Translations under genes and position numbers: made by a program | Shown here: positions 1 through 64,000 of the stretch, one piece after another | How positions within the stretch are numbered: position 1 is the stretch's first letter | Layout: each line of letters starts with the position of its first letter | Notes under the pieces: model-generated | Database searches by the model: none | The model's input: only the letters and a program-made list of their open reading frames with translations | What the model was told of the DNA's origin: nothing | NCBI GenBank assembly: GCA_963727585.1 | Contig: CAVSHH010000003.1 | Location: 2,218,772 to 2,282,771, forward strand | Reading direction: 5' to 3' | Origin: an uncultured Chloroflexia bacterium | GTDB lineage: Bacteria; Chloroflexota; Limnocylindria; Limnocylindrales; CSP1-4 | Length of the DNA: 64,000 bases

Positions 1-389
1 TCCCGATCCAGCGCGGCGTTGGCAGCCGGGTCGAGCTCGCCGCCGAGGATCGCGTCGAGCAACGGATCGACGGCTCGATCGGCGGTGCCGGGGAACGGGA
101 CAACCACGGCACCGGATTCGCCGGCGGTGACGAGGTCACCTGCCTGGGCGGCCGCCAAGTCCGCCAGCCGTGCCGCCAGCCGCTCCTCGAACCGGAACGA
201 CGGATGGACCCGGACCAGCAACCGCCGGAGGGTGTGGATGGTCACGCCCAGGTCCGAGGTCACCGGCTGGCCGTCGACCAGGCGGGGAGCGGGAGCTCCG
301 TCGGCCAGCGCCAGCAGCGCGTCCAGGTAGCGGTCGGCGACCAGCGCCTCCACCTCGCCGCCGTCGCGGTCGGGAGGGACGGGCGGCAT
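1..389 (-). CDS. hypothetical protein, partial (3' end beyond window); candidate anti-sigma factor downstream of the ECF sigma
   Basis: Minus-strand frame open from the ATG at 389 to the window edge (MPPVPPDRDGGEVEALVADRYLDALLALADGAPAPRLVDGQPVTSDLGVTIHTLRRLLVRVHPSFRFEERLAARLADLAAAQAGDLVTAGESGAVVVPFPGTADRAVDPLLDAILGGELDPAANAALDR...). Its ATG overlaps the sigma-factor stop by 4 nt (ATGA). It is absent from the ORF track because there is no stop inside the window. Confidence 0.4.
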   Translation of the reverse strand, partial: MPPVPPDRDGGEVEALVADRYLDALLALADGAPAPRLVDGQPVTSDLGVTIHTLRRLLVRVHPSFRFEERLAARLADLAAAQAGDLVTAGESGAVVVPFPGTADRAVDPLLDAILGGELDPAANAALDR

Positions 390-1027
390 CACGATCCGCG
401 CTCCGGCTCGTGCCCGAGCTCTCGCGCCACGGCTCGCAGGGCCCGGTGGATGAGAACCCGCACTGCACCCTCGGACCTGCCCAGCACGCCCGCGATCTCG
501 GCCGTCGTCATCTCGTCCACGAAGCGCAGCGTCAGCGCCCGGCGCCGATCGTCCGGCAGGCTCCGCAGTGCCCGGAGCGCCTGAGCGGCGTCGTCGCGGG
601 TCACCGCCTGGGCCTCGAGGTCCGTGCCGTCGGCCACGGCCAGCCCGGCCCCCAGCGCGATGTCGAGCAATTCGGTGGGCCGGCGGCGGCGGCGCCGGCG
701 CTCGTTTGCGACCACGTTGCGGGCGATCCGGAACAGCCACACCCTGAACGTCGAGGCCTCGGGTCCGTCGTCGGGGCGGGCCTGCTCCCGAAAGCGCGGG
801 AGCGCGGCGAGAGCGCGCAGGAACGTGCGTTCGGTGGCGTCCTCGGCCGCGTGATGGTCGCCGAGCTCGTAGAGCGCGAAGGTGTACACCTGGGCGAGAT
901 ACTTCCTGTAGAGAGCGTCGAACTGGGCGGGGTCCCGGCGCGCCGCCTCGACGAGGCGGCGGTCACGGTCGAGCACGACGACCACCCCCGTCGCCCGCTC
1001 ACGCCTTCCCAACACCGGCCGGACCAT
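389..1027 (-). CDS. RNA polymerase sigma-70 factor, ECF subfamily
   Basis: Sigma-70 region 2 and region 4 signatures are present (ALYRKYLAQVYTFALYELGDHHAAEDATERTFLRALAALPRFRE ... RRALTLRFVDEMTTAEIAGVLGRSEGAVRVLIHRALRAV). Start chosen at the internal ATG at 1027 (MVRPVLGRRERATG...), giving about 212 aa, typical for ECF sigma factors. The longer 272-aa ORF would overlap birA. Confidence 0.85.
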   Translation of the reverse strand: MVRPVLGRRERATGVVVVLDRDRRLVEAARRDPAQFDALYRKYLAQVYTFALYELGDHHAAEDATERTFLRALAALPRFREQARPDDGPEASTFRVWLFRIARNVVANERRRRRRRPTELLDIALGAGLAVADGTDLEAQAVTRDDAAQALRALRSLPDDRRRALTLRFVDEMTTAEIAGVLGRSEGAVRVLIHRALRAVARELGHEPERGS

Positions 1028-1031
1028 CCCG

Positions 1032-1952
1032 TTACACCTCGGTTGCCGGATGGGTGGACAGGGGCGACCCGGCGGCGGGCGTTGCCAGGCGGACCCGCAC
1101 CACCTCTCCCGCGTGGACATGGCGCTCGCCGCCCGCCACGTCCGGGTCGGCCACCACAAGGGCCCCGCTGGCGGAGTCCACCCCGAGGGCGGGTACCGGC
1201 GCGGCACCCGGGCCGTCCCCCGACTCCAGGGTCACCAGGCGGCCCGTCGTCGCCTGGCGCTCCGCCCACGTGGCCACGTCGAACCAGCCGCTGCGAAGCG
1301 CCTCGAGCCGGCCCTCGAGGCGGTCGAGGAACGCCTCCAGCAGCGCCTCGCGGTCGATGGGGCGGCCGCCCGCCTCGTGCAGGCTGGTCATGCCGGCGGC
1401 AAGGGTGGGCGGAAAGTCGCGCCGCCGCCAGTCCACGTTGATCCCGATGCCCACGATCAACCGGGGATCCGGCGACCCCAGGCCGTCGGTCTCGCCGAGC
1501 AGGCCCGCCACCTTGCGCAGCTCGAGCGAGGCGGCCAGCAACGCCCGCGCCGTGGCCGTGTCCAGGCCCGGCGGCAGCAGGGCGCGCGGTCCGGCCGTCT
1601 CGACCACCAGGTCGTTGGGCCACTTGAGGCGGATGGCGCCCACCGGCAGCCCGGCCGTGTCCTCGGCCGCATCGGCCATGGCCAGGGCCACGGTCGCGGC
1701 GACGCGCCACGCGCGGTCGGGCTCGATCCAGGTGGGCCGGAACCCGAGCGACAGCAGGAGCGCAGCGCCCGGAGGTGCAGTCCATTCGCGGTCATGCCGG
1801 CCGCGACCCGCCGTCTGGACGTCGGCAACCGCGAGGCACACTTCGGATGTTGCCTCGCGCAGCCATGCACGGACCTCGTCGTTGGTGCTGCCGATCGAAT
1901 CGAAGCGCTCGACGCGACTGAGCATGGCCCGGGGCGGGGCGGCGTGAGACAC
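1032..1952 (-). CDS. birA: biotin--[acetyl-CoA-carboxylase] ligase
   Basis: BPL/LPL catalytic-domain motifs are present (FDSIGSTNDE ... QTAGRGRHDREW ... GIGINV), with a C-terminal SH3-like tail. Start could alternatively be the internal ATG at 1925. Confidence 0.8.
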   Translation of the reverse strand: MSHAAPPRAMLSRVERFDSIGSTNDEVRAWLREATSEVCLAVADVQTAGRGRHDREWTAPPGAALLLSLGFRPTWIEPDRAWRVAATVALAMADAAEDTAGLPVGAIRLKWPNDLVVETAGPRALLPPGLDTATARALLAASLELRKVAGLLGETDGLGSPDPRLIVGIGINVDWRRRDFPPTLAAGMTSLHEAGGRPIDREALLEAFLDRLEGRLEALRSGWFDVATWAERQATTGRLVTLESGDGPGAAPVPALGVDSASGALVVADPDVAGGERHVHAGEVVRVRLATPAAGSPLSTHPATEV

Positions 1953-1960
1953 GAGCGGCG

Positions 1961-3265
1961 TCAGCCGGCGGCCGTGCCGACTGCCTGGACCGACTCCGGT
2001 TGCTCGAGCTCGAACGCGGTGTGCAGCGCGCGCACGGCCTCCTGGACACGGTCCTCGGCGATGATCGTCGTGATCCGGATCTCCGAGGTGGAGATCATCT
2101 CGATGTTGATCCCCGCGTCGGCCAGCGTCCCGAACATCCGGGCGGCGTATCCGGGCGCGTTGTGGATCCCGGCGCCCACGATGGACACCTTGGCCACGGA
2201 GGAGTCCGTGGTCATGTCGCGGAACCCAAGCTCTCCGATGAGCGGCTCCAGGATCCGCTTGGCCCTCGCCAGCTCGATGCGCGGGATCGTGAACGAGAGG
2301 TCGGTGGCGGCGCCGTGACCGACGTTCTGGACGATCATGTCCACGTTGATGCCGTTGTCGGCCAGGGGGCCGAACACGCTTCGCGCGACACCCGGCCGGT
2401 CGGGCACGTCCACCAGCGTGATCTTGGCGACGTTCCGGTCGTGGGCGATCCCCCGGACCTTGTTCCGCTGCTCCACGAGCGGGTCCTCCCTGATCTGCGT
2501 TCCGGGCGCGTCCTCGAACGAACTGAGGACCTCGATGACGACGTTGTTGACCCAGCCCAGCTCCACGGCCCGCACCTGCATCACCTGGGCGCCCTGGTGC
2601 GCGAGCTCCATCATCTCCTCGTACCCGACCACGGGCAGCTGGCGGGCGTCCGTGACGATCCGCGGATCCGCGGTGTAGATGCCCGTCACGTCGGTGAAGA
2701 TCTGGCAGCGGTCGGCGCCGAGCTGGGCCGCCAGCGCGACGGCCGTGGTGTCCGAGCCGCCCCGCCCGAGCGTCGTGATCTCGGCTGCATGGACATCGCT
2801 TGCGGTGGGGGTGAGGTCGAGTCCCTCGAGGGCGGCGACGCTCATGCCCTGGAAGCCGGCCACGATGACCACCTTGCCGGCCGCCAGCTCCGCGCGCACC
2901 CGGCGGGGGTCGATGACGCCGATCCTCGCCTTGCCGTAGCGGCCGTCCGTCGTGATCCCGGCCTGCGGGCCGGTGAGGCTGATCGCCGCCACGCCCAGCG
3001 ACTGGAGGGCCATGGACATCAGCGTTGCGCTCTGGTGCTCGCCGGTCGACAGCAGGACGTCCAGCTCCCGGGCGTCCGGCTCGTCAGTGATCGCGGCGGC
3101 GAGCGCCAGCAGCTCGTCGGTCGTGTCGCCCATCGCAGACACGACCACCACCAGCTGGGAGCCCTTGGCACGCTCCCCGACGATCCGTCGCGCCACGCGC
3201 TTGATGCGCTCGGCGTTGGCCACGGACGAACCACCGAACTTCATGACGACGAGGAGGCCGGGCAT
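1961..3265 (-). CDS. ask: aspartate kinase
   Basis: Begins with the KFGGSSV kinase N-terminus, then VVVSAMGDTTDEL, and ends with two C-terminal ACT-domain repeats (ITLVDVPDRPGVARSVFGPLADNGINVDMIVQNV ... VSIVGAGIHNAPGYAARMFGTLADAGINIEMISTSE). The ORF track begins at a TTG at 3268; an ATG at 3265 and an internal ATG at 3244 are alternatives. Confidence 0.9.
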   Translation of the reverse strand: MPGLLVVMKFGGSSVANAERIKRVARRIVGERAKGSQLVVVVSAMGDTTDELLALAAAITDEPDARELDVLLSTGEHQSATLMSMALQSLGVAAISLTGPQAGITTDGRYGKARIGVIDPRRVRAELAAGKVVIVAGFQGMSVAALEGLDLTPTASDVHAAEITTLGRGGSDTTAVALAAQLGADRCQIFTDVTGIYTADPRIVTDARQLPVVGYEEMMELAHQGAQVMQVRAVELGWVNNVVIEVLSSFEDAPGTQIREDPLVEQRNKVRGIAHDRNVAKITLVDVPDRPGVARSVFGPLADNGINVDMIVQNVGHGAATDLSFTIPRIELARAKRILEPLIGELGFRDMTTDSSVAKVSIVGAGIHNAPGYAARMFGTLADAGINIEMISTSEIRITTIIAEDRVQEAVRALHTAFELEQPESVQAVGTAAG

Positions 3266-3614
3266 CAACTCATTCTACCCGAGGGGCGGCCGCAGCCGAC
3301 CCGGTCGAGCTGGTTGCGGACCGGTGACGGCGGGGGCGCGGACCGGTTCCGGTGCCGGGCGGCGGCCAGGCCTCAACCTCCGTGCCAGCTACTGCCGGGG
3401 GCTGATGTTGATGGCGCTCCGCTCGCGATTTCATGGTGCGAATCAGTCGATAGCGGCTCATCGGACCCGCCTCGTGCACGTTCCGCACGCCGCGACATCG
3501 GCGGGGGGCGGATATCGGGTGCCTCCGGTTCCGGGCGGGGCCTCTCGCCCAAGCCACGAACCGCCACCTGCGCGACAATCGTGCCCCATCCGCTCCCCGA
3601 CCCGGAGGTGTCCC

Positions 3615-4379
3615 ATGTGCTTCGACCACGACTCCCGGCCGCCGATCCTTCCCATCGAGGGCGGCGCGCTGGATGCACAGGAGCTCGTGCTCGAGGCGGG
3701 GGACGGCAACCGGTTCGCGGCCTACCTCGCGAGCGCCGCCGAGCCGACCGGGGCCGGGATGATCGTGCTGCCCGACGTCCGCGGGCTCCACGCCTACTAT
3801 CGCGAGCTGGCGCTGCGGTTCGCGGAGCACGGCGTCGATGCGATCGCGATCGACTACTTCGGGCGGACCGCCGGCATCGGTGACCGGGGGCCGGACTTCG
3901 ATCACGTCCCGCACGTGGCCCGGACGACCCAGGCGGGGCTGCGCGCCGACGTCACCGCCGCTGCGGCGCACTTGCGGGCAGCAGCCGGCGTGAGCCGCCT
4001 GTTCACGATCGGCTTCTGCATGGGCGGTCGCGTATCGTTCCTGGCCGACGGCTTCGGCCTGGGACCCGCGGGCGTGATCGGTTTCTACGGCTGGCCGGTG
4101 GGCGCCTCCCGCAACGACACTGCGGCGCCGGCCGACGTGGTGAACACCTTCGAGGCGCCGGTGCTGGCGATCTTCGGGGGTGCGGATCAGGGCATCGGGG
4201 AGGACGCGGTGGAGGCCTTCGAGACCGCCCTGACCGGTGCCGGCCTGGAACATCGCATCGTCACCTACGCGGGCGCCCCCCACTCGTTCTTCGACCGGAA
4301 GCACGAGGAGTTCGCTGCCGCATCGGCGGCGGCCTGGGACGAGGTCCTGCGCTTCGTGCGCGAGACGGGCGTGCACTGA
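3615..4379 (+). CDS. dienelactone hydrolase family protein
   Basis: Alpha/beta hydrolase of the DLH type (VLPDVRGLHAYYRELALRFAEHGVDAIAIDYFGR ... FTIGFCMGGRVSFLA ... YAGAPHSFFD). The ATG at 3615 is preceded by a GGAGGTG Shine-Dalgarno. The upstream part of the 475-aa ORF is low-complexity and taken as non-coding. Confidence 0.8.
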   Translation: MCFDHDSRPPILPIEGGALDAQELVLEAGDGNRFAAYLASAAEPTGAGMIVLPDVRGLHAYYRELALRFAEHGVDAIAIDYFGRTAGIGDRGPDFDHVPHVARTTQAGLRADVTAAAAHLRAAAGVSRLFTIGFCMGGRVSFLADGFGLGPAGVIGFYGWPVGASRNDTAAPADVVNTFEAPVLAIFGGADQGIGEDAVEAFETALTGAGLEHRIVTYAGAPHSFFDRKHEEFAAASAAAWDEVLRFVRETGVH

Positions 4380-4381
4380 GG

Positions 4382-4633
4382 ATGGGCTTCCTGCGGCGAC
4401 TCCTCGGCGGCGACCGGGAGGAACGATCCCCTCATCCCGACGCCAGCCTCGAGCCGGTGGACCTGGCGGCGGAGGAGCAGGCGCGTGATCGCGAGCTGCT
4501 TCGGGCCGAGGCCGGCCGGTTGGACGACGAGCTGCTGCAGCGCCAGCTGCGCTACGCCGACCGGTCGTGGACACCGCCGCCACAGGGCGGCGCGCGCCGG
4601 GCAGGTGACGAGGACGGCGCGCCCGAAGGCTGA
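4382..4633 (+). CDS. hypothetical protein (83 aa, charged, Glu/Arg-rich)
   Basis: ORF starts 3 nt after the DLH stop, suggesting an operon position. No recognisable domain. Confidence 0.3.
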   Translation: MGFLRRLLGGDREERSPHPDASLEPVDLAAEEQARDRELLRAEAGRLDDELLQRQLRYADRSWTPPPQGGARRAGDEDGAPEG

Positions 4634-4707
4634 CGGCTACGGCCGCGGCGGCTCGGGCTGCGGTGGCTCGGGCCGCGCCGGACGACCTGGCCGACCGGCG
4701 CCTCGCG

Positions 4708-4893
4708 TCAGCGCTTGACGATCAGCCACAGCACGAGCAGGGCGAGACCCACGCCCAACACCGGCAGGACGCCCGCGGGCAGGGCGCTCGACACCGCGTC
4801 GACCATGCCCTGGAGCGCGGACCCGATCGCCGCGAGGGCGCCGCTCACGAGGCCCGAGATCCCGTCGCCCACCGAGCGCAGCAATCCGTCCAT
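4708..4893 (-). CDS. hypothetical small membrane protein (61 aa)
   Basis: Internal ATG of the 154-aa ORF. The C-terminal 61 aa form a glycine-zipper-like segment plus a hydrophobic helix (MDGLLRSVGDGISGLVSGALAAIGSALQGMVDAVSSALPAGVLPVLGVGLALLVLWLIVKR). The upstream part of the ORF is low-complexity. No clear Shine-Dalgarno. Confidence 0.3.
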   Translation of the reverse strand: MDGLLRSVGDGISGLVSGALAAIGSALQGMVDAVSSALPAGVLPVLGVGLALLVLWLIVKR

Positions 4894-5008
4894 GGCGCGC
4901 AGTGTGCGCCCCGGCCGCGGGGTGCGCAGGCGCACGCCCCGGGAGGACCCCGGGCCGCGTACGCTGTGGGCATCCATTTCCGCGCAGCACGATACGAACG
5001 AGGCCTCG

Positions 5009-5236
5009 ATGAAGGAACGGCTCATCGGCGACGACCAGCTGCTCGTCACCGCCGACACGACCATGGGCGACCCGCTGTGGGACTGGGTTGCCGCCGACGC
5101 GGCGCGGCGCTCGCCGGAGGGCTGGCGCATCGCGAACATCGGCGCAGTGTCGACCGGTGTCGGTGCTCCCAACCCCGCCTACGGCTACGCCCCGCCCCCC
5201 ACCGGCGTCACGCTCTGGATCCTCTACCGCAAGTGA
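5009..5236 (+). CDS. hypothetical protein (75 aa)
   Basis: Internal ATG at 5009 (MKERLIGDDQLLVTADTTMGDPLWDWVAADAARRSPEGWRIANIGAVSTGVGAPNPAYGYAPPPTGVTLWILYRK). Its stop overlaps the GTG of the next gene (GTGA). Confidence 0.3.
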   Translation: MKERLIGDDQLLVTADTTMGDPLWDWVAADAARRSPEGWRIANIGAVSTGVGAPNPAYGYAPPPTGVTLWILYRK

Positions 5237-5904
5237 GCGACGCCGGCGTGCCCGGCCCGGGCGACCCCGCGGCATCGCCCCCGTCCGATCGCGTCCGCCT
5301 GCGGCGCAAGCCGAAGCGCGGCCACTATGACCGCGCAGTCGTCGACGCCATCCTCGACGGCGCGATCGTCGGCACGGTGGCCTGGGTCCGGGACGGCCAG
5401 CCATACGCAACCCCCACCTCCGTCTGGCGCCAGGGTGACCGGCTGTACTGGCATGCCTCGGTCGGCAGCACGATGGCCCGGACGGTTGATGGCCAGCCGG
5501 TGTGCGTCACCGTCCACCATCTCGACGCGCTGGTCCTCGCGCGGAGCGCCATCAACCACTCCGTCGACTACCGGTCGGTCATGGCGCTGGGCACGGCGCG
5601 CCTGGTCACCGACGAGGCACAGATCGACGAGTCGCTCGAGGCGTTCGTGGAGCATCTCTACCCGGGCCGCTGGGCGGAGCTCCGGCCGATGACCGATGCC
5701 GAACGGCGCCAGACCGCGGTCTTCTGGATCGACCTGTCCGAGGCATCGGCCAAGGTCCGTGCCGAGGGAGCGCACGACGACCCGGGTGACGAGACGTGGC
5801 CGACGTGGGCGGGCAGCCTGCCGGTACGCCTGGTCGCCAGCGAGCCCGAGCCGGACGGGTTCGTGCCCGAGGGCACGGCCGTGCCGAAGGCGCGGCTGCC
5901 ATAG
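5233..5904 (+). CDS. pyridoxamine 5'-phosphate oxidase family protein (FMN/F420-binding split-barrel)
   Basis: PNPOx-like split-barrel core (RRKPKRGHYDRAVVDAILDGAIVGTVAWVRDGQPYATPTSVWRQGDRLYWHASVGSTMARTV ... AVFWIDLSEASAKVRAEG). GTG start at 5233 overlaps the preceding stop. The start is uncertain. Confidence 0.65.
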   Translation: MSDAGVPGPGDPAASPPSDRVRLRRKPKRGHYDRAVVDAILDGAIVGTVAWVRDGQPYATPTSVWRQGDRLYWHASVGSTMARTVDGQPVCVTVHHLDALVLARSAINHSVDYRSVMALGTARLVTDEAQIDESLEAFVEHLYPGRWAELRPMTDAERRQTAVFWIDLSEASAKVRAEGAHDDPGDETWPTWAGSLPVRLVASEPEPDGFVPEGTAVPKARLP

Positions 5905-5917
5905 CAGCCTCGCGCCG

Positions 5918-6931
5918 TCAGGTCGCCTCGATGATCTCCGGCCCGCGGTTGCGCGGCGCCACGATCCGGGTCACGCCCTCGAGATCCTCGGCAGCCGCGG
6001 CATCTGCCAGCGCCCGCTCGACCGGCGCAGCGTCCGCGCCCGGCGCCACGAACGCGAGGACGGTCGACCCGGCCCCGGACAGGAACGCGCCCAGCGCGCC
6101 CGCCGCGCGGGCCGCCCCGGTCAGCCGCGGCAGCTGCGGGTAGGCGACCGAGCGGTACGGCTCGTGGATCCGGTCGAGGGTCAGGTCCGCGAGCAGCTCG
6201 TAGCGCCCGCTGGCGATGCCGGCGACGCCGATCGCGACCCGGCTCATGTTGCTGACCGCGTCCCGCAGCGGAACTTCGGCGGGCAGCACCCGCCGCATGT
6301 CGGCCGTGGACAGCCGGCGATCCGGGATGAACAGCACCGCCCGCAACCCGTCGGGGGCATCGAACCGCACAGCCTCGACCCGCTCGCCGAGATGGGCAGA
6401 CACGACGAACCCGCCCAGCAGCGCCGCCGAGGCATTGTCGGGGTGACCCTCGAGCGCGGTAGCCAGCCGGAGCTGGGCATCCGCGCCCAGGCGCTCCCCG
6501 CCCAGCAGGTTGCCTGCGACCACGCCACCCACGGAGGCCGCCGCCGATGAGCCCATGCCCCGCGACAGCGGGATCCGGTTGTGCATCGTGACCCGCCACC
6601 CGATCGCCGCGGGCCGGGGCCCGATCGACGCCTCGAGCGCACGCTCCAGCCCGGCCACGAACCGGTTGTCGCGGACCGCCGGCAGCTCGCCCACTCCTTC
6701 ACCGCTGACGTCGATCCAGAGCCCGCCGTCGTCGGTCACCTCGAGCGCGACCCGGTTGCATACCTCGAGCGCCAGTCCGAGGCAGTCGTAGCCCGCCCCG
6801 AGGTTGGCCGTCGAGGCAGGCACGTCGAGCACAAGCCGGCGCCCGACGAGCGCTGCCCACGCGGCGGCATCGAGGGCGGCCGGGGCCGGGACCGGCGGGT
6901 TGGCGATCGGGACCTTGCCCGGGGGGTTCAC
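5918..6931 (-). CDS. thrB: homoserine kinase
   Basis: GHMP kinase motifs are present ([26 protein letters not shown] ... [13 protein letters not shown]). GTG start at 6931 overlaps the thrC stop (GTGA). Gene order hom-thrC-thrB matches actinobacteria. Confidence 0.85.
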
Positions 6932-8007
6932 CACCAGCCGAGGGCCTGCGCCACGCCCGCGATGGTGGGCTCTGCCTCCAGCATCTCGACCTCGAGGCCG
7001 CGCTCGGCGGTATGGGGGTCCTTGAGCCCGTTGCCCGTCAGCACGCACACGACGGCTGCGTCGCGCTCCACCTCCCCCGCGGCGGCGGCCGCCATCACGC
7101 CGGCCACCGAGGCGGCCGATGCCGGCTCGCAGAACACGCCCTCGAGACGGGCGAGCTCACGGTATGCGTGGAGGATCTGGTCGTCCGTCACGGCGTCGAT
7201 CCGGCCGCCCGACTCGTCACGGGCGCCGGTGGCGAGGTTCCACGAGGCGGGGTTGCCGATCCGGATGGCGGTCGCGACGGTCTCCGGGGTCTCGACCGGG
7301 TGGCCAAGGACGATCGGCGCGGCGCCGGCCGCCTGGAAGCCCCACATCCGCGGCGTTGCGTCGACGATGCCCGCGGCGCGGTACTCCTTGAACCCCTTCC
7401 AGTAAGCGCTGATGTTGCCCGCGTTGCCGACCGGGATAGCGAGGATCGCGGGCGCCCGGCCGAGATCGTCGCAGACCTCGAAGGCGGCGGTCTTCTGCCC
7501 CTCGAGCCGGTACGGGTTCACCGAGTTGACCAGCGTGATCGGGTGGTCGTCCTGCTCGGACAGGGCGCGTACGACCCGCAGGGCATCGTCAAAGTTGCCG
7601 TCGACGCTGACCACGCGCGCTCCGAACACCAGAGCCTGGAGCAGCTTGCCCGTCGCGATCTTCCCGGCCGGCAGGACGACGATGCACTCGAGGCCGGCCG
7701 CGGCGGCGTACGCGGCGGCGGATGCGGAGGTGTTGCCGGTCGAGGCGCAGATCACGCTCTGCGCCTCCGCCTCGAGGGCCTTGGCGACGGCCATCACCAT
7801 GCCCCGGTCCTTGAACGACCCGGTCGGGTTCATGCCCTCGAACTTGAGATACAGGTTCGGCACGCCGATGCGCGCTCCCAGGCGCCGGGCCGGGATCAGG
7901 GGCGTCGCCCCCTCGCCCAGCGAGACGACGGGCGTGGCGTCGGTCACCGGCAGGAAGTCCCGGTAGCGCTCGACGAGGCGCGGGCGGGGCGGGAGGGTCA
8001 CGGTCAC
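6928..8007 (-). CDS. thrC: threonine synthase
   Basis: PLP-dependent threonine synthase: FKDRGM carries the PLP lysine; [18 protein letters not shown] and GNGLKDP are also present. GTG start at 8007 ([21 protein letters not shown]) is chosen by analogy with mycobacterial ThrC N-termini. It lies 6 nt downstream of the hom stop. Confidence 0.9.
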
Positions 8008-8012
8008 GGCGG

Positions 8013-9134
8013 TCAGTCCCCGACCGGGTAGCAGGCGCCCGACGGCGCGGCGATGCACTCGCCGGCGACCGGCCGGATCTGGATCCCGGAGGTCTCGGTG
8101 GCGGATCGCGAGCCGGCCCAGGTGGATCCCAGGCCGCGGGCGATGGACACCAGGTCGCCGAGCACGGCGGCGCCGGCCGCCGGACCCCCGGCACCGGGAC
8201 CCTCGAACGCGACCCGCCCGACCGGCGACGCATCCACCTCGATCCGGTTGAGCACCCCATCGCAGCGGCCGAAGGCGCTGTCCACGGGCACGGCGGTGGG
8301 CACCACCGACGCCTCGATGGCGCCGTCCTCGGCCAGCCGGCTGGTCGCGATCAGGCGCAGGACGCGACCCTCCTCCGCGAGCGCGGCCACGTCGGCGGCG
8401 GTGACGCCGGTGATGCCGGGCCGGCCTGGGACGCCGGTCGTGGAGCCGGGCCGGTTGCCGACGCTGGCGGGCTGGATCCAGGCGCCGAACGCGAGCCGGA
8501 CGAGGATCACCAGCTTGTTCAGCGCGTCGAGGCCTTCCACGTCCGCGGTGGGATCGAGCTCGGCATAACCCCTGGCCTGGGCCTCCCTGAGCACCTCGTC
8601 GTAGTCGCGACCCTCGCGCGTCATCGCGCTGAGCATGTAGTTCGTGGTGCCGTTGACGATGCCGCGAACCCGGGCGATCCGGTTGGCAGCGAGATCCTGG
8701 GCGATGGGGCCGAGGACCGGGATGCCACCGCCAACGGCTGCCTCGAACCGGAAGGTCGCCCCGCCGTCGCGGGCCAGACGCTCGAGCTCCGGCCCGTGGT
8801 GGGCCACGATGTGCTTGTTCGCGGTGACCACGTGCTTGCCGGCGGCGAGGGCGGCGCTCACGAGCGTGTGGGCCGGTTCCGCACCCCCCATGGTCTCGAC
8901 GACGATGTCCACGTCCTCGCTGGCGACGAGGTGGGCCGGCGCATCAGTCAGGATGCCTTCCGGGATGCCGAACTCGATCGCGCGATCGGTGGACTTCTCG
9001 GCCACGGCGGTCAGCACGAGGGGTGCGCCGTCGCCGGGGGCAAGGCGCGGCGACCGCTCGAGGAAGGCGCGGACGACCTCGCGGCCGACGGTGCCGGCGC
9101 CGATGACGCCGACGCGCAGGGGCTGAACGCTCAC
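8013..9134 (-). CDS. hom: homoserine dehydrogenase
   Basis: NAD-binding [14 protein letters not shown]-terminus, catalytic domain ([22 protein letters not shown]) and a C-terminal ACT domain. GTG start at 9134. The upstream 165 codons of the ORF are low-complexity and rejected. Confidence 0.85.
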
Positions 9135-9564
9135 AGGGCCTCTCACAACGGCAGTGGACGGTGGCCGCGATGGTAGCGAACGCGGGCGCTGGAACGCGAG
9201 GCGGTGGCTGCCCGGCCGCGCGAACCCAACGGCTGGACACCACGCCGGCCCCGGGCAAGGTTCCCCCCCACGGGCGACACACCAACCCGATTCGGCCCGA
9301 CACCGGACCGGCCGAGTCGACGCGACTGGCGTACCCTGGCGATGGATCGAGCCTCGCTGGTCGCGCAGTGTGCTGCGGTGCCCGCCGGCATCGACGAGCG
9401 GGACCCGGGACGAGTCCTGGTCGATGCCGACCGCCCTGAGCAAGGGCGCCACCGATCGGATGATCCCGCTCATCGAGACCTGGTCGTGCGTCTTCGGTCT
9501 GGGGGCGGGGCGACGACGCGCTGCCGTTCGCGACGCTCTACGGGGCGACACTCGTCGCACTGGC

Positions 9565-9630
9565 CCCGGGCGCCCCTCCCAGGCGCTCGGCCGTTGCCTC
9601 CCAGGCGCTCGGCCCGTTGCCTCCCAGGCC
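9565..9630. repeat. tandem direct repeat, about 22-bp unit x3 (CCTCCCAGGCGCTCGGCC(C)GTTG) within the hom-trpS intergenic region
   Basis: Read directly: gcgcccctcccaggcgctcggccgttgcctcccaggcgctcggcccgttgcctcccaggcc. Confidence 0.6.
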
Positions 9631-9891
9631 ATGGATTCGCGGTCTCACGGTCGCATCTGGGCTTGCCAAGCCAACTCCCGACCGCGGATCGGCCGGATCC
9701 TCGCTGATGCCCGCCAATTCTGTGTCTGGGGAGCCAAGAGTCGACCATTGGGCGTCGATCCCGTCGCCTGACAGGCCGATCGTCGACAACCCCGCGGACG
9801 TCGGCAAGAACGGCCGGGGGCCCCGAGACCCGCACGGGATCGCCGGCCACCCTCCGCGCCCCGCTCGCGCTCCGATACACTCCGGCGCACC

Positions 9892-10911
9892 ATGACCATT
9901 GAGCTCATGCCGGCTCCGTCGCCCACGGAGGCTCCGGCTCCTCGCCCGCGCATCTTCTCGGGCATCCAGCCCTCCGGGATCGTGCACCTCGGCAACGACC
10001 TCGGCGCGATCCGGAACTACGTGATGCTCCAGTTCGAGTACGAGGCGATCTACTGCATCGTCGACTACCACGCCCTGACCAGCACGCACGACCCGGTGGC
10101 CATGCGGGCACGTACCCGTGAGATGGCCGCCAGCCTGCTCGCGCTTGGCCTGGACCCGGAGCGCTGCACGCTGTTCGTCCAGAGCCACCGCCCCGAGCAC
10201 ACGGAGCTGATGTGGCTGCTCGCGACCGTGACCCCCGTCAGCTGGCTGGAGCGGACGCCCACCTACAAGGACAAGATCGCCAACCAGCCGGACGACGTGA
10301 ACCACGGGCTGCTGACGTATCCGGTGCTCCAGGCGGCCGACATCGTGCTCTACAAGGCCTCGCTGGTGCCCGTGGGCAAGGACCAGGCGGCGCATCTCGA
10401 GCTCAGTCGCGAGATCGTCCGCTCGTTCAACAACCGGTACGGCGCGACCTTCCCGGAGCCGCAGGCGGTCTTCACCAGCGCGCCCGTCGTGCTGGGCACC
10501 GACGGCGTCAAGAAGATGTCCAAGTCGGTCGGCAACACGATCGAGATCCTGGCCTCGCCGGACGAGATCCGGAAGCAGGTCATGTCGATGGTCACCGACA
10601 CCCAGCGGGTCCTGCGCACCGACCCCGGCCGGCCCGAGGTGTGCAACGTCTGCCAGCTGCACCGCTTCTTCGGGGACGACTACGAGGAGATCTGGGATGG
10701 GGAGCGGACGGCGCGAACCGGGTGTGTCGACACCAAGCGGCTGCTGGCCCAGCGGATCATCGACCGCTACGCAGCCGCTCGCGAGCGCTACGCGGAGCTG
10801 ATGGCCAATCCTGCCGACGTCGACGGGATCCTCGAAGCCGGCGCTGACCGCCTCAAGCCGCTGGCCCGGGCCACGCTGGCCGAGGTCAAGGCGAAGATGG
10901 GGCTGCGCTAG
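9892..10911 (+). CDS. trpS: tryptophan--tRNA ligase
   Basis: Class I aaRS motifs are present: the HIGH-like segment (SGIQPSGIVHLGN) and KMSKS (VKKMSKSVGN). Full-length, 339 aa. Confidence 0.95.
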   Translation: MTIELMPAPSPTEAPAPRPRIFSGIQPSGIVHLGNDLGAIRNYVMLQFEYEAIYCIVDYHALTSTHDPVAMRARTREMAASLLALGLDPERCTLFVQSHRPEHTELMWLLATVTPVSWLERTPTYKDKIANQPDDVNHGLLTYPVLQAADIVLYKASLVPVGKDQAAHLELSREIVRSFNNRYGATFPEPQAVFTSAPVVLGTDGVKKMSKSVGNTIEILASPDEIRKQVMSMVTDTQRVLRTDPGRPEVCNVCQLHRFFGDDYEEIWDGERTARTGCVDTKRLLAQRIIDRYAAARERYAELMANPADVDGILEAGADRLKPLARATLAEVKAKMGLR

Positions 10912-10952
10912 ACGCCTCGCGGCTGGCGGCCTCGCCGTCGTAGGCTTCGCAC

Positions 10953-12272
10953 ATGCCCAACGAGCTGTTGACCGACCGCGAGCGACGGCTGCTCGACGCC
11001 GTCCTGATCCTGGGCGCGATCGCGCTCGGGTTCGTGGTCGTGAACTTCGCGAGCGGGGTGTTCACGGCGTTCGGCGACATCCTGCTGCTGTTCTTCCTCG
11101 CCTGGCTCCTGTCGTTCGCACTCCTGCCGCTGATCACCGCCGTGAGCAGGGTGCCCAAGGTGCCCCAGGCCGGGGCGGTGATCCTGGTCTACCTGGCGAT
11201 CGTGGGCGTCGTGCTGGGCGTCATCGTCCAGGTCTCGGCGTCGCTGGTGACATCCATCAGCCAGTTCCTCAGGGACGCGCCAACCTTCGAGGCCCAGCTG
11301 ACCTCGATGCTCGCGGACCTCCAGGACCGGCTGGCCGCCCTCGGTCTGTCGGTCGACCTGGCGGCGCAGGCGCCCCAGATCGTGGCCAACGTGCAGAGCT
11401 TCGCCGGCAGCCTCATCCAGCCGCTCCAGTCGGTGGCGGTCGCCTCGATCGGCGTGTTCGGCAACATCCTGATCCTGGTCATCCTGTCGATCTACATCGC
11501 GCTCGACCGCGACGAGATCGCAGCCTTCCTGTACCGCCTCGTGCCGCCCGCGTACGTGCCGCAGGCCCGGGTGCTGCAGTCGAGCGTTGGCCGCTCGTTC
11601 GGAGGCTTCCTCCGCGGCCAGGTCCTGATCGGTGTCGTGTTCGCCCTGTTCACGGCGGCGGTCAACCTGGTGTTCGGGCTCCAGTACGCGTCTCTCACCA
11701 CGGTCGCCGCCGGCCTGCTGCAGATGATCCCGTTCTTCGGGCCGTTCATCTCGTGGGCGCCGCCCGTGCTGGTCGCGATGCTGACACCCGGCGGACCGGT
11801 GCTGCCGGTCCTGATCCTGATGGCCATCGCATGGTTCGTGACGATGAACCTCATCCAGCCGCCGCTGATGGCCGGCTCGGTGGGCATCCACCCGATCGTC
11901 GTGCTCGGCTCGGTGGTCATCGGACTGCGGGTCGCGGGGATCGCCGGGGCGATCTTCGGCATCCCGATCGCGGCCGTCATCTCGGCGCTGTTCTTCCACT
12001 GGGTTGCGCGCTCCCGCGAGCACGGCACCGTGGCCGACCGGGCGACGCGGCGGGTCGCCCGGCGCGAGGGCCGCGTCGTGCGCCGGCCGCGGGAGCCGGT
12101 CCCCGGGGTCGACGAGGACGTCGCCGAGGTTGCCGGGGACGCGAGCACGCCGGCCCAGTCCGCCGACGGCATGCCGCCCGATCCGGGACGCACAGCGGCG
12201 CCCGGTCCGACGGCAGGGCTCGCCGAGGATCCGGCCTCGTCCGGCCGCCCACAGCCTGCGGGTGACGCATGA
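10953..12272 (+). CDS. AI-2E family transporter (PF01594/UPF0118 permease)
   Basis: Polytopic membrane protein with the characteristic conserved segment (QMIPFFGPFISWAPPVLVAML ... GIPIAAVISALFFHW) and a disordered C-terminal tail. Confidence 0.85.
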   Translation: MPNELLTDRERRLLDAVLILGAIALGFVVVNFASGVFTAFGDILLLFFLAWLLSFALLPLITAVSRVPKVPQAGAVILVYLAIVGVVLGVIVQVSASLVTSISQFLRDAPTFEAQLTSMLADLQDRLAALGLSVDLAAQAPQIVANVQSFAGSLIQPLQSVAVASIGVFGNILILVILSIYIALDRDEIAAFLYRLVPPAYVPQARVLQSSVGRSFGGFLRGQVLIGVVFALFTAAVNLVFGLQYASLTTVAAGLLQMIPFFGPFISWAPPVLVAMLTPGGPVLPVLILMAIAWFVTMNLIQPPLMAGSVGIHPIVVLGSVVIGLRVAGIAGAIFGIPIAAVISALFFHWVARSREHGTVADRATRRVARREGRVVRRPREPVPGVDEDVAEVAGDASTPAQSADGMPPDPGRTAAPGPTAGLAEDPASSGRPQPAGDA

Positions 12273-13312
12273 CTGGCGCGGACGACCGCCCGGACGCTCC
12301 GCCTCCCGGGGAGACGCAACCGCAGGCGCCGGAGATGACCCGGGAACGCGCCCGGGCCGAGCGCCGGGACCTGGACAAGGAGCGCGGGGAGCCGGTCGCC
12401 GGCTCGCGCGGCAAGCACCGCGCCCTCAAGCGTGTCGGCCGGCCGCTCGGGTCGTGGGGATCGCGGCCGCGGATCCTGGTCACCAACGACGACGGCATCG
12501 AGTCGCGTGGACTACTCGCGCTCAAGCTCGCGCTCGACCCCATCGGCGACGTCACCGTCGTGGCTCCGGATCTCAACCAGTCCGCGGTCGGCCATACCAA
12601 GACGCTCATGCGGCCGCTCCGCGTCCGGGAGCGGACCCTCGCGGACGGCTCGACCGGGTATTCGGTGGACGGCTCCCCCACCGACTGCGTCTCGCTCGCG
12701 TTCCTGGGCTTCTTCGATGAGCGCTTCGACCTCGTGGCCTCAGGCATCAACTACGGCGCCAACCTGGGCGACGACATCACCTACTCGGGGACCGTCTCGG
12801 CCGCGATGGAGAGCGTGATCCTCGGCGCCCCGGCGTTCGCCATCAGCCAGGAGTACGAGGAGCACATCGACTTCACCCTCGCCTCCAAGGCGGCGGCCGT
12901 GGTCGCGCGCAACATCCTGGAGCATGGTCTCAAGCGAGGCGAGCTGGTCTCGGTCAACGTGCCTGCCGTCCCGGTCGAGGCCTGCGGCGGGTTCGAGGTC
13001 ACCCGGGTCGGCCGGCGCGTCTACCAGGATGAGCTGATCCAGCGCTTCGACCCGCGAGGCCTTCCGTACTACTGGATCGGCGGGCCGCCGCCCTCCGGCA
13101 TCAGCGTGCCCGGTACCGACTTCAACGCCGTCGTCAACCGGCTGATCTCCGTCACGCCCATCCACCTCGATCTCACCGGACGTCGACTGCTCCGCCAGCT
13201 GCGAACCTGGGACTGGACGCTGGAGACCGAGGCGGGTGCCGAGCAGGTGCCCGAGTCGAGTCGGGCCGAGGAGGAGCGCCTGGCGGACGAGGCCCGGATG
13301 GACCGCCGCTGA
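12269..13312 (+). CDS. surE: 5'/3'-nucleotidase SurE
   Basis: SurE core motifs are present (RILVTNDDGIESRGLLAL ... SGINYGANLGDDITYSGTVSAAME). The ATG overlaps the preceding stop (ATGA). There is a roughly 65-aa low-complexity N-terminal extension, so the true start may be internal. Confidence 0.8.
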   Translation: MTGADDRPDAPPPGETQPQAPEMTRERARAERRDLDKERGEPVAGSRGKHRALKRVGRPLGSWGSRPRILVTNDDGIESRGLLALKLALDPIGDVTVVAPDLNQSAVGHTKTLMRPLRVRERTLADGSTGYSVDGSPTDCVSLAFLGFFDERFDLVASGINYGANLGDDITYSGTVSAAMESVILGAPAFAISQEYEEHIDFTLASKAAAVVARNILEHGLKRGELVSVNVPAVPVEACGGFEVTRVGRRVYQDELIQRFDPRGLPYYWIGGPPPSGISVPGTDFNAVVNRLISVTPIHLDLTGRRLLRQLRTWDWTLETEAGAEQVPESSRAEEERLADEARMDRR

Positions 13313-13380
13313 CCGGGAGAACGGCTGGCTCCGGGCGCCGACCAGAGCCCGTCGGGCACGACCGGTCTGGCGCCCCGGCG

Positions 13381-14994
13381 CTACCGCTTCCGCTTCTTCA
13401 GGTCGGCGATCACCTCGCCCGCCGCGTTGCGCCCGGGAACGCCGGTCACGCCGCCGCCGGGGTGAGCACCGGACCCGGCGAGGTAGAGCCCCTCCACCGG
13501 CATCCGGTAGCGGGCCCAGCCGAGCAGCGGCCGCCACAGGAAGAACGAGTCGAGCGCGGGCTCGGCGTGGAACGGGTGACCGCCCGACAGCCCGTACTCC
13601 GTCTCGAGGTCGGCAGGGGTGAGCACCTGGCGGGTCCGGATGCGGGCGCCCAGGCCAGGAAGGACCAATTCCAGCGTCCGGATTGCGAGATCCCCGACCT
13701 CGTCGCGGCGCGCCGCCCACTCGCCAGGCGACAGCGACGGCGGCATCCACTGGACGATCGCGCTCATCACGTGCGTGCCGTCCGGCGCGCCGGCGACCAG
13801 CGACGGGTCGACCAGCGACGGGATCGTCGCCTCCATCACCGGGGATGCCGGCAGCAACCCGTACTTGGACGCGTCGAACGCGCGCTCCACGTCGTCGATG
13901 GAGGTGGCCCCGACCAGGATCCGGCCGCGCAGCTTCCGCTGCTCACCGGCGGCGGCCGGTACGTCGGGCAGGCCGTCGAGCACGAGGTTGACCTTGGCGA
14001 CCGTGCCGGGGGTCCGGATGTTGCCGGCGCGCCAGCGCATCGAGGGGCCGATCGTGACCGGGTCGACCAGCGACGTGAGCAGGCGCTTGGGGTCCAGCCC
14101 CGAGACCACGGCCGTGGCCGCGATCTCCTCACCCGACTCGAGCGCCACGCCGGTCACCGCCCCGTCACGGGTGGTCACGGCCGCGACGCGGGCGCCGGTG
14201 CGGATCTCGCCACCGGCGGCGCGCACCGCGGAGGCCAGCGCCTCGGAGACAGCGCCGGGGCCACCCCTGGCGAACACGGTCTCGCCCGAGCCGCCGCCGT
14301 CGTTGCCGGCAGCGTCGGCGAGCAGGGTCGACGTCGAGCCCGCGGACCACGGTCCCATCGCGGTGTAGCGGACCGCCCGCCAGGCGGTGGCCGCGCGAAT
14401 GGGCTCCGCCTCGAACGACTCGGCCACGAAGTCCGCGGCGGCCATCGCGAGCACGCGCAGGATCGTCCGGCCGTCCTCACGACCGAGGCCACGGAACGCA
14501 CGGCCGAGACGCAGGCCGAGGAGGGCATCGCCGAATGCTGGGGCCGCGATGTCGGGTGGCACCTCGTCGCCGAGGTCGGCCAGGAAGTGCGACAGCGAGC
14601 GCACCCGGCGGTCGAACTCCACGAAGGCCGTTGCATCGTCCACGGAGAACGGGCGCAGCGCGTCCACTGTCTTGGCGAGGTTGGCGTGGAGCGTCACGGC
14701 ACGCCCGTCGGGCTGGGGTGCGAACACCCGCACGTCGGGCGCGACGAGCGACAGCCCGTGCACGGCCAGGTCCAGCTCGCGGACCACCGCCGGCTTGAGC
14801 CGGCCGACCGTGTGGGCAAGCGTCGGGACCCGGACGCCGCCCAGCTCCTCGGTCACGGCGGCGCCGCCCACCACGGGCCGCGCCTCGAGGACCAGGACCC
14901 GGAGCCCTGCCTTGGCCACGTAGGCTGCCGCGGTCAGGCCGTTGTGGCCGGCTCCGACCACGATCGCGTCGTACTGGTTCATCGACTGCGCCAT
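13381..14994 (-). CDS. NAD(P)/FAD-dependent oxidoreductase (phytoene-desaturase-like, COG1233)
   Basis: Rossmann dinucleotide motif at the N-terminus (YDAIVVGAGHNGLTAAAYVAKAGLRVLVLE) and a C-terminal LYLAGSGAHPGGGVTG. ATG at 14994. The listed 974-aa ORF is a composite; its upstream part is antisense to the paralogue. Confidence 0.8.
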   Translation of the reverse strand: MAQSMNQYDAIVVGAGHNGLTAAAYVAKAGLRVLVLEARPVVGGAAVTEELGGVRVPTLAHTVGRLKPAVVRELDLAVHGLSLVAPDVRVFAPQPDGRAVTLHANLAKTVDALRPFSVDDATAFVEFDRRVRSLSHFLADLGDEVPPDIAAPAFGDALLGLRLGRAFRGLGREDGRTILRVLAMAAADFVAESFEAEPIRAATAWRAVRYTAMGPWSAGSTSTLLADAAGNDGGGSGETVFARGGPGAVSEALASAVRAAGGEIRTGARVAAVTTRDGAVTGVALESGEEIAATAVVSGLDPKRLLTSLVDPVTIGPSMRWRAGNIRTPGTVAKVNLVLDGLPDVPAAAGEQRKLRGRILVGATSIDDVERAFDASKYGLLPASPVMEATIPSLVDPSLVAGAPDGTHVMSAIVQWMPPSLSPGEWAARRDEVGDLAIRTLELVLPGLGARIRTRQVLTPADLETEYGLSGGHPFHAEPALDSFFLWRPLLGWARYRMPVEGLYLAGSGAHPGGGVTGVPGRNAAGEVIADLKKRKR

Positions 14995-14996
14995 GG

Positions 14997-16619
14997 TCAG
15001 GCCACCTTCCGGCCGCGCGACTTGAGAAGCTCGAGCGCGGCGAGACGCCCGTTGGCGCCCATCAGGCCGCCGCCCGGATGGGTGGACGAGCCCGACAGCC
15101 ACAGGTTCTCGATCGGCGTCCGGAACCGGGCATAGCCCGGGACCGGCCGGTTGAAGAACAGCTGCTCGAGGCTGAGCTCGCCCTGGAAGATGTTGCCCTC
15201 GGTGAGGCCCATCGTCCGCTCGATGTCGAGCGGAGTGAGGACCTGGCGGCCGATGATGATGTCCCGGATGTTGGGCGCGAACTCGGCGATCCGGTTGATG
15301 ACCGCGTCGCCGAACGCCTCCCGGTTGTCGTCCCAGCTCCCCAGCCCGGGCGCCAGCTTGTAGGGCGCGTACTGGACGAAGCAGCTGATCACGTGCTTGC
15401 CCGGCGGCGCCATCTGGGGGTCGACCAGGGTTGGGATGATCATGTCGATGTACGGGCGGTTGCTCCAGTGCCCGTACTTGGCGTCGTCGTACGCCTGCTC
15501 CATCTCCCGGGTGGTGGGGCTGAAGCTGATGGCACCGCGGAGATGCTCGCCGACGCCCGGCAGGGCCGTGAACTCCGGCAGCCGGTCGACCGCGAGGTTG
15601 ACCTTGCCCGAGCTGCCGCGGAACTTGAACCGGCGGATCTCCTGCTCGAAGTCGCCCGGCAGGCTGCCCGCCTCCAGCAGATCGAGGAAGGTGACCTTCG
15701 CGTCGGCCGAGGACAGGACGGCGGTGGCCTCGATCTCCTCGCCGCTCTCGAGCACCACGCCGGTCGCGCGGTCGCCCTTGAGGCTGATGCTGGCGACGGG
15801 CGCCTCGGTGCGGATCTCGGCGCCCAGCGCCTGCGCCGCCCGGGCGATCGCGTAGGACACGCCCCCGGTGCCGCCCTTGGGGATGCCCCAGGCGCGGAAG
15901 GCGCCGTCGATCTCGCCCATGTAGTGGTGGAGCAGGACGTACGCCGTGCCGGGCGAGTTGATGCCCTGGTAGGTGCCGATGATGCCCGAGGCGGACATGG
16001 TCGCCTTGAGCGGGTCCGTCTCGAACCACTGGTCGAGGAAGTCCTTGGCCGACATCGTCATCAGCTGGACGAACACGGCCTGCTGGCGCTCGGGCAGCTG
16101 GGCGAACCGGCGGGCGAGGCTCGCGAGCGGCATCAGCGGGCGCGGGTCGTTGTCGGTCGGGTCCGGCGGGACAATGCCCAGGATCGGCTTGATGAACCGG
16201 GCCATCTCCACCATCAGCTGGCCGTACTCCTCGTACGCCTCGGCGTCCGCGGTGGACCAGCGGCGAAGCTCGCGTACCGTGCGCCCGTGGTCGTTCACCC
16301 GCCACAGGTAGTCGCCGCCACCCTTCGCCGGTCCCTCGCCCGGGCGAAGCGGGGTGAACGTGCCGTCGAGCGGCAGGATGTCGAGGCCGAACTTCGGCAG
16401 CTCCAGGTCGCGGATGATCTCGGGCCGCAGCAGGCTCACGACGTAGCTCGCGACCGAGAACCGGAACCCGGACACGATCTCCTCGGTCACCGCGGCACCG
16501 CCAAGGACGTGGCGGCGCTCGAGGACCACGACCTTCATCCCGGCCCTCGCCAGGTACGCGGCGGAGATGAGCCCGTTGTGCCCTCCGCCGATGATCACCG
16601 CGTCGTAGCGTTGCGGCAC
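14997..16619 (-). CDS. NAD(P)/FAD-dependent oxidoreductase (phytoene-desaturase-like, COG1233), tandem paralogue
   Basis: YDAVIIGGGHNGLISAAYLARAGMKVVVLE ... LWLSGSSTHPGGGLMG. The stop is 2 nt upstream of the ATG of the downstream paralogue. Confidence 0.8.
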   Translation of the reverse strand: MPQRYDAVIIGGGHNGLISAAYLARAGMKVVVLERRHVLGGAAVTEEIVSGFRFSVASYVVSLLRPEIIRDLELPKFGLDILPLDGTFTPLRPGEGPAKGGGDYLWRVNDHGRTVRELRRWSTADAEAYEEYGQLMVEMARFIKPILGIVPPDPTDNDPRPLMPLASLARRFAQLPERQQAVFVQLMTMSAKDFLDQWFETDPLKATMSASGIIGTYQGINSPGTAYVLLHHYMGEIDGAFRAWGIPKGGTGGVSYAIARAAQALGAEIRTEAPVASISLKGDRATGVVLESGEEIEATAVLSSADAKVTFLDLLEAGSLPGDFEQEIRRFKFRGSSGKVNLAVDRLPEFTALPGVGEHLRGAISFSPTTREMEQAYDDAKYGHWSNRPYIDMIIPTLVDPQMAPPGKHVISCFVQYAPYKLAPGLGSWDDNREAFGDAVINRIAEFAPNIRDIIIGRQVLTPLDIERTMGLTEGNIFQGELSLEQLFFNRPVPGYARFRTPIENLWLSGSSTHPGGGLMGANGRLAALELLKSRGRKVA

Positions 16620-16751
16620 GCCACCCTCCAGTCGGGAACCCAGCGACGCGCTCGGCCGCGGTCGCTATTCAGCCTGCATCGTGAGCATGCAGTCTATCGG
16701 ACCCTCGCCGACGTCGGCTTCGGCATCGCGCCGAACGCCAGGTTGGCCCGG

Positions 16752-19745
16752 TCACCAGCCATCGTCCAGCGTGCGTTCCAGGGCGGCAATCACGTGATCC
16801 GCGCTCTCCCGGGTGAGACACAGGGGCGGCTTGACCTTGAGCACGTTGCCGCCGTCTCCGGTGGGCTGGACGATCACGCCCAGCTCGAGCATCCGCTCGC
16901 AGATGGCGGACGCCTCGTCGCGGGCGGGCTCGAGGGACTCCGCGTCGCGGATGAGCTCGACGCCCAGGTAGAGCCCCATCCCGTGGACCGCCCCGACGAT
17001 CGCGTGGCGGTCCGCCAGCGCCTCGAGCCCGGCCTTGAGGTGTGCGCCGACCCGCCAAGCGTTGCCCTGCAGCCCCTCCTCGTCCATCGCCTGGAGAACG
17101 GCCAGCCCGGCCGCGCAGGCGACCGGCGAGCCGCCCACCGTGGAGAAGAACGAGCCTTCCGCTGCGAACGCGTCGGCGACGGCGCGGGTCGTCACCACGG
17201 CGCCCACGGCCATCCCGTTGCCGGCCGCCTTGGCCACGGTGACGATGTCGGGCACCACGCCCTGCTGCTGGAACGCCCACTCGAACGCGCCAAGCCGCCC
17301 GTAGCCGGTCTGGACCTCGTCGGCGATGGCCAAACCGCCGGCTGCACGCACGTCCCGGTAGACCTGCGCGAGGTAGCCGTCGGGCAGCACCACGCCGCCC
17401 GCGTTGCCGAACAGCGGCTCCGCGATGAACGCGGCGGGCCGATGGCCATCGGCGGCAATGCCGGCGAGCGTCGTCCGGACGCTGTCCGCGTAGCGGGTCC
17501 CCGCATCCGGCCCGCGATGGAGGCCCCGGTAGACGTTGGGCGCCTCGACTGTACGCACCCAGGACGGCCGGGTCCCGATCGCGTTCGGGTTGTCGAGATG
17601 CGAGGTGGAGATCGCGTCGGTGGCGGCGGTCCAGCCGTGGTAGGCGCCACGGACCGCCAGCACCTCGGTGCCCCCGGTGGCGGTCCGCGCGAGTCGCAGC
17701 GCCAGCTCGTTGGCCTCGGAGCCGGTGTTGACCACGAACACCGTGTCGAGCGGGGCCGGGAACCGGGCGACCAGGGCCTCGGCGTACTCGACCATCACCG
17801 CATACAGGAACCGGGAGTTGGTGTTGAGCCGGGCGAGCTGGCCGCGGACGGCGGCCTCCACGGCCGGGTGGCTGTGGCCCAGGACGGCGACGTTGTTGAC
17901 GACGTCGACGTACGACCGACCACCGGTGTCGACGAGGTGGTGGCGCCAGCCGCGCTCGATCCTCGGCGGGGCCGCGAAGTAGTGCTCCTGGACCGGGGCG
18001 AGCACGGCGTCCCGCCGGGCACGGAGGCCACCGGGGTCGTCCGGCGGGGCGGCGACGGGTGCCAGGCCGAGCAGGTGGGAAGGGTCCGGACACAGGCGCC
18101 GCCAGGCCGCGGCGATCGACGATTGGGCGCGGCGCGGCGCGATCAGGCCGGGCTGGTCGATCCGCTGGACGTGGACGCCCGCAGGCCGGCCGTCGGCACG
18201 AGGCCGGTCCACCTGTCCCAGCTGCTCCCCGGCGGCAACCTCGGTCCCGTCGCCGACGCTCGGCCTGATACCGTCGAGCCGGAGCGTCACCGCCCCGCCC
18301 TCCAGGGCGAGCCCGCCGGCGATGTGACGTGCCCGGCCGTCGATCGGCGCCCGGATCCGGGCGCCGGCCTCGACGAAGACGTCCACGCCGAGGTGCACCG
18401 TGGCCGGCTCCTCGGCCGTGTCCAGCTCGGTGTCCGCGAGCCGCGCCTCGCCCCATCGCCCGATCGCCCGCCCCCCGGCGCGTGCCACCGCCGCGGCGAG
18501 CGCCTGCCGGTCGCCCGTGGCCGCACCGTCGAGGTCGTCTGACGTCGTGGACAGGTCGAGGACCGGCAGTCGATCGATCCCGGGCAGCAGCGGCGCATGG
18601 GCCACCTCGACCTGCGATCGATCGATCGAGGCCAGCCCGGCCGTCTCGCGCAGCACCTCGGTGGCCAGCGGGAACGGGATCGCCGCGACGGCCTCGAGCG
18701 CCGTCCACTCCTCCGCGCGGGTCGCGTGCACGTAGGCATTGTCCGGTTCCAGCGTCCCCTGCTGGTCGCCGCTGATCGCGACCGCCGCCGCCCGGGCCAC
18801 GACCATCGGCCACACCGCGGCGAGCTCGGCTTCCTCCAGCGGGAGCAGCGGCAGGAACCCGCGGGCGACCTCCCGCCCGAGCTGGATCGGACGAGCCGGG
18901 TCGTGGGCCACATCGGCGGCGATGGTCACCGCCAGCTCCGCCGCGAGCCACGTTCGTGACAGGTCGCCGAAGTCGATCAGCCCGACGGGCATCGGGCGGC
19001 CCGCGGCGTCGCGCCGGGTGACCGTGTTGAGGTCCGTCACGTCCTGGTGGACCACCCGGACACGCAGCTCCGGGGCAAGCGCGTCGAGGGCGGCCGTCGC
19101 GTCCTCGATGGCTTGCGTGAGCAGGCGGCGGTGGGCCGGTGTGGCGGCGAACGGGAGCAGGGCCCCAACGACGTCGCCGGCATGCCGCACGTCCCACTGG
19201 AGCACGCGGTCGAGCGACGGGTGATCCCAGCCGTCGAGCGCCAGGGCGATCGTGGCGGCCATCGCGCCGTGCGCCCTCAGCACGCCCGGAGCGAGGTACC
19301 GGGCCCGGTCGAGCGGCTCACCGTCGATCCAGGTCACGAGGCGCAGGTCGTGGGCTGCGCCGGCGGCCGTGACAGCCGCGACGATCAGCGAGCTGTCCGT
19401 TGCCGGCTGCGGGACCGGCACCTCGAACGGGAGGCCGGCGGCCGCGGCCCGGATCATCGCCTCGTTCTCCGCCTCCAGCCCGGCGCGCGACAAGCCCCGG
19501 CGGGCGATCTTGAGCACGTACCGGTCACCGGCGGGTGTCGTGACCCGGTAGTTGCGGTCCTGGTGGCTGCCCAGCTCGCGCAGCACCCCGTCGACGCCGA
19601 AGTGGTCGCGCAGCAGACGGGCGGCCTCCGCCGCCTCGACATCGGGGCGGCGATGCTCGTGGCCATCGAAGGGATTGGGTCGCTGCGGCTCGGGTCGCCG
19701 TGGTCCGGACCGCGAGGATCGGTGATGCACGGCCCCATGGTGCAC
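16752..19745 (-). CDS. tri-domain fusion protein: aminoglycoside-phosphotransferase-like kinase / M23 (LytM)-like beta-barrel / class-III PLP aminotransferase-fold (phospho-lyase-like)
   Basis: N-terminus has APH/choline-kinase-like motifs (VHQDVTDLN and IDFGD). The middle has an M23-like segment (VHLGVDVFVEAGARIRAPIDG ... GEQLGQVD). The C-terminus is class III aminotransferase-like (LGHSHPAVEAAV ... DEVQTGYGRLG ... TVAKAAGNG, with the Schiff-base lysine). 997 aa, no internal stop. Confidence 0.8.
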   Translation of the reverse strand: MHHGAVHHRSSRSGPRRPEPQRPNPFDGHEHRRPDVEAAEAARLLRDHFGVDGVLRELGSHQDRNYRVTTPAGDRYVLKIARRGLSRAGLEAENEAMIRAAAAGLPFEVPVPQPATDSSLIVAAVTAAGAAHDLRLVTWIDGEPLDRARYLAPGVLRAHGAMAATIALALDGWDHPSLDRVLQWDVRHAGDVVGALLPFAATPAHRRLLTQAIEDATAALDALAPELRVRVVHQDVTDLNTVTRRDAAGRPMPVGLIDFGDLSRTWLAAELAVTIAADVAHDPARPIQLGREVARGFLPLLPLEEAELAAVWPMVVARAAAVAISGDQQGTLEPDNAYVHATRAEEWTALEAVAAIPFPLATEVLRETAGLASIDRSQVEVAHAPLLPGIDRLPVLDLSTTSDDLDGAATGDRQALAAAVARAGGRAIGRWGEARLADTELDTAEEPATVHLGVDVFVEAGARIRAPIDGRARHIAGGLALEGGAVTLRLDGIRPSVGDGTEVAAGEQLGQVDRPRADGRPAGVHVQRIDQPGLIAPRRAQSSIAAAWRRLCPDPSHLLGLAPVAAPPDDPGGLRARRDAVLAPVQEHYFAAPPRIERGWRHHLVDTGGRSYVDVVNNVAVLGHSHPAVEAAVRGQLARLNTNSRFLYAVMVEYAEALVARFPAPLDTVFVVNTGSEANELALRLARTATGGTEVLAVRGAYHGWTAATDAISTSHLDNPNAIGTRPSWVRTVEAPNVYRGLHRGPDAGTRYADSVRTTLAGIAADGHRPAAFIAEPLFGNAGGVVLPDGYLAQVYRDVRAAGGLAIADEVQTGYGRLGAFEWAFQQQGVVPDIVTVAKAAGNGMAVGAVVTTRAVADAFAAEGSFFSTVGGSPVACAAGLAVLQAMDEEGLQGNAWRVGAHLKAGLEALADRHAIVGAVHGMGLYLGVELIRDAESLEPARDEASAICERMLELGVIVQPTGDGGNVLKVKPPLCLTRESADHVIAALERTLDDGW

Positions 19746-19824
19746 CGCCGGACGGCCGCCGGCCTGGCGGCACCCACACCGGTCTCATGCATACTCACGG
19801 GGTCAGCCCAGCAGGAGGAGCCTC

Positions 19825-21015
19825 GTGAGCGTCGGCACCCCGTTCCATCCCCGCGCCGCGGCCATGAATCGAAAGATGCAGTGGCGCGAGTGGGCGGGCT
19901 ACTTCGCGTCCACGGTGTACGCCGATTTCCACGACATCGAGTACAACGCGATCCGTGAGGCGGCGGCCGTCATCGACGTCAGCCCGCTGTACAAGTACCG
20001 GGTCAGCGGACCCGACGCCCTCCGCCTCGCCGACCGGGTCGTCACCCGCGACGCGTCGAGGCTGAAGGTCGGCCAGGTGATGTACACGCCGTGGTGCGAT
20101 GAGCACGGCAAGGTCATCGACGACGGCACGGTGCAACGGGTCGGGGAGCAGGAGCTGCGCTGGACCGCGGCGGATCCGCAGTTCCGCTGGCTGACCCTCA
20201 ATGCCGCGGGGCTCGACGTGCAGGTCGACGACGTGACGGACTCGCTCGGCGCGCTCGCGCTCCAGGGCCCGTACAGCCGGGCCGTGCTGGAGGCGGCGAC
20301 CGGCGAGTCGTTCGATGACCTGCGCTACTTCCGGCGCCGCTCCAGCGCGATCGGCGGGGTGGACGTCGACGTCAGCCGCACCGGCTACACGGGCGACCTG
20401 GGCTACGAGCTGTGGGTCCCGGCCGAGTCGGCGCCGGCCGTGTGGGACGCCCTGTTCGCTGCGGGCGCGGCCTACGCGATCCGACCCGCGGGGATGGACG
20501 CCCTCGACGTCGTGCGGCTCGAGGCCGGCCTGATCATGCTCGATGTCGACTACACGTCCGCGCGGCATGCGATGAACCCGGAGCAGAACTACAGCCCGTT
20601 CGAGCTGGGCCTCGGCGGGCTGGTCAGCTTCGACAAGGCCGACTACGTGGGCCGCCGAGCGCTCCGGGCCGAGGTATCGGCGGGCGGCCCCGCGCGCCGG
20701 CTGGTCGGCCTCCAGCTGGACTGGTACGACATCGAGGGGATGTTCGACGCCCACGGCCTGCCACCCGCGATCAGCCCCCACATCGACCGCTCCCCCGTGC
20801 CTGTGTTCGCCGACGGTCGCCAGGTGGGCAAGTCGACCTCGCACGGCTGGAGCCCGATCCTCAAGCAGGCGATCGCGCTCGCTTTCGTCCCACCCCGCCA
20901 CGAGCGGCCGGGCGCCCAGCTCCAGGTGGAGTGGACGGTCGAGGGCCGGCGTGGCCGGGTCGGCGCGACGGTGGTCGAGCTGCCCTTCCTCGACCTGCCG
21001 CGCAAGCGCGAGTGA
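19825..21015 (+). CDS. aminomethyltransferase family protein (GcvT-like, folate-binding)
   Basis: GcvT-fold motifs are present (AIREAAAVIDVSPLYKYRVSGPDA ... SRTGYTGDLGYELWVP ... MDALDVVRLEAGL). Divergent from the fusion gene, 80-bp gap. Confidence 0.8.
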   Translation: MSVGTPFHPRAAAMNRKMQWREWAGYFASTVYADFHDIEYNAIREAAAVIDVSPLYKYRVSGPDALRLADRVVTRDASRLKVGQVMYTPWCDEHGKVIDDGTVQRVGEQELRWTAADPQFRWLTLNAAGLDVQVDDVTDSLGALALQGPYSRAVLEAATGESFDDLRYFRRRSSAIGGVDVDVSRTGYTGDLGYELWVPAESAPAVWDALFAAGAAYAIRPAGMDALDVVRLEAGLIMLDVDYTSARHAMNPEQNYSPFELGLGGLVSFDKADYVGRRALRAEVSAGGPARRLVGLQLDWYDIEGMFDAHGLPPAISPHIDRSPVPVFADGRQVGKSTSHGWSPILKQAIALAFVPPRHERPGAQLQVEWTVEGRRGRVGATVVELPFLDLPRKRE

Positions 21016-22451
21016 GCGCCGAGCGGCCGCGCTCCTCCCCGGCCTCGACGCCGTCCCCGCGGACCCTGCCCGAACCCGACTGGGACGCCTTCGACCGGCT
21101 GGTCACGGCGCGCATCGACGGCTGGGTCGCGGAGCTGCTGGAGTTCCTTCGCATCCCCTCGGAGGGTGGCGACGACGTCGAGCTGAGGCGGGCGGCCGAC
21201 TGGACCGCGGATCGCCTCCGGCGGGCAGGGGCGCAGGTGGAGATCCTCGAGGTCGATGGTGCGCCGCCGCTCGTGGTCGGCGAGGTCGGCGCCGGCGACC
21301 GGACGCTGGTCAACGTCGTCCACTACGACGTCCAGCCCGCGGCGCCGGTCGAGCTGTGGACGACGTCGCCCTACGAGCCCGCGGTCCGCGACGGCCGGGT
21401 CTGGGCGCGGGGCGCCACCGACAACAAGGGCGAGTTCCTGCCGCGGGTCTGGGCGCTCGAGGCGTACCGCGATTCGATCGGTCCGCTCCCGGTACGCGTC
21501 CGGCACCTCGTCGAGGGACAGGAGGAGACGGGCAGCGGGGCGCTGGACGCGCTGCTCGACCTGCGACCCCACCTGCGCGACGCGGATGCGGCGCTGATCG
21601 AGGGCGGTGAGCTCGATCTCGCGGGCCGACCGCAGATCGCCGGCGGTGGCAAGGGCATCGTCGTCCTCGAGCTGCGGCTGCGGACGCTTGCCCACGACGC
21701 GCACTCCAGCCTGTCGGTCGTGCTGCCCAACGCCGGCCAGCGAATGGTCCTGGCGCTCGCGACCCTGTGGGACGAGGAGGGACGACCCGTGGTGGAGGGC
21801 CTGGAGGCCGGCAAGCGTGCGCCGCGCGAGGACCAGCTGGCGGCCACCCGGTCCATGGACCTCGCCACGCTCGACGACCTGCGCCGCGACTTCGGCGTGC
21901 GGCGCTTCGTGGGCGATATCGACGGCTACGACGCCCTGGAGGCGCTCACCTTCGAGACCACCCTCAACCTGGAGGGGTTGTGGTCAGGCCACACTGCGAC
22001 CACTCCCAAGACCGTGACCCCGGCCGAGGCCCACGCCCGGCTGGACATCCGGATCGTGCCCGACCAGGACCCGGCCGAGATGACGGCCGCCGTCCGTCGC
22101 CACCTCGACCGGGAGGGCTTCGGCGACATCGAGGTCATCGAGCGCGAGGGGGAGGCGGCCTGGTGGACGCCGCCCAGCCACCCGGTCGTGGAGCTGGCCG
22201 CACGGGTGTCGGAGGCTGTCACCGGCCAGGAGGCGAGCATCGGCGTTTCGATGCCCGGCACGGTGCCCATGCACCAGGTCTGTGCGCTACACCGCCTGCC
22301 CGCCACGACGCTGGGCGCCGGGCGTGCCGACTGTCGCGCACACGCGCCGGACGAGAACATCCGGATCGAGGACCTGGTGGCCGCGACCCGGATGATGGCC
22401 CGGTTCATCGACGGGCTCGCCCGCCTGCCCGACGTGCCGAAGGTCACCTGA
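21012..22451 (+). CDS. M20 family metallopeptidase / amidohydrolase (ArgE/DapE/CPG2-like)
   Basis: GTG start overlaps the GcvT-like stop (GTGA). M20 motifs are present (HYDVQPA ... WARGATDNKGEFL ... HLVEGQEETGSGA, dimerisation domain, HAPDENI). Confidence 0.8.
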   Translation: MSAERPRSSPASTPSPRTLPEPDWDAFDRLVTARIDGWVAELLEFLRIPSEGGDDVELRRAADWTADRLRRAGAQVEILEVDGAPPLVVGEVGAGDRTLVNVVHYDVQPAAPVELWTTSPYEPAVRDGRVWARGATDNKGEFLPRVWALEAYRDSIGPLPVRVRHLVEGQEETGSGALDALLDLRPHLRDADAALIEGGELDLAGRPQIAGGGKGIVVLELRLRTLAHDAHSSLSVVLPNAGQRMVLALATLWDEEGRPVVEGLEAGKRAPREDQLAATRSMDLATLDDLRRDFGVRRFVGDIDGYDALEALTFETTLNLEGLWSGHTATTPKTVTPAEAHARLDIRIVPDQDPAEMTAAVRRHLDREGFGDIEVIEREGEAAWWTPPSHPVVELAARVSEAVTGQEASIGVSMPGTVPMHQVCALHRLPATTLGAGRADCRAHAPDENIRIEDLVAATRMMARFIDGLARLPDVPKVT

Positions 22452-22493
22452 GCGTGTTCCGGTGCGACCCCGGCCTGCGCGATCTGCCCTCGC

Positions 22494-23198
22494 TCAGCCG
22501 CCCTGGATCGTCGCTCCGGACATCGTCTCGACGCTGACCGAGGCCGGCTGGGACGTCAGCTGGAGGGTCGAGCCCCCGTCGGCCACGCCGGTCAGCGCAG
22601 TGACCACGTGAACCTCGGCGGCGGAGCCGTCGTTGAGATTGACCTGGGCATCCTGCGCCTCGAGCTCACCCAGCATCGCATGGGAACCGGATGAGGCCGT
22701 CAGGGTCAGGTCGGGAGTGGTCCCGATTGCGGTCAACTGGGCACCGCCCGAGACGTCGACGTTGAGATCGCCGCCCGTGTGCTCGAGATAGCCGACGGCC
22801 CCGTTCGAGAGCGCGACGGAATCGACCTGGGTCATCCGCAGCGAGAGCGACAGCGGCTCGGTGGAGTTGATCCCGGGGCTGGGGATCATGACGATCAGCT
22901 GGCCGTCGACGACCTCGGTCCTGATGGCGTCGAGCAGGTTCTGCTGGGCGGCGACGCTGACTTCCTGTTCGTCGGCCTCCCCGATCACGACCTTGAAGCC
23001 CCCCGCCACGCTCACGCGGCTGAACGGGGGCAGATCTCGCAGGTCGGTCACCACCTCTCCCTCGCCCTGGACGCCCGGTCCTTCGCCGGGCACGTCCAAC
23101 TTGGCGCCGCAGCCGCCGAGCGAGGCGGCGAGCAGCAGCCCCGGCAGCAGGGCGAGCAGGGCGTGGGCGGGAGCGCGGCGAAGCGCGCGAGCAGGCAT
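22494..23198 (-). CDS. putative lipoprotein with a beta-helical DUF2807/DUF4097-like head domain
   Basis: Internal ATG at 23198 gives a signal peptide with a lipobox (MPARALRRAPAHALLALLPGLLLAASLGGCG). The remaining sequence is Gly/Val/Asp-rich and repeat-like. Confidence 0.6.
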   Translation of the reverse strand: MPARALRRAPAHALLALLPGLLLAASLGGCGAKLDVPGEGPGVQGEGEVVTDLRDLPPFSRVSVAGGFKVVIGEADEQEVSVAAQQNLLDAIRTEVVDGQLIVMIPSPGINSTEPLSLSLRMTQVDSVALSNGAVGYLEHTGGDLNVDVSGGAQLTAIGTTPDLTLTASSGSHAMLGELEAQDAQVNLNDGSAAEVHVVTALTGVADGGSTLQLTSQPASVSVETMSGATIQGG

Positions 23199-23444
23199 GG
23201 GCGGACTCCGTTCGGGGGGCGCAACGGCGAGGATGCCCCCGCAACGCCCGGAACCGGAGGGCCGGAACGGACCGGTTCCGGGGGCCGGTGGTCGCCGCAA
23301 CGGGGGCCGGTCGGCGCCGGGAGTCGGTCGCGGCGGCGTCGGCTGGACGACCAGGAGTCGTGACGGGAACGCGGAGGGCCGCGAGAACGCGGAGGGCCGC
23401 GAGATCGCCGCGCAGCGGATGGCGGGCAGCGGCGCCCGGCCGTC

Positions 23445-24575
23445 TTACCCAGCACTCCCGCTGCGCCCGTGCAGGAATCGCTCCAGACCGTCCAGTGCCG
23501 CCGGCATGTCGGTCCGCCCGAAGCCGAGCCGGAAATGGTTGCCACCGTGGCCGAAGATCGAGCCTGGCGCGACCAGCACCCCTTCGGCATCCAGCAGGTC
23601 CATGGCGAAGCGGTCAACCGGGGCGCCGGTCAGGAGCTCCGGGAAGCCGACCGGGCCGCCGGCCGGCCGCACCCAGCCAACTCGGGCGGCGTTGCGCTCG
23701 AAGAACGTGTCGAGAAGGGCGAGATTCGTGTCCACGATCGCCCGCGACCGCTCGAGCACCCGATCGCGCGCCCGGAGCGCCACCAGCGCCAGGATCTCGG
23801 CCGGCGCCGAGGCGCAGATCGTGGTGTAGTCCTTGAACCGGGTTGCGCGACCCAGCAGGGCAGCATCGTGCGAGGCGATCCAGCCGATCCGCAAGCCCGC
23901 CATCGCGAACGACTTGGACATCACCCCGACGCTCACCGCGTGCGGACCCAGATCGGCCCCGGCCGGCAGCCGGTCGGGCAGACCGTGCTCGAGAAACCGG
24001 TAGACCTCGTCCACGAGCAGCGTCGCCCCGGCGTCGGCGGCCAGCTCCGAGATGGCGCGGAAGGTCGCCGGGTCGGGCACGGCCCCCGTCGGGTTGTGGG
24101 GAACATTGACCACGATCAGGCGGGTGCGTGGGGTGAGCTCGGCTCGCAGGCGTTCGGGATCCAGCGACCAGCCATCCTCGGCGCGCAGCTCGTGGAGGGT
24201 CACCTGGGCGCCGACGGCGCGCGCGACCTCGTGCAGGCTCTGGTAGGCGGGCCAGGCGACGATGGCATGGTCGCCCGGCGCGAGGAGCACGTTGGCGGCG
24301 ATGAAGATCGCCTCCTCCGCCCCGCTGAACACGAGCACCTCGGCGGGATCGATCGACTCGTACAGCCTGGCGATCTCGGCTCGGAGCAAGGGGTGGCCGG
24401 GTGCCTCCGTGTAGCCCAGGCGCAGGTCGCGCCACAGCTCCGACGTCTCGGCGTCGGCAAGGGCGAGCAGCTCCGCCATCGGCCAGCCCTCGACATCCGA
24501 GGCGCACAGCAGGTGATGCACGGCGAACTCGTACCGGGCGAAGAACCGCTCGAGCGCGAAGTCGTCGATCCGCAT
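23445..24575 (-). CDS. pyridoxal-phosphate-dependent aminotransferase, class I/II fold
   Basis: Has NPTG and a PLP lysine in SVGVMSKSFAMAGLRIGW, with an AAT-like fold. 376 aa. Confidence 0.85.
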   Translation of the reverse strand: MRIDDFALERFFARYEFAVHHLLCASDVEGWPMAELLALADAETSELWRDLRLGYTEAPGHPLLRAEIARLYESIDPAEVLVFSGAEEAIFIAANVLLAPGDHAIVAWPAYQSLHEVARAVGAQVTLHELRAEDGWSLDPERLRAELTPRTRLIVVNVPHNPTGAVPDPATFRAISELAADAGATLLVDEVYRFLEHGLPDRLPAGADLGPHAVSVGVMSKSFAMAGLRIGWIASHDAALLGRATRFKDYTTICASAPAEILALVALRARDRVLERSRAIVDTNLALLDTFFERNAARVGWVRPAGGPVGFPELLTGAPVDRFAMDLLDAEGVLVAPGSIFGHGGNHFRLGFGRTDMPAALDGLERFLHGRSGSAG

Positions 24576-24641
24576 CAGGGCATTGTGCGCCGCCGCGGGG
24601 CGGCGGGAAGCCGGTCGCCGGCGGTGGGATGCGGCCTGGCG

Positions 24642-24681
24642 CTAGGTGGCCGGTGTGAAACGCGCGTTCTGACGGGCTGAC
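24642..24681. repeat. IS terminal inverted repeat (left)
   Basis: 39 of 40 nt are the reverse complement of 26437-26476. Confidence 0.8.
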
Positions 24682-24793
24682 CGGACCGCGCGTGTGGTCG
24701 GTGGATGTGATCGGGTGATTGGCGCCCGGATCATGCGGCAACCGTCCCCCGAGCGTGCTCCGGCTGCTCCCCGAGACGGGCCTTGGCCCTCCG

Positions 24794-26368
24794 TCAGGCT
24801 GGCCGGACCGCCCAGGTCCCGCCAGATCCCGTCACCCGGAGGACCGCGAGGCGTGCGAGGTTGACCGCGGCGGCGAGGAGGGCGAAGTCGGCGCCAACCT
24901 TCAGCCTGCCGCGGACACGAGCCCGCCGCCCGCCGTGTCGTCGGCGGACGAGATGGGCGAGCTTGCGCTCGACCTTGGGACGCGTTGCCCGGTAGTCGGC
25001 GAGCCAGGCGGGGTCGCGCGTGTCGGCGCGGCCGGCAGTGAGAAGCGCCTCGTGCGGGCCGACAGCGATCGAGCGACCGCGAGCCGAGGTCGTGCACCGG
25101 CTGACCAGCGGGCAGGTGGTACAGGCGCTTCGGAAGCGCGCCTGGGCCTCGCCGCGCTGATGCCGCGTGAGCCTGGCGACCCGACCGGCGGGACAGGTGA
25201 CGGTGCCGGCGCCGAGGTCGATCGTGAAGTCGTCCTTGGTGAAGTGCCCAGGCACGCCGTTCGCAGGCTGGACCTTGACCCGGCTGAGCGCGCCCGCCTC
25301 GTCGAGCGCTTCGAGCACCGGGCCCGTCCCATACGCCGCGTCGCCGTACACGACGGGCGGGGTGGCGGGTGCGGCTTCGCGCGCGAGGTCGTGGGTGAGC
25401 AGGGCGAGGGCAACCGAGGCGTCGCCGGCGTTGCCCGGGGTGACCGCGGTCGCGGTGACGAGCTCATGGTCAGGGTCGATCGCGACGTGGCCCTTGTAGC
25501 CGTCGAACCCCCGGGCCTCGGTCTTGTGGCCGTGGCGGGTGTCGGGATCGACCGTGCTGATCACCCGGTCGGGGGCGACCCGCCGGGCGATCCGCACCCG
25601 GCCGTCCGGACCCGGCTCGAGGTCCTGGCCGAGCACCGTGGCGAGCAGGACCGCGGCCTCGGCAAGCGGAGCCTCGAGCGGCTCGCCCTCGAGCCCGGCG
25701 AGCACGGCCTCGCCGTCGCGGGCGAGGGCGTCGACCAGGGCCGCCCGGGCGGTGGCGTCATCCCAGTCCGCGGCGGGCTTGCCGCCCTGGCGGTAGTCGT
25801 CGTCGCGCCGGAGGACGGTGCGCAGGCCGGGCTCGCGCCCGCCCGATGCCGCGAGCACGCCCTGGATCGCCGAGCGGACCAGGGTGACCGTGTCCATGGT
25901 CGCGACCGCGTCGTACAGGGGCGTGGAGTCGAGCACCCGCCGGACGCCGACCAGGCCAGCACCCCGCGCGACCTCGAGCGTGCGCTCGAAGATCCGGTTG
26001 GGACGCTCCGAGCGGGCGAGCCTCGCCCGCATGTCGACGAGCACCGTGTGGGCGAAGCCCGGGGCATCGAAGGGCTGGCCGCCGGCGGCGTACTTCCAGC
26101 GCGCGTCGAAGGTGTACCGCTCGACGGCCTCGCGGTCGGACAGGCCCTCGAGGCGCTGGAGGACCATCACGACCGCGACGACCAGGGGCGGCACCGAGCG
26201 CCGGCCGACGTTGGCCGCGAACAGGTCGCTGAACAGCTCGTCAGGGAACAGCGTGTGGCACTCTCGGGCGAGCAGGGCATGGATCGAGTCGGATCGGACC
26301 AGCGGCTCGACGAAGCTGGCGGTGTCGCGGAACAGGTCGGCCTGACGGGGTGTGGATCCCTGCGACAT
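24794..26368 (-). CDS. IS1182 family transposase (DDE)
   Basis: InsH-type N-terminal domain (ADLFRDTASFVEPLVRSDSIHALLARE), a DDE domain (VDPDTRHGHKTEARGFDGYKGHVAIDPD) and a Cys-rich C-terminus (CPAGRV ... CTTCPLVSRC), as in IS1182-family transposases. Confidence 0.85.
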   Translation of the reverse strand: MSQGSTPRQADLFRDTASFVEPLVRSDSIHALLARECHTLFPDELFSDLFAANVGRRSVPPLVVAVVMVLQRLEGLSDREAVERYTFDARWKYAAGGQPFDAPGFAHTVLVDMRARLARSERPNRIFERTLEVARGAGLVGVRRVLDSTPLYDAVATMDTVTLVRSAIQGVLAASGGREPGLRTVLRRDDDYRQGGKPAADWDDATARAALVDALARDGEAVLAGLEGEPLEAPLAEAAVLLATVLGQDLEPGPDGRVRIARRVAPDRVISTVDPDTRHGHKTEARGFDGYKGHVAIDPDHELVTATAVTPGNAGDASVALALLTHDLAREAAPATPPVVYGDAAYGTGPVLEALDEAGALSRVKVQPANGVPGHFTKDDFTIDLGAGTVTCPAGRVARLTRHQRGEAQARFRSACTTCPLVSRCTTSARGRSIAVGPHEALLTAGRADTRDPAWLADYRATRPKVERKLAHLVRRRHGGRRARVRGRLKVGADFALLAAAVNLARLAVLRVTGSGGTWAVRPA

Positions 26369-26436
26369 CGGTGTGCTCCTGCGATCAGCCCGGCAGCTCC
26401 TGCCAGGGAGAATCGTAGCTGCGCCCGAGCCTGTCC

Positions 26437-26476
26437 GTCAGCCCGTCAGAACGCGCGTTTCACACCAGCCACCTAG
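26437..26476. repeat. IS terminal inverted repeat (right)
   Basis: gtcagcccgtcagaacgcgcgtttcacaccagccacctag. Confidence 0.8.
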
Positions 26477-27180
26477 GGGCCGACCTCCGCGAGCGCGGCG
26501 GCGAGCTGGACCGTCGTGGCCTGGTCGAGCCCGGTGGTGGCGAGGTACCACATCGGGCGCTCGCCGGGTGCGGCGACCACCGCGAACCCGGTCCCGGTCT
26601 GCAGGAGCGTCCCGTCGAGCGGTCCCAGCGCGGCGGGGCCGAGGTCGGTGCCACCCGTGTCGCAGCCGCCGTTGACGGCGCACGAGCTGCCCTCGTCGAG
26701 CCGCAGCGTCGCCCCACCCGGCCCCGCGTACTCGACGTAGACCCAGCCGCCGTTCCCGGTCCGGTACCGCCCGCTCTGGAGGTACCAGCCCTTGCGCATG
26801 ACGCCGCACAGGACCGGCCAATCGACGGCGTTCGCGATGGCGTCGAAGAAGGCGCGGTTCTCGTCGGTCCCGGTGCACGCCTCGGCGCGCCCGGTCGGCG
26901 TCGAGGCGGACGGATCGTCGGTCGGGGTCTCGGTCGGGGATGCCGCCGGCGACTCGGTGAACGTCGCGCTCGGCGATGCCGCCGGAGAATCGGTGGGCGT
27001 CCCGCTCGGCGGCTCCGTGGCCGGCACCACCCCGGTAGCGGGCGCGGCGGACAGGCTGGGCCAGGTGGTGGGCGCCGCCGTGGGAGCGGCCGATCCATCC
27101 GAGGCCGGCGGCGAACCTCCGCACGTCGCGGCAAGCATGGCGACGACCGCCACGAGGACGAGAGCGCGGAACCTGGGCAC
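26473..27180 (-). CDS. putative lipoprotein (Pro/Thr/Ser-rich linker plus C-terminal Cys-containing domain)
   Basis: Signal peptide with a lipobox (MPRFRALVLVAVVAMLAATCGG). Its TAG stop lies inside the terminal CTAG of the IS right inverted repeat. Confidence 0.6.
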   Translation of the reverse strand: MPRFRALVLVAVVAMLAATCGGSPPASDGSAAPTAAPTTWPSLSAAPATGVVPATEPPSGTPTDSPAASPSATFTESPAASPTETPTDDPSASTPTGRAEACTGTDENRAFFDAIANAVDWPVLCGVMRKGWYLQSGRYRTGNGGWVYVEYAGPGGATLRLDEGSSCAVNGGCDTGGTDLGPAALGPLDGTLLQTGTGFAVVAAPGERPMWYLATTGLDQATTVQLAAALAEVGP

Positions 27181-27234
27181 GGCGACAGGGTACTCGGCCG
27201 CGGCAGGATGCGCCCGAGCCGGCCGGCGACGGCG

Positions 27235-28002
27235 TCAGTCGCCGTTCACGCCGGCGGCCAGCCGGACCAGGGCGGGCTCGACGCCGAACGTCTCGCGGAT
27301 GCGGGCATCCGTGAGCACCGCGGCGGGCGGGCCGTCGGCCACCACCCGGCCGTGGTCCATGATCACGAGCCGCGGGAAGAAGTGGGCAGCCAGGCCGAGG
27401 TCGTGGAGCACCGCCACCAGCGCCGTGCCGTCGCGCTCGTTGAGATCGCGCAGCAGCTCCATGGCCTCGACCTGGTGGCGCAGGTCGAGGTGGACGGTCG
27501 GCTCGTCGAGCAGCAGCACGGGCGACTCCTGCGCGACCGCGAGCGCGAGCAGCACCAGCTGTCGCTCCCCGAGGGACAGCTCGCGGGCGTCGCGACCGAG
27601 CAGGTGGCCGACGCCCACCCGGTCGATCGCGGCCGCGACGGCGGCCCGGTCCGCGGGACCGGCGCCACGCAGCGCGGACTCGTGGGGCAGCCGCCCGAGG
27701 GCGACGACCTCCTCGACCCGCATCGAGAACGGGAGCGCGGTCTGCTGCGGCACCACCGCCAGCCTGCGGGCGACCTCGGCACGGTCGAGCCCGACGATCG
27801 GTCGCTCGTCCAGCAGGACCCGCCCGGTGCTGGGCCGGAGGATGCCCGTCAGCGCCCGCAGGAGTGTGGACTTGCCGGCCCCGTTGGGCCCGATCAGCGC
27901 CACCCGCTCGCCGTGCTCGAGCCGGAACGAGACGTCGCGCAGGATCGCGCGCTCGCGCACCTCGACGGTCACGCCGTCGGCGAGAAGCGCCGGACCGGTC
28001 AC
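27235..28002 (-). CDS. ABC transporter ATP-binding protein (FecE/BtuD-type, iron-chelate/cobalamin uptake)
   Basis: Walker A (GPNGAGKST), ABC signature (LSLGERQ) and Walker B (LLLDEP) are present. GTG start overlaps the permease stop (GTGA). Confidence 0.9.
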   Translation of the reverse strand: MTGPALLADGVTVEVRERAILRDVSFRLEHGERVALIGPNGAGKSTLLRALTGILRPSTGRVLLDERPIVGLDRAEVARRLAVVPQQTALPFSMRVEEVVALGRLPHESALRGAGPADRAAVAAAIDRVGVGHLLGRDARELSLGERQLVLLALAVAQESPVLLLDEPTVHLDLRHQVEAMELLRDLNERDGTALVAVLHDLGLAAHFFPRLVIMDHGRVVADGPPAAVLTDARIRETFGVEPALVRLAAGVNGD

Positions 28003-29072
28003 AGCTCGTACCCCGTGCGCGCCCGCCGGAGCAGGGCGAGGAAGAACGGAGCCCCGATGATCGCGGTCACCACCCCCACCGGGATATCGCCGGCAAGGCG
28101 CGCGGCGAGGTCCGCGAAGATGAGCAGGTTGGCGCCCCAGATCGCGGAGATCGGGAGCACGAACCGGGCGTTGGGACCGACCAGCAGCCGCACCACGTGG
28201 GGCACGACCAGGCCCACGAACCCGATCAGGCCGCTGATCGTCACCGCGGCCGCCGTGACCAGCGAGGCCAGCGCGAGCAGGAGCGCCCGCTCCCGGGCCA
28301 CGTTGATGCCCAGGTGGCTGGCCGTCTCCTCGCCCAGGAGCAGGGCGTTGAGCGACCGGGCCCGGAACACGATGAGCAGCGTGCCGATGAGGATGATCGG
28401 CAGGGCGCCCGCCAGCCGCTCCCAGGAGGCCAGCTGGAAGCTGCCAAGCAGGTAGCCGAAGATCTGGCGCAGCGCGGCCCCGGACAGGTACATCGCCATC
28501 GCCAGCCCGGCCGACAGCAGCGAGGCGACCGCGTAGCCCGTCAGCAGCAGGCTGGTGAGCGGCGCGAGCCCGCTGACCCGCGACAGCTTCCAGACGGTGG
28601 TCACGGCGGCCAGCGCGCCGACGAACGCGAGCGCGTGGACCAGTCCGAACCCGAACACCAGGCTGCGGATCGGGAGCAGGAAGGCGATCGCCGCGCCGAG
28701 CGCGGCGCCTGAGGCGGTCCCCAGCACGTACGGGTCGGCCAGCGGGTTGCGCAGCAGACCCTGGAAGGTGGCCCCGGCCACGGCCAGCCCGGTGCCCACG
28801 ATCAGGGCCGTGAGCACCCGTGGCACCCGCAGGTCCCACACGATGGCCGCGATGGCGGGGTCGGCGACGGACAGGTGGGTGCCGAGGACCCGGTCGATCA
28901 CGATCGCGATCACCTCGCCGGGCGGGACCCGGACGCTGCCGAGCGCGATGCCGAGCAGCATCCCGAGGATGGCGACGGCGATCCCGCCGAGCACCAGCCA
29001 CAGGCGCCGGTCCCGTGCCCGGGGCACGGCTCCCAGCCTGGATCCGGCGTCGCCGAGCGTCGTCGCCCGCAT
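27999..29072 (-). CDS. FecCD-family ABC permease (BtuC/FepD-like)
   Basis: About 9 TM segments and the FecCD signature (GLIGFVGLVVPHVVRLLVG). ATG at 29072, 2 nt after the SBP stop. Confidence 0.9.
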   Translation of the reverse strand: MRATTLGDAGSRLGAVPRARDRRLWLVLGGIAVAILGMLLGIALGSVRVPPGEVIAIVIDRVLGTHLSVADPAIAAIVWDLRVPRVLTALIVGTGLAVAGATFQGLLRNPLADPYVLGTASGAALGAAIAFLLPIRSLVFGFGLVHALAFVGALAAVTTVWKLSRVSGLAPLTSLLLTGYAVASLLSAGLAMAMYLSGAALRQIFGYLLGSFQLASWERLAGALPIILIGTLLIVFRARSLNALLLGEETASHLGINVARERALLLALASLVTAAAVTISGLIGFVGLVVPHVVRLLVGPNARFVLPISAIWGANLLIFADLAARLAGDIPVGVVTAIIGAPFFLALLRRARTGYEL

Positions 29073-29074
29073 GG

Positions 29075-30133
29075 TCACGGCACGGGCGGAATGGGCGACG
29101 AGGCGGGAATCGCCGCCTCGGGGTGGATGGTCGAGGCAAGGAGCTGGAGACCCAGGAACAGGCGCGGCCCGGGCCTGGTGATGAGGGTGTCCTCGATCGG
29201 CCGGATGTCGCCGTTCCTGACCGCGGTCATGGTGTCGAAGCCGGGTCGGGCAGCCACGTCCCCGGCCGTCACGCCATAGGCCGCATCGGCGAGGAGGATG
29301 ACCTCCGGGTCCGCGGCGACCAGGCGCTCGGCCGGGATGTCGTACGCGGTCGGGGAGCCGGTGGTGACGGGTTCGGCGCCGGCGAGACTGATCATCTCGG
29401 CCAGGAACGAGTCGTCGGCGGGACCGTAGTAGGCACCGGTGGCGTCGATCTCGTAGTACACGCGCGGCCGCGGCTGGCCATCCACCGCCGCTGCCACGGC
29501 CGCGAACTCGTCGCGCATCCGCTGGGCCATGGCGCTGCCCTCGTCCGGCCTGCCCACCGCCCGCCCGAGCAGCTCGATGTCGGTGAACACGCCCTCGACC
29601 GACGGCGCGTAGACCACGACCACCGGCACGCCCAGCTCCCGCAGCTTCTGGACCGCGTCGGGCGGGGTGCCGAAGTTGCCGCCCGCGATCACGAGGTCGG
29701 CCTTGGCGGCCACGATCTGCTCGATGTCGACCACGATCGCGCTGCCGTCGAACTTCTCGAGGTCCGGCACGTCGGCCGCCTCGGGCGGGTACAGGAAGAT
29801 GTCCTCGGACTTGCCGACCAGGCGCTCGCCGACACCGAGCGCGAACAGCGTCTCGGTGGCCGCGGGGGTGAGGGTGACGATCCGCTGCGGCTCGGCCGGG
29901 ATGGTAACGGCCGTGCCCTCGTCGTCGGTCAGCTCGAAGGGGAACAGCGCGGCCGGGGTGGGGGCCTCCGTCGGAGACGGGGTCGGGGATTCGCTGGCGA
30001 CCGCAATGGACGGGGGCACCGTGACGGGCTCGGGGCTGGACGTGGCCGCCGGGGCGCCCGAGCAGGCGGCCACGACGACGGCAAGGCCGATGCCGGCCAG
30101 GGACAGGATCGATCGGGAAGGACGTGCGTCCAC
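29075..30133 (-). CDS. ABC transporter periplasmic substrate-binding lipoprotein (BtuF/FecB class)
   Basis: Signal peptide with lipobox (LAVVVAACSG) and a class III SBP fold (RIVTLTPAATETLFALG ... DLVIAGG). GTG start at 30133. Confidence 0.85.
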   Translation of the reverse strand: MDARPSRSILSLAGIGLAVVVAACSGAPAATSSPEPVTVPPSIAVASESPTPSPTEAPTPAALFPFELTDDEGTAVTIPAEPQRIVTLTPAATETLFALGVGERLVGKSEDIFLYPPEAADVPDLEKFDGSAIVVDIEQIVAAKADLVIAGGNFGTPPDAVQKLRELGVPVVVVYAPSVEGVFTDIELLGRAVGRPDEGSAMAQRMRDEFAAVAAAVDGQPRPRVYYEIDATGAYYGPADDSFLAEMISLAGAEPVTTGSPTAYDIPAERLVAADPEVILLADAAYGVTAGDVAARPGFDTMTAVRNGDIRPIEDTLITRPGPRLFLGLQLLASTIHPEAAIPASSPIPPVP

Positions 30134-30270
30134 TCGGAACTCCAGGGTGTGTCTGGGTGAAACGAGACCCCTCGCTCGGGAGGAGCGGGGGGTCAGGCAG
30201 TGGATCGCACGCTGCGCCTGACCTTTCTCTCGAAGGCTCGAGCGGCGACGGCTGGTCGGCGACCGGACTT

Positions 30271-30293
30271 CCGCCCCCCGGGGGGGCGGTCAC
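30271..30293 (-). promoter_or_regulatory. very strong GC hairpin (CCGCCCCCCCC/GGGGGGGCGG) between the candidate riboswitch and the SBP start; possible expression-platform terminator or sequester helix
   Basis: Read directly: ccgccccccgggggggcgg. Confidence 0.4.
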
Positions 30294-30324
30294 CGTAGCG
30301 GGACTGTGCCGGACTCTCACCGGC

Positions 30325-30475
30325 TTCGCGACCGCGGCGTCGGATCTGCAGGGACCTGCGGTCCCGGCTGACGGGCGGAGCGTATCACTCCGGCCCACGT
30401 AAGCAGCAGGTAATTGGTCACCGCCACAGTGGCCACCTCGCCCTCCTCCCGCCGGACACCTGTTCCCACCCGCCG
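30325..30475 (-). ncRNA. candidate cobalamin (B12) riboswitch
   Basis: Minus-strand 5' leader of the BtuF-like operon contains, in order, GGGAAcaGGUG, GGCGGGAGGAGGGCG, GGUGGCCACUGUGG (the B12-box GCCACUG) and GUCAGCCGGGACCGCAGG, which resembles the AGYCAGGAGACCKGCC 3' element. A C8/G8 hairpin follows at about 30271-30293. Coordinates are approximate. Confidence 0.45.
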
Positions 30476-30491
30476 GAGGAGGAATCGGTCA

Positions 30492-31556
30492 ATGGAGCTC
30501 GCCAGCTGGATGGTGTCCGCGCCGCTCGTTCTCGCCATCTCGACATGGAGCCTCGGCCCGGCGGCGGGTGACCGCCCATGGGATCCGCCGTGGGATCCCC
30601 CGCCCTGCTCCGCAGCGACGACGGCCCCGGCCGGCGTCGGGTGGTACCGGCTGGACCCGGTGCTCGACGGGACCGGCACGCTTGCCGCCCGCCGGCTCGT
30701 GGTCGGCGTGGACGGGGCATCCCAAGGGTCGATGGACCTCGCCCCCGAGTCGTTCGCCTCGGGCCCGGTGAGCGGGCTCGTCCTGAGCGGCGAGGACGAT
30801 GGCTCGGTCTCGCGCCTGCGCCTGGTGGACGCCGCCCGCGGCTGTGCCGTGGCGATCGGCGAGGCGCCGGACGTGATCCGCAGTGCCGTCCTCGCCCCTG
30901 GCGCGGGCTACCTGTACGAGCACCGCGTGGATCGCGCCACCCGGGTGGACCTCGGAATCTGGCGACGCGAGATCGGGGGCGACGTCCGGCGGGTGCTCGC
31001 CGGGCTCGCGCCGGACCCGGTGCTCGGCCCGACCTTCGTGACCGACCTCGTCCTCGAGCCCGACGGGCGTCTCCTGGTCTCGTCGTGCGCCCAGCCAGCC
31101 TGTCGGGTGCGGCTCCTGGACCCGGAGGACGGCACGGTGACGATGGTGAAGCCGTCGGGACCTGCGCTCGGGGTGACCGGCGGAAGCCTGGTCGCCCGCG
31201 CCGCCTGCTTCGGCGACCCGTGCCCCGTTGACGCCATCGATCTTGCGTCCGGGCAGCGGCGCCGGCTCGCCACGGAGGCATATGCCGCGGCGCTCGGCGG
31301 CCCGGGCCGGGGCACGCTCCTGATCGAGACCGCCGGCCACCGGGTCGCAGCGATCGACGTCCGTTCCGGCCGGCGCACGGCCGAGGCTGCTTCCGCCGGC
31401 GTTCCGCTGCGCGCGGGATCGACCGCACCGGCCGGCGCAGAGGGCGCAGCCGGCACCGTGGTTCTCGCGCCGGGCGGGCGACCGGCAGCGCACACCCTGG
31501 TCCCGCTCGAGCCCGTCTCGCTCCGCCCGCCGGCCCGCCCGGAGGTCACCCGATGA
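30492..31556 (+). CDS. hypothetical secreted protein
   Basis: ATG preceded by GGAGGAGG. N-terminal signal peptide (MELASWMVSAPLVLAISTWSLGPAAG). No recognisable domain. Competing antisense ORFs lack signals. Confidence 0.5.
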   Translation: MELASWMVSAPLVLAISTWSLGPAAGDRPWDPPWDPPPCSAATTAPAGVGWYRLDPVLDGTGTLAARRLVVGVDGASQGSMDLAPESFASGPVSGLVLSGEDDGSVSRLRLVDAARGCAVAIGEAPDVIRSAVLAPGAGYLYEHRVDRATRVDLGIWRREIGGDVRRVLAGLAPDPVLGPTFVTDLVLEPDGRLLVSSCAQPACRVRLLDPEDGTVTMVKPSGPALGVTGGSLVARAACFGDPCPVDAIDLASGQRRRLATEAYAAALGGPGRGTLLIETAGHRVAAIDVRSGRRTAEAASAGVPLRAGSTAPAGAEGAAGTVVLAPGGRPAAHTLVPLEPVSLRPPARPEVTR

Positions 31557-32566
31557 TCCGCCTCGCCATCTGTGCTGCGCTTCTGCTCGCCGCCCTGGCC
31601 GCGGGACCGGTCTCGGCCGCCCCCACGCCGGACCCGTTCATGGGCCACCCGTTCAACCAGAACCAGGTGCTGACCTGGCGCTGGGGCGTCGGTGGCGCGC
31701 CACCGACGTCCATCAGGAACGCCATCAAGGCGGCCGTCGACGATGCCAACTCGACCCGTCAGAGCAGGGCCCCCACGTTCGCCAAGGCGAGCGGGGCGAG
31801 CAACACGATCTCGTACGGCGTCGAGGCGCCGTGCGGCACCAACGGCCTCGCCTGCTTCCGGCGGGACGCGCCCGACTGGTTCTCGGTCCACCTGCGCGAG
31901 AACGGGCACCGCTACGACTGGGGGACGCTCCGCTGGTGCGAGGCGACCGGCCGCCCCAAGGGCTGCTACGACGCGGAGAACATCACCCTCGACGAGCTGG
32001 GCCACGTGTTCGGCCTGGACCACCACGTGAACAAGCCCGACGACTCCGACTACGGCGACGCGGTCGTCCAGACCTACTCGCGGGTCAAGCCGCAGCCCTA
32101 CTACAACGCGCACGCGCTGGCACGCTGCGACGTGGCGACCCTTCAGCAGGTCTACGACGTCGCGAATACCACCATGCGCTACAGCACCTGCCTCGATGTC
32201 CCAACCGAGCTGGAGCTGGCCGCCTCCTCCGGATCGGCCTACTACGGCTCCACCGTCACCTTCACTGCCACCCTGATGTCGGACGGGACCGGGAAGCTGT
32301 CCAACAACAGGATCTCGGGGCGGACCGTGGTCCTCCAGCGGCGGTCGTCGTCGGGCTGGACCGATATCGCCACCATGGCGCCCGGTTCCACCAACGGCAC
32401 CTACCTGGCGGGGATCGAGATGCTGTCCAGCGCCGACTGGCGGGCCCGGTTCCGGGCCCCGTCCAACGAGGGACTGCGCGCCTCGTCGTCTGGCGCCATC
32501 GGGATCGCCGTATCCCTCAACTGCGTCAGCGCGCGCTGCCAGCTGACCCAGCCGGGAGCGGAATGA
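31553..32566 (+). CDS. secreted protein with a metzincin-like variant motif (DExxHxxGxxH)
   Basis: ATGA overlap with the upstream gene. Signal peptide (MIRLAICAALLLAALAAGPVSA). Contains ITLDELGHVFGLDHH, which resembles the snapalysin/metzincin HExxHxxGxxH motif with the first His replaced by Asp. Confidence 0.55.
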   Translation: MIRLAICAALLLAALAAGPVSAAPTPDPFMGHPFNQNQVLTWRWGVGGAPPTSIRNAIKAAVDDANSTRQSRAPTFAKASGASNTISYGVEAPCGTNGLACFRRDAPDWFSVHLRENGHRYDWGTLRWCEATGRPKGCYDAENITLDELGHVFGLDHHVNKPDDSDYGDAVVQTYSRVKPQPYYNAHALARCDVATLQQVYDVANTTMRYSTCLDVPTELELAASSGSAYYGSTVTFTATLMSDGTGKLSNNRISGRTVVLQRRSSSGWTDIATMAPGSTNGTYLAGIEMLSSADWRARFRAPSNEGLRASSSGAIGIAVSLNCVSARCQLTQPGAE

Positions 32567-32595
32567 TGCGCCCCGGCCCTCTCGGGAGGTTGTCG

Positions 32596-33186
32596 ATGCC
32601 CACGTCGTTCCCGGGCCCGCTCCGGGCCGGGTCGTTCCTGCTCGCGCTCGTGGTGGCCGGGTGCAGCGGCGGCCCGTCGGGCAGCTCCGGCACGGCCGGC
32701 GGCGCTACCGATCCGCCTTCGGCCACGCCGGCTGCGTCAGCCGTCCAATCGCCGCCGGCATCACCTCTCGCGACGGCGTCGTCCACGCCGCGCTCGAGCA
32801 TCGTCGCGGTTCCCCCGGCACCGCCGGCGGCCAGCCTGGCGGCGGACGGCGGCGACCCGGTTCCGGGCGACCTCGGCAGCTACACCTGGCGCGGCGGCGG
32901 GTCCGACGCCCCGTGGATCATCGTCCCCGCCCGGCGGGCCGCGCGGTCCGGGCCGCCGTACCGGATCGACCTTGATCCCCCGCTGGTGCCCGTCACCTGG
33001 AGGGTGGTCTGGGCACCGATCGAGAACGGCCTGGCGGGCCAGATCCAAGGCCACGAGCAGGGAACCGGCACCGGGATCATGTTGACGGGCCCGCGGGGAC
33101 CCGGGCCGTGGTCGCTGCGGCTCGAGGTGGACTTCGGACCCGCCGGGCGCGCGACATGGTACTGGCGCCTTGCCCCGGCCACCTGA
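32596..33186 (+). CDS. putative lipoprotein
   Basis: GGGAGG Shine-Dalgarno 8 nt upstream of the ATG. Lipobox LALVVAGCSG, then a Ser/Pro/Ala-rich linker. Confidence 0.55.
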   Translation: MPTSFPGPLRAGSFLLALVVAGCSGGPSGSSGTAGGATDPPSATPAASAVQSPPASPLATASSTPRSSIVAVPPAPPAASLAADGGDPVPGDLGSYTWRGGGSDAPWIIVPARRAARSGPPYRIDLDPPLVPVTWRVVWAPIENGLAGQIQGHEQGTGTGIMLTGPRGPGPWSLRLEVDFGPAGRATWYWRLAPAT

Positions 33187-33249
33187 TGCCGGACGCGGCG
33201 ACGCCGCCGGACGGTCCGGCGGCGTCGGTCCGGCGGGCGGGGTCGCGGG

Positions 33250-33528
33250 TCAGGCGATGGCGCCCACCGCCGGGGCGTCGAAGATGGAGACCTGCGCCTC
33301 CTCGGGAAGCATCACGCCGAAGACCTTCTGGAGCGCGAGCAGGTGCACACACGAACCCCAACTCTCGAAGTAGTGACACGTGCAGTGCCACTGGCCGGCA
33401 TCGAGGCTGACGTGGTGGGTGTCGTTGTCACCACGGAACGTCAGGGCGACCCGCTCGAGCGAGATGCGGTCCAGCTCACGAGCGTAGCGATTCGCCTTCT
33501 CGACCTTGCCGATGAGAGAGGAGTGCAT
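33250..33528 (-). CDS. small SWIM zinc-finger domain protein (92 aa)
   Basis: CxCx(8)CxH pattern (QWHCTCHYFESWGSCVHLLALQ) matches the SWIM zinc-finger signature. Confidence 0.5.
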   Translation of the reverse strand: MHSSLIGKVEKANRYARELDRISLERVALTFRGDNDTHHVSLDAGQWHCTCHYFESWGSCVHLLALQKVFGVMLPEEAQVSIFDAPAVGAIA

Positions 33529-33740
33529 CGCCGATCAACCTCCAGTCGCCCCTCGCAACGGGGGCGTCCACGAGAGCCGCCGTCCGGTCGGATCCGCGGA
33601 CCGGTGATGGCGGTCGCAGGGCAAGCCTACACCCGCGAGAGGACCCGGGTCAGCCCCGGTTTTCGCGGTCGATCGGGCACATGGTCGCCGACCGGCACCG
33701 TCTCCGCTCGGGCACCGGCGATGAGCCCGATCCACCGCTA

Positions 33741-34523
33741 TCAGCAGCCATCCGCCCGACGAGACTCGACCTCGGCGAGCGCCTGGGCCGCAAGCCGCAC
33801 CGACACGACCCTCCAGGAGCCAGCCTCGAGGCGGAGCCCGAGGGCGACGTCGGCCACGGTGCCCGGACCATACGAGACGCCGGCGGCGAGGCAGACGAGG
33901 CCGGGGGACGGCTCCTTCACGAACGTGCACGAGCCCGCGGAGCAGTCCTGCAACGGGGCCACGTCGACATGGGGCTGCCCGATCCGCTCCAGGCCGAAGG
34001 CGGCGGGGTCGTCGAACACAGCGGCCTGGATGGCGGGCACCATCGCCTCGTCCAGCGGGTAGCCGGAGCCGCCCGCCACCTCGACCTCGTCCGGGTGGGC
34101 CGGCCATTCTCCCTGCGGGCCTGCCAGAACCGAGGCGCAGGTTCCGAAGGTGTCGTGCAGGTCCCGCGTGTAGTAGTCGTGAGCCTGGTCGTCCAGGTAG
34201 GCTCCCGTGGCTGCAACCCGCCATGTCGGGCGCGAGACGTCCACTGCCAGGATGAGCGTGGACCCGTCGGCCGCCGTCAGCTCGAGGCACACGTCTCCGC
34301 TGCCCGCCTGGACCTTGCGCACGGCAAAGGGCGGCCTGCCCGGGCCGGTCCACTCGGGGTGCGCGGCCACGTCGGCCAATGGTGCGGCGAGCCGTGGGTC
34401 GAGCGCTGTCGAGGGGATGGGGGTTGGTAGCGGCGTGACGACAGGCACCGGTTCGGAGGGCAGAGCGCACGCGGCGACCATCATGGCCACCGCGAGCATG
34501 CGGCCCGGGGCCGTCTTGACCAT
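33741..34523 (-). CDS. hypothetical secreted protein / lipoprotein
   Basis: Internal ATG at 34523 with a GAGGGGGAAG Shine-Dalgarno. Signal peptide (MVKTAPGRMLAVAMMVAACALP). Confidence 0.5.
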   Translation of the reverse strand: MVKTAPGRMLAVAMMVAACALPSEPVPVVTPLPTPIPSTALDPRLAAPLADVAAHPEWTGPGRPPFAVRKVQAGSGDVCLELTAADGSTLILAVDVSRPTWRVAATGAYLDDQAHDYYTRDLHDTFGTCASVLAGPQGEWPAHPDEVEVAGGSGYPLDEAMVPAIQAAVFDDPAAFGLERIGQPHVDVAPLQDCSAGSCTFVKEPSPGLVCLAAGVSYGPGTVADVALGLRLEAGSWRVVSVRLAAQALAEVESRRADGC

Positions 34524-34543
34524 GCTTCCCCCTCGATCAGGCG

Positions 34544-36001
34544 TCAGCTGCCGCGGACGATGCGTTCTCCGGTCACCACCAGCTCGTCGCGCAGCTCGGG
34601 CGAGCTCGCCTCGGTGTAGACGCGGACGAGCGGCTCGGTGCCGGAGGCGCGCACGAGGAGCCAGGATCCGTCGCCGAGGAACCACTTGATGCCGTCCCCG
34701 GTGGACAGGACCTGCGTCCGCGCGATCGGCAGCCCGACGAGCCCCGTGGGCGGCGTGGCCGCCAGCTCCACCAGCAGGCGTTGCTTGACGCCCTCGTACT
34801 GCGGACGCTCGATGCGGACGTCGATCCGGCGGTAGAAGGACGGGCCGGCCAGCTCGTGGAACCGGCGGACGGCCTCCGACACCGGCCAGGTCCCGCGCTC
34901 ACGCTCGCGCAGGAACAGGTCGAGCAGCAGCAGGTCGGCGTAGATCCCGTCGCGCTCGGGCAGGTGCATCCCGAACCCGAATCCACCCGACTCCTCGGCG
35001 CCCATCATCGCGCCGGTCTCGATCATCCGGGGACCGATGAACTTGAAGCCCACCGGGACCTCGTGGGTCTCGATTCCGTAGTGCGCCCCGAGCGTGGCTG
35101 CGGTCGAGGTGTTGTTGACGCTGACCACGACCGGCTCGCGCATGCCACGGTGTTCGGCGAGGTAGTACATCAGCAGCCCGGTGACCTCGAGCTGGTGGAG
35201 GAACTCCCCGCGCTCGTCGGCGGCGCCCGCGCGATCCGCGTCGCCGTCGAGCAGCAGGCCCAGGTCGTAGTCGCCGGCGGCGATGGCCGCCAATGCCTGG
35301 TCGACGTGGGGCCGGATGGGCTCCGGATTGAGCCCTCCGAAGTACGGGTTGCGCTCGCCGTGGATCTCGGTCACCCGGATCCTGCCGCCCGCCAGCAGGC
35401 GAGGGATCCAGCCCGAGCCCGAACCGTAGAGGGGCTCGACGAGCACGGACACGTCGGCGTCCCTGAGGGCATCGAGATCGATCGTGCGGCGAGCGTAGGC
35501 CTGGTAGCCATCGAACGGGTCGAACCACTCCACGAGGCCGGCCGCCTCGGCGTCGGCGAGCGGCCGCCGCTCGATCTCCTGCCCGGCGTTGGCGACGATC
35601 CCCGCTTCCACAGCTCCCAGCATCTCGGCGCCCGCCGCCGCCCCCGTCGGGGCCTTGACCTTGAACCCATTGTCGGTCCACGGGTTGTGGGACGCGGTGA
35701 TCACCACCCCCGCGGCCGCCCCTCGAGCGACCACCTCGTAGGAGCTCATCTGGGTGGGCACGGCGGTCCGGCTGATGGCCACCGGGATATCGTTGGCGAG
35801 CAGGACCTCGGCCGCGGCCGCGGCGAAGTGCTCCGAGGCGAACCGCCGGTCGTAGGCCAGCACCACGCCCTTTGCCTGCTCGCCGCGATCCGCCACGTAG
35901 CGGGCCACCCCGTCCGCGCAGCGGCGGACGTTGTGGAACGTGTAGTCGTCCGCGACCCGGGCGCGCCAGCCGTCGGTCCCGAACACGATCCGGGTGGGCA
36001 T
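34544..36001 (-). CDS. phosphomannomutase/phosphoglucomutase (alpha-D-phosphohexomutase family)
   Basis: Active-site motifs are present: TASHNP (phosphoserine loop), DGDADR (metal-binding loop) and GEESGG (sugar-binding loop). ATG at 36001. Confidence 0.85.
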   Translation of the reverse strand: MPTRIVFGTDGWRARVADDYTFHNVRRCADGVARYVADRGEQAKGVVLAYDRRFASEHFAAAAAEVLLANDIPVAISRTAVPTQMSSYEVVARGAAAGVVITASHNPWTDNGFKVKAPTGAAAGAEMLGAVEAGIVANAGQEIERRPLADAEAAGLVEWFDPFDGYQAYARRTIDLDALRDADVSVLVEPLYGSGSGWIPRLLAGGRIRVTEIHGERNPYFGGLNPEPIRPHVDQALAAIAAGDYDLGLLLDGDADRAGAADERGEFLHQLEVTGLLMYYLAEHRGMREPVVVSVNNTSTAATLGAHYGIETHEVPVGFKFIGPRMIETGAMMGAEESGGFGFGMHLPERDGIYADLLLLDLFLRERERGTWPVSEAVRRFHELAGPSFYRRIDVRIERPQYEGVKQRLLVELAATPPTGLVGLPIARTQVLSTGDGIKWFLGDGSWLLVRASGTEPLVRVYTEASSPELRDELVVTGERIVRGS

Positions 36002-36021
36002 GGGCGTTTCCGACACGTTGG

Positions 36022-37107
36022 TCACGGCTGGGTCTCCCGTTGGGCGCACCGGTCGACGAGCGCCTGCAGGATGGGTCGGGCGTCTCGAGCCCCCCGCAGG
36101 TGGGCGACCGGCTGGTCAGGCACGATCGTACCGCCCCGCGGCCCGGCCACGACGAGCCCCGACGCCCGGCGCTCGAGGACGAGGTCGTGCTCGCGCACGT
36201 CGAACGGGACGCCGGCCTCCACGACACCACCCTCGACACCGGGGGCGCCGAGCACCTCGAGCAGCACCGGCCACGACCCGATGTCGGTCCACCCCACGTC
36301 CATCGTCGCCATGGCCACCTGCCCGGCCAATGCGGCGGGCTCCAGGACGGCGTAGTCGATGGACCGCGGCCGGATGTCCCCGTAGGCGTCGGCGAGGTCG
36401 CCGCCGGCGAGTCCGCGAGCCACCGCCCCGGCGACATCGGGCGCGAACAGCTGGAGCGCATCCCGGATCGCACGGCGACGCCACAGGAACATGCCCGCGT
36501 TCCAGGCGACCCCCGGCATCAGCCGCAGCGCCCCGGCGCGGGCCGCATCGGGCTTCTCCTCGAATGCCTCGAGCGGATAGGCGTCGAGCCCCCGGACCGT
36601 CTCGCGACGCGCCAGCACAGGGCGCAGGTAGCCGTACCCGGTGGCCGGATGGGTCGGCTGGATCCCCAGCGTGACCAGGGGACTGTCGATCCCGAAGCGA
36701 CCCGTGGCCAGCTGGTCGGCAGCCGTCCGCAGGACCGTGCGGAAGCTGCCCTCCCGATCGGGGTCGATCCGGTGATCCGCGGGCAGCACCACCATGACCT
36801 CGTCATCGTCACGGTCGATCGCCAGCGCGGCCAGCGCGATGGCCGCCGCCGTGTTGCGGCCCACGGGCTCGACCACCACGGCAGCGTCCGGGACCTGTTC
36901 CTGGACCAGCGACTCGTAGGCCGCCGACGCCACCACCGAGACGGCACCCGGCGCCAGGCCGAGCTCTGGACCGGCCAACCGCCGCACCGTCCGCTGGATG
37001 AGCGTCTCGCCGGTGGGCAGCAGGGGCAGGAACGGCTTGGGCCGGGCGGTGGTGCTCAGCGGCCGAAGCCGGGTACCACCGCCGCCGGCCATGATCACGA
37101 CGTACAT
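36022..37107 (-). CDS. manC: mannose-1-phosphate guanylyltransferase (GDP-mannose pyrophosphorylase)
   Basis: Nucleotidyltransferase N-terminus (VIMAGGGGTRLRPLS ... KPF) and a C-terminal left-handed beta-helix. Directly upstream of the phosphomannomutase gene. Confidence 0.75.
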   Translation of the reverse strand: MYVVIMAGGGGTRLRPLSTTARPKPFLPLLPTGETLIQRTVRRLAGPELGLAPGAVSVVASAAYESLVQEQVPDAAVVVEPVGRNTAAAIALAALAIDRDDDEVMVVLPADHRIDPDREGSFRTVLRTAADQLATGRFGIDSPLVTLGIQPTHPATGYGYLRPVLARRETVRGLDAYPLEAFEEKPDAARAGALRLMPGVAWNAGMFLWRRRAIRDALQLFAPDVAGAVARGLAGGDLADAYGDIRPRSIDYAVLEPAALAGQVAMATMDVGWTDIGSWPVLLEVLGAPGVEGGVVEAGVPFDVREHDLVLERRASGLVVAGPRGGTIVPDQPVAHLRGARDARPILQALVDRCAQRETQP

Positions 37108-37358
37108 CGGAGCATTCTAGGAGCCGGTGAGGCGGGATCCCGTGCCGCATCGCGAAACGCGGGCCGCGAGTGTCCGCCCGGCTGGGCGGGGCGCGCCCGT
37201 GGATGCCGACATGCTCCGCGATATTCGCACCGCAACCACCCACTCCACGACGAACTTCGCATGTTGAGCGCACCGGCGCGTTGACGTACCGGGTGCCGCA
37301 CGCCTACCATCCGCCCACGCCGTGGCAAGGCGCGCCCCCAGGAGCCGAGGACCACCGC

Positions 37359-38597
37359 TTGACGACACCGGCGACCCCCGACACCCCCCGCGGGTATCAC
37401 GAGCACCTGCCGGACGCCGTCGCCCCCGCGGCCCACCCCGAGACGCTGCGGCACCCCGCTGGCGTCCACGCCGATCACGACGGCACCCCCGACGTCGACA
37501 TCGTCGACGTGACCAAGCGCTTCAGCGACGTGGTCGCCGTCGACCGCATGCGCCTCTCGGTCGCGAGCGGTTCGTTCTACTCCTTCCTGGGGCCTTCGGG
37601 CTGCGGCAAGACGACGACGCTGCGCATGATCGCCGGGTTCGAGCAGCCCACCGCGGGCCAGATCTACCTCGCGGGCGAGGCGGTGGCGGGCGTTCCGCCG
37701 TACCGCCGTCACGTGAACACGGTGTTCCAGCACTACGCGCTGTTCCCGCACATGGACGTGGCCCGCAACGTCGGGTATGGCCTGCGCCAGCAGAAGGTCT
37801 CCAAGGCCGACGAGGCGCGGCGCGTGGGCGAGACGCTGGAACTGGTCCGCCTGAGCGGCTACGAACGGCGACGCACCTGGGAGCTGTCGGGCGGCCAGCA
37901 GCAGCGCGTGGCGCTGGCCCGCGCGCTCGTCAACCATCCCACCGTGCTGCTCCTCGACGAGCCGCTGGGGGCCCTCGACCTCAAGCTGCGCAAGGAGATG
38001 CAGCTCGAGCTCAAGGCGCTCCAGCAGGAGGTCGGGATCACGTTCGTGTACGTGACCCATGACCAGGAGGAGGCGCTGACCATGAGCGACGTCATCGTCG
38101 TCATGCAGCAGGGACGGATCCAGCAGCAGGGGAGTCCGGCCGAGCTCTACGAGCGGCCGGTGAACCGGTTCGTCGCCGACTTCATCGGCGTCTCGAACCC
38201 CATCGACGGAACACTCCTGGAGCACGACCCCACCACCGGCCGGGCCGTGGTGGAGAGTGATCGGGGGATCAAGCTGGTCGGCACCGTGACCGACCCGGAT
38301 GCCCGGCCCGCCGTCGGGCAGCACGTCGTCGTCGCGATCCGGCCGGAACGAATGCAGGTGGAGCCGGCCGATCCGGCGGCCGACCCCGCACCCGGCTGGT
38401 ACGGCCTCGAGGGACGTGTCCGGCAGGGCACGTACCTCGGTGAGCAGACCGAGTTCCGGATCGTCACCGAGCAGGCGGGCGAGGTGATCGTCCGTCGTCA
38501 GAACGCCGATGGGACGGCAGGGATGTCGGGGATCGGCCCCGGCGGCCGCGTCGCCATCCGCTGGGAGGAGTCGGCCAACCTGATCCTCGTGGCCTGA
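37359..38597 (+). CDS. potA: spermidine/putrescine ABC transporter ATP-binding protein
   Basis: Walker A (GPSGCGKTT), LSGGQQQRVALARAL, LLLDEP and a C-terminal TOBE domain. The start is uncertain: an in-frame TTG at 37359 is assumed, and there is no ATG upstream of the ABC core. Confidence 0.8.
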   Translation: MTTPATPDTPRGYHEHLPDAVAPAAHPETLRHPAGVHADHDGTPDVDIVDVTKRFSDVVAVDRMRLSVASGSFYSFLGPSGCGKTTTLRMIAGFEQPTAGQIYLAGEAVAGVPPYRRHVNTVFQHYALFPHMDVARNVGYGLRQQKVSKADEARRVGETLELVRLSGYERRRTWELSGGQQQRVALARALVNHPTVLLLDEPLGALDLKLRKEMQLELKALQQEVGITFVYVTHDQEEALTMSDVIVVMQQGRIQQQGSPAELYERPVNRFVADFIGVSNPIDGTLLEHDPTTGRAVVESDRGIKLVGTVTDPDARPAVGQHVVVAIRPERMQVEPADPAADPAPGWYGLEGRVRQGTYLGEQTEFRIVTEQAGEVIVRRQNADGTAGMSGIGPGGRVAIRWEESANLILVA

Positions 38598-38653
38598 CTG
38601 ATCGCAGTCGCCTGACGCATCCCGTCACGCGCCCCACACCTGGAGGAGAGACC

Positions 38654-39853
38654 ATGGCGCAGACCCTCGACGAGATCCTGGCCAGAGCAGCCCAAACCCA
38701 CGTGCCGCGCAGGAGCTTCCTGGCCGCCGCCGGGCTCCTCGGCGGCAGCGCTGCGCTGGCGGCCTGCGGGGGCGGCAGCGCGACCAGCGCTCCAGCCTCG
38801 GGCGGCGCGTCCGCGGCGGCTCCCAGCTCCGGCGGCGGCGAGTCGATGGCGCCGGCGGGCGACGTCGAGAAGCAGCTCTACATGTACAACTGGTCGGACT
38901 ACGTCAGCCCCGACAACATGGCGAAGTTCCAGGAGCAGTTCGGGGTCGAGCAGTTCCAGTACGACACGTTCGCCAACAACGAGGAACTGCTGGCCAAGAT
39001 GCAGGCCGGCGCGTCGGGCTACGACATCGCGGCTCCGACGGCGGAGTACGTCCCGGCCATGGTCGAGGGCGGCTACATCCAGAAGCTCGACTGGAGCCGC
39101 ATCCCCAACGCGCAGTACATCAACCCCGCGTTCAAGGGGCAGCACTGGGACCCCAACGACGAGTGGCAGCTGCCCAAGGACTTCGGTACCACCGGGATCC
39201 TCTACCGCAGCAAGCTCGTCAGCGAGCCGGTCAACTCGTGGCAGGACTTCCTCGATCTCGCCAAGGGCAAGTACTCGGGCAAGGTCGTGGTCGTGGACTC
39301 GATGGGCGACGCGTTCGTCATGCCGCTCAAGATGCTGGGCAAGAGCCTCAACTCGGTCGAGAAGGAGGACCTGGACCAGGCCCGTGAGATCCTGCTCGAC
39401 CTGGCTCCCCACATCCTCGCCCTCGACTCCGACACGTACCAGGACAAGCTCGCCTCCGAGGAGGCGGCGCTGTGCCTCGGCTGGACGGGCCCGATCGTGG
39501 AGCTGCGCGCAGATCCCGCCACGGCCGATATCCGGTACGTGGTCCCCAGCGAGGGCTCGCTGTACTGGCTCGACACCTGGGTGCTGGTCGCCGAGGCTCC
39601 CAACCCGAACGCGGCCTACGCGTTCCTCAACTTCATCCAGGAGCCGGAGGTCCAGGCCGAGGAGACGAACTTCAACGGCTACGGAACCCCCAACGACGAG
39701 GCCAAGAAGTACATCGATCCCGCCGTCCTCGCCGACCCGGCGATCTTCCCGCCCGACGAGGTCATGGCGAACCTCGAGGGCGCGGTGGACACGTCGGGCA
39801 ACGAGCAGCGGATCGACATCTGGCAGGAGTTCAAGTCCAAGATCGGCGGCTAG
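38654..39853 (+). CDS. potD: spermidine/putrescine ABC transporter substrate-binding lipoprotein
   Basis: GGAGGAGAG Shine-Dalgarno. Tat-like RRSFLAAAGLLGG plus lipobox LAACGG. PotD/PotF family fold (YMYNWSDYVSP ...). Confidence 0.85.
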   Translation: MAQTLDEILARAAQTHVPRRSFLAAAGLLGGSAALAACGGGSATSAPASGGASAAAPSSGGGESMAPAGDVEKQLYMYNWSDYVSPDNMAKFQEQFGVEQFQYDTFANNEELLAKMQAGASGYDIAAPTAEYVPAMVEGGYIQKLDWSRIPNAQYINPAFKGQHWDPNDEWQLPKDFGTTGILYRSKLVSEPVNSWQDFLDLAKGKYSGKVVVVDSMGDAFVMPLKMLGKSLNSVEKEDLDQAREILLDLAPHILALDSDTYQDKLASEEAALCLGWTGPIVELRADPATADIRYVVPSEGSLYWLDTWVLVAEAPNPNAAYAFLNFIQEPEVQAEETNFNGYGTPNDEAKKYIDPAVLADPAIFPPDEVMANLEGAVDTSGNEQRIDIWQEFKSKIGG

Positions 39854-39880
39854 CCGCGCGACGGACGGACGAATCGACCG

Positions 39881-40795
39881 ATGGCAGCGGCGACCACCAG
39901 CGCGGGCTCAAGCCCCGCAGGAACCACCGGGCGGCGCGGTGCCTCCGCGCTCCTGACCACGGTGCTGATCGCACCGGCGGGGCTGTGGTACCTGATCCTG
40001 CTCGTGGCGCCGCTGGCCATCGTGCTCGTGTTCAGCTTCGGCGTCCGCGCTTCCAACGGGGGCTATCAGCCGGCGTTCACTCTCGACAACTACGAGCGGC
40101 TCCTCACGCAGCCCCAGCGCCTGGCGCCGTTCATCACGTCGCTGTGGATGGCGATCGCGGGCACGATCGGCTGCCTGCTCGTCGGCCTGCCGCTCGCCTA
40201 CTTCATGGCCACGCGCGCCGGCCGCCGGAAGGGCCTGTTCGTCCTGCTGCTGGTGATCCCGTTCTGGACGAGCTTCCTCATCCGCACCTACTCCTGGCTC
40301 ATCATCCTGGGCAGGGAGAACATCGGCGGCTTCCTGGGGACGCTGGTCGGTGACCCGGACTTCCGGATCCTCGGCACGCCCCTGGCGGTGCTGCTGGGCC
40401 TCGTCTACGGCTACCTGCCGCTGATGGTGTTCCCGCTCTACGTGACGCTCGAGAAGATGGATCGGACGCTGGTAGAGGCATCCAAGGACCTGGGTGCAGC
40501 GCGCTGGGCGACGTTCCGCCAGATCACGCTGCCGATCGCCCTGCCCGGTCTGATCACCGGCAGCATCCTGGTGTTCATCCCGATGATGGGCGAATACGTG
40601 ATCCCGGCCATCCTGGGCTACGGCCGCACGTTCCTCGCCGGCAACGCGCTCGTCGACGCGTTCATCCAGACACGCAACTGGCCGTTCGGGTCGGCGATGG
40701 CCGTGGGACTCATCGTGATCATGCTCGCCAGCGTCACGTTCTACATCTGGTTCATGAACCGCGGATCCCAGGGACGCGAGGTGAGCGTCCTGTGA
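39881..40795 (+). CDS. potB: spermidine/putrescine ABC transporter permease
   Basis: BPD_transp_1 permease with the EAA-like motif (EASKDLGAARWATFRQITLP). Confidence 0.85.
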   Translation: MAAATTSAGSSPAGTTGRRGASALLTTVLIAPAGLWYLILLVAPLAIVLVFSFGVRASNGGYQPAFTLDNYERLLTQPQRLAPFITSLWMAIAGTIGCLLVGLPLAYFMATRAGRRKGLFVLLLVIPFWTSFLIRTYSWLIILGRENIGGFLGTLVGDPDFRILGTPLAVLLGLVYGYLPLMVFPLYVTLEKMDRTLVEASKDLGAARWATFRQITLPIALPGLITGSILVFIPMMGEYVIPAILGYGRTFLAGNALVDAFIQTRNWPFGSAMAVGLIVIMLASVTFYIWFMNRGSQGREVSVL

Positions 40796-41724
40796 GCGCC
40801 CCCGCCGTCCCGGCCGCCGCCGCCGCCGTCGGCAAGCCGAGGCCCAGGATCAGCATCGACCGCTCGTCCGCGGCGGTCGAGGTCTGGCTGCGCGCCCATA
40901 CGACGCTCGTGTACGCCTTCCTCTACCTGCCGATCGTGGTCGTCGTCATCTTCAGCTTCAACGCCAACCGGCTGGCCACGATCTGGACCGGGTTCTCGCT
41001 CCACTGGTACGACGTGGCGCTTCACGACCGGGTCGTGCTCAGCGCGCTCACCAACAGCTTCCAGGTGGCGCTGCCCAATGCGATCCTGGCGACGCTGTTC
41101 GGCACGATGGCGGCCCTCGGCCTGCAACGGGTGCCCAAGCGGCTGCGGATCGGATTCGACGCGCTCACCTACATCTCCATCATCGTGCCGGAGATCGTGA
41201 TCGCGCTGTCCACGCTGGTGCTGTTCGCAACCAGCTTCGGGTGGATCAACGACGTCACGGGCATGCGGCTCAACCTGGGTATCCCCACCATCGTGGCCGC
41301 CCACATGCTGTTCAACATCAGCATCGTGCTGCTGCTGGTGCGAGCGCGGCTCACAGGCATGGACCGCACCCTGGTTGAGGCGTCGTTCGACCTCTACGCG
41401 ACGCCGTGGCGGACATTCCGCCAGGTCACGTTCCCCCAGCTGGTGCCGGCGATCGTGGCCGGGTTCCTGCTCGCGTTCACGTTCAGCTTCGACGACTACG
41501 TGATCACGTCGTTCGTTTCGGGACCGGGATCGTCCACGCTGCCGGTATTCATCTTCGGCCAGGTGAAGCGCGGGGTGACCCCGGAGACCAACGCGGTCGC
41601 GACGATGATGCTGCTGGTGACCCTGGCGATGCTGGCGCTGGGCCAGCTCGCGCTGGGCTGGTCGGCACGCCGCAGCGGTGGCGGGAGCGGCGCCAACATG
41701 GCCCAGATGATCGCGGAGCGGTAG
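40792..41724 (+). CDS. potC: spermidine/putrescine ABC transporter permease
   Basis: ATGA overlap with potB. Has the EAA motif (EASFDLYATPWRTFRQVTFP). Confidence 0.85.
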   Translation: MSAPAVPAAAAAVGKPRPRISIDRSSAAVEVWLRAHTTLVYAFLYLPIVVVVIFSFNANRLATIWTGFSLHWYDVALHDRVVLSALTNSFQVALPNAILATLFGTMAALGLQRVPKRLRIGFDALTYISIIVPEIVIALSTLVLFATSFGWINDVTGMRLNLGIPTIVAAHMLFNISIVLLLVRARLTGMDRTLVEASFDLYATPWRTFRQVTFPQLVPAIVAGFLLAFTFSFDDYVITSFVSGPGSSTLPVFIFGQVKRGVTPETNAVATMMLLVTLAMLALGQLALGWSARRSGGGSGANMAQMIAER

Positions 41725-41782
41725 CCGCAGAGCGATTCGGCGACCGCTGTTCTCCTTCGTCCGGACCCGTCCGGCGACCAGG

Positions 41783-42964
41783 TCAGGCGGTCACCGGCTC
41801 CGGCAGCCCCGCATCGGCGGCCATCGCCGCCGCCAGGTCGGTGCGCTCCCAGGGCAGGTCGAGGTCGTCGCGGCCGAAATGGCCGTAGGCGGCGGTCTGG
41901 CGGTAGATCGGGCGGAGCAGGTCGAGGTCGCGGATGATCGAGGCGGGCCGGAGGTCGAAGTGCCGGCCGACCAGCTCGAGGATCCGCCCGTCGTCGATTC
42001 GTCCGGTCCCGAACGAGTCCACGGACACCGACAGCGGCTCGGGGATGCCGATCCCGTAGGCGAGCTCCAGCTCGAACCGGTCGGCGAGACCGGCGGCAAC
42101 GACGTTCTTGGCCACCCAACGGGCCGCGTAGGCCGCGGACCGGTCGACCTTGGTCGGATCCTTGCCGGAGAACGCCCCGCCTCCGTGGCGGGCCATGCCG
42201 CCGTAGGTGTCCACGATGATCTTGCGACCCGTCAAGCCGGCATCGCCCATCGGGCCGCCGGTCACGAACCGGCCGGTGGGATTGACGTGGATCACGGGAT
42301 CCCGGGGACGGAGGTGCGGCGGGATCGTGGGCAGGATCACCGTTTCGATCAGGTCGTCCCGGATGTGGGCCTCAGCGCCGGGGTCGTGCTGGGACGAGAC
42401 CACGACCGTCCGCACCTGCACCGGCATGCCGTTCTCGTACTCCACGGTGACCTGCGTCTTGCCGTCGGGCCGCAGGTACGGAAGCGTGCCGATCTTGCGC
42501 ACGGTGGCCAGCTGGCGGGCCAGGCGGTGTGCAAGCGCGATCGGGAGCGGCATCAGCTCCGGGGTCTCGCGGCACGCGAACCCGAACATCATGCCCTGGT
42601 CGCCGGCCCCCAGCTCCTCGTCCCGATCCACGCCCTGGGCGATGTCGTGGCTCTGCTCCTTGACCGAGACCATGGTCCCGCAGGTCTCGTAGTCGAACCC
42701 GTACTCCGCCTTGGTGTAGCCGATGTCGCGGACCGTGTCGCGCACGATGTTCTGGAACTCGACGTAGGTCGAGGTGGTGATCTCGCCGAACACGAGCACC
42801 AGGCCCGTCGTCGTCGACGTCTCGCAGGCCACGCGGGCCCGGGTATCGACGGCGAGGATGCTGTCGAGGATCGCGTCCGAGATCTGGTCGCACATCTTGT
42901 CGGGATGGCCTTCGGTGACCGACTCGGAGGTGAACAGGTACTGGGACGCGTCGAGGATGCTCAT
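41783..42964 (-). CDS. metK: S-adenosylmethionine synthetase
   Basis: MAT signature sequences are present ([17 protein letters not shown] ... [12 protein letters not shown] ... [16 protein letters not shown]). ATG at 42964 with a GGAG Shine-Dalgarno. Confidence 0.95.
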
Positions 42965-43001
42965 GGATCTCCGCGCTGAAGGCAGGTCCGGCGAGAGTAT
43001 C

Positions 43002-43045
43002 ACCGGTCCGATCCGGGCCGATCCGGGCCGATCCGGGCCGGTCTG
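43002..43045. repeat. decamer tandem repeat (GATCCGGGCC x about 3.5) in the metK leader
   Basis: Read directly: tccgatccgggccgatccgggccgatccgggccggtctgggcc. Confidence 0.6.
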
Positions 43046-43096
43046 GGCCAGGCGCCGGTGCCCGGGCAGGCGACCGCGGCCGGGAGCGGGTGCCAG

Positions 43097-45097
43097 CTAG
43101 GCCAGCCCCGGCATCTCGAGCTGTGGCAGGTCCGGGTCGGCCGGGGTGAACCCGAACACACGGCCCAGGAACGCGAGCTCGGCCCGGTAGGTTGCCCGCT
43201 TCGTCTCCGCCTTCCGGAACCCGTGGCCCTCGCCCTCGAAGGTCATCGCGACGTGGGGAAGGCCGTGTGCCGCGAACTCCGCCACCATCACGTCGAGCTG
43301 CGACGGCGGCACGACGCGGTCCTCGAGCCCCTGGAAGACGAGCACCGGCGCCCGCACCCGGTCGAGGAAGTGGATCGGCGAACGGTCGTGGAACACTCGC
43401 CGCCCCTCCTCGGTCCAGGGCGCGAGGAGCCCCTCGTCGTAGCGCGACTCGAACTTGTGGCCGTCGGCGTGGATCAGGGCGAGGTCGGCGATCCCGAAGT
43501 GGCTGATCCCGGCGGCGAACACCTCGGGCCGGAACACGAGGGCCGCCAGCGTCGTGTAGCCGCCCGCGCTGCCACCCCGGATCGCCATCCGGTCCGGATC
43601 AACGTCGCCGCGCTCCACGAGAAAGGAGGCGGCGGCGATGCAGTCCTCGACGTCGGCGATCCCCCACGTGCCCTTGAGCGCGTCGCGGTACGGGCGCCCA
43701 TAACCGGTGGACCCTCGGTAGTCCACGTCCACGACGGCGATCCCGCGCGAGGTGAAGAACGCCCGGTCGAGCGACAGCGCCGATGAGGCGGCACCAGTGG
43801 GACCGCCGTGACATAGCACGAGCAGCGGCGGGCGCTCCCCGTCGGGACCGTGGCAGGCACCGTTGCGGGGCGGATAGAACAGGGCGCGGGCGGTCGCCCC
43901 GTCCCCGGTCGGGAACGTGATCGGCTCGGCCACGGGCAGCATGGTGTCGTCGAGGGCGATTGAGATCGACCGGGCGAGCACGCCGCGCGTTGCGCCGGAA
44001 CCCGGATCCAAGCGGACCACGGCCGCCCCGGTGGTGGGTCCCGCAGCCAGCGCGATGGCGTCGGCTCCGGCCACGCGGAGCCGGCCGATCTCCGACCACG
44101 GTGACTCGAGATGGGTCACCACGCCGTCGGGCCCGATCCGGACGAGGCGGTCCCGGCCCTCCGCGCGGAACACCACGAGCAGCGAACGATCCTCCAGGAA
44201 GCCGTACGTCGACTCGCCGAACACCCAGGCGGGGTGGGCGGCCTCGGCGGCCATCGGGGCCAGGTTGCGGCCCGCACCGCCGGGGCTCCCGGGCTCGTCG
44301 AACGCGTACACGTTCCACCAGCCGGTCTCGTCGGACACCGCGTGGAGCACCCCTTCGGGGCTCCAGGCAGGTTCGACCACGCTGGTCTCGGGGCCGCCGG
44401 CGACCGTCATCGGTTCGGCGAGCGCACCGTCCCGGTCCAGCGAGGCGAGGCGAAGCCGGGTCGCATCCCATGACATCGCCGGCTGATCCCACTCGATCCA
44501 GGCCAGCTGCCGCCCGTCCGGGGAGGGACGCGGAGCGGCCACGAAGTCGGGGCCCGACACCAGCACTCGCCCGGCTCCGTCGGACCCGTCGAGCGCCAGC
44601 GCGACCAGCTCGTTGACCACCAGCAGCGGATCGTCCGGGTGCTCGCTGTCATGCGTCTCCCGCACCGCATACAGGCGCGGCCGCACGGGATCGAAGGTCA
44701 GATCCGCGTACCGCCAGCCGCCTGCCGGGGTCAGCGGCACCGGCTCGGCAGCCCCGTCGGGATCCAGCCGCCACAGGCGTCCGTCGGTCTGCGACGACAC
44801 CACGACCCGGCCGGCATCGACCGCGAACGAGCCACCCCCGTACTCGTGCACCCGGTTGCCGACCCGGAACGGAACCGGGGTCAGCTCGGTCGTGCGGCCG
44901 TCGAGCTGGTGGCGCAGCAGCGTCCGGCGACCGCCCTCGGCAGATCGACCCTCGAGCCAGTAGGCATCCTCGCCGTCGAGCCACGGCTCGGCGAGCGAGA
45001 CGGTGCCGCCCGCCACGAGCTCGATCTGGATCGGCGACACCCAGCTGCCGTACGGCGCGACATCCCCCAGGCCCTCCTCCCCGAGCTCCCTGCGCAT
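43097..45097 (-). CDS. S9 family serine peptidase (prolyl oligopeptidase / acylaminoacyl-peptidase-like)
   Basis: N-terminal beta-propeller and a C-terminal alpha/beta hydrolase with the catalytic serine motif GGSAGGY, plus Asp and His downstream. Confidence 0.85.
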   Translation of the reverse strand: MRRELGEEGLGDVAPYGSWVSPIQIELVAGGTVSLAEPWLDGEDAYWLEGRSAEGGRRTLLRHQLDGRTTELTPVPFRVGNRVHEYGGGSFAVDAGRVVVSSQTDGRLWRLDPDGAAEPVPLTPAGGWRYADLTFDPVRPRLYAVRETHDSEHPDDPLLVVNELVALALDGSDGAGRVLVSGPDFVAAPRPSPDGRQLAWIEWDQPAMSWDATRLRLASLDRDGALAEPMTVAGGPETSVVEPAWSPEGVLHAVSDETGWWNVYAFDEPGSPGGAGRNLAPMAAEAAHPAWVFGESTYGFLEDRSLLVVFRAEGRDRLVRIGPDGVVTHLESPWSEIGRLRVAGADAIALAAGPTTGAAVVRLDPGSGATRGVLARSISIALDDTMLPVAEPITFPTGDGATARALFYPPRNGACHGPDGERPPLLVLCHGGPTGAASSALSLDRAFFTSRGIAVVDVDYRGSTGYGRPYRDALKGTWGIADVEDCIAAASFLVERGDVDPDRMAIRGGSAGGYTTLAALVFRPEVFAAGISHFGIADLALIHADGHKFESRYDEGLLAPWTEEGRRVFHDRSPIHFLDRVRAPVLVFQGLEDRVVPPSQLDVMVAEFAAHGLPHVAMTFEGEGHGFRKAETKRATYRAELAFLGRVFGFTPADPDLPQLEMPGLA

Positions 45098-45099
45098 GC

Positions 45100-46377
45100 C
45101 TAGGTTCCGTGCTGCCAGGAGGACACGTAGTCCAGCTGCTCGGGCGTCATCGGATCGAGGGTGATCCCCATCGCCGCGAGCTTGAGGCGGGCCACGTCGG
45201 CATCGATCGCCTCGGGCACGGTGTACACCCGCGGCTCGAGCTCGGCGTGATGCTTGACCGCGTACTCCGCGGCCAGCGCCTGGTTGGCGAAGCTCATGTC
45301 CATCACGGCCGCCGGATGCCCCTCGGCCGCGCCCAGGTTGACCAGCCGCCCCTCCGCCACGAGGTTCAGCCGCTTGCCGCCCAGGTCGAACTCCTGGACG
45401 TTCGGACGCACCTCCCGAATGTGGCCCTCGGCCATCTGGCGCAGCGCCGGGAGGTCGAGCTCCGCGTCGAAATGGCCGCTGTTGGCCATGGTCGCTCCGT
45501 CCCGCATCTGGGCGAAGTGCTCACGGCGGAACACGTTGATGTTGCCGGTGGCCGTGACGAACACGTCGCCCCAGGGCGCCGCATCGCCCGCGGTCATCAC
45601 CTGGTAGCCGTCCATGAGCGCCTCGATGGCGCGCACCGGGTTCACCTCCACGACCGCGACGTGGGCGCCGTGACCCGACATCCGGGAGGCGATGCCGCGA
45701 CCCACCCAGCCATAGCCGGCGATCACGACGTTCCGCCCGGCGAGCAGCAGGTTCGTCGCCCGGAGCAGGCCGTCGATGGTCGACTGGCCGGTGCCGTAGC
45801 GATTGTCGAACAGGTGCTTGGTCTCGGCCTCGTTGACGGCGATGACCGGGAAGGCCAGCGCCCCGTCGGCCGCCATCGCGCGCAGCCGGATGACGCCGGT
45901 CGTGGTCTCCTCCGTCCCGGCGAGCACCTCCGGCAGCTGGTCACGGCGCTCCCGGTGGAGCAGCGTGACCAGGTCGCAGCCGTCGTCCATGGTCAGCTGC
46001 GGATGGGTGTCGGCGACGGTGCGCAGATGGGTGTAATAGGTGTCGTTGTCCTCGCCACGGCGGGCATAGACGGAGATCCCATACGCGCTCACCAGGGCCG
46101 CGGCTGTCCAATCCTGGGTCGACAGTGGGTTGGAGGCGGCGAGGTGGACGGCGGCGCCCCCGGCGGCAAGCGTCCGCATCAGGTTCGCAGTCTCGGTGGT
46201 GACGTGCAGGCAGGCGCCGATCCGGATCCCGGCCAGCGGTCGCTCCCGCTCGAAGCGCTCCCGGATCAGGCGCAGGACCGGCATCTCCTTCTCGGCCCAC
46301 TCGATCCGCCGGACCCCCTCCTCGGACAGCGAGAGGTCGGTGACGTCGTGCGGGAGGTGGCTGGTGGCATCGGTCAT
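45100..46377 (-). CDS. ahcY: adenosylhomocysteinase
   Basis: SAHH motifs are present, including the NAD-binding Rossmann [13 protein letters not shown] at 46377 with an AGGAG Shine-Dalgarno. Confidence 0.95.
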
Positions 46378-47384
46378 GTGGGCTCCTGTGGGCTGGGCTC
46401 GACGGGCGCGCTGGGCGCATCGGGCGCGTCCGGGCCGGGCGGATGGCCGGCGGGCGATGGCTGGGATGGGTAGCTGGGCGGTGTCACCGGATGGGCCTGG
46501 TCGGTTCCCGGGAGCGCCGGCGAGGCTGATCGCCACGAGGCGAACAGCCGCCGGAACGGCGCGGCGAGATCCGGCCAGGCGGGCGTGGTGCGGCGGGCGA
46601 GGCGCTCCTCGAACCGGCAATGCTCACGGTAGCCCAGCCGGCGATAGGCGGCGATCGCAGGCGGGTTGTCGGCGCGCACGTTGAGCACGACCTGGTCGCA
46701 CGACCGCAGCAGCTCGGCCGTCACGGCGGAGGTGACGGCCTTGGCATGGCCGCGGCCCCGGTGCTCCACGTGGGTGAGCACGTTGCCCACCACGGCGAGC
46801 CCCGCCTCGCGCCCGATGACATGGGTCCCGGCCGCGGCCACCAGACGCCCGTTGACGCGGATGCCGTAGTAGACGCCCTCGGCCACCGCGGACGACGGCA
46901 GCCACGCCGCAAACCCCAGCTGGTACAGGCGGTTGAGGTCGTGGGCGTCCACAGGCAGGAGGCGCTCCACCCGGGCCATCGCCGGCTGGAAGGTGCTGCG
47001 GTCCACCCACATCCGGACCATCTCCGGGCCGGGCTCCACGCGGTAGTGCCGGCTGACCGCGGGCAGCGTCCCGGTCAGCGCGGCGACGTAGGCCACGCGC
47101 GGGCGGATCACGTCCTTGAGGATGGCGGCGATCCCGTCCGGCCGGCCCATCGCAAACACCGGCTGGGGAGTGATCCCGCTGTACTCGAGGACCACGGCCA
47201 CGACCTCGTCGTCCGCGGTGGCGACGCCCCAGCGCGTGCGGGAGAACTCGCGGTCGGAGAGGTCGCAGATCGCATACGCGGCGAACAGCCGGTCCCGCTC
47301 CAGGAACTCGCGCAGGAGGACCCGGTCGGTGGTGCTGCGGGTCGCGAGCCCGACTCGTGAGTCGACGGCGGTCGTCGCCATCAC
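46374..47384 (-). CDS. GNAT family N-acetyltransferase with N-terminal accessory domain
   Basis: C-terminal GNAT core ([16 protein letters not shown] ... [20 protein letters not shown]). ATGA overlaps at both ends (with the mtnA-like stop and with the ahcY start). Confidence 0.6.
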
Positions 47385-48778
47385 GCGGTCCCCTCCCGGG
47401 GGCGGTTGCGCATGGCGGCCACGTCGACCACGGGCCGGACCGCGGAGGACCCGGGCGCCGCCTCCCCGGCCTCGCCCGCTGCCGCCCCGGCAGCCTCACG
47501 CTGGGCCCGGAGCGCGGCGATCCCGGGCACGCCTTCCCGCCGCGCCATCGCCCGCTGGAGCGCCGTGGCGAGCGCCGGGCCAAAGGGCGCATGCAGCACC
47601 CCCTCCTCCGTGGCGATCGCCGTCACCAGGGCCGCCGGCACCACCTCCTGGAGCGGATTCCGGACCTGGGTGCCCTCGGCCATGACGCGAGTGTCGCCCA
47701 CCCGCATCACGAGCGTCGGACGGCCCTCCTCGATCGTGGCCTCACCCCCGTCCGCCACGCCAGGATCGACGCTGCTCGTCGGGGCGCACACCAGGAACGG
47801 GACGCCCGCCGCGGCGCAGGCCAGGGCCAGGGGATAGCCACCCGCGGTCAGCACCACGTCGCCGTTGGCCGCGACCCGGTCGGCCGCAACCAGGGCGGCG
47901 TCCACCTCGCCGGCCGCGATGCAGCCGGGGGCCGCACCGTCGGTCACCACGGCGTGGGGCACGCCGGCCTGGCGGAGCTCCCAGGCCGCGATCCGGGAAC
48001 CCTCGAACGCCGGCCGTCCCTCGGTCACCAGCGCGTGGATCGGGCGTCCCGCATGGTGGACGGTCTGGACGGCGGACAGCGCGGTGCCGAACTGGCCCCC
48101 GCCCATGGCACCCGAGCTGCCCGCCACCAGGACATGGATCGGGTCGGCCGGCCCGCCCGGCAGGGCGCCGACCAGGTGGCCCACGAGGCTGCCGTGATCG
48201 TCGACCGCTTCGCCGATGATCCGCTCCGCCTCGTCGTGGAGCGTCGCTGCCAGCACCTCGCCCGGCGTCTCGAGATCGGCCGCCTCGACGAGGGCGAGCA
48301 TCCGGTCCAGCGCCGCGGCGACGGCGGCGGAGCCGGGACGGGTGACCCGGAACGCGTTGGCGGCGCCGCGGATCGTCGCCCGTCGAGCATAGGCGCGCGA
48401 CGCGGCCGCCCGGGCGGCCACCAGGGCAAGGGTGACCGCCGCCACCTGCGCCTGGACAGCCGAGCCGACGAGCGCCCCGTCGCTGATTGCCCTGACCCCA
48501 TCCGAGGCGCTGCGGATCTCGATGTCCACCAGGGTGTCTGGCAGCCGCCGCTGGTCCACGATCCGGCACACGTCGCCATCCCAGCGGAACGGCGCGCGCC
48601 AGCCGGCAGTCGAGGCGTCCTGGGGGCCGCGCACCCCCGTGGTCAGCGTGTCGGAGCCGGCGATCGACACCCCAGCGGTGGCCGTCGGGCCGGCCGCTCC
48701 CAACAGCTCGCGGGCGGCCTGCGCGGAGGTCTCCTGGAGCGACTGCGCCGCGCCCATCACGGATCCCATCGACGTCAT
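47381..48778 (-). CDS. mtnA: S-methyl-5-thioribose-1-phosphate isomerase / eIF-2B alpha-beta-delta family protein
   Basis: MtnA/e2B motifs are present (FRWDGDVCRIVDQRRLPDTLVDIEI ... GALVGSAVQAQVAAVTLALVA ... VLVAGSSGAMGG). Start is uncertain: an ATG at 48778 or a GTG near 48846. The latter would add a segment with a Tat-like RRRFFRQFAG motif. Confidence 0.7.
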   Translation of the reverse strand: MTSMGSVMGAAQSLQETSAQAARELLGAAGPTATAGVSIAGSDTLTTGVRGPQDASTAGWRAPFRWDGDVCRIVDQRRLPDTLVDIEIRSASDGVRAISDGALVGSAVQAQVAAVTLALVAARAAASRAYARRATIRGAANAFRVTRPGSAAVAAALDRMLALVEAADLETPGEVLAATLHDEAERIIGEAVDDHGSLVGHLVGALPGGPADPIHVLVAGSSGAMGGGQFGTALSAVQTVHHAGRPIHALVTEGRPAFEGSRIAAWELRQAGVPHAVVTDGAAPGCIAAGEVDAALVAADRVAANGDVVLTAGGYPLALACAAAGVPFLVCAPTSSVDPGVADGGEATIEEGRPTLVMRVGDTRVMAEGTQVRNPLQEVVPAALVTAIATEEGVLHAPFGPALATALQRAMARREGVPGIAALRAQREAAGAAAGEAGEAAPGSSAVRPVVDVAAMRNRPREGTA

Positions 48779-48881
48779 GACATCGCCGGCAAACTGCCGG
48801 AAGAAGCGCCGGCGATCGGGGTCGGGAGGCTTGACTGGCTCGCTCACGATGGGGTCCGACGCGAGACCGCGCCTCGTCGCC

Positions 48882-49403
48882 TCAGTACTGGATGACGCTG
48901 GTGACCTTGCGGTCCTCGAGGCGTTCGCGCCCCTTGAGGAAGTCGAGCTCCACGAGGAAGGCCAGGCCCACGACCTCCCCCTTGAGCCGCTCGACGAGCT
49001 CGATCGTCCCGCGTACCGTGCCGCCGGTGGCAAGCAGGTCGTCGACGATCAGCACGCGCTGGCCGGGCGCGACGGCGTCGCGGTGGATCTCGAGGGTGTT
49101 GGAGCCGTACTCCAGGGCGTACTCGACGGTCAGCGTCTCGGCCGGCAGCTTGCCCAGCTTGCGGACCGGCACCAGGCCGGTACCCAGCTGGTAGGCCATG
49201 GGTGCCGAGAAGATGAACCCACGGGATTCCATGCCCACGACGAGGTCCACGCGCTCGTCCCGGTAGGGCTCGAGCATGAGGTCGATGGCCTCCTTGTAGG
49301 CGGCCGGGTCCTTGAGCAGCGTGGTGATGTCGTAGAACAGGATGCCGGGCTTCGGGAAGTCGGGGATCTCGCGGATCTTCGCGCGAAGCGTCTCGGCGGA
49401 CAT
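48882..49403 (-). CDS. apt: adenine phosphoribosyltransferase
   Basis: IPDFPKPGILFYDITTLL and the PRPP-binding loop (VLIVDDLLATGGT). 173 aa. GGAGG Shine-Dalgarno. Confidence 0.9.
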   Translation of the reverse strand: MSAETLRAKIREIPDFPKPGILFYDITTLLKDPAAYKEAIDLMLEPYRDERVDLVVGMESRGFIFSAPMAYQLGTGLVPVRKLGKLPAETLTVEYALEYGSNTLEIHRDAVAPGQRVLIVDDLLATGGTVRGTIELVERLKGEVVGLAFLVELDFLKGRERLEDRKVTSVIQY

Positions 49404-49471
49404 GGGGTTCGAGAACCTCCGGGGTGGTGGCGCGATGGCGGCGCCGAAGGGCGGTCGGGCGTGCCGGATCG

Positions 49472-50872
49472 CTAGTCTACCGCAGCAGGTTGCGCCCCCT
49501 GCGAGCGCCCGACGCTGCCCAGGCGCCCGGAGCCCGCGAGCCCGAGCAGGCTGGTCACGAACGTCATCATGAGCACCGCCGCGAGCGCCCACCCCAGCCC
49601 ATCGGGGCCCGCCCGCTCGCCCGCAGCGGTGATCGCCCCGGCCACCCCCGTCCCGAGCGCGGTGCCCAGGATGTCGGCGAGCTGGAGCGAGGAGGACGCC
49701 CTCCCCTGCTCCGCGCGCGAGACCCCGCGCAGCACCACCAGCGTGACCGCCGAGTACATGAACCCCATGCCGACCCCGGGCAGGATCCAGGTGACGATCG
49801 TGATCTCCGGCGGGATGCCGGGAACCACCGCGGGCAGCGTGAGCGCCGCCCCGGCGGCGACGACCGTGAAGCCGAGCGCGACGAACCACCGGGGACCGCG
49901 GCGGTCGACGTGGCGGGCCTGGTACCAGGTGCCCGCCGTCCAGGCGACCGTGGTCGCGGTGAACACGACGCCCGTCAGGACGGGCGGCGTCCCGCGCCAC
50001 GTCTGGAGCAGCAGCGGGATGTACGCGTCCGAGGCGAAGAAGGCGAAGGTCATCACGCCCCGGAGGAACACCGCGGCGGGCACGCCCACGGCGAGCAGCA
50101 GCGTGCCGCGCGGGGTGAGCGAGCGGAAGGCGGGCACCAGCACGGCGACCCCGGCCGCGGCCCCCGCAATCACGACCCACCACTCCGTGGCCCCCAGGGC
50201 GGCGACCAGCAGGCCGGCACCGCCGGCCGCCGCGGTCGCCCGCAGGAACCGGTTCGCCGTCCGGTGCGCGGCCGGTGAGCCCGTCGGCTGGGCGCCCTCC
50301 ACGCGGCGCAGCGCCTGGAGGGCGACGCCCCCGGCGATCGCGAGCAGCGGCAGCAGCCCCAGGAACACGAAGCGCCAGCTGGTCAGCTGGCCAACCAGGG
50401 CGGCCAGGCTGGGCCCGATGATCCCGGGCACGACCCACGCGGTCGACAGCATTGCGAACATCCGGGGCTGCAGCTGCTCCGGCAGGCAGCGCCCGATCGC
50501 GGTGTATGCCGTCGGAGGGATCGCCCCGCCACCCAGCCCCTGGACGAACCGGGCCAGCACGAGGACGGGCATGGACGGGGCGAGCCCGCCGGCGAGCAGG
50601 CCGAGGGCGAACAGGGCGAGCCCCGCGGCGAACGGGCGGTGGAGCGGCATCCGGTCGAGCGCCCCGCCGGCCAGCACGATCCCCACGAGGTTGCCCAGGA
50701 AGAACGCGGAGTAGACCCAGCCGTACAGCGCGAGATCGCCCAGCTCGTCGGCGACGATGGGCATCACGGTGCCGATCGCGAGCGACTCGAGCGCGACCAG
50801 GGTGATGGTCGCAACCAGGCCGGCGGTCAGCCCGCGGAAGGCCGGGCTGAACAGGTCGGCCGTCCGCGCCAT
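49472..50872 (-). CDS. MFS transporter
   Basis: 12 to 14 predicted TM segments and an MFS motif A-like GRCLPEQLQPRM loop. Confidence 0.8.
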   Translation of the reverse strand: MARTADLFSPAFRGLTAGLVATITLVALESLAIGTVMPIVADELGDLALYGWVYSAFFLGNLVGIVLAGGALDRMPLHRPFAAGLALFALGLLAGGLAPSMPVLVLARFVQGLGGGAIPPTAYTAIGRCLPEQLQPRMFAMLSTAWVVPGIIGPSLAALVGQLTSWRFVFLGLLPLLAIAGGVALQALRRVEGAQPTGSPAAHRTANRFLRATAAAGGAGLLVAALGATEWWVVIAGAAAGVAVLVPAFRSLTPRGTLLLAVGVPAAVFLRGVMTFAFFASDAYIPLLLQTWRGTPPVLTGVVFTATTVAWTAGTWYQARHVDRRGPRWFVALGFTVVAAGAALTLPAVVPGIPPEITIVTWILPGVGMGFMYSAVTLVVLRGVSRAEQGRASSSLQLADILGTALGTGVAGAITAAGERAGPDGLGWALAAVLMMTFVTSLLGLAGSGRLGSVGRSQGAQPAAVD

Positions 50873-50962
50873 GGCGGTCAAGGGCTTGGGTGACGCGGAC
50901 ACGCCGGCCATTCTGCCCCACCGGAACCGCTCGGGCGAGGTGCGCCGGGCGGGCCGGGAAGG

Positions 50963-51919
50963 CTAGCTGCCTGCCAGCCGCTCGACCACCGGCGCGAGGG
51001 TGTCGGGGTCACCGACCATGAACGAGCTGATGCCCAGGCGCTCGCGGAGCTCCCTGAGCTTGGCCACCAGGCCGTCGACCGACCCGATGAACACATGGGG
51101 CGAGGCCAGGAAGTCGTCGACCTCGATCTCCACGCCCGTCCTTGCCCGGATGCCGTCGAGCAGGTCCGCGGCCACCTTGCGCGGCGTGTCGGTCACCAGG
51201 GGCGGGCTGCCGGTCGGGTAGACGTTGAGCTCGAGGGTGGCGAAGCGGTTGCCGGCCGCCTCGCGGACCCAGCCGATCTTCTCCTCGGTCGCCCTGAGGG
51301 TGATCGAGCGCGGGTCGCTCCGAACGAGCGGTCCATCACCGCCCGGCATGGTGCGCGGCGCCAGGCCCACGATGTCGGCCTCCCGTCCCGCCAGCGACAG
51401 GACGCGCTGGCCGCCGCCGCCGATGAACAGCGGCGGATGCGGCTGCTGGACCGGGCGCGGCAGGCCGGCGTGATCCGTGATCGCGTAGTGCTCGCCGCGG
51501 AACGAGTACGGCTCGCCGCGGAATGCGCCCTTGACCACGGCCACGGCCTCGGCCAGGCGCGCCACCCGCACCGGACCGGGGTCGAACGGGATGCCGAGGG
51601 CATCGTACTCGGGCCGGTTCCAGCCGGCGCCCATCGCCACTTCCACCCGACCGTCGGACAGCACGTCGAGCGTGGCCAGGTCCTGGGCCAGGAGCGCCGG
51701 GTGGCGCAGGTCGTTGTTGGCCACGAACGGCGCCAACCGCAGGCGCTCGGTTGCAGCCGCCGCCCAGGTCAGGACCGGGAGCATGGCGAGATCGTTCACC
51801 ACGTGGTCCGGGTAGACAAACGCGCTATAGCCCATCGATTCCGCTCGGCGTGCTGCCTCGGTCAGCGCCCTGCCGCCGGCAACCTCGTCCGGCCCGGCGA
51901 GGAAGCGGAACGGTCTCAC
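50963..51919 (-). CDS. LLM-class F420-dependent (luciferase-like) oxidoreductase
   Basis: TIM-barrel LLM signatures are present (SMGYSAFVYPDHV ... RLAPFVANNDLRHPALLAQDLATLDVLSDGRVEVAMGAGW ... PLFIGGGGQRVLSLAGREADIVGL). GTG start overlaps the stop of the upstream paralogue (GTGA). Confidence 0.75.
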   Translation of the reverse strand: MRPFRFLAGPDEVAGGRALTEAARRAESMGYSAFVYPDHVVNDLAMLPVLTWAAAATERLRLAPFVANNDLRHPALLAQDLATLDVLSDGRVEVAMGAGWNRPEYDALGIPFDPGPVRVARLAEAVAVVKGAFRGEPYSFRGEHYAITDHAGLPRPVQQPHPPLFIGGGGQRVLSLAGREADIVGLAPRTMPGGDGPLVRSDPRSITLRATEEKIGWVREAAGNRFATLELNVYPTGSPPLVTDTPRKVAADLLDGIRARTGVEIEVDDFLASPHVFIGSVDGLVAKLRELRERLGISSFMVGDPDTLAPVVERLAGS

Positions 51920-52861
51920 CCGCCGATCGCTCGCAATACCTGGCCCACGACCGCGATCTGCTCGGGCGTGCGGTACAGGTTGTTGTTGAACGTGAACCCG
52001 GTGAACCCGGCGTCCAGGTACGGCCGGAGAGCATCGGCCACCTGGTCGGGCGTGCCTGCGGCAACGTGGGCCCGCCGCTCCGCGGGCAGCTGGTCCCGCA
52101 GGGCTTCGGCCCCGGCCTCGGTCGCAGCCACGATGACCGGTGCCACCATGGTCCGCTCGATCTCGCCCGGATCGCGTCCGATCGTCTCGCAGTAGCCGGC
52201 CAGGACCTCGGTCTTGTGGTTGAGTGCATCGATGCCCAGCGGGAACCAGTGCGTCAGGTCCGCATGCTTGGCCGCGATCCGCAGCGTGCGCTGCTCGCCG
52301 CCACCACCGACCAGGATTTCGGGGGCCGCCGGGCTGGAGCGGCCGCGGCTGGTTGATCACGTCGCGCGTACGGTAGTGAACGCCGTCGAACGACGAGCGC
52401 TCCTCGCGGAACATGCCGCGCACGATGGACAGGGCCTCGTCCAGGCGGTCCATGCGCTCACGGATGGGCGGGAACGGGAAGCCGAAGCTGTCGTGCTCCG
52501 CCTCGAACCAGGCGGCGCCGAGGCCGAACACCGCCCGTCCGCCGGACACGACGTCGAGCGTGGTCGCCGTCTTGGCGAGCAGCGCGGGATTGCGATAGGT
52601 GACGCCGGTGACCAGCGTCCCAAGGCGCACGCGTGTCGTCTCGCGAGCGAGAGCGGCGAGCACGCTCCATCCCTCGAGCATCGGCTCGTCCTGGCGGCCG
52701 ATGCCGGGGATCTGGTTGAGATGGTCCATCACGGTGACCAGTCCGAACCCGGCCGCCTCGGCGGCGCGCGCCTGGACGACGACGCGGTCGAAGGTGTGTT
52801 CCGGCGGCGTGTCGGGGAAGGTGAACAGGGGCAGGTGGAAGCCGAACCAGGGTGTCGTCAT
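51916..52861 (-). pseudogene. LLM-class F420-dependent oxidoreductase, apparent +1 frameshift in a C5/G5 homopolymer (pseudogene, sequencing error or recoding)
   Basis: The N-terminal 185 aa (MTTPWFGFHLPLFTF ... VINQPRPLQPGGP) are in one frame. The conserved continuation (EILVGGGGEQRTLRIAAKHADLTHW ... NNNLYRTPEQIAVVGQVLRAIGG) is in the +1 frame. The junction is the run gggggc at about 52319-52325 on the plus strand. Removing one G/C restores a full-length LLM protein. Confidence 0.6.
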
Positions 52862-52951
52862 GCCCCAAGGATGCCGCGGAGGCTTGATTGTGGCGAGCCC
52901 GGAGGCCCATTGCCCTCGCGGGGCGCGGCGCCGGATGACGGCGCGGTGTCG

Positions 52952-53530
52952 ATGGGCGACACTGGAGCCATGGAATCCGTCGATCACGCCGCCCCAGCGC
53001 CCCAGGCCCGCGACTTCGCGCCCAGCCTCGAGACCGTGCGCGCCGCCCCGGCCGACCGGGGACGCGTCGAGTCCATCGTGCTGCGCCCGGCCGTCGATGA
53101 GCGCATCGTGGTCCAGGCGGCGATCGTGGACACTGACGGAGGCGTCGTCGGGGACAGCTGGCGATCCCGGGGCAGTGGCAGCCGCTCGCCGAACCCGAGT
53201 GCGCAGGTGACCGTGATGAGTGTCCGTGCGCTGGCGGCCATCGAGGCCGACCCGTCGCGCTGGCCGCTGGCCGGCGACCAGCTCCTCGTGGACGCCGACC
53301 TGAGCGTCACCAACTTGCCCGCCGGCAGCCGGTTCGCCGTCGGCGACGTGATCCTCGAGGTCAGCGAGACCCCCCACACGGGCTGCTCCAAGTTCAGGGC
53401 CCGGTTCGGCGCCGATGCGCTGCGCTGGGTCAACTCGCCCGATGGCCGCGAGCTGCGGCTGCGCGGCGTGAACACACGCGTCATCCAGGGCGGCGCCGTG
53501 CAGGTCGGGGACGTGATCCGGAAGGTCTAG
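52952..53530 (+). CDS. MOSC domain-containing protein
   Basis: MOSC beta-barrel with the conserved cysteine (GDVILEVSETPHTGCSKFRARFG). Divergent from the LLM pair. Confidence 0.7.
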   Translation: MGDTGAMESVDHAAPAPQARDFAPSLETVRAAPADRGRVESIVLRPAVDERIVVQAAIVDTDGGVVGDSWRSRGSGSRSPNPSAQVTVMSVRALAAIEADPSRWPLAGDQLLVDADLSVTNLPAGSRFAVGDVILEVSETPHTGCSKFRARFGADALRWVNSPDGRELRLRGVNTRVIQGGAVQVGDVIRKV

Positions 53531-53563
53531 CCGGGCCGCGGCCGGTCACGGCCGCGGCCCCGC

Positions 53564-54142
53564 CTACCAGGCGTCCCCGGGTCGCCACTCGCAGCTCAGC
53601 GCCTCCGTCCCCGCCAGCGGCGGCGTGCGCGGCGTGCGGAGCACCATGATGTAGCCGTCCTCGGCAGCAGTTCGCTCGAGCCCGGTCGGCGTCCGGACCC
53701 AGGTCGGCCCGCGCCACGTCTCCCAGCCCAGCGGCGCGTAGAGCCCGTGGACGGCGGTGCCCAGTGCGCCGAGCTCGAAGCCCTCCCGGATGTGGGCGTT
53801 CGCCAGATCCATGAGGCGGCTCGCGATCCCGCGGTGCCGCCAGTCCGGGTGGGTCGCCACCGCTTCAACGTACCCGGTCGCCAGCGGCCGGCCGGCCGCC
53901 TCGAGCATGCGTGGCACGACGCTCGCGTGGCTGACGATCCGGCCACCTGACTCGGCGATCCAGTGCACGCCACCCATCGCGTGGTCTGCGTCCTCGGGAG
54001 TGAACTCCCCGTCCGGCCAGCAGGTTTGGAACAGGTCGAGGAGCTGCGCGAGATCGGCCGCCGAGAGGTCCGCGGTCACCGACCGGCGGATGGCAACCGG
54101 GTCCGGGATGGATGTCGTCACCGGTCGATCATCGGCCATCAT
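53564..54142 (-). CDS. GNAT acetyltransferase, aminoglycoside 2'-N-acetyltransferase AAC(2')-like
   Basis: YVEAVATHPDWRHRGIASRLM plus the C-terminal LSCEWRPGDAW closely parallel the mycobacterial AAC(2')-I motifs (YVEGVAV..DWRGQ ... CDWRAGDVW), as I recall them. Confidence 0.7.
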   Translation of the reverse strand: MMADDRPVTTSIPDPVAIRRSVTADLSAADLAQLLDLFQTCWPDGEFTPEDADHAMGGVHWIAESGGRIVSHASVVPRMLEAAGRPLATGYVEAVATHPDWRHRGIASRLMDLANAHIREGFELGALGTAVHGLYAPLGWETWRGPTWVRTPTGLERTAAEDGYIMVLRTPRTPPLAGTEALSCEWRPGDAW

Positions 54143-54174
54143 GGAGTCCGACGTCGTCTTCGGGAGACCCAGTG

Positions 54175-54525
54175 ATGACCGGTGACCTGCGCGACACCCT
54201 CCGCCGCCTCGAGATCGCCCTCGCCTCGGCCGATCCGGCGGGCATCGACGGTGGCCTGCCCGCCCTCCTCGCCGATGACTTCCTCGAGTTCGGTGCGAGC
54301 GGCCGCACGTGGGATGTGGCGACGACGCGGGAGGCGCTGGCCGGCGCCGCGTTCCACGAACCGGTCGATCTGTTCGACTTCGAGATCATCGAACTGGCCC
54401 CCGACGTCGTCCTGGCCACCTACCGCCTCGGCGAGCCTCGCCCGTCGAACCGGTCGACCATCTGGGTCCGGCGCGACGGGCGCTGGCAGGTCCGCTTCCA
54501 CCAGGGAACGCTGCGGGCCTCATAG
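54175..54525 (+). CDS. NTF2-like / SnoaL-DUF4440 domain protein
   Basis: ATG at 54175 with a GGGAG Shine-Dalgarno. Sequence LLADDFLEFGASGRTWD ... IWVRRDGRWQVRFHQGT fits the NTF2-like alpha+beta cone fold. Confidence 0.55.
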   Translation: MTGDLRDTLRRLEIALASADPAGIDGGLPALLADDFLEFGASGRTWDVATTREALAGAAFHEPVDLFDFEIIELAPDVVLATYRLGEPRPSNRSTIWVRRDGRWQVRFHQGTLRAS

Positions 54526-54564
54526 CGCGCAGTCGCTCGGGGGGAAGTCCCGACCGCGATCCCC

Positions 54565-54936
54565 TCAGGAGGAGGTCGCAATCGGCGCCACCTCGTCGAG
54601 CCGGATCCGCACGATCCGGCCGACCAGCTCCAGTGGCAGGGGCCGACGGAGCGGGAACCGGAGCGTGCCGCGGCCCTTGACGTAGGGCGCGACCTCGTCG
54701 CCCAGCCGGTCGATCACCACCTGGCTCGCCGGGAACAGGCTGTCGTGCCTCGCGTAGGCCCCGATCGAGCACAGGAAGCGTCCGCCGACCCGGTAGGCCG
54801 GCATGTCGTAGGCGATCACCTCGTCGGCATCGGGAGCCGCCGCACGCACCGCCGCGCGGAGCGGTTCGAACCGCTCGCGGCGATCGGCGGACAGGGCGTC
54901 GAGGTACGCCGCCACGGTGGCGGGCTTGGCGGCCAT
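54565..54936 (-). CDS. DUF1801 (YdhG-like) domain protein
   Basis: ATG at 54936 with a GGAGG Shine-Dalgarno. VAAYLDALSADRRERFEPLRAAVRAAAPDADEVIAYDMPAYRVGGRFLC is typical of DUF1801. Confidence 0.6.
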   Translation of the reverse strand: MAAKPATVAAYLDALSADRRERFEPLRAAVRAAAPDADEVIAYDMPAYRVGGRFLCSIGAYARHDSLFPASQVVIDRLGDEVAPYVKGRGTLRFPLRRPLPLELVGRIVRIRLDEVAPIATSS

Positions 54937-55037
54937 GGGTCGGTCCTCCGATGGGACACGGGTCGGTGGATCAGGGGGATCATGGCGCGCTGCGGTGGGT
55001 GGGACGCGGCCATCCGCGCGTCCTGCCAGCGGATCGA

Positions 55038-55550
55038 TCAGGCGCCCGGTGCCGGCACCTCCTCCAGCCGCCCCCGCGAGGCCGCAAAATCCCACACGTC
55101 GATGTCGGGCGGGAGCAAACCGAGGTTGGTCAGCGCGGTGCAGACCTGGCTCCGGTGGTCCGTCCCGTGGTGGATCGCCTGGGCGAGCCGGATTCCGAGT
55201 GGGGCGCGGCTCTCGGAGCCGTCCTCGTGGCGACGCACCAGCATCTCGTCGGGATCGAGCTCGCCCGCCAGCAGCTCCGCCCAGACCTGGCCGTTGGCGC
55301 CCATGGCCAGCCGCAGCTCCACGAGACCCATGGACTCCTCGTCGATCTGCTCGATCCGACCATCGGACAGCAGGTTCAGGTACGAGCAGTCGGCGCCGAC
55401 GAGGTGGCGCATCGTGTCCAGGATCGAGCCGTACGTGCCCGGGACGGGATTGTCCAGCTGCTCCTCGGTGAGCTCCAGGCATGCATCGAGGAGCCGCAGC
55501 GTGGCCCAGACATGGTGGTCGAAGGCGTCGGTGAGGATCGGTCTGCTCAT
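55038..55550 (-). CDS. DinB/YfiT-like (DinB_2) family protein
   Basis: Four-helix-bundle metal-binding His pattern (HHVWATLRLL ... MRHLVGADCSYL ... AIHHGTDHRSQ). Confidence 0.65.
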   Translation of the reverse strand: MSRPILTDAFDHHVWATLRLLDACLELTEEQLDNPVPGTYGSILDTMRHLVGADCSYLNLLSDGRIEQIDEESMGLVELRLAMGANGQVWAELLAGELDPDEMLVRRHEDGSESRAPLGIRLAQAIHHGTDHRSQVCTALTNLGLLPPDIDVWDFAASRGRLEEVPAPGA

Positions 55551-55620
55551 GCGCCGACCCTACCACCGCTCGCGGCCACCTTCCGCGACCACCGTCTCTC
55601 GATCCCGGCTCCAGGAGGCG

Positions 55621-56271
55621 TCATCCGGCGCCCCCCGCCGGCCCGATGGGGGCGCGCGGGTACTGCTGGAAGAACGGCAGCCCGTCGGGCAACGTGGCAT
55701 TCCAGGCGGTGATGATCCCGTTCAGCAGGTACAAGGCGAGCCAGGCCACCACGACCACACTCGCGACCAGGATCAGCGTGCGCCGCAGCGGCGACCAGCG
55801 TTCCGGCCGCGGGTCCATCCCCGCCTGGCGACGCAGGTACCCCTGGTTGTTGCCGACGAGGACGGCGGGCACCCCGCCGATCAACAGGATCGAGGCGGTG
55901 ACGTCGGGCGAGGCGATGGCGCCGGCGGCGAACGCGATGGCAAGCCACGCGACGATCAGCGGGGTCCATGGCCAGGTCGCCCGGGCCGGGAAGCGCAGCC
56001 GGTAAATGGTGACGGCCACCAGCGCCAGGAGCGGCCCGAAGACGAGGGCGGCCCGGATCGGATCGAGCTCCGCCTCGACGACGAACGGGGGCACCAGCGC
56101 CGGGTCCGCCAGGAACCCGGGAACGAGCAGCGTGCCTGCCAGCCAGTACGCCAGGGTGGCGAGGGCCACGAACAGGACGACGTCGGCCACCTGGAGCAGT
56201 CTCGGGCGGCGGCTGTTCCGGCGCTCGCGGGCCAGGAGGCTGGTCGTCGATCCTTGTCGAGACACGGTCAC
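55621..56271 (-). CDS. hypothetical integral membrane protein
   Basis: GTG at 56271 with a GGAGG Shine-Dalgarno. About 5 TM helices. The upstream part of the ORF is low-complexity. Confidence 0.45.
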   Translation of the reverse strand: MTVSRQGSTTSLLARERRNSRRPRLLQVADVVLFVALATLAYWLAGTLLVPGFLADPALVPPFVVEAELDPIRAALVFGPLLALVAVTIYRLRFPARATWPWTPLIVAWLAIAFAAGAIASPDVTASILLIGGVPAVLVGNNQGYLRRQAGMDPRPERWSPLRRTLILVASVVVVAWLALYLLNGIITAWNATLPDGLPFFQQYPRAPIGPAGGAG

Positions 56272-56479
56272 GGTGCGCCTCCGATCGTGCCCCGAATGAT
56301 AGATCGCCGCGGATCCGGTCCGGACGATGATTTCAGGGCGGCGGTGGGATCGGGCTGCCACGAGGCCGCCCCAGCCCGGCAACACCGGTGGCCCGTAACG
56401 ATCTCCGGACGCCGGGGGCGAGAATGTGGGCCGCAATGGCGAAGATTGGAGGCGTCCCGTGTTCAGGCTGAGCGAAGGC

Positions 56480-56932
56480 ATGGAGATCGAGCGACCGGCG
56501 GCGACCGTCTGGCCGTATCTCAAAGCGCTCGAGCAGGTCCCGCTCTGGGAGCACGGCATCCTCCACGTGAAGCAGGTGGACCCCGGACCCCCGGTCGTCG
56601 GCATGCGGTTCACGGCCGGGCGGATCTATGCGGGGAAGGCCACCCATCTCGAAGGCGATGTGCGCACGCTGGAGGATGGCCACCTCATGACCGCGGCGCT
56701 GCGCGGAGGCCCCCACGTCGAATCACTGGTGACGTACGCCGTCGACCCGATCGGTTCCGATCGGTGTCGAGTCACCTACAGTGCCACCGGCCGACTCCGG
56801 TTCCCGCTCAACCTGCTCGACCCGCTGTACCCGGCCCTGGGTCGCGCGGAGACGCGCAGGAACCTGACCCGGCTGCGCCGTCGGATCCTGGCCGGCATCC
56901 CGCCCACCTCGAGCGCGCCCACCCCGGACTGA
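56480..56932 (+). CDS. SRPBCC (polyketide cyclase/START-like) family protein
   Basis: MEIERPAATVWPYLKALEQVPLWEHGI is typical of SRPBCC N-termini. Confidence 0.6.
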   Translation: MEIERPAATVWPYLKALEQVPLWEHGILHVKQVDPGPPVVGMRFTAGRIYAGKATHLEGDVRTLEDGHLMTAALRGGPHVESLVTYAVDPIGSDRCRVTYSATGRLRFPLNLLDPLYPALGRAETRRNLTRLRRRILAGIPPTSSAPTPD

Positions 56933-57298
56933 CGCTGCCCTGACGACATCAACGCCCGCGGGCCGAGCGGAGGGAGGGCCGGTCATGGCGCCAACCAGGA
57001 ACCCACCACCATCGAGTGCCCCGATCGTGGACGTGTCCGACCGCCGGAATGCCCAGGGCTCCGGGCTTCCGCACGCGGGCATACTTGCCATGCCCTCGAG
57101 CGCGTTGCCGGCCCTTCGCGACGCGTAGCCGCCCTCCCGAACCATCGCGTGGGAAGGCTGCCGTCGCCGCCTGCTCGCGGCTCCCGCGAACCAAGGGGCC
57201 GTCCTGCCGTCGCTCGTGGGGCCGATCGCGGCTGCGGCGTTCGCGCGCCCTGACGCGACGCGGCGCGCTGATCGCGGACGGGTCGAGCCCGCCCGTCA

Positions 57299-57964
57299 TC
57301 ATGGAGTGAACAGCTTCCAGTGCCCCTCGGAGACGACCTCGACCGCGCCGTCGACCACCTTGATTGCCGTCTGGTCGTCCATCGCGTAGCCCGGCACGGA
57401 CAGACCGGCGGCCCACCGCTCCGCGTCGGCCATGGTGTTCTCCGGCAGCTCCGGATGATCCAGGTGCGGGAACATCGCGAAGTCGACCATGCCCAGCGCC
57501 TCGTCGCCGCCGGTGGGCCGGGTCCACTGGGCGAACTCGTCCGCGATCCCGGGCGCCAGGACGAGGCTCCCGCCGCTCAATCCCACGTAGACCGCCCGCA
57601 GCGACGGCAGCAGGTCGGCGAGCCCCGACCGCCGCATCCAGCCGCCGAGGTAGACGGCGTCGCCGCCGTTCACCAGCAGGACGTCGGCCTCCCGGAGCGC
57701 GGGAACCCACTGCTCCTGGTCGATGCTGGGCAGGGCGGTCAGTTCGAGAACGCCCACCGACCTCCAGCCCAGCTCGACCATGGGGGTCCGGGGCTCCCGG
57801 CCGGCGATGAAGTTCCAGGCGAGGCTGGCCCCGCCCTGGAGGGGGTAGCTGGCAGTTGCGATGCACAGCGCGCGGCATGCGGCGATCGGCCGACCCAGCA
57901 GGTCGGCCAGCGCGGCGTGGATGCTCGGGTTGGTGACGCCGGCCGACGTCAGCAGCAGCTTCAC
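57299..57964 (-). CDS. peptidase S51 (dipeptidase E-like) / type-1 glutamine amidotransferase-like protein
   Basis: LLTSAGV ... VNGGDAVYL ... GLSGGSLVLAP is the peptidase E nucleophile-elbow pattern. Confidence 0.7.
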   Translation of the reverse strand: MKLLLTSAGVTNPSIHAALADLLGRPIAACRALCIATASYPLQGGASLAWNFIAGREPRTPMVELGWRSVGVLELTALPSIDQEQWVPALREADVLLVNGGDAVYLGGWMRRSGLADLLPSLRAVYVGLSGGSLVLAPGIADEFAQWTRPTGGDEALGMVDFAMFPHLDHPELPENTMADAERWAAGLSVPGYAMDDQTAIKVVDGAVEVVSEGHWKLFTP

Positions 57965-57994
57965 GATGGCTCTCCTTGTCGTGAGTCGGACAGC

Positions 57995-58783
57995 CTACGG
58001 CTTCACGCCGCTCGCTGCGAACACCCGGTGCGGGATCGACAGCTCGCCCGGGAACTCCGCGGCGAGCAGGGCCGTGAGGTCGCGGTCGAATCGCTCCACG
58101 TCGGCCGGTTCGAGCGACGGGCCGATGCCGTTGCAGGTCCGCATCCGTCCCCGCCAGGCCTCGTGCGTGAAGGTGACGTTCACCGTGTAGCTGAAGCTCT
58201 CGACGTCCCGGAAGCCCGCCTCGTCAATCGCCCGGACCTGCTCCGGGTGGATCCCCCGCCAGCCGGCCTTCGGCCAGCCGGGGTTGTGGTCGAGCACGAG
58301 TGCCTCGGTACGGCTGCAGACGTTGCCCGGCAGCAGCAGATAGCTGAAGTCGCAGATGAGCAGCCGGCCGCCACTCACGAGCAGGCGGGCGGCCTCACGG
58401 GCCGCGAGGTCGCTGTCGAACCACCACCAGCACTGGCCGGCGCTGACGAGGTCGACGCTCGCCGCGGGCAGCTCTGTGGCCTCGGCGGAACCCTCGACGA
58501 ACTCCGCATCGAGCCTGCGGACGGCCGCGTGGCGGCGCGCGACGTCCAGCAGATCCGACGCGATGTCGAGCCCCGTGACGGTCATCCCGCGGGTCGCGAA
58601 GGCCAGGGCGAGGGCGCCGGTCCCGGTCCCGAGGTCGAGCACGCGTCTGCCGGGTGCGATCCAGCCGACCTGCCCCAGGCGGTCGAAGAAGGAGTCGGGA
58701 AAGCCGGGCCGGTAGCGGTCGTAATCGGCGGCGGCCCGCCCGAAGTCGATCTGCCTGCCCTCGTGGTCTCGCATGCCGCTCAT
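57995..58783 (-). CDS. class I SAM-dependent methyltransferase
   Basis: Motif I (VLDLGTGTGALALAFA) and motif post-I (GLDIASDLL). Confidence 0.8.
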   Translation of the reverse strand: MSGMRDHEGRQIDFGRAAADYDRYRPGFPDSFFDRLGQVGWIAPGRRVLDLGTGTGALALAFATRGMTVTGLDIASDLLDVARRHAAVRRLDAEFVEGSAEATELPAASVDLVSAGQCWWWFDSDLAAREAARLLVSGGRLLICDFSYLLLPGNVCSRTEALVLDHNPGWPKAGWRGIHPEQVRAIDEAGFRDVESFSYTVNVTFTHEAWRGRMRTCNGIGPSLEPADVERFDRDLTALLAAEFPGELSIPHRVFAASGVKP

Positions 58784-59007
58784 GACGACCCCGCCATGGA
58801 CACCCAGAACCGCAGCCTGCCCTGGCGCTCGTCCTCGAGAACGCCGCCGTTGCGCGCGATGACGGTCCGCGAGCCGATGTCTTCGACGTCGCAGGTCACA
58901 GCACGGATCCGGTCGACGAAGTCGTCCGCGGCGCCGCGTCCCTGGGCCCTGAGCTCGTCCATGGCGGCGGCGAACGAGGGGCGGAAGCGGGCGTCGGGGT
59001 CGACCAT
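58780..59007 (-). CDS. hypothetical protein (75 aa)
   Basis: Internal ATG at 59007. Stop overlaps the methyltransferase ATG (ATGA). Lies 23 nt downstream of the ASCH-GNAT stop. Confidence 0.3.
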   Translation of the reverse strand: MVDPDARFRPSFAAAMDELRAQGRGAADDFVDRIRAVTCDVEDIGSRTVIARNGGVLEDERQGRLRFWVSMAGSS

Positions 59008-59032
59008 TCGCGGCGTCACCCGGGTCGCGGCG

Positions 59033-59998
59033 TCACCCGGAGCCCCCGGGATCGACGTCGTCCTCGGCCTCGACGGCCAGCTCGAGCTCCAGCTCGTCGC
59101 GCATCGGGATCCCGTACAGGCCGACCGTCGGGATCGCCGGCTTCCTGGTGGCCCGGCTTCGATCCACGGCGCCGGCGTCGACCCGGGCCAGGCGCAGCCC
59201 GCGCCGCTGGTAGAAGCGGAGCGCATCGAGGTTGTCGTTGGTGGTGACGAGCCACATGCGCCCTGCACCGATGGCACCGGCAACGGTTCGCGCGGCGGCG
59301 ATCAGCGCGCTGCCGGCACCTTGCCCGGGGTGCATCGCGTGGAGCGTCAGAATCTCCAGCGACCCCTGCCCGGCAATCCAGGTTGCGACGCCGGCCAGCG
59401 CGCCCTCGGACTCGGCGATCAGCGCAGGATGCCGGCGGGCATCGACCAGCTCGTTGCGGCGGGCGACGACCGCGGATTCGTTGGCGTCGAGGAAGGCGTC
59501 GACCGCGGGCCGGTCGGCGAGCATGGCAGGCCGGACGGTGATCCGCGCGGCGGGATCGGGCCCCAGGACCTCGGCCACGCGGAACCGCTCGGCGACCACG
59601 GGCGTGTCGTCGGTCACGCGGAACGTCGGGTCGCCGAGGCGCGCGCGCAGCTGATCGATCTCGCGCCCCCAGTAGCGCTCGTGCGCTATCCGGAACGCGG
59701 AGGCGTCCGCGAAGCCCTCGCCCTCGTCGATCGCGTGGGCGTCATCGATGTCGGCAAGACGTACCACGGGACGGCTGGTGGTCTCCACGATGGCAACCGG
59801 CTGCTCGGCGGAGCCGACCAGCACCTGGCGGGCGCCGGGCAGCGGCAACGGATCCCCGTCGAGCTCGTACTCGACGCGCAGGCCGGTCGTGGCGGTCTTG
59901 ACGCCGGCCAGCGCTCGCCGCGTCAGGTCATCGCGCAGCGATCCGGGCGATGCGAACCCCCAGCGCGGCAGGCCGTCGAGACGCGAATCGTCGATCAC
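59033..59998 (-). CDS. ASCH (PUA-like) domain - GNAT acetyltransferase fusion protein
   Basis: N-terminal ASCH/YqfB-like segment (WGFASPGSLRDDLTRRALAGVKTATTGLRVEYELDGDPLPLPGARQVLVGSAEQPVAIVETTSRPVVRLADIDDAHAIDEGEGF). C-terminal GNAT core (GVATWIAGQGSLEILTLHAMHPGQGAGSALIAAA ... NLDALRFYQRRGLRL). No stop between the domains. GTG start at 59998 is tentative. Confidence 0.6.
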   Translation of the reverse strand: MIDDSRLDGLPRWGFASPGSLRDDLTRRALAGVKTATTGLRVEYELDGDPLPLPGARQVLVGSAEQPVAIVETTSRPVVRLADIDDAHAIDEGEGFADASAFRIAHERYWGREIDQLRARLGDPTFRVTDDTPVVAERFRVAEVLGPDPAARITVRPAMLADRPAVDAFLDANESAVVARRNELVDARRHPALIAESEGALAGVATWIAGQGSLEILTLHAMHPGQGAGSALIAAARTVAGAIGAGRMWLVTTNDNLDALRFYQRRGLRLARVDAGAVDRSRATRKPAIPTVGLYGIPMRDELELELAVEAEDDVDPGGSG

Positions 59999-60144
59999 GC
60001 GCCCGATGATACGGATCGTGGTGCGACTCGGATCGTGACAGCCGACCCGTCCGGGGAGTCTGTGGTGCTGGCGAGGTGCGCTCGGCGCCGGTGGCAGAGG
60101 CGACCGGACCGTCGTGTGGACCAGGGACCTGGTCGGGCGATCCC

Positions 60145-60687
60145 CTAGCGGGGCCGCAGTCGATCCAGCTCGAACGACCAGTCGTTGCAGGTCATCCAAT
60201 GGCCCGCCGGGTACTCGAACTCGCCGGTGTCCACGATCTCGTAGCCGAGCTTCCTGCACACCGTATTGGAGGCGGCGTTGTCCACCGACGGGAACGCGTG
60301 GATGGTCCCGTAGCCAGTCTCGGCCGCCGCGATCTCCATGCACCGCGCCGTGGCGCGGGTGGCGATGCCGCGGCCCTGGTGCTCCGGCAACACGGCCCAG
60401 CCGATCTCGAGCGCCGGCTCGCCGCGGATCTCGTGCGCCCAGTACACGACCGAGCCGACATCCTGGCCGTCCGAGCCCAGGGTCACCACGAACGTGCGAC
60501 CGGCCTCTGGCGCCAGCGCGAGGTACCGGTCCAGCCGCGACCGCAGCTGGGCGGGCGATTCCGGACCGCCCAGGTGGGTGGTCATGGCCGGGTCGCCAAG
60601 CAGCCGGCGCATCAGCTCGAGGTCGTCCGCGGTCCAGGGGCGGAGGTCGATCTCGATGGCGCGATCGGGGGACGGGCTCGCTTCCAT
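60145..60687 (-). CDS. GNAT family N-acetyltransferase (RimJ/RimL-like)
   Basis: ATG at 60687. WAVLPEHQGRGIATRATARCMEIA ... DNAASNTVCRKLGYE. Confidence 0.75.
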   Translation of the reverse strand: MEASPSPDRAIEIDLRPWTADDLELMRRLLGDPAMTTHLGGPESPAQLRSRLDRYLALAPEAGRTFVVTLGSDGQDVGSVVYWAHEIRGEPALEIGWAVLPEHQGRGIATRATARCMEIAAAETGYGTIHAFPSVDNAASNTVCRKLGYEIVDTGEFEYPAGHWMTCNDWSFELDRLRPR

Positions 60688-60714
60688 GCCGCAATCATCA
60701 CCAGGGCCGGGGAT

Positions 60715-60822
60715 TGCGCAACCGCCCCGTGGATGCGCAACACCGGGTCCAGTGAACGCGCAAACCCGCTCCGGTGACCGCGCAACCCGCGCCGTGATGC
60801 CGCAACCCGCTCCGTGATGCCC
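60715..60822. repeat. five degenerate about 21-bp direct repeats (consensus GCGCAACCCGCTCCGTGATGC)
   Basis: Read directly: gcaaccgccccgtggatgc / gcaacaccgggtccagtgaac / gcgcaaacccgctccggtgacc / gcgcaacccgcgccgtgatgcc / gcaacccgctccgtgatgcc. Confidence 0.55.
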
Positions 60823-60969
60823 GGCAGGGATTGCCTCCGGTGCATTGGCGTCGCGGTGATCCGCCCGCGGCATCACCGCGACACGATCACCTGTCCCGGC
60901 AGGCGTCGATCCGTCGCATTGATGCCGCGGCGGGGTCATGACGACTCCGGACCGCCGCCGGCAATCCCT
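60823..60969. repeat. about 147-bp segment bounded by 11-bp perfect inverted repeats (CAGGGATTGCC / GGCAATCCCTG), containing a strong internal hairpin; MITE-like or regulatory palindrome
   Basis: cagggattgcc at about 60825-60835 and ggcaatccctg at about 60959-60969. Internal hairpin gtcgcggtgat-ccgcccgcggc-atcaccgcgac at about 60851-60883. Confidence 0.4.
60851..60883 (-). terminator. candidate factor-independent terminator hairpin downstream of mfd (11-bp perfect stem, 11-nt loop)
   Basis: gtcgcggtgatccgcccgcggcatcaccgcgac is a perfect inverted repeat. There is no U-tract, which is common in high-GC actinobacteria. Confidence 0.3.
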
Positions 60970-60975
60970 GGGAGG

Positions 60976-61146
60976 GATCGGGCCGGAGTGGGATCGAGCC
61001 GGAGTGGGATCGGGCCGGGGGATCGGGCCGGAGTGGGATCGGGCCGGAGTCGGATCGGGCCGGGGGATCGGGCCGGGGGATCGGGCCGGAGTCGGATCGG
61101 GCCGGGGGATCGGGCCGGGGGATCGGGCCGGAGTGGGATCGGGCCG
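60976..61146. repeat. tandem repeat array, about 11.5 copies of alternating 16-bp (GATCGGGCCGGAGTGG/-TCG) and 13-14-bp (GATCGGGCCGGGG(G)) units
   Basis: Read directly across 60976-61146. Units are head-to-tail with no spacers. The array abuts the mfd stop. Confidence 0.9.
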
Positions 61147-61148
61147 GA

Positions 61149-64000
61149 TCAGACGCCGACCCCGGCCCGGCCGGCGCCAACCCCAGCCGCCGCCACCAGC
61201 CGCGAGACCACCGCCTGGGTCAGCGTCCAGCCCTTGAGCGGGTCGCGTGGCAGTCGGATCCGGACCTGGTTGGAGGCGAACGTGATGTCACCCGGACGCA
61301 CGCCGGGCAGCGGCGCCGTGCCGCCCGCCGCTCCGGGTGCCAGCAGCTGCATCGCGGTGGCACGCGAGAGGGCCGCCCCGAACCGCACCACCAGCCAGCC
61401 CTCCTCGCGGGCGACCGACGCGACGCCGGCCGACTCCGCCGACAGCCGCAGCTCGGCCACCTCGACCAGCCGCAGGGCGGGCTGGGGCATCGGCCCGTAG
61501 CGATCGGTGACGTCCTGGCGGAAGGCGGCGAGGTCGCCGATCGTCCGCGCCCGGGCCAGCCGCCGGTAGAGCTCCAGCTTCTGCGCCTCGTCGGGCACGT
61601 ACGAATCCGGCAGGTGCGCATCCACGGGAAGATCCACGACGGCCTGGGGCACCTCGCGCACCGGTTCGCGGTCCTCCCGCCGGGCCTTGGCCTCCTCGAC
61701 CGCCTCGGCCAGCAGCCGCGAGTACAGGTCGAACCCAACCGAGGCCATGAACCCGCTCTGCTCGCCGCCCAGGATGTTGCCGGCGCCGCGAATCTCGAGG
61801 TCGGCCAACGCGATCTGGAACCCGGCGCCCAGCTCGGACGCGTTGAAGATCGCCTGCAGCCGCTTGCGGGCCTCCTCGCTCATCCGCTCGCGCCGCCGGT
61901 ACAGGAGGTAGGCGTAGGCCCGGCGCGACGACCGCCCGACCCGCCCGCGGAGCTGGTAGAGCTGGGCAAGGCCGAGGGTGTCCGCGCGGTCGATGATGAT
62001 CGTGTTGGCGTTGGGGATGTCGAGGCCGCTCTCGATGATCGTGGTGCACACGAGGACGTCGGCCCCGCCGTCCGCAAACGAGAGCATCACCTTCTCCAGC
62101 GCGCCCTCGGACATCTGGCCATGCCCGACCACGATCCGCGCTCCCGGCAGCAGTCGTCGCAGCTGCTCAGCCTGTGCCTCGATGGTCTCCACCCGGTTGT
62201 GAACGTAGAACACCTGGCCGCCGCGGTCGAGCTCGCGCAGGACCGCATCGCGGACAAGGCCGGCCGACGCCTCCGCCACCCTCGTCTGGATCGGCAGCCG
62301 GTCCTCGGGCGGCGTCTCGATGACGCTCAGGTCTCGAATCCCGGCGAGGGCCAGGTTGAGCGTGCGCGGGATCGGCGTGGCGGACAAGGTCAGCACGTCC
62401 ACGGCCGATCGGAGCTGCTTGAGCCGCTCCTTGGCCGCGACGCCGAAGCGCTGCTCCTCGTCGACGACGACCAGCCCGAGGTCCCGGAACGCGACATCCT
62501 TCGACAACAGCCGGTGGGTTCCGATCACGATGTCGACCGTGCCTGCCTCGAGCCCGGCGACCGTCGCCGCCTGCTCCCGCGCCGACACGAACCGCGACAG
62601 CAGCTTCACGGTCAGCGGGAAGGCCGCGAAGCGCTGGGAGAACGTCGCGAAATGCTGCCCCGCGAGCACGGTGGTAGGGACGAGCACGGCGACCTGCTTG
62701 CCGTCCTGGGCCGCCTTGAACGCGGCGCGGAGGGCCACCTCGGTCTTGCCATAGCCGACGTCGCCGACGACCAGCCGGTCCATCGGTGTGCGGGTCTCCA
62801 TGTCGACCTTGGTCTCGACGACGGCACGCAGCTGGTCGGGGGTCTCCTCGTACGGGAACGACGCCTCCATCTCGGCCTGCCACGGTGAGTCGGCCGCATA
62901 GGAGAATCCCTGCGCCGCCGAGCGCTTGGCGTACAGCGCCAGCAGCTCGTCGGCCAGGTCGCTGACCGCCTTGCGCACCCGCTGCTTGGTCCGCAGCCAC
63001 TCGGTCCCGCCCAGCCTCGAGAGCTGCGGATGCTCCCCGCCCGAATATCGGCTGACGCGATTGATCTGCTCGACGGGGACGAAGATCCGATCGGTGCCGG
63101 CGAACGACAGCTCGAGGTAGTCGCGCTCCTCGCCCTCCGCGCCACGGCGGAGCATCCGCTCGTAGCGCGCGATGCCGTGGTCGATGTGGACGACCATGTC
63201 CCCCGGCGCCAGCCGCTCGAGCAGATCGCGCGGGACCACCCGGCGCATCGCCTTGGGCCGCCGGACCCGGACCGATCCGAACAGCTCGCGGTCGGTGACC
63301 ACGGCCAGCCCGTCCGGGCCGCCCTCGAACCCGCCGTTGAGGCTCCGCTCCACGAGCGCGATCGCGCCCGGGGGCGGCGCTTCGGCCACCCGTCCCACGA
63401 TCGCCACGGGATGCCCGGCGTCGTCCAGGAGCTCGGCGAGCCGCGGCGCCTGGTCGGAGGCGAGCACGACCCGCCGGCCCTCGCCCAGCCAGTGCTCCAC
63501 GCCGTCGACCAGCCGCTCCGTGCGACCCGGCGGCAGGACGGGTTCTCGCCAGCCGAACAGGTCGCCCGAGGTGAGCCCCTTCGACGCGTAGGCCATCCCC
63601 GCGGCAACCGCCGCCTCGGACTCCCAGGTCAGCTCGAGCGTCCGGGCGCCGTGGAGCCGCGCCTTCCAGTCGCGCGGCGGCAGGTACGCGGTCGGCCAGC
63701 CCTTCGGGAGCTCACCCTGTTCGACGAGCTCACCCTGTCGCTCGTCCGCCTGCGACCACAGGAAGTCGGCCGCGTCCGCCAGGTCGCCCGGCTCGTCGAG
63801 GACGAACAGCGTCGACGGGTCCAGGTGGTCGAGGCCCGTGGACGGGGCGACCAACCGGGCCCACACCTCGGCCGCGTCGGCCGCTGCCAGCGCGCGACCG
63901 GACGCGACCGTGACCGGATGCTCGGGCGACGCTTCACCGGCGAAGCGGGCGAGGTCCGCGGCCAGCCGCTCGGGCAGCCGCGCCCCCAGGCGGCCGAGCC
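61149..64000 (-). CDS. mfd: transcription-repair coupling factor, partial (N-terminus beyond window end)
   Basis: Contains the RecG-like SF2 helicase motifs (DVGYGKTEVALRAAF ... DEEQRFGV ... QLRGRVGRS), the RNAP-interacting domain and the C-terminal TRCF domain. The reading frame stays open through the window end, and the ORF-track start at 63866 is an internal GTG. Confidence 0.9.
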   Translation of the reverse strand, partial: LGRLGARLPERLAADLARFAGEASPEHPVTVASGRALAAADAAEVWARLVAPSTGLDHLDPSTLFVLDEPGDLADAADFLWSQADERQGELVEQGELPKGWPTAYLPPRDWKARLHGARTLELTWESEAAVAAGMAYASKGLTSGDLFGWREPVLPPGRTERLVDGVEHWLGEGRRVVLASDQAPRLAELLDDAGHPVAIVGRVAEAPPPGAIALVERSLNGGFEGGPDGLAVVTDRELFGSVRVRRPKAMRRVVPRDLLERLAPGDMVVHIDHGIARYERMLRRGAEGEERDYLELSFAGTDRIFVPVEQINRVSRYSGGEHPQLSRLGGTEWLRTKQRVRKAVSDLADELLALYAKRSAAQGFSYAADSPWQAEMEASFPYEETPDQLRAVVETKVDMETRTPMDRLVVGDVGYGKTEVALRAAFKAAQDGKQVAVLVPTTVLAGQHFATFSQRFAAFPLTVKLLSRFVSAREQAATVAGLEAGTVDIVIGTHRLLSKDVAFRDLGLVVVDEEQRFGVAAKERLKQLRSAVDVLTLSATPIPRTLNLALAGIRDLSVIETPPEDRLPIQTRVAEASAGLVRDAVLRELDRGGQVFYVHNRVETIEAQAEQLRRLLPGARIVVGHGQMSEGALEKVMLSFADGGADVLVCTTIIESGLDIPNANTIIIDRADTLGLAQLYQLRGRVGRSSRRAYAYLLYRRRERMSEEARKRLQAIFNASELGAGFQIALADLEIRGAGNILGGEQSGFMASVGFDLYSRLLAEAVEEAKARREDREPVREVPQAVVDLPVDAHLPDSYVPDEAQKLELYRRLARARTIGDLAAFRQDVTDRYGPMPQPALRLVEVAELRLSAESAGVASVAREEGWLVVRFGAALSRATAMQLLAPGAAGGTAPLPGVRPGDITFASNQVRIRLPRDPLKGWTLTQAVVSRLVAAAGVGAGRAGVGV

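Follow-up and report, generated by a model that had tools for sequence, protein, structure and literature searches.

Genes and features of the locus

The window analysed here, which is the whole stretch of 64,000 nucleotides from an uncultured Chloroflexia bacterium, harbors a tri-domain fusion gene on the reverse strand (16752..19745), read as one uninterrupted open reading frame (ORF) of 997 aa with its stop codon at 16752-16754. The GC content by codon position (0.80/0.53/0.91) indicates a real coding frame; an overlapping ORF of 1154 aa on the forward strand (15078-18542) was rejected as a shadow ORF. A divergent intergenic region of 79 bp (19746..19824) lies between the fusion and a forward-strand GcvT-like gene of the aminomethyltransferase family (19825..21015, 396 aa; Pfam GCV_T and GCV_T_C), and includes a ribosome-binding site, AGGAGGAG, upstream of the GTG start of the latter. 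No consensus sigma-70 promoter was found in these 79 bp, and scanning 13200-22700 for promoters and terminators gave nothing informative. The best NCBIfam match of the GcvT-like protein was the C-terminal half of TMAO demethylase (289.6 bits), and its scores fell under the GcvT cut-offs (TIGR00528, 154.8 vs 235.85; PRK00389, 216.8 vs 300); as judged by these models, the product is an aminomethyltransferase-family protein only, and no canonical GcvT.

The next gene on the forward strand (21012..22451, 479 aa; Peptidase_M20 and M20_dimer) encodes a predicted dipeptidase-like metallohydrolase of the M20 family, scoring 258.6 against PRK08201, under its cut-off of 441. Its GTG start overlaps the TGA stop of the GcvT-like gene at 21012-21015, and the GTGA overlap described in the earlier note was read directly in the sequence. 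On the other side, 3' of the fusion and on the same strand, two tandem paralogues of the CrtI/CrtO family of FAD oxidoreductases are found (14997-16619 and 13381-14994; Amino_oxidase, NAD_binding_8), whose best NCBIfam matches were to the CrtO and crtI families, all under cut-off. Scanning the entire window with Rfam and for tRNAs gave no match.

The fusion protein and its family

Searched against NCBIfam, the fusion protein scored 1171.2 bits with NF004800 (PRK06149), for a cut-off of 973, and its residues 28-997 aligned to model positions 9-972. By this profile match it is a full-length member of a curated family with identical tri-domain architecture, which was therefore already catalogued. 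The arrangement of kinase, M23-like and class-III PLP domains previously proposed for this ORF was confirmed by Pfam, NCBIfam and AlphaFold/Foldseek, and the motifs quoted for it (HQDVTDLN, IDFGD, DEVQTGYGRLG and TVAKAAGNG) are all present in the 997-aa translation; the accompanying label of an "uncharacterised module" was an overstatement of novelty, because the fusion is already curated as an NCBIfam family. The name of this family, "aminotransferase", carries no functional information, searches of the available literature brought up no work on this bacterial fusion, and we know of no assayed member of the NF004800-type fusion family. NF004799 (PRK06148) is a paralogous family that includes the Sinorhizobium meliloti pSymB paralogue, and a Rhodococcus plasmid homologue of the fusion is a PRK06149 member.

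The AlphaFold model of the full-length protein reached a pLDDT of 92.1 and a pTM of 0.91, and such a confident model would imply a fixed arrangement among the domains. Residues 1-12 fall below a pLDDT of 50 and homologues begin near residue 19 of the window protein; the start site is uncertain over the first ~20 codons.

At least 587 species genomes contain relatives of the fusion. The analysis of residue conservation and gene neighbourhoods drew on 80 species genomes, which fall into four groups; for residue conservation, a metagenome set added 70 relatives. The nearest relatives belong to metagenome-assembled genomes of Candidatus Limnocylindrales and uncultured Chloroflexia (65-77% identity), and not to the actinobacteria that had been taken as the frame for comparison. 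Many bacteria of soil and rhizosphere carry a member of the family, among them Pseudomonas, Rhizobium/Sinorhizobium, Streptomyces and Chloroflexota.

N-terminal kinase domain

Residues ~28-385 (18591..19664, reverse strand) correspond to a small-molecule kinase domain of APH fold. With the N-terminus scanned alone, Pfam APH (PF01636) matched residues 57-283 at 3.7e-21 (76.4 bits, for a gathering threshold of 23.2), and the catalytic loop, the metal-binding Asp and the ATP-binding Lys (K79) are all present, in agreement with the APH/choline-kinase-like domain previously described. The motif HQDVTDLN corresponds to H233-x-D235-x4-N240, and IDFGD carries D258. All 80 species genomes carry H233, D235, N240 and D258, and all but one carry K79, which is replaced there by Arg; the catalytic Asp and Asn, whose loss the earlier note had regarded as evidence against its reading, are among the invariant residues.

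A PDB search with the single kinase-domain sequence gave no match, and a family profile was required; with it, the nearest solved kinases were homoserine kinase and a microcompartment aminopropanol kinase, both of which phosphorylate small alcohols bearing an amino group. The mycobacterial RMM aminopropanol kinase (PDB 6EF6), 17% identical to the kinase domain of the fusion, and its phospho-lyase differ from the window protein in being separate, encapsulated proteins; no microcompartment shell genes were seen among the annotated neighbours around the fusion.

C-terminal PLP domain

The C-terminal region, residues ~582-997 (16755..18002, reverse strand), is a class-III-fold PLP domain matched by Pfam Aminotran_3 over residues 596-993 (6e-73), with the Schiff-base Lys839 and the pyridine-nitrogen Asp809 invariant in 150 relatives, the 80 species genomes included. 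Whether this domain is a phospho-lyase or a transaminase had been left as a question, and both sequence scores and predicted fold place it nearer to characterised phospho-lyases than to transaminases, racemases or decarboxylases, its closest solved chains being human ETNPPL and Arthrobacter A1RDF1, the only two phospho-lyases with solved structures. We refer to it as a putative phospho-lyase domain of AGXT2L/ETNPPL type.

A conventional class-III transaminase, racemase or decarboxylase, joined to a kinase acting on an unrelated or subsequent substrate, such as an aminated antibiotic-like compound in resistance or biosynthesis, appears unlikely in view of these scores, since the two phospho-lyases outscore every other solved chain by more than 100 bits; among the NCBIfam transaminase and racemase models, none came near its own cut-off with the fusion protein. 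Two motifs common to the window protein and ETNPPL, NTNSRF and NVLK(V/I)KPP, also speak against it. The second motif reads NVLKVKPP in the window protein, NVLKIKPP in ETNPPL and NVLKMRPP in A1RDF1, and at the position of its NVLK Lys the class-III transaminases presumably carry a carboxylate-binding Arg (GabT R398, OAT R413, DGD R406; ..LR..PPL). Moreover, an obligate kinase fusion in four phyla fits a phosphorylated intermediate, and no biosynthetic or resistance context was seen around the fusion.

The vertebrate phospho-lyases ETNPPL/AGXT2L1 (PDB 6TOR) and PHYKPL/AGXT2L2, each about 450-500 aa long, stand alone and lack an M23-like domain, and a separate polypeptide, HYKK/AGPHD1 or ethanolamine kinase, serves as their kinase; A1RDF1 (PDB 5G4I) is likewise a stand-alone PLP domain. 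The identification of the vertebrate kinase and phospho-lyases has been termed comparative-genomics-assisted (PMC5714238).

M23/LytM-like middle domain

Between the two enzymatic domains, residues ~388-575 (18021..18584, reverse strand) comprise an M23/LytM-fold domain with its linker, the beta-barrel core spanning residues 445-530 (18156-18413). Peptidase_M23 (PF01551) matched the window protein weakly (E=0.0018; 18.8 bits, under the gathering score of 28.7), and was matched in 19 of 20 homologues (best 3.9e-8). With the AlphaFold model of this domain as query, all 38 Foldseek matches in the PDB at E<=0.001 were M23/LytM structures, the LytM domains of EnvC and DipM among them, and hhalign against the lysostaphin catalytic domain gave a probability of 93.5%.

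The Zn-ligand triad H451, D455 and H525 is retained in the window protein and in its Chloroflexota relatives. In the alignment with lysostaphin, R489 and G523 sit at the positions of catalytic His82 and His113; Gly523 takes the place of the first His of HxH, and the complete HxxxD...H...HxH set is missing. Judged by sequence and predicted structure, the middle domain is a true LytM fold that is catalytically degenerate. Of the M23-like barrel described earlier, the fold and the Zn triad hold, and both catalytic histidines turn out to be replaced. Retention of all three Zn ligands may point to some metal-site role. Degenerate LytM domains (dLytM) such as those of EnvC and NlpD also have an M23 fold that lacks part of the catalytic set; these are periplasmic regulators of cell-wall amidases, whereas the domain of the fusion would lie inside a metabolic enzyme of the cytoplasm and, in the window protein, keeps three Zn ligands.

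A tri-functional protein in the lineage of the window, in which an M23-like metallo-amidase or peptidase would first act on a peptide or amide conjugate and liberate the amino alcohol for the kinase and lyase steps, is quite unlikely. The retained triad in the window and its Chloroflexota relatives would agree with it, as would the complete HxxxD...HxH found in 45 of the 70 metagenome relatives. The 2012 abstract of Veiga-da-Cunha and colleagues reportedly also uses the expression "bi- or tri-functional proteins", in agreement with the remark in the earlier note that bacterial kinase-lyase fusions backed the vertebrate assignment. Against a third activity stand Gly523 at the first His of HxH and Arg489 at the second lysostaphin catalytic His, the Pfam score below the gathering threshold in the window protein, and the pattern of conservation across the family. 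The triad is retained in only 10 of the 80 species genomes, most proteobacterial members having lost it unlike the Chloroflexota protein of the window, and both M23 His ligands are missing in all 63 Rhizobium and Pseudomonas members, in which the kinase and lyase sites are invariant. By domain, identity among relatives is highest for the lyase (56-79%) and lowest for the M23-like domain (30-51%), the fastest-evolving part of the protein. We likewise give little credence to a three-step machine in those Chloroflexota and Actinomycetota that retain the Zn ligands, where the M23-like domain would be a functional metal site whose catalytic residues have diverged, serving either hydrolysis or substrate binding; the proteobacterial versions would then represent a later two-step simplification.

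Gene neighbourhood across genomes

The functional tie proposed between the fusion and the GcvT-like/M20 pair, in which the latter would process the product or an acylated precursor, did not withstand comparison among genomes. The fusion, GcvT-like and M20 genes occur together in 4 of the 80 genomes, all close Chloroflexota relatives sharing the whole region, which includes SurE, an AI-2E transporter, DUF2807 and an aminotransferase. In the 75 genomes outside the clade of the window, the pair was never found at 10 kb or less from the fusion; one Rhizobium locus carries a lone GcvT-like gene, 36% identical, ~6 kb from the fusion. The conserved co-localisation whose absence the earlier note had named as refuting is thus absent, which affects the claim on neighbours only. 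Two syntenic loci of the window's own clade also differ, since in one (L081) the fusion and GcvT-like gene are present and M20 is missing, and in the other (L082) the GcvT-like gene, M20 and the CrtI-like pair are present and the fusion is missing. The downstream FAD genes were considered as amine oxidases feeding the pathway and were rejected, given their CrtI/CrtO-family membership and their persistence in L082. A 1581-aa ORF in another locus (L005) was rejected as a frameshift or shadow artefact.

Neighbours shared across phyla, sought as a clue to the substrate by tblastn of the window neighbours and by unbiased ORF clustering over the 80 loci, were not found. Synteny around the fusion holds at genus level only, with AguB/AguA-like genes in Pseudomonas and PurU plus an S58 peptidase in Rhizobium, and an Lrp/AsnC regulator adjoins the fusion in only 2 loci, both from actinomycetes. 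The lack of a conserved cross-phylum neighbour suggests that the two activities travel as a single unit.

A single pathway acting on a phospho-amine, or on a precursor with an acyl or N-methyl group, and formed by the fusion, the GcvT-like and M20 genes and possibly the CrtI-like genes, is consequently very unlikely and largely refuted by comparative genomics. In its favour are the adjacent and divergent arrangement in the window and its four Chloroflexota relatives and the GTGA overlap. Against it stand the distribution described above and the insertions, such as a PIN-domain gene, that in relatives lie between the fusion and the CrtI-like genes. Sequence identity speaks against it as well, being 79-91% for the GcvT-like protein among the ~120 best-scoring clusters listed and 65-77% for the fusion protein, a difference that suggests selection of different kinds on the two. 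On comparative sequence grounds, the GcvT-like, M20 and CrtI-like genes are best described as syntenic neighbours with no demonstrated partnership.

Proposed function

Taken together, we favour, with some reserve, the reading of the 997-aa protein as a self-contained cytoplasmic enzyme for the two-step catabolism of a vicinal amino alcohol, built on a degenerate LytM scaffold, its neighbours being non-partners. The order of kinase and phospho-lyase put forward in the earlier note is well supported by homology and by the invariant catalytic residues, the activity itself being predicted. ETNPPL, PHYKPL and A1RDF1 eliminate phosphate, with release of ammonia and a carbonyl product. From homology we infer the order of the two reactions and the elimination chemistry, and we propose a scaffold role for the middle domain, as follows. 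The substrate would carry a primary amine beside a hydroxyl, with ethanolamine, 1-amino-2-propanol and a 5-hydroxylysine-like molecule as candidates. The APH-fold kinase would transfer the gamma-phosphate of ATP onto the hydroxyl; the PLP domain would then form an external aldimine with the amine, and elimination of phosphate would release ammonia and an aldehyde or ketone. The degenerate M23/LytM domain would pack kinase and lyase together with no peptide cleavage, and in the lineage of the window it may still hold a metal ion.

The significance belongs to the family at large, nothing in it being specific to the window, and the larger GcvT/M20 module fails. With a degenerate LytM domain inside a metabolic enzyme, the fold of a cell-wall hydrolase has been put to an unusual new use. 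Since the family is labelled merely "aminotransferase", one assay would correct thousands of annotations. Biochemical work of the 1970s on Erwinia and Pseudomonas reportedly described "amino alcohol kinase plus O-phosphate phospho-lyase" activities, for which the fusion family could supply the missing gene. If the two-step reading is true, these bacteria would have a B12-independent, single-polypeptide route from amino alcohols to aldehydes, ammonia and phosphate, which would cover ethanolamine, aminopropanol and hydroxylysine-like compounds.

Results

An open reading frame on the minus strand (16752-19745) runs without interruption for 997 aa and joins a kinase, an M23/LytM-like and a class-III PLP domain, as the earlier note had described; every motif cited there was found in the translation. 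The window has a G+C content of ~73%, and by its codon-position GC (0.80/0.53/0.91) the frame is a real high-GC gene; an opposite-strand ORF of 1154 aa (15078-18542) was rejected as its shadow. Pfam searches located the outer domains, with APH at residues 57-283 (3.7e-21, N-terminus scanned alone) and Aminotran_3 at residues 596-993 (6e-73). The first ~20 codons (19686-19745) encode an N-terminal 'VHHGAVHHRSSRSGPRRPEPQRP' missing from homologues, residues 1-12 have a pLDDT below 50, and an obvious ribosome-binding site was not seen at the ORF start. The true start may lie further downstream; no in-frame ATG, GTG or TTG was found just ahead of the conserved NPFxGxEHRRP motif.

Over its full length the protein belongs to NCBIfam NF004800 (PRK06149, 'aminotransferase'; 1171 bits, cut-off 973), and a paralogous tri-domain family, NF004799 (PRK06148), includes the copy on S. 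meliloti pSymB. When each species was represented by a single genome, relatives, often plasmid-borne, were recovered at a minimum of 587 loci, with identities of 65-70% in Chloroflexota, 47-55% in Actinomycetota including Streptomyces, and 43-48% in Rhizobium/Sinorhizobium and Pseudomonas; the nearest were Limnocylindrales/Chloroflexia MAGs, so that the window most likely comes from Chloroflexota and not from an actinobacterium. At one MAG locus (L005, 5548-10293) a frameshift, probably an assembly error, splits the fusion, places the aminotransferase domain in another frame and yields a spurious 1581-aa ORF.

Among solved structures, the closest relatives of the PLP domain by sequence were human ethanolamine-phosphate phospho-lyase (6TOR, 330 bits, 42% identity) and Arthrobacter phospholyase A1RDF1 (5G4I, 301 bits, 41% identity), followed by racemases and dialkylglycine decarboxylase at 198 bits or less. 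The kinase residues H233, D235, N240 and D258 were invariant across 80 species genomes, as were D809, K839 and R645 of the lyase; kinase K79 was replaced by Arg in a single genome. In 70 relatives from metagenomes, the same residues showed no variation or almost none. Compared with the window protein, mean identity was highest for the lyase (56-79%), followed by the kinase (35-65%) and the M23-like part (30-51%).

The middle segment (residues 388-575) matched Peptidase_M23 weakly (E=0.0018), its 18.8 bits falling short of the gathering score of 28.7; 19 of 20 homologous segments also matched (best 3.9e-8), and several full-length relatives carry a precomputed PF01551 match. The segment was also modelled with AlphaFold (pLDDT 78.6 overall, >90 in the barrel), and Foldseek matched this model to M23/LytM structures only: all 38 matches at E<=0.001 were of this type, among them lysostaphin, LytM, EnvC, DipM, Csd3 and ShyA. 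When the family alignment was compared by hhalign with a hand-entered sequence of the lysostaphin catalytic domain, the probability was 93.5%; HLGVD was paired with HYGVD and GVHVQ with HLHFQ, and Arg489 was aligned to the catalytic His of 'MHLS'. The barrel suggested in the earlier note thus keeps its three Zn ligands (H451, D455 and H525) but has lost both catalytic histidines. This triad was kept in 10 of the 80 species genomes and the complete motif in 6; neither His ligand persisted in Rhizobium (0/33) or Pseudomonas (0/30) members, and the Asp ligand was kept in 30/33 of the former. A profile of this domain, searched against 1.84 billion proteins, matched 520 cluster representatives (E<=1e-10). 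Of the 150 top-ranking matches, 86 carry the domain at residues 340-410, behind a kinase-length N-terminus, and the others were mostly short proteins resembling fragments; given this positioning, the LytM variant is essentially confined to tri-domain fusions.

Divergent from the fusion, and 79 bp away, lie a GcvT-like gene (19825-21015, plus strand; 396 aa, GCV_T/GCV_T_C) and, directly after it, an M20 gene (21012-22451, plus strand; 479 aa, M20/M20_dimer), whose GTG start overlaps the preceding TGA as GTGA, as had been noted. The GcvT-like protein, 79-91% identical across the ~120 top-scoring protein clusters listed, found its best family match in the C-terminal half of TMAO demethylase, which binds THF, and not in GcvT; a core role in one-carbon metabolism or demethylation in this Chloroflexota clade is probable. 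Two tandem FAD oxidoreductase paralogues of the CrtI/CrtO family (13381-16619, minus strand), ~38% identical to one another, lie downstream of the fusion and in the same orientation; the first is ~89-91% identical in relatives, among the best-conserved genes of the region, and both remain where the fusion is missing. Two genes past M20, a DDE transposase gene (24794-26437, minus strand; DDE_Tnp_1_6, DDE_Tnp_1, DUF772) suggests local rearrangement potential. Neither tRNA genes nor, at the gathering threshold, Rfam families were detected anywhere in the window (1-64000).

The proposal that the fusion and the GcvT/M20 pair form a functional module was not supported. Nine neighbouring proteins were searched by tblastn against the 80 loci, 10 kb on each side, and the GcvT-like, M20 and two CrtI-like genes occurred near the fusion only in four Chloroflexota loci, in which SurE, an AI-2E transporter, DUF2807 and an aminotransferase, or some of these, are likewise shared; this indicates plain synteny. 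The other 75 genomes lacked these genes within 10 kb, with one exception: a Rhizobium locus in which a single GcvT-like gene of 36% identity lies ~6 kb away from the fusion. Among the window's closest relatives, these genes come and go independently of one another: at the syntenic Chloroflexota locus L081, the fusion and the GcvT-like gene occur without M20, and a second such locus, L082, has the GcvT-like, M20 and both CrtI-like genes without trace of the fusion. Furthermore, the GcvT-like protein (79-91%) is far better conserved than the fusion (65-77%). A PIN-domain gene separates the fusion from the CrtI-like gene at L081, and three small or unannotated ORFs occupy the fusion's place at L082, one of them encoding a 408-aa protein that had no Pfam or NCBIfam match.

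When all ORFs of the loci were clustered without bias, no neighbour proved common to different phyla. Rhizobium loci carry PurU upstream of the fusion, and on its downstream side a gene for an S58 peptidase or amidohydrolase; Actinomycetota neighbours are heterogeneous (MarR, AsnC, methylmalonyl-CoA mutase, LacI, DNA ligase). An Lrp/AsnC-type regulator adjoins the PRK06149 fusion on a Streptomyces chromosome (L018, 9197-9637) and a Rhodococcus plasmid (L085, 4727-5191); the two are 44% identical and suggest that in actinomycetes the inducer is an amino acid or amine. In the Pseudomonas loci (L014-L077), same-strand genes follow the fusion about 0.2-2 kb downstream, encoding an AguA-like agmatine deiminase in 27/30 and an AguB-like CN-hydrolase in 15/30; speculatively, the substrate there could be a polyamine-related amino alcohol, e.g., 2-hydroxyputrescine.

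Discussion

The best-supported model, which we regard as reasonably likely, is that the fusion constitutes a self-contained two-step enzyme, kinase then phospho-lyase. The APH-type domain would phosphorylate a vicinal amino alcohol on its hydroxyl group at the expense of ATP, and the AGXT2L-type domain would then eliminate phosphate and ammonia in a PLP-dependent reaction, yielding an aldehyde or ketone. The vertebrate pair HYKK and PHYKPL, together with ETNPPL, is an established precedent for this logic, which the mycobacterial aminopropanol pathway, the subject of a paper cited in PMC6787980, also follows. The pSymB PRK06148 gene (L083/L084, 454-9036) seems to form an operon with genes for a LacI regulator, an SDR oxidoreductase and parts of an amino-acid ABC transporter, and has in common with the mycobacterial aminoacetone/aminopropanol pathway the trio of dehydrogenase, kinase and lyase. 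Bacterial 'bi- or tri-functional' fusions of just this kind reportedly served Veiga-da-Cunha et al. in 2012 as a clue to the vertebrate assignment. PMC5714238 calls that identification comparative-genomics-assisted.

For the middle, LytM-fold domain the best reading is that of a degenerate connector without catalytic activity, a role that fits the confident inter-domain model, and it might contribute to channelling.

Both the fusion architecture and what it implies for function are known from the literature and curated HMM libraries, and the window gene is a further Chloroflexota member of this tri-domain family. The clear negative result for the GcvT/M20 association may be modestly new, as may the lineage-dependent decay of the M23 site, in which Proteobacteria have lost the triad that Chloroflexota and some Actinomycetota still keep.

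Follow-up and report, generated by a model that had tools for sequence, protein, structure and literature searches.

A probably mobile IS1182-family element flanked by CTAG at the stop codon of a putative lipoprotein gene from an uncultured Chloroflexia bacterium

The IS1182 family of insertion sequences (IS), as described in ISfinder, comprises elements of about 1.3–1.95 kb that possess terminal inverted repeats. Insertion at CTAG-type palindromes is also familiar from two other groups, IS5, which duplicates 4 bp at its YTAR target, and IS630, a Tc1/mariner-like DDE family that targets CTAG and duplicates TA. As far as these general descriptions go, both resemble the element described here in their target, and in IS630, as here, duplications of 4 bp and of 2 bp look alike, but they belong to other transposase families, and the models of IS5 miss their cut-offs for the present transposase. 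Within the IS1182 family, ISPse1 of Paracoccus seriniphilus is flanked by 4-bp direct repeats (PMC3281130, Table 2), ISPsy36 of Pseudomonas syringae pv. actinidiae uses the 4-bp palindromic target GGCC (PMC8027508), and a passage of PMC5678879, citing Siguier et al., states that some members have been reported to target palindromes. By analogy, the 4-bp palindromic target that we infer below would be behavior already known in the family; ISPse1 and ISPsy36 are likened to our element by description and not by sequence, they are shorter (1653 and 1666 bp) with 16-nt repeats, and ISPsy36 targets GGCC instead of CTAG. In a full-text literature search, targeting of CTAG by an IS1182-family element was not encountered in any paper.

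We consider it highly probable that the 64-kb window, i.e. the whole stretch of DNA analyzed, contains a complete, autonomous IS1182-family element that is targeted to CTAG, has regenerated the native stop codon of the gene that it entered, is present in multiple copies and has moved recently. The IS proper occupies positions 24646 to 26472 (1827 bp, minus strand, after its transposase), as delimited by end-to-end homology to independent copies that are 99.84% (L090) and 94.1% (L001) identical. Its transposase-distal terminal inverted repeat, IRR (GGTGGCCGGTGTGAAACGCGCGTTCTGACGGGCTGAC, 36 nt, 24646–24681), is complementary at 35 of 36 positions to the transposase-proximal repeat, IRL (36 nt, 26437–26472); neither repeat is assigned a strand, nor are the CTAGs that lie immediately outside them, at 24642–24645 on the side of an aminotransferase-fold gene and at 26473–26476 on the side of a lipoprotein gene. 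With its 1827-bp core and 36-nt repeats, the element agrees with the IS1182 family in both length and terminal structure. A repeat scan extended the inverted arms outward to 24633–24681 and 26437–26485, in perfect register from the CTAGs inward, and an exact search for the 37-nt repeat core gave two occurrences in the window versus 0 in 100 shuffled sequences.

Every coordinate given in the sequence-only reading was reproduced by this analysis. That reading had described 40-bp repeats matching at 39 positions; the arithmetic is correct, since the arms 24642–24681 and 26437–26476 are complementary at 39/40 positions when the CTAGs are included, although the four outermost bases are most likely a duplicated target and not part of the repeat, which leaves 36 nt and 35/36. 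Its description of the element as the clearest horizontally acquired feature of the window drew no support from composition: the search for evidence of foreign origin on this basis found none, the GC content of the IS (73.6%) matching that of the window (72.3%), without a local anomaly. The case for mobility is made from the copies described below and not from composition.

Terminal CTAGs and the stop codon of the lipoprotein gene

The gene on the right-hand side of the element encodes a putative lipoprotein of 235 amino acids (26473–27180, minus strand) with a GTG start, a signal peptide and a Cys after the signal peptide that is invariant among the aligned sequences. A database variant of this protein (P0001; 221 amino acids, 26473–27138, minus strand) starts 14 codons downstream, at what is also a GTG in the window DNA. 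As the sequence-only reading had observed, the TAG stop of the gene, read as the reverse complement of 26473–26475, lies inside the right-hand CTAG. Whether this CTAG was present before insertion or arrived with the IS determines whether the gene is intact or was terminated by the element.

Both ends could be identified for 63 of 80 relatives of the element by terminus-pattern pairing, and most of these 63 carry CTAG at both ends, followed by GGTGGCTGGTGT or GGAGGCTGGTGT, in flanks that are unrelated to each other. Likewise, among metagenome contigs with the repeat of this subgroup (n = 43), 55 of 57 ends read CTAG-GTGGC, again in unrelated flanks. A search of these ends for any that lacked CTAG, and so might have shown matched non-palindromic duplications, yielded only two deviating ends (CTGG and TCAG), neither of which was informative. 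The constancy of CTAG by itself is compatible with either origin, IS or target, but the following four observations distinguish between them.

First, a plasmid of Rhodococcus sp. DMU1 carries two related elements head to tail with a single CTAG in common (...ACACCAGCCAT-CTAG-ATGGCTGGTGT...), i.e. three CTAGs for two elements; the two copies are only 97.8% identical, so that the tandem is not an assembly duplicate. Second, both flanks of a copy on a plasmid of Rhodococcus sp. M8-35 can be compared with IS-free homologues. On the left, the homologues (RHA1 pRHL1 and USK13) have the sequence ...ATATCGT-CTAG, beyond which they diverge, and CTAG-GCCGTGTTT is the sequence of the R. aetherivorans homologue on the right; at the occupied site, just one CTAG is present per side. 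Third, in an alignment of 14 lipoprotein sequences, comprising 13 database matches and the window translation, the C-termini differ in position by no more than one or two columns, and in all five IS-free orthologues for which the DNA was read, with protein identities of 39–57%, the frame is closed by a TAG at the codon position that serves as stop in the window gene. In three of the five this TAG is preceded by C: the 3′ end of the window gene is ccC TAG, and those of the orthologues are cgC TAG (L083), gaC TAG (L091), aaC TAG (L092), ggg TAG (L084) and aag TAG (L082). Fourth, when the empty site is rebuilt by removing the IS and one CTAG, the resulting junction, GAGGTCGGCCC-CTAG-CGCCAGGCC, aligns without a break to GAGGTCGGGCG-CTAG-GTCCAGGCC of L083, and continuously also to L084 and L082. 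The exact empty-site pattern GCGGAGGTCGGCCC-N{0,4}-CGCCAGGCCGCATCC gave 0 matches in the metagenome contigs, and no unoccupied allele of a near-identical genome was obtained. For the window copy, the argument for target duplication draws on orthologues of 39–57% protein identity and on distant IS relatives (59% amino acid identity).

Taken together, the tandem, the flank homologues, the orthologue stops and the rebuilt empty site argue for a pre-existing CTAG as the target, with each insertion adding the element plus four bases, and the preferred interpretation of the terminal CTAGs is that of a palindromic target that was duplicated and is distinct from the repeats. The CTAG on the aminotransferase side, a sequence that adjoins nearly every related IS end and behaves as a target in relatives, would be one copy of this duplication, and the CTAG on the lipoprotein side, which holds a stop shared with the orthologues, the other. 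The boundaries of the IS should accordingly be annotated inside the CTAGs.

The alternative, in which an IS with 40-nt repeats has CTAG as its own outermost bases, no target duplication occurred, and the element itself supplies the lipoprotein stop and has truncated or altered the C-terminus, appears unlikely to us. CTAG is found at essentially every end examined, as a conserved terminus would be; direct repeats in the IS1182 family are given in ISfinder as ranging from 0 bp upward; and removal of the IS together with both CTAGs opens the lipoprotein frame for 21 further codons, to a TGA overlapping the ATG of the aminotransferase gene. Against these points, the window gene stops at the codon used by every orthologue read and in register with its aligned homologues, the tandem elements share one CTAG where two would be expected of terminal IS sequence, and the IS-free homologues of both M8-35 flanks already possess the CTAG that appears once per side at the occupied site.

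A duplicated target also refines the proposal of the sequence-only reading that the element had either supplied the stop or landed immediately 3′ of it: insertion into a pre-existing CTAG implies a native stop that the duplication restored, a reading supported by the orthologue stops and the rebuilt empty site. In the mechanism that we propose, the transposase would recognize the terminal repeats and integrate the element into a palindromic CTAG, each insertion contributing the element and one extra CTAG, either through a 4-bp duplication or through a TA duplication inside CTAG; these two modes predict the same sequence and are inseparable because CTAG is palindromic. Here the target would have been the third position of the terminal Pro codon together with the native TAG of the lipoprotein gene, and the open reading frame would have been left untouched because the duplication regenerates its stop. 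For annotation purposes, the lipoprotein gene would thus be listed as intact, neither truncated nor terminated by the IS.

Additional copies and evidence of recent mobility

A scan of a genome collection returned 80 loci related to the element, the best of them in MAGs labeled "uncultured Chloroflexia" and Limnocylindrales, at 83–92% protein identity. The copy at L001, in another MAG, has unrelated flanks and shows 94.1% DNA identity to the window element over its full span (bases 1–1835). A still closer copy, L090 (ENA contig_46179), is 99.84% identical over positions 1–1835, from which it differs by two substitutions and one 1-nt indel, and it resides between genes near leuS, a location unrelated to that in the window, where CTAG again flanks it on either side. 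The single C/T difference between the arms of the window element recurs in L090, and because this copy is independent, the mismatch belongs to the element itself and does not signal decay. The sequence-only reading had proposed beforehand that inverted repeats peculiar to this locus would point to a chance palindrome; L090, L001 and the metagenome contigs all carry them.

Cluster look-up placed P0139, which is the protein of the window, and P0019, which differs from it by one residue (A408T), on the same 2,374,235-bp contig, which also carries the lipoprotein. P0019 was found on two further contigs, and a third variant on a contig of 1975 bp. Exact-sequence look-ups of the window transposase, the 235-amino-acid lipoprotein and the aminotransferase found none of them on record, while the 221-amino-acid start variant P0001 of the lipoprotein was recovered. 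A Logan short-read contig with an identical lipoprotein gene ends 22 nt beyond the CTAG (26 nt with CTAG counted), as is typical of a repeat-induced break. These data support the view that the element is multi-copy and recently mobile, and the 99.84% copy at an unrelated site and the one-residue variant on the same 2.37-Mb contig sustain the earlier description of the element as recently active.

We regard it as very unlikely that the element is instead a decaying relic that is no longer mobile and whose palindromic ends and open frame were kept by chance. Such a relic might be suspected from the one mismatch between its arms, from its occurrence as a single copy within the 64-kb window and from a scan for promoter and terminator consensus sequences between 24300 and 26800 that found none, a result that says little for this phylum. 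The same arm difference, however, is present in the independent copy L090, the open reading frame spans positions 6–487 of the 488 in the family profile, the transposase retains every position shared by at least 89% of 19 relatives, and at least two copies are present on the source contig, with more elsewhere. For assembly and strain typing, the genome would accordingly be treated as one with a live multi-copy IS, which would account for short-read contig breaks such as that at L081.

The transposase and its family

A single open reading frame of 524 codons (24794–26368, minus strand) encodes the transposase, with AGGAG located 8 nt upstream of its ATG. It matches three Pfam domains, PF05598 (DUF772, the InsH N-terminal domain) at residues 55–129, PF01609 (DDE_Tnp_1) at 275–504 and PF13751 (DDE_Tnp_1_6) at 391–507. 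The earlier assignment of an intact DDE transposase to the IS1182 family, for which placement in a different family had been named as the contrary outcome, was borne out by profile comparison: the NCBIfam model NF033551.1 (IS1182 family) was passed with 314.2 bits versus a cut-off of 270 and was covered at positions 6–487 of 488, while all of the IS5 models fell under their cut-offs (NF033581, 61.9 versus 140; NF033578, 43.4 versus 275; NF033579, 23.1 versus 140; NF033580, 16.8 versus 110).

Three acidic residues, D147 (in DST), D343 (in GDxxYG) and E467 (in Y-x3-R-x3-E), are shared by at least 89% of the 18–19 relatives aligned and may constitute the catalytic triad. Four cysteines (C392, C416, C419 and C425), which fall after D343 and before E467, are also kept in relatives, in agreement with the Cys-rich C-terminus remarked upon in the sequence-only reading, and this region is probably a metal-binding insertion. 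The window transposase possesses every residue that is conserved in 89% or more of 19 relatives.

The element resembles the IS1182 family as defined by ISfinder and NF033551 in encoding one long transposase of the DDE type, whose N-terminus is DUF772 and whose C-terminus is DDE_Tnp_1_6, and it shares with IS1182 relatives a length of 1.8 kb and terminal inverted repeats with GGTGGCTGGTGT-like starts. The IS1182 copies of Rhodococcus plasmids are 59% identical to it in transposase amino acid sequence, and those of the type of ISMgi3, an IS1182-like element of Mycolicibacterium gilvum, are 49% identical. It differs from these in its host, the lineage of which is Chloroflexota-like, its closest copies being those of the "Chloroflexia" and Limnocylindrales MAGs, and in its repeats, which in its own clade are 36–59 nt long versus a core of roughly 11–13 nt in the actinobacterial relatives. 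ISfinder practice is to name a new IS when identity to named elements is below 95% at the amino acid level or below 90% at the nucleotide level. As the best annotated relatives found are at most 59% identical in amino acid sequence, the element is probably an addition to an established family that requires an IS name of its own.

The least likely reading of all is that the element belongs to the IS5 family, as might be thought from the JGI label "IS5 family transposase" on several homologues of 81–86% identity, from the weak matches to the IS5 models and from the CTAG-type target with 4-bp duplication that is classic for IS5, given that those models stay far below the cut-offs at which the IS1182 model passes, that a 524-amino-acid protein of DUF772 and DDE_Tnp_1_6 architecture in a 1.83-kb element suits IS1182, and that NCBI names the relatives as IS1182 family.

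Neighboring genes and the scarcity of CTAG

The gene to the left of the element (23445–24575, minus strand) encodes a PLP-dependent aminotransferase-fold protein with a match to PF00155, and it is syntenic in the IS-free relatives L082, L083, L084, L091 and L092. In IS-free relatives, the order of genes is Peripla_BP_2, FecCD, ABC_tran, lipoprotein, aminotransferase and then YCII, the last of which is fused to the aminotransferase in L091, and the spacer between the lipoprotein and aminotransferase genes measures 3 to 114 nt. The original spacer in the window (66 nt, 24576–24641, minus strand) is recognizable by its continuous alignment with L083, L084 and L082 across the rebuilt empty site. 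Based on the conserved order and the short spacers, co-transcription of this unit is likely, and the IS interrupts a conserved unit. The separation of the lipoprotein gene from the co-oriented downstream aminotransferase, as pointed out in the sequence-only reading, holds in its coordinates; the aminotransferase gene now lies 1831 bp further from a gene that it normally adjoins in IS-free relatives.

A polar effect of the insertion on the aminotransferase is plausible, and the orientation of the transposase gene, which is the same as that of both neighbors, weakens the case for strong polarity, as does, though as weak evidence, the lack of terminator-like sites in the scan of 24300–26800. A third point against strong polarity is a conserved GCGCACAATGCC motif in the spacer just upstream of the aminotransferase ATG (plus-strand positions 24579–24590), and the closest orthologues have GCGCACAATGCC-N3-ATG directly 5′ of the start of this gene. 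In form, the motif is like a −10 box that precedes a leaderless start by 6 nt. If this interpretation is right, the promoter would be intact and would lie on the aminotransferase side of the insertion. The only likely local effect of the element would be on transcription of the downstream aminotransferase gene, cut off as it is from the upstream ABC-transporter and lipoprotein genes.

The position of the insertion appears to reflect the rarity of its target. CTAG occurs 11 times in the window versus about 160 times expected from base composition (an approximately 15-fold depletion) or 39 from a Markov estimate. Two of these 11 flank the IS, which leaves ten native sites, and nine of the ten are in-frame TAG stops of long open reading frames that display the coding-type pattern GC3 > GC1 > GC2. 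Insertion at a stop codon is thus expected, because CTAG is depleted and survives almost only as C followed by TAG at gene ends; in the proposed mechanism, the location would follow from a preference for CTAG in a genome of 72% GC and would require no special explanation. Among the relatives, gene stops accounted for 13 of 52 occupied sites and for 21 of the 147 CTAGs that were unoccupied (odds ratio 2.0, p = 0.09), and within the Chloroflexia clade the corresponding counts were 5 of 9 and 7 of 29 (p = 0.11), so that the enrichment of stop-codon sites among relatives is not significant and amounts to a trend only.

Tentatively, this clade of IS1182 elements could be viewed as a "stop-codon seeker" in GC-rich genomes, following a safe-haven strategy in which the requirement for CTAG would direct insertions preferentially to gene ends and, together with the regeneration of the stop, would keep the adjacent open reading frame intact; we consider this possible, though doubtful. 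The locus offers a case in which the target preference of a transposable element and the depletion of a tetranucleotide from the genome of its host would together place insertions at the ends of genes.

CTAG scarcity and gene stops

The tetranucleotide CTAG occurs 11 times in the whole window against approximately 160 expected occurrences, an under-representation of about 15-fold; for comparison, GATC occurs 608 times. CTAG begins at positions 10908, 37117, 39850, 43097, 45100, 49472, 50963, 53527 and 60145, as well as at 24642 and 26473, where it flanks the IS1182-family element. When the two flanking copies are counted as one original target, ten native sites result, nine of which supply the in-frame TAG stop of a long, coding-like open reading frame. 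The CTAG at 50963 appears to serve as the stop of both members of a convergent pair of such frames.

CTAG also borders related copies of the element in other genomes. In the Rhodococcus sp. DMU1 plasmid NZ_CP050953.1 (2434-6187), two head-to-tail IS1182-family copies, 97.8% identical to each other, have one CTAG in common. On the left side, an enoyl-CoA hydratase gene ends in TGA, and the left CTAG starts 2 nt beyond this stop. In the Chloroflexia MAG contig CAWHXM010000006.1, each flank of a related copy (2871-4717) holds an open frame longer than 450 codons with a coding GC3 pattern. The two flanks look like convergent genes ending in the flanking CTAGs, so the single CTAG present before insertion may have been a stop shared by the two genes.

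Terminal and subterminal repeats of the element

Inverted repeats are 36-59 nt long in the Chloroflexia-type clade (L001-L008), whereas those of actinobacterial and myxobacterial relatives (L017-L080) reach only about 15-17 nt, CTAG included; the outer GGTGGCTGGTGT core is common to both groups. Within the element, a 22-nt direct repeat (24668-24689 and 24790-24811, 18 of 22 positions matching) overlaps the transposase stop region and the inner part of the transposase-distal inverted repeat, and a 14-nt inverted pair (24791-24804 and 26335-26348) lies near both ends of the transposase frame. All of these subterminal repeats contain CTGACGG/CCGTCAG. They could constitute additional transposase-binding sites; alternatively, they could be chance matches in GC-rich DNA.

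The aminotransferase gene and its upstream motif

The aminotransferase-fold protein encoded at 23445-24575 (minus strand) gave its best model scores with GntC (283 bits) and VioD/capreomycidine synthase (245 bits), both under the cut-off. Within the region that takes in the neighbouring genes up to approximately 30400, its gene belongs to a conserved cluster with the lipoprotein gene and a Peripla_BP_2/FecCD/ABC_tran transporter; in one relative lacking the element (L091), a YCII domain is fused to the aminotransferase-fold protein. On the minus strand, GCGCACAATGCC (24579-24590) lies 3 nt before the aminotransferase ATG at 24575. Among the orthologous loci, L083 and L084 keep this GCGCACAATGCC-N3-ATG arrangement and L082 keeps part of it, although the remainder of the upstream spacer is not alignable. 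GCGCACAATGCC may represent the -10-like box of a leaderless aminotransferase transcript.

Follow-up and report, generated by a model that had tools for sequence, protein, structure and literature searches.

A cobalamin riboswitch predicted to act through a five-codon uORF in the leader of a BtuFCD-like operon of Limnocylindria

The minus-strand leader of an SBP-permease-ATPase operon in the window, i.e., the whole 64 kb stretch of DNA analysed here, carries what its sequence identifies as a real cobalamin riboswitch with B12 as the predicted ligand. The aptamer itself is ordinary, and the uncommon part, for a riboswitch as common as this one, is the expression platform. The best explanation of the leader, and one that we consider fairly probable, is that the riboswitch gates the translation of a uORF of only five codons together with a hairpin that directly abuts it. 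The features of the leader and of the operon are collected in Table 1.

Table 1. Features of the leader and the importer operon, given as positions of the window; all lie on the minus strand.
Feature	Position	Basis
TG-extended -10 element TGATACGCT of the btuF leader	30387-30379	conservation; promoter function predicted
5'-terminal leader hairpin, core GGGACC-GCA-GGUCCC	30372-30344	MFE and centroid folds; includes the third motif of the sequence-only reading
Cobalamin (AdoCbl-type) riboswitch aptamer and P13	30355-30212	RF01482 match over the full model
P1, 5' strand CGACGCCGCGGUC	30342-30330	pairs with 30257-30246; cmscan alignment
Hairpin GCCGG-UGAGAGU-CCGGC	30324-30308	stem invariant in 41 leaders, variation in the loop only
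P5 hairpin AGU-CCC-GCU	30305-30297	invariant in 41 leaders
L5, CCC (kissing-loop cytidines of the family)	30302-30300	cmscan alignment; invariant in 41 leaders
P6-extension hairpin CCGCCCCCCC/GGGGGGCGG	30289-30271	aligns inside the RF01482 model
B12 box AAGUCCGGUCGCCGACC	30270-30254	aligns to the model consensus cAAGUCAGGUC...
P1, 3' strand GACCAGCCGUCG	30257-30246	cmscan alignment and covariation
P13 hairpin	30244-30215	belongs to the RF01482 model; near-invariant CCUUCGAGAGAAAGG at 30236-30222
Long-range helix, uORF strand CGUGCGAUCCACUGC	30211-30197	pairs with 30134-30123
Predicted uORF, GUG CGA UCC ACU GCC UGA (V-R-S-T-A-stop)	30210-30193	conservation of length, start and stop
Platform hairpin GACCCCCCGCUC-CUCCC-GAGCGAGGGGUC	30194-30166	per-sequence folding
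Hairpin tail UCGUUUCACC	30165-30156	directly 3' of the platform hairpin
Anti-SD ACCCAG (30158-30153) : SBP SD CUGGAG (30145-30140)	30158-30140	predicted folds
Long-range helix, SBP start-codon strand AGUGGACGCACG	30134-30123	includes GUG 30133-30131
Lipoprotein SBP (Peripla_BP_2, BtuF-like)	30133-29075	Pfam E=1e-31; lipobox VAAC
FecCD-family permease (BtuC-like), start approximate	29027-27999	Pfam FecCD E=4e-83
ABC ATPase (corrinoid-transporter-like), start approximate	27972-27235	Pfam ABC_tran E=5.5e-33

The AdoCbl riboswitch model RF01482 aligns to the window copy over model positions 1-149 with 48.4 bits (cmscan), with E=8.4e-8 when 651 nt are searched and E=8.3e-6 when the search is extended to the window, and it is the sole Rfam match at E<=0.01 across the 64 kb. 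A sequence-only reading had placed a cobalamin riboswitch inside 30134-30491, in the leader that precedes a BtuFCD-like operon on the minus strand, and the full-length match, the orthologous leaders and the gene context bear this out. The Rfam gathering threshold, which that reading named as a check, is narrowly missed by the window itself (48.4 against 50 bits, i.e., 1.6 bits under, and the copy is absent from a gathering scan), and is reached at the orthologous position in 32 of 39 Ca. Limnocylindria (Chloroflexota) leaders, 25 of them with RF01482 and seven with RF00174; the closest relative, L134, scores 59.1 bits and stands above gathering. The host lineage lives in soil and fresh water and is uncultured, and the Rfam threshold just misses the aptamer there. 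A second or tandem aptamer was also considered and rejected, the clan giving a single match both in the region and over all 64 kb.

The gene context had been read correctly as well. By Pfam the operon combines a cluster-A SBP with a FecCD permease and an ABC ATPase, a BtuFCD-type gene set, and the closest solved relatives of the SBP in the PDB are BtuF proteins. At the level of NCBIfam, BtuF is the second-best match of the SBP (77.6 against a cut-off of 234), the permease finds its best match in BtuC PRK09535 (267 bits, cut-off 461) and the ATPase in the corrinoid ABC transporter ATPase PRK09536 (257 bits, cut-off 537). None of the three proteins has an equivalog-level BtuF, BtuC or BtuD match, all scores being under the cut-offs, and the operon is therefore called BtuFCD-like; from the riboswitch, the importer would be specific for corrinoids.

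Like other members of Rfam clan CL00101 (RF01482 and RF00174, including the Escherichia coli btuB leader), the window copy has a four-way-junction core, a B12 box and the L5 CCC, its P13 hairpin bears a ribosome-binding site, and it lies upstream of a B12 uptake operon, with OFF logic expected. It differs from the clan in reading GCUACGG where the consensus is GCCACUG, in its P13 loop (CGAGAGA against CGAGGcA in the model), and above all in that the Shine-Dalgarno (SD) sequence on P13 serves the five-codon uORF and not the regulated gene. The B12 box AAGUCCGGUCGCCGACC is nearly invariant among 41 homologous leaders, and the core sequences AAGUCCGGUC (30270-30261) and CGCUACGGUGA (30300-30290, a variant of the GCCACUG-type strand CGCCACUGUGA) are, together with the L5 CCC, aligned by cmscan and invariant in all 41. 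Covariation across the homologous leaders, a further check named by the sequence-only reading, supports the P1 and P6-extension helices for the aptamer at 30355-30212: both-sided changes are found in six of the 11 pairs of P1 and compensatory changes in six of the seven pairs of the P6 extension. In total 89.6% of the structure cells are paired, compared with 31-47% in slid controls, the covariation score is 0.159 against 0.082 in shuffles (0/500), and 70 cells with double changes stand against 25±4 in shuffles (0/500). The base pairs of P4, P5 and P6 are invariant among the leaders and hence uninformative for covariation. Similarly, neither L5 nor the P13 motif CCUUCGAGAGAAAGG varies, so that there is no covariation signal for an L5-P13 kissing loop, and the P13 loop of the window is without the GG of the model consensus. 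A kissing-loop role of the three L5 cytidines is described for the family (PMC11260477, PMC2258182).

Immediately after the aptamer lies the predicted uORF, whose SD (AGG, 30219-30217) sits on the 3' strand of P13, 6 nt before the GUG. The SD is weak and the start is a GUG; the outer stem of P13 reads UGCU..AGGCA in 27 leaders and CGCU..AGGCG in the clade of the window. The frame counts exactly five codons in 34 of the 41 in-group leaders, a count that ignores shared ancestry, and these 34 frames start with GTG (18) or ATG (16) and stop with TGA (24), TAG (9) or TAA (1). No stop triplet was found at +/-1 or +/-2 in the in-group leaders, and stop-triplet covariation (TGA/TAG/TAA against TGG) gives a Fisher p of 1.4e-6 when shared ancestry is ignored. 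The length of the frame is fixed, whereas the flanking spacers vary over 9-12 nt and 0-9 nt. The leaders that depart from this pattern are also informative. In the sole TGG leader, L007, the frame is read through in frame into the SBP, and L006 and L008, which have no uORF stop, are fused in frame with the SBP too. In the stop-less L006, L008 and L025 the SBP start is predicted directly 3' of the hairpin with its SD in the 3' arm of the hairpin, and in L019 and L092 translation of the real gene begins from this same SD and start of the uORF layout. Beyond the in-group, four distant RF00174 leaders carry five-codon uORFs of unrelated codons (MPRAT, MSEVR, MNVLF and MVARP), and one further leader has a uORF of six codons.

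The peptide, on the other hand, is not conserved. Codon-position variability of the uORF, measured as entropy, is ambiguous and not clearly coding-like, and neither regulatory codons nor a stalling peptide was found in the uORF, the codons differing between lineages (VRSTA, MRPTG, MSEVR, MNVLF and others); this sets the element apart from classical attenuators of the amino-acid or antibiotic kind. An unconserved peptide fits a uORF that works solely by being translated, though one line of evidence is thereby lost. In the window the uORF stop ends at 30193 and the GUG of the SBP begins at 30133, leaving 59 nt between them; measured from where the P13 motif begins, relatives have their SBP start 103-169 nt further downstream. 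An overlap of the uORF stop with the SBP start (AUGA, of the Mycobacterium tuberculosis ppe2 type) is absent in the window. At such a distance, and with the uORF abutting the hairpin, any coupling of the uORF to the SBP would be via RNA structure or termination.

The platform hairpin takes its first two bases from the GA of the uORF stop codon. It is present in 40 leaders, and the duplex formed by its own arms reaches -20.2 kcal/mol against -13.4 kcal/mol with swapped arms. RNAalifold on a MAFFT alignment missed this hairpin, of which the loops misalign, and per-sequence folding was used instead. No canonical intrinsic terminator or U-tract was found in the window. The tails of the hairpin in the high-GC clade are two-fold enriched in U (p=4e-4), and three relatives (L063, L074 and L045) have canonical terminators at the equivalent place, starting 1-5 nt after the uORF stop. 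It is on these two grounds that the hairpin of the window is retained as a degenerate or ancestral terminator only, a reading drawn from sequence comparison. Further downstream, the strand containing the uORF and the strand containing the SBP start codon are predicted to pair in a long-range helix, which appears in both MFE and centroid folds and has a duplex energy of -18.9 kcal/mol compared with -8.2 kcal/mol for swapped partners (rank 0/26). When the uORF and 12 nt were masked, the probability that the SBP SD is unpaired rose modestly in the window, from 0.33 to 0.46, and across the family the mean rose from 0.14 to 0.25, with an improvement in 16 of 31 leaders. A four-element relay, in which the second arm of the hairpin would pair with a downstream CCCCUC copy and so free the SD, was put aside with partial thermodynamic support only (16/31 leaders).

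Cobalamin riboswitches signal by hiding a ribosome-binding site with a kissing loop, and in the explanation that we favour this leader would use the same event to reach a more distant target. In this compact riboswitch, P13 follows an aptamer that is built on a four-way junction and has a short P6 extension. On binding of cobalamin, P13 would be locked by the aptamer, in the cobalamin family via the kissing loop of the L5 CCC, so that the SD of the uORF is hidden and no ribosome is loaded. The GC hairpin that begins within the uORF stop would then fold; its counterparts in lower-GC relatives are canonical intrinsic terminators, whereas the U-tail in the window is degenerate. In the clade of the window the helix of about 14 bp that joins uORF and SBP start codon would form too, occluding the SBP start, along with the anti-SD:SD stem. 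The importer operon would thereby be off. Without B12, the five codons would be translated and the ribosome would come to sit on the stop codon, where its footprint should cover the 5' arm of the hairpin and melt the helix with the start codon, and the SBP gene would be transcribed and translated. It is also tentatively proposed that Limnocylindria and related lineages (probably Chloroflexota) share this platform, i.e., a P13-gated uORF with a fixed number of five codons whose terminating ribosome blocks an abutting terminator or sequestering hairpin, a generalization that seems almost as probable as its contrary.

Three other ways of operating such a leader were weighed against this mechanism. 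The leader could be an ordinary translational riboswitch, in which the uORF is never translated, its sequence serving just as an anti-TIR strand for pairing with the SBP start region in the B12-bound state, and its start and stop codons being incidental. Translational control is what has been described for most B12 riboswitches (PMC11260477), the weak SD and the unconserved peptide agree with such a role, and the uORF segment does pair strongly with the SBP start in the clade of the window and in several other leaders. However, this pairing is not general (overall p=0.16), so that a family-wide helix was rejected and the helix retained as a feature of the window clade, whereas the five-codon frame is general (34/41). 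An incidental frame would also leave aside that the stop alternates among TGA, TAG and TAA and gives way to TGG only where read-through is in frame, that the frame keeps its length between variable spacers, and that distant leaders show the layout again with sequences that are unrelated. We regard an ordinary translational switch as unlikely.

A purely transcriptional switch made of RNA is quite improbable for the window. Here 30194-30166 would be the terminator and, without B12, the freed 3' strand of P13 would be the antiterminator, no ribosome being involved. In four relatives of lower GC (L063, L074, L127 and L139) this strand (AAAGGGGG) is complementary to the 5' arm of the terminator, with duplexes of -11 to -17.5 kcal/mol against -7 to -10 kcal/mol for swapped ones, and with the canonical terminators of L063, L074 and L045 a ribosome-free antiterminator could do the job in the lower-GC relatives. 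In the window clade, however, the complementarity is at background (-7.5 kcal/mol, against -8.0 swapped and -8.6 shuffled) and the antiterminator was rejected there; the window is without a canonical U-tract, and the conserved frame of the uORF would be left unexplained. It is very improbable that the leader works chiefly by Rho blocking, where in the absence of a leader ribosome Rho would load on C-rich RNA 3' of the hairpin and terminate transcription, with the hairpin being secondary. The segment 30165-30146 is indeed C-rich and G-poor, and another high-GC bacterium is documented to couple riboswitch-controlled uORFs to Rho-dependent termination (PMC12810186, PMC11260477), but little RNA is shielded by five codons that stop 59 nt short of the SBP start, and the conserved placement of the stop codon right next to the hairpin, along with the terminators of relatives, points to the hairpin. 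Rho blocking and the uORF-gated hairpin are not mutually exclusive.

The favoured mechanism of a riboswitch-gated uORF has its nearest counterparts in M. tuberculosis, where such uORFs are needed for downstream expression (PMC11260477, PMC12810186). In the ppe2 leader with its uPPE2 frame, a P13-like hairpin similarly masks the SD of the uORF, the compact aptamer has a truncated P6 extension, and downstream expression depends on translation of the uORF (PMC11260477). The uORF of ppe2 is longer, overlaps ppe2 by AUGA and works by termination-reinitiation (PMC11260477), whereas that of the window, five codons long, stops 59 nt short of the SBP start and directly adjoins a hairpin or terminator. 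The pe20 Mbox with rv1805A likewise has a translational platform controlling a small uORF, with termination secondary, and differs in its ligand class, in encoding a conserved small protein and in its Rho-dependent termination (PMC12810186), the window having an unconserved peptide and an intrinsic-type hairpin after the stop codon. Ribosome-mediated attenuation of the trp type, as in Bacillus subtilis bmrB-bmrCD (PMC4191407), shares a short leader ORF directly 5' of a terminator hairpin and the principle that ribosome position decides hairpin folding; the window is without regulatory codons, stalling signal and canonical U-tract, and the input would be control of initiation, not speed of elongation. 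In Salmonella, translation of the short ORF mgtQ remodels stem-loops that sequester the RBS of mgtB (PMC8092293), but mgtQ is intergenic within its operon, needs specific acidic codons and has no riboswitch gate.

How cobalamin riboswitches control a distal gene start or transcription is a live question, as the M. tuberculosis riboswitch-uORF papers of 2024-2026 show. If our explanation is true, a kissing-loop switch that can only hide an RBS would become a controller of transcription termination and of distal translation, and uORF-coupled riboswitches would not be a mycobacterial oddity. The five-codon uORF between P13 and a terminator hairpin would then be a compact natural adapter from initiation to termination control, with a conserved length and an unconserved sequence, recurring in distant lineages and reusable in synthetic biology. 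No description of a relay from riboswitch to mini-uORF to intrinsic terminator was found in the full-text literature, of which coverage was incomplete and which is weak evidence for novelty.

The arrangement first drawn for this leader was another one, with the aptamer core at 30467-30355 and the C/G hairpin at 30289-30271 as platform, and we give it virtually no credence, since it has only motif resemblance on its side and is refuted by the model search, the leader alignment, the covariation and the hairpin of the divergent gene. The three motifs on which it was built occur once each on the minus strand of the window (GGGAACAGGTG at 30467-30457, GGTGGCCACTGTGG at 30437-30424 and GTCAGCCGGGACCGCAGG at 30372-30355). 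Cobalamin models give no match to the segment 30467-30355 even at E<=10, GCCACUGUGG and GGGAACAGGUG are not conserved among homologous leaders, and with the true aptamer at 30355-30212 every assignment of an element was wrong; the motifs are no more than chance resemblances to riboswitch elements. The GGGAA...GGUG motif and the supposed B12-box core do exist as described, but they lie without conservation upstream of a conserved TGnTAnnnT -10 element and are for that reason probably outside the btuF-leader transcript. The 3' sequence taken for a B12 box belongs to the 5'-terminal hairpin of the leader. The C8/G8 hairpin is likewise present, in miscounted form: it reads CCG-C7/G6-CGG (CCGCCCCCCCGGGGGGCGG, 30289-30271), lies 66 nt downstream of the third motif and not about 30 nt, and aligns and covaries as the P6 extension within the aptamer instead of acting as the expression platform.

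In the promoter that this -10 element would form, GTGnTAnnnT is invariant in 24 of 24 aligned genome leaders with variable flanks, and in the outgroup leader L063 a tool-called promoter (TTGCCA-17-TATACT) has a TG at the equivalent place. No canonical -35 was found in the btuF leader promoter of the window, and transcription is predicted to start near G30372. Hairpins of other sequence stand at the position equivalent to 30372-30344 in many relatives, outside the conserved aptamer core. PDB sequence searches with the divergent protein and with the lipoprotein encoded after the ATPase found nothing. On the plus strand, the divergent gene starts at the ATG at 30492, as supported by a GC3 frame plot, and the two upstream motifs of the sequence-only reading lie in or beside a conserved anti-SD:SD hairpin of its 5' UTR.

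A 358-nt intergenic region separates the minus-strand operon from the plus-strand gene. The operon products are a lipoprotein binding protein (SBP, Peripla_BP_2), a FecCD permease and an ABC ATPase, domain matches that agree with the importer context proposed in the sequence-only reading. The top NCBIfam matches of the permease and the ATPase are B12/corrinoid models, as is the second-best match of the SBP, and none of the three reaches the equivalog cut-off. BtuF proteins are the nearest solved relatives of the SBP. Directly after the ATPase lies a gene for a 235-aa lipoprotein (26473-27180, minus strand), and at least 10 loci have in this place a gene that keeps the C-terminal ~120 aa. Searches of Pfam, NCBIfam and PDB with this lipoprotein gave no match, and its gene may belong to the importer operon as a fourth, accessory member. 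A DDE transposase (DDE_Tnp_1_6, DDE_Tnp_1, DUF772) is located just downstream of the operon at 24794-26368 (minus strand).

An Rfam scan of the whole window at gathering thresholds gave zero matches. With E-value reporting, the sole window match at E<=0.01 (4227 families searched) is a full-length one to RF01482 (AdoCbl) at 30355-30212 of the minus strand, with E-values of 8.4e-8 on 651 nt and 8.3e-6 on the whole window. SBP relatives were fetched from one-genome-per-species contigs (n=25, all Chloroflexota MAGs, labelled mostly Ca. Limnocylindria or Limnocylindrales), and the leader is kept in 24 of them; a P13 15-mer scan of metagenomes contributed 17 more that have the aptamer core, of which 16 are in-group. 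The covariance-model search that had been suggested as a check fell short for the window itself (48.4 bits, gathering 50), but 32 of 39 related leaders have an RF01482 or RF00174 match at or above gathering in the orthologous position, among them L134, the nearest relative of the window (59.1 bits). In a 41-sequence alignment, 89.6% of cells in the Rfam-derived helices are paired, against 31-47% with slid partners, and double-change cells number 70 against 25+/-4 when shuffled (0/500), the covariation being located in P1 and the P6 extension. The sub-gathering score, the orthologues at gathering and the helix covariation together mark the window copy, on the sequence evidence, as a genuine family member just below the curated threshold. 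The aptamer belongs to the cobalamin clan; its architecture is compact and its P6 extension short. As a riboswitch it is a new but ordinary representative of a known family.

The earlier observation is partly confirmed and its interpretation partly supported: family and operon were right, but the anatomy was wrong, since the aptamer occupies the RF01482 match. All three proposed motifs are present in the sequence. The supposed C8/G8 hairpin is actually C7/G6, and its distance from the third motif is 66 nt instead of about 30 nt. It is not the expression platform: in the model alignment this hairpin (30289-30271) takes the place of the P6 extension, with covariation in 6 of 7 pairs. Where the B12 box had been placed (30372-30355) there is the leader's 5'-terminal hairpin. 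Transcription probably starts near 30372, because the TGnTAnnnT element is invariant and mirrors its counterpart in the outgroup leader L063, a tool-called TG-extended promoter. The other two motifs, taken earlier for aptamer parts, are both upstream of this probable start and were rejected as such; read on the plus strand, one falls in the variable loop of a conserved hairpin and one beside it, and GCCACUGUGG, one of the motifs, is without conservation among the aligned leaders.

Features of the leader and flanking genes, in window coordinates
Feature	Position	Strand	Basis
Divergent gene	start ATG 30492	+	GC3 frame analysis
TGnTAnnnT element TGATACGCT	30387-30379	-	invariant, all aligned genome leaders
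B12 box AAGUCCGGUCGCCGACC	30270-30254	-	RF01482 model alignment
uORF GUG CGA UCC ACU GCC UGA	30210-30193	-	reading frame in window
Anti-SD:SD stem	30158-30153 with 30145-30140	-	MFE and centroid folds
SBP gene, first of the operon	start GUG 30133	-	GC3 frame analysis

In many leaders a 5' hairpin of variable sequence abuts P1 (window 30344-30372, minus strand), and in others an unstructured A/C-rich stretch takes its place; the hairpin may be an mRNA-stabilising stem-loop or a P2-like peripheral element. Between the divergent start regions there is also a direct repeat with an 11-nt period (TTAYC-N6-TTAYC, 30398-30414, minus strand; CTTATC-N5-CTTATC in most relatives); its distance to the btuF -10 element is variable, and it resembles a binding site for a transcription factor more than it does a -35 element.

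P13 (30244-30215) lies 3' of P1 and carries the near-invariant CCUUCGAGAGAAAGG. An ATG or GTG is found 9-12 nt past this motif in every leader; exactly four further sense codons and then a stop come next in 34 of 41 in-group leaders, forming a five-codon uORF (starts: GTG 18, ATG 16; stops: TGA 24, TAG 9, TAA 1). No stop triplet occurs at +/-1 or +/-2 of the stop position in the in-group leaders. When one TGG is counted with these stops, the purines of the triplet co-vary within the stop set (Fisher p=1.4e-6, uncorrected for phylogeny); the TGG belongs to leader L007, whose frame reads through into the SBP. The internal length is constant while the flanking spacers vary (9-12 nt 5', 0-9 nt 3'). 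The AGG of the uORF is within the outer 3' strand of P13, a stem in which the window clade has a single compensatory change, U-A to C-G. In all uORF leaders with an identifiable SBP start, that start is 103-169 nt after the P13 motif start and has its own SD; leaders L006, L008 and L025 are without the uORF stop, and their start immediately follows the hairpin, whose 3' arm contains the SD. The P13-embedded SD and start serve a real gene in L019 and L092, which shows, by comparison among leaders, that the P13-embedded site is a genuine initiation region.

These direct starts (L019:2867-2976; L092, minus strand, near 4848-4862) have neither uORF stop nor hairpin, and open an SBP lipoprotein in L019 and an ORF with a signal-peptide-like N-terminus in L092. 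L006, L007 and L008 are intermediate forms: they no longer have the stop, and their uORF continues in frame into the SBP; the five loci suggest a route of module gain or loss.

A GC hairpin, seen in 40 leaders, starts 0-9 nt past the uORF stop and, in the window, inside the stop codon (30194-30166); own-arm duplexes reach -20.2 kcal/mol against -13.4 when swapped. No canonical U-tract was found after the window hairpin, and hairpin tails in the 72%-GC clade are 2-fold U-enriched (0.31 vs 0.16, p=4e-4). A looser filter on the metagenome matches yielded distant leaders of 57-66% GC, RF00174 matches of 48-69 bits; permeases of three of them (L063, L074, L139) are 41-49% identical to the window permease. 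The order of elements is that of the window: P13, an SD (strong in these leaders), the uORF and then a hairpin, which here has a clear U-tract. Four of the uORFs have five codons, unrelated in sequence (MPRAT, MSEVR, MNVLF, MVARP), and one has six. In L063, L074 and L045 the hairpins are tool-called terminators beginning 1-5 nt past the uORF stop. Given unrelated codons, the same layout and terminators in distant leaders, the conserved trait appears to be the act and length of translation beside a terminator, not the peptide or RNA sequence. On the contig of L074, nine tRNA genes are packed in ~1.5 kb (535-2028), ~3 kb upstream of the riboswitch.

Cobalamin riboswitches exert their control by pairing the C-rich L5 loop with a platform loop in a ligand-dependent pseudoknot, which typically occludes a ribosome-binding site (PMC2258182, PMC11260477). 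At the level of sequence, the uORF-hairpin platform is a well-supported pattern, from which we infer the following mechanism. With B12 bound, P13 would be locked and the uORF SD hidden, so that ribosomes would not load, the hairpin would fold and the operon would be off; without B12, a ribosome would translate the five codons, rest on the stop and cover the hairpin 5' arm, leaving the operon on. The window clade has a second layer, in which uORF strand 30211-30197 pairs with SBP start-codon strand 30134-30123 (-18.9 kcal/mol vs -8.2 for swapped partners, rank 0/26) and, in MFE and centroid folds, encloses the hairpin and the anti-SD:SD stem. A ribosome on the uORF would melt this helix, which is also present in L010, L047, L081, L015, L012 and L009 and is unsupported family-wide (p=0.16). 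Masking the uORF plus 12 nt modestly raises SD accessibility from 0.14 to 0.25, with increases in 16 and decreases in 2 of 31 leaders. An RNA-only antiterminator, in which the P13 3' strand competes for the hairpin 5' arm, is plausible in lower-GC relatives, where it may coexist with the ribosome-based mechanism; in the window clade the pairing does not rise above background. Rho may also be involved at the locus.

The ribosome-based platform has known counterparts. In the M. tuberculosis ppe2 switch a P13-like hairpin masks the uORF SD and downstream expression requires the uORF (PMC11260477), and the present platform would work as in ppe2; that of the pe20 Mbox is similar (PMC12810186). Unlike in both, the uORF here is fixed at five codons, the sequence of which is not conserved, ends 59 nt before the main start instead of overlapping it, and adjoins an intrinsic-type hairpin. 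The layout is also like that of classical leader-peptide attenuation (PMC4191407), but the uORF has no regulatory codons. Targeted full-text literature searches did not find the arrangement of riboswitch, five-codon uORF and abutting hairpin described.

On the plus strand, the divergent 5' UTR folds a hairpin in which CCUCCUCC-CGCC (30442-30453) sequesters the Shine-Dalgarno CCGCCGGAGGAGG (30470-30482), 9 nt before the ATG. It is seen in 24 leaders, with both arms invariant around a variable 11-15 nt loop, and has no Rfam match (window 30442-30482). At least 14 related loci have the two divergent genes (30492-31556 and 31553-32566, plus strand) in synteny with the transporter, and a functional link of the pair to B12 uptake is possible. 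The first product (354 aa, hydrophobic N-terminus) found no match in Pfam, NCBIfam or PDB. The second is secreted, with a weak Astacin match (E=0.0066) and a metzincin-like DELGHVFGLDHH motif that has Asp in place of the first His.

Follow-up and report, generated by a model that had tools for sequence, protein, structure and literature searches.

A conserved ASCH–acetyltransferase fusion of Chloroflexota as a possible coupled enzyme of small-molecule modification

Introduction

The enzymatic role of ASCH domains has been recognised only recently, in deacylases of N4-acetylcytidine (ac4C) and N4-acylcytosines, and a large bacterial class of these domains, the DUF984/YhfF class, which is without the terminal Arg of the motif, is repeatedly joined to acetyltransferases and detoxification-type domains. 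What such a combination might act upon is the question raised by a gene in a 64,000-nucleotide stretch (the window) of an uncultured Chloroflexia genome, in which a single reading frame joins an ASCH domain to a GNAT acetyltransferase. An earlier note on this DNA had proposed that the fusion belongs to a five-gene module for the editing or salvage of acylated nucleobases. Here the gene calls, the conservation of the fusion, the residues of its two domains and the gene neighbourhood in relatives are brought to bear on that proposal and on its alternatives.

The locus

The open reading frames and Pfam searches confirmed a single-ORF ASCH–GNAT fusion following a RimJ-like GNAT gene, and the small ORF, class I SAM methyltransferase and S51 peptidase described downstream of it are present and closely spaced or overlapping (Table 1). 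The five genes are co-directional, with 146 nt between GNAT1 and the fusion, a 4-nt ATGA overlap between the stop of the small ORF and the start of the methyltransferase, and 30 nt containing an AAGGAG-like site between the methyltransferase and the S51 gene, so that in spacing and strand they have the layout of an operon. The ATGA coupling reported earlier therefore stands, but the 23-nt gap reported after the fusion does not, the distance from its stop being 25 nt to the ATG or 13 nt to the GTG of the small ORF. The public annotation holds identical copies of all five protein sequences on one contig. A search for sites resembling promoters or terminators found none, a result that is uninformative for this phylum.

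Table 1. Features of the ASCH–GNAT locus, in positions of the window
Feature	Position	Strand	Remarks
GNAT1, RimJ/RimL-type (Acetyltransf_3) acetyltransferase	60145-60687	-	180 aa; Pfam Acetyltransf_3 E 7.7e-25
ASCH–GNAT fusion gene	59033-59998	-	321 aa, GTG start; Pfam ASCH + Acetyltransf_1
ASCH domain of the fusion, DUF984/YhfF type	59549..59998	-	aa 1-150
GNAT domain of the fusion	59069..59545	-	aa ~152-310; conserved C-terminal extension
Perfect 17-nt tandem duplication	59008..59040	.	TRF: period 17, 1.9 copies, 100% match
GNAT3 remnant (small ORF)	58780-59007 (75 aa, ATG) or 58780-59019 (79 aa, GTG)	-	
Class I SAM-dependent methyltransferase	57995-58783	-	262 aa; Pfam Methyltransf_11 E 1.5e-18, also Methyltransf_25
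S51-family peptidase-like gene	57299-57964	-	221 aa, GTG start; Pfam Peptidase_S51 E 3e-13
Stand-alone DUF4440 gene	54112..54525	+	Pfam
AAC(2')-like GNAT (Acetyltransf_9)	53564-54142	-	NCBIfam AAC(2')-Ic E 4e-30, below cut-off

Two of the five labels required revision. The S51 gene belongs to the broad Pfam S51 family (50.3 bits against a cut-off of 23.9), but the name peptidase E given to it previously has to be withdrawn, as the NCBIfam PepE equivalog scores 17.7 bits where 156 are needed. The 75-aa ORF, taken previously for a separate small gene, is, to judge from its homologues, an internally deleted remnant of a second Acetyltransf_3 GNAT. It has no Pfam match and a GC3 of 0.91, and its homologues are the C-terminal pieces of 'predicted acetyltransferase' proteins. 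Locus L081, from one of the nearest relatives, has an intact 183-aa orthologue in the same position, to which residues 1-33 and 41-79 of the remnant are 77-79% identical; the copy in the window is still in frame, with some 104 codons missing, the acetyl-CoA-binding core included. The 17-nt duplication spans the junction between the fusion stop and the GNAT3 start, and L081 is without it, the stop and start overlapping there as ATGA. The three or four GNATs counted earlier within 7 kb are thus three intact genes and one remnant. For the methyltransferase no NCBIfam family was reached at cut-off.

Conservation of the fusion

Comparison with relatives indicates that the fusion in the 321-aa ORF, which belongs to a high-GC, Limnocylindrales-like Chloroflexota genome, is genuine and conserved. 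More than 60 full-length homologues (50-79% identity), all from Chloroflexota, carry it with no in-frame stops, and an AF2 model of the single chain reached a pLDDT of 93.4 and a pTM of 0.89. [quoted passage not shown] As the fusions are independent, in both orders and with two GNAT types, and are accompanied by a split but adjacent pair, a functional tie between ASCH and GNAT is strongly supported. Other partners occur on both sides: this ASCH type is fused to a mycothiol S-transferase (MST)/DinB domain in L053, some relatives have a triple fusion in which ASCH–GNAT is extended by a C-terminal DUF4440 domain, and the GNAT type is also joined to DinB_2, to a chloramphenicol-phosphotransferase (CPT)-like kinase and to other GNATs.

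The two domains

Pfam places both domains above cut-off, in line with what had been expected of them. The ASCH match (PF04266) covers residues 22-142 with 38.0 bits against 21.2, and the domain has the PUA-like β-barrel fold of the ASCH superfamily with the motifs G32-x-K34-T-A-T37-T-G39, D91-E-G-E-G95 and H106. It is of the DUF984/YhfF (COG4405) type: the family profile matches EF3133 (PDB 1t62) and a Lactobacillus crispatus ASCH protein (PDB 3s9x) at 7.7e-18 and 3.1e-15, the G-x-K-T-A-T and EGEG motifs are common to all three in the alignments, and relatives of the fusion carry the JGI name 'YhfF'. Both are stand-alone proteins from structural genomics, 1t62 being the closest structure, whereas the domain is here joined to a GNAT. 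Literature searches found no demonstrated activity for any member of the DUF984/YhfF type.

The only biochemically defined amidohydrolases of the ASCH fold are of the YqfB type. The domain shares with Escherichia coli YqfB (PDB 1te7, 9kyf) the β-barrel, a G-x-K-x-x-T motif, a Glu and an acidic character. In the hhalign register the positions of YqfB Lys21, Thr24 and Glu74 correspond to K34, T37 and E92, and the fusion has a His to match His70. The check proposed earlier on the catalytic Lys/Thr/Glu positions was passed at the level of sequence: K34, E92, E94 and H106 do not vary in either alignment (30 and 34 sequences), and T37 is kept in 30/30 and 33/34, fused and stand-alone members alike. 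The other ground for refutation named earlier, a fusion confined to this genome with stops in relatives, is contradicted by its many intact homologues. Arg26 of YqfB, however, the terminal residue of the 'GKTR' octapeptide, contributes to the oxyanion hole, and the R26A mutant is inactive (PMC6972931); at that position (residue 39) none of 64 sequences has Arg, the residue being G, S, A or D, and Gly in the fusion. YqfB is moreover a 103-aa single domain, as against an ASCH region of about 150 aa in a 321-aa protein; hhalign gives a weak profile match between the two (E 0.019, probability 2.5%), and YqfB is not among the PDB sequence matches of the domain or of the family profile. Assignment to the YqfB type was consequently rejected on size, similarity and Arg26, the Lys/Thr/Glu positions notwithstanding. 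A recent (2026) survey of ASCH proteins explicitly left out the class with a terminal residue other than Arg.

The ASCH half is thus a probable amide-cleaving domain, judged on its conserved residues, in which hydrolysis is not assured because the position of Arg26 is never Arg in the family. It could instead be a β-barrel with a regulatory or ligand-binding role that, on recognising a substrate or effector, gates or targets the GNAT, which would then be the single activity of the protein. The loss of the oxyanion-hole Arg would fit such a role, as would the adaptor-like attachment of the same ASCH type to several catalytic domains and the precedent of ZmASCH and TRIP4, which did not hydrolyse free ac4C in vitro. 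On the other hand, invariance of K34, E92, E94 and H106 together with the near-invariance of T37 would be expected of a catalytic site more than of a mere binding pocket, and EOLA1 can do without the equivalent Arg, so that a non-catalytic ASCH domain is considered rather unlikely.

The GNAT half matches Acetyltransf_1 over residues 186-267 (39 bits against 20.7) and has the GNAT fold and the motif A glycines of the superfamily, G227-x-G229 being retained in the acetyl-CoA motif. Its best PDB sequence matches are nourseothricin/streptothricin acetyltransferases, namely STAT, NAT (PDB 5c82) and SttE (PDB 7ypu) (PMC10156733), with 27% identity over 125 aligned residues. The nearest characterised relatives of the domain are therefore, by sequence, the streptothricin β-lysine N-acetyltransferases, but the match is a distant one: the fusion has an added conserved C-terminal segment besides its ASCH domain, and the partial match to NCBIfam NF000487 'stat' gives 28 bits, far under the cut-off of 420, which places it outside that family.

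Neighbouring genes in relatives

The commonest core in relatives is a RimJ-like GNAT gene, the ASCH–GNAT gene and an AAC(2')-like GNAT gene, in that order. GNAT1 precedes the fusion in L001, L002, L004, L006, L007, L009, L010 and L083-L087, overlapping its start in L084-L087, and the AAC(2')-like gene follows directly, overlapping the ASCH–GNAT gene, in L001, L002, L010, L083, L084, L086 and L087. None of 80 GTDB-representative loci has a methyltransferase, S51 peptidase or small ORF beside the fusion. The pair of ASCH–GNAT and GNAT3 is shared only with the nearest metagenomic relatives, L081 and L082 (73-75% identity), and of these only L081 continues with the methyltransferase, an 84% identical orthologue of which follows GNAT3 both there and in L090. 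Some 70 other methyltransferase homologues (45-79% identity) have no ASCH–GNAT gene nearby, and most are in unrelated contexts. An S51 peptidase beside the fusion was absent from all relatives examined; in L142, a short contig that ends before any ASCH–GNAT gene, an S51 gene (N-terminus 63% identical) follows the methyltransferase. To judge by these gene orders, the GNAT3 remnant, methyltransferase and S51 gene are a lineage-specific downstream addition outside the conserved unit. The five genes were accordingly rejected as a conserved module: of the earlier claim the common strand and tight spacing hold, but the set of genes that relatives keep is the three-GNAT core.

Around that core, the annotated loci have DinB, MFS, MarR/ArsR and APH genes near the fusion. 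The stand-alone DUF4440 gene of the window is homologous to the C-terminal domain fused to ASCH–GNAT in L004, L006, L007, L009, L044 and L048, with 43-47% identity by tblastn. No nucleoside- or nucleobase-metabolism genes were seen in any locus examined. Stand-alone ASCH genes of Streptomyces and Micromonospora are in heterogeneous contexts, with no obvious link to detoxification.

These neighbourhoods bear directly on the proposal of a module for editing or salvaging acylated nucleobases or nucleosides, in which the ASCH domain would de-acylate N4 of cytosine or cytidine, the GNAT would re-acylate or acetylate the base, and the methyltransferase and peptidase would serve the same pathway. It can draw on the retained Lys/Thr/Glu positions of what is the one defined amidohydrolase type of the fold, on the treatment of 1t62 by the authors of the YqfB work as a close homologue suitable for modelling, on the deacetylation of ac4C by many ASCH classes, and on co-directional, tightly spaced genes, with coupling of the methyltransferase seen again in the nearest relative. 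Against this, Arg26 is absent, the loci lack a nucleobase context, the methyltransferase and peptidase are not conserved partners, the GNAT3 gene between them and the fusion has decayed, and the fusion partners of both domains, like the neighbours, are of detoxification or resistance type and not of nucleotide metabolism. What survives of the proposal is the functional tie between ASCH and GNAT; as a nucleobase pathway it appears improbable.

Proposed function

The ASCH domains of the family are strongly acidic, with a pI of 4.2-4.8 and a median net charge of −15. Such acidity is a usual trait of enzymes whose ligands are polycationic drugs. It is because of this acidity, the fusion partners and the neighbours that small-molecule detoxification is preferred to nucleobase salvage or RNA editing, and that the substrate is more likely to be small and cationic, an antibiotic for example, than to be a nucleobase. 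Detoxification-type domains are nevertheless common in any accessory region, and guilt by association is to that extent soft evidence.

The best explanation, to which a probability of about one half is given, is that of a coupled ASCH–GNAT enzyme for small-molecule modification or detoxification. The fusion would act on a small and probably cationic molecule bearing amine and amide groups, candidates being xenobiotics, antibiotics and metabolites related to these; the ASCH domain would bind, and probably hydrolyse, an N-acyl or amide bond, and the GNAT would transfer an acetyl group to a free amine, whether on that compound or on what hydrolysis leaves of it. The setting would be a variable gene cluster immediately downstream of mfd, made up of acetyltransferases and other genes of detoxification type. 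A more specific version, in which the two domains act in sequence on one cationic amide antibiotic or metabolite, with ASCH opening or removing the amide or N-acyl group and the GNAT capping an amine that was free or newly exposed, would amount to a two-step inactivation or an acyl swap in a single polypeptide, and is put forward very tentatively. A bifunctional precedent exists in AAC(6')-Ie/APH(2'')-Ia, where two small-molecule-modifying domains, one of them a GNAT, share one polypeptide and resistance is proven, although the partner there is a kinase whereas in the fusion it is a putative amidohydrolase and resistance is hypothetical. With streptothricins, amide opening and amine acetylation are the sole drug-modifying resistance routes to have been validated biochemically, and separate enzymes, STAT and SttH, provide them (PMC11702664).

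The least probable alternative is a macromolecular target, the PUA-like ASCH domain binding RNA and directing the GNAT to tRNA, rRNA or a ribosomal protein, possibly as a writer/eraser pair: ASCH/PUA domains are classically associated with RNA (PMC7641849), several ASCH proteins deacetylate tRNA ac4C, GNAT1 is of RimJ/RimL type, and there are known systems of GNAT with PUA-like (EVE/ASCH) domains whose predicted targets are nucleic acids or aminoacyl-tRNA, but the ASCH domains are very acidic, Pfam finds only ASCH and GNAT in the fusion and no HTH or other nucleic-acid-binding domain, and the partner domains are DinB/MST, glyoxalase, DUF4440 and CPT-like kinase. The (PIN)-GNAT-EVE systems (Iyer et al. 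2013; PMC7641849) do resemble the fusion in associating a GNAT with PUA-like domains that include ASCH. In those systems, however, the GNAT is fused to EVE, with or without PIN, and ASCH is separate, often HTH-fused and in a restriction-modification/toxin-antitoxin setting, whereas here a DUF984-type ASCH is fused directly to the GNAT, neither the fusion nor the genes beside it gave an EVE or PIN call, and the annotated loci list nothing of restriction-modification type; membership of these systems was rejected accordingly.

Significance

The repeated joining of ASCH and GNAT offers a concrete handle on the substrate of the DUF984/YhfF class, namely whatever the partner GNAT acetylates. Were the two domains to act in sequence on one compound, this would provide the first biochemical function for that class and establish a bifunctional enzyme of a new type, one that modifies drugs or metabolites. 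If they are not a hydrolase–transferase pair, the fusion is an ordinary accessory enzyme; if they are, it would represent a new architecture in the modification of small molecules, possibly antibiotics, in soil Chloroflexota, a phylum with poorly explored resistomes.

Layout of the locus

The region has a G+C content of about 72% and its real genes lie on the minus strand. ORF and Pfam calls agree with the gene order and domains described in the earlier note, and the public annotation of a 2.37-Mb contig contains the same five protein sequences. Long overlapping ORFs on the plus strand (e.g. 57320-60148, up to 942 aa) were rejected as high-GC antisense artefacts, since only the frames of the minus strand have a high GC3. 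From GNAT1, the RimJ-type GNAT gene upstream of the fusion, to the S51 peptidase gene, gaps of 146 nt and 13-25 nt are followed by an ATGA overlap of 4 nt and a last gap of 30 nt; the gap between the fusion and the small ORF is short, as had been noted, at 25 nt rather than 23. A promoter and terminator scan found no sites. Over most of its length the product of mfd shares 86-92% identity with proteins of uncultured Chloroflexia and Limnocylindrales MAGs. The AAC(2')-like and DUF4440 genes lie some 5 kb beyond, amid DinB, DUF1801 and SRPBCC genes, and between the SRPBCC and DinB genes there is a 330-aa ORF that has hydrophobic stretches and the codon bias of a coding sequence, yet matches no Pfam family.

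Features of the ASCH–GNAT region (window positions)
Feature	Position	Strand	Evidence or remark
mfd	61149-63866		Upstream of GNAT1
Array of GGGATCGGGCCGG	60974-61148		Directly after mfd stop codon
Degenerate repeat array	60716-60821		Just upstream of GNAT1 start codon
GNAT1	60145-60687	-	Pfam Acetyltransf_3, E 7.7e-25; downstream of mfd
ASCH–GNAT fusion, 321 aa	59033-59998	-	Pfam ASCH and GNAT; GTG start at 59998
17-nt tandem duplication	59008-59040		Perfect
75/79-aa ORF	58780-59007/59019	-	Next after fusion
Class I SAM methyltransferase	57995-58783	-	Pfam
S51-family peptidase	57299-57964	-	Pfam
330-aa ORF	55621-56613	-	No Pfam match
DUF4440, stand-alone	54112-54525	+	
AAC(2')-like GNAT	53564-54142	-	Pfam, NCBIfam

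The small ORF following the fusion has coding-like codon bias (GC3 0.91) and no Pfam or NCBIfam match even at E ≤ 10, and was identified by homologue search and synteny. Its homologues are C-terminal fragments of proteins named 'predicted acetyltransferase', and DNA and protein alignment with L081, one of the two nearest related loci, reveals it to be GNAT3, an Acetyltransf_3 GNAT that is intact there, minus some 104 codons removed by an in-frame deletion. The deletion takes out the acetyl-CoA-binding core; both termini remain, as do a short segment from the middle and the ATGA coupling to the methyltransferase gene. The 17-nt duplication sits exactly on the junction between the fusion stop and the start of the GNAT3 remnant; at the same junction L081 has an ATGA overlap of the two genes and no duplication, and it appears that the duplication has uncoupled them. 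The small ORF is a decaying gene and not a functional partner of 75 aa.

Two repeat arrays were also observed. About 12 copies of GGGATCGGGCCGG, with spacing alternating between 13 and 16 nt and a higher-order period of 42, form an array found nowhere else in the window (12 matches, where 1.5 would be expected) and absent at the corresponding position in related loci. The second array consists of approximately 4.7 copies of a 20-22 nt unit and may represent a regulatory or slippage-prone region.

The ASCH–GNAT protein

Both domains exceed the Pfam gathering scores, ASCH at residues 22-142 and GNAT at residues 186-267, and an AlphaFold2 model based on 34 homologues has high confidence all along residues 1-310 (pLDDT 93.4, pTM 0.89). 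The protein belongs to both the ASCH and the GNAT superfamily, its ASCH half being of the DUF984/YhfF type. Profile alignment of that half with the amidohydrolase YqfB of E. coli, the sequence of which was verified against 1te7, is weak (E 0.019) and pairs K34 with Lys21, T37 with Thr24, G39 with Arg26, H88 with His70 and E92 with Glu74. Among 30 ASCH domains and 34 fusion proteins K34, E92, E94 and H106 are invariant and T37 is retained in 30/30 and 33/34 respectively, but position 39 is never Arg and H88 is variable; of the YqfB positions, those of Lys, Thr and Glu are thus conserved and that of Arg26 is not. In YqfB itself Lys21, Thr24 and Arg26 are essential, and Glu74Ala is 100- to 1000-fold slower (PMC6972931). 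Judged by Arg26, by size and by similarity, the fusion is not an enzyme of the YqfB type. A 2026 preprint reported that ac4C is deacetylated by ASCH proteins of the GKTR and GKER classes, its ac4C assays having left out bacterial ASCH sequences with a substituted terminal position, which is the class to which the ASCH domain of the fusion belongs. The ASCH domains of the family are strongly acidic, with a pI of 4.2-4.8 and a median charge of −15. Literature searches found no functional study of YhfF, DUF984, EF3133 or COG4405.

The C-terminal half is a standard GNAT in which alignment shows the motif A glycines to be retained. Its best sequence matches in the PDB are nourseothricin acetyltransferase (5c82, 4.6e-7) and SttE (7ypu, 1.1e-5), the latter being a streptothricin self-resistance acetyltransferase (PMC10156733). 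The NCBIfam 'stat' model gives it only 28 bits against a cut-off of 420, so it is a distant relative of the STAT family and the fusion is not a member.

Distribution and domain combinations

A homologue search of 5.8 billion proteins returned 422 matches; over 60 are ASCH–GNAT proteins of full length, at 50-79% identity, and many of these carry an extra C-terminal DUF4440 domain. Every genome-resolved relative comes from a MAG of uncultured Chloroflexia or 'Candidatus Limnocylindrales'. When 1.84 billion representatives were scanned exhaustively with HMMER, further fusions came to light at 35-38% identity (P0155 and P0185, whose contigs are too short to show their gene neighbourhood), together with many stand-alone GNATs of the fusion's subtype. 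The domain order is reversed in P0151 (GNAT–ASCH), and in a second family, of about 345 aa, this ASCH type is joined to a GNAT of the unrelated Acetyltransf_7/9 kind. Other fusions of the ASCH subtype are with a mycothiol S-transferase/DinB domain in Actinomadura gamaensis (L053, 9998-10915) and with a glyoxalase/bleomycin-resistance domain in L021 (6861-7715), where the GNAT is a gene of its own with its stop overlapping the start of the glyoxalase–ASCH gene; both architectures, like ASCH–GNAT, appear to be undescribed. The ASCH type also stands alone (about 145 aa) in Streptomyces and Micromonospora, and the other fusion partners of the GNAT subtype are DinB_2, a chloramphenicol-phosphotransferase-like P-loop kinase and other GNATs. 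The recurrence of independent ASCH/GNAT combinations is strong comparative evidence that the two domains work together, and their partner domains are softer evidence that they do so in small-molecule detoxification-type chemistry. Database names for the architecture are automatic ('GNAT family N-acetyltransferase', 'YhfF/GNAT'), and literature searches found neither a description of it nor an experiment on it.

Gene neighbourhood in relatives

The window's proteins were compared by tblastn with 80 genome loci and then with 9 metagenomic loci, which show three arrangements downstream of mfd, each at its own level of identity. At 54-63% the fusion is a triple one, ASCH–GNAT–DUF4440, and GNAT1 comes before it in 4/6 loci. 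At 66-71% mfd is followed by GNAT1, ASCH–GNAT and an AAC(2')-like GNAT, these three genes overlapping stop to start in L084-L087, with an opposite-strand MOSC gene between mfd and GNAT1 where gene calls exist (L083-L087). At 73-75% (L081 and L082, the nearest) ASCH–GNAT is followed by an intact 183-aa GNAT3, and in L081 a methyltransferase 84% identical to the window's comes next, stops and starts again overlapping. The window combines GNAT1 upstream with the GNAT3-type arrangement of L081 and L082 downstream. Judged by the 80 genome loci alone, the genes for the methyltransferase, S51 peptidase and small ORF would be wholly unconserved; the order ASCH–GNAT, intact GNAT3, methyltransferase in the nearest metagenomic relatives revises that view.

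Metagenome contigs scanned with the methyltransferase gave 77 loci. It is paired with GNAT3 in L090 and L142 alone, and only in L142 does an S51 gene, at 63% identity, come after it; the remainder have none of these neighbours. What is conserved is therefore ASCH–GNAT with other GNATs on its flanks, and not the five-gene module that had been envisaged; GNAT3–methyltransferase(–S51) forms a separate small module that is attached in the window's lineage. In L142, a 1175-bp contig with the order GNAT3, methyltransferase, S51, the methyltransferase match begins at query residue 91, which suggests that the N-terminus has been deleted, a loss that would take the SAM-binding motif with it, and the module seems to decay differently in different lineages.

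The stand-alone DUF4440 gene of the window is 43-47% identical to the C-terminal domain fused to ASCH–GNAT in six relatives (L004, L006, L007, L009, L044 and L048), a Rosetta-stone link between the fusion and a gene of the opposite strand at a distance of 4.5 kb. In five Chloroflexota loci (L020, L026, L030, L045 and L049) a stand-alone ASCH gene is followed by Cupin_2 and APH-family phosphotransferase genes, and in four others (L028, L032, L035 and L036) the ASCH gene adjoins a divergent MarR/ArsR-type regulator and an MFS transporter.

Proposed function and alternatives

The fusion is an intact, conserved protein of two recurrently coupled domains, with YqfB-like Lys/Thr/Glu positions and an intact GNAT. 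Its target would be a small compound bearing amine and amide groups, probably cationic. Binding, and probably hydrolysis, of an N-acyl or amide bond would fall to the ASCH domain, and acetylation of an amine to the GNAT domain. Such a small-molecule role is supported by the partner domains, by the GNAT, AAC(2')-like, DinB and MFS neighbourhoods, by the APH or MarR/ArsR and MFS genes next to some stand-alone ASCH genes, and by the acidity of the ASCH domains. Since nothing would be gained by acetylating and deacetylating one group at once, it is most likely that each of the two sites has its own group as target, or that they act on intermediates in succession. For streptothricins only two drug-modifying resistance routes have been biochemically validated, GNAT acetylation of the β-lysine and SttH hydrolysis of the lactam amide, through which a new primary amine is exposed (PMC11702664); by analogy, though this is not evidence, pairing a hydrolase with an acetyltransferase would be chemically plausible.

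A serious alternative is that the ASCH domain is non-catalytic and adaptor-like, because Arg26 is missing and the domain is joined to many catalytic partners. The editing or salvage of N4-acylated nucleobases or nucleosides, as the earlier note proposed, is unlikely, given the missing Arg26 and the want of a nucleoside-metabolism neighbour and of conserved partners. An acetylation system directed at RNA or the ribosome is disfavoured by the acidic charge of the ASCH domains and the nature of their partners. A toxin-antitoxin or defence role of the GNAT-EVE/ASCH kind was rejected, as the fusion and its neighbours have no EVE or PIN domain and the annotated loci no restriction-modification genes, and the fusion is not a member of the (PIN)-GNAT-EVE/ASCH systems.

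The value of the fusion is that it offers a way into the function of an ASCH class still uncharacterised, and this value would rise if sequential hydrolase and transferase activity on one compound proved to be true.
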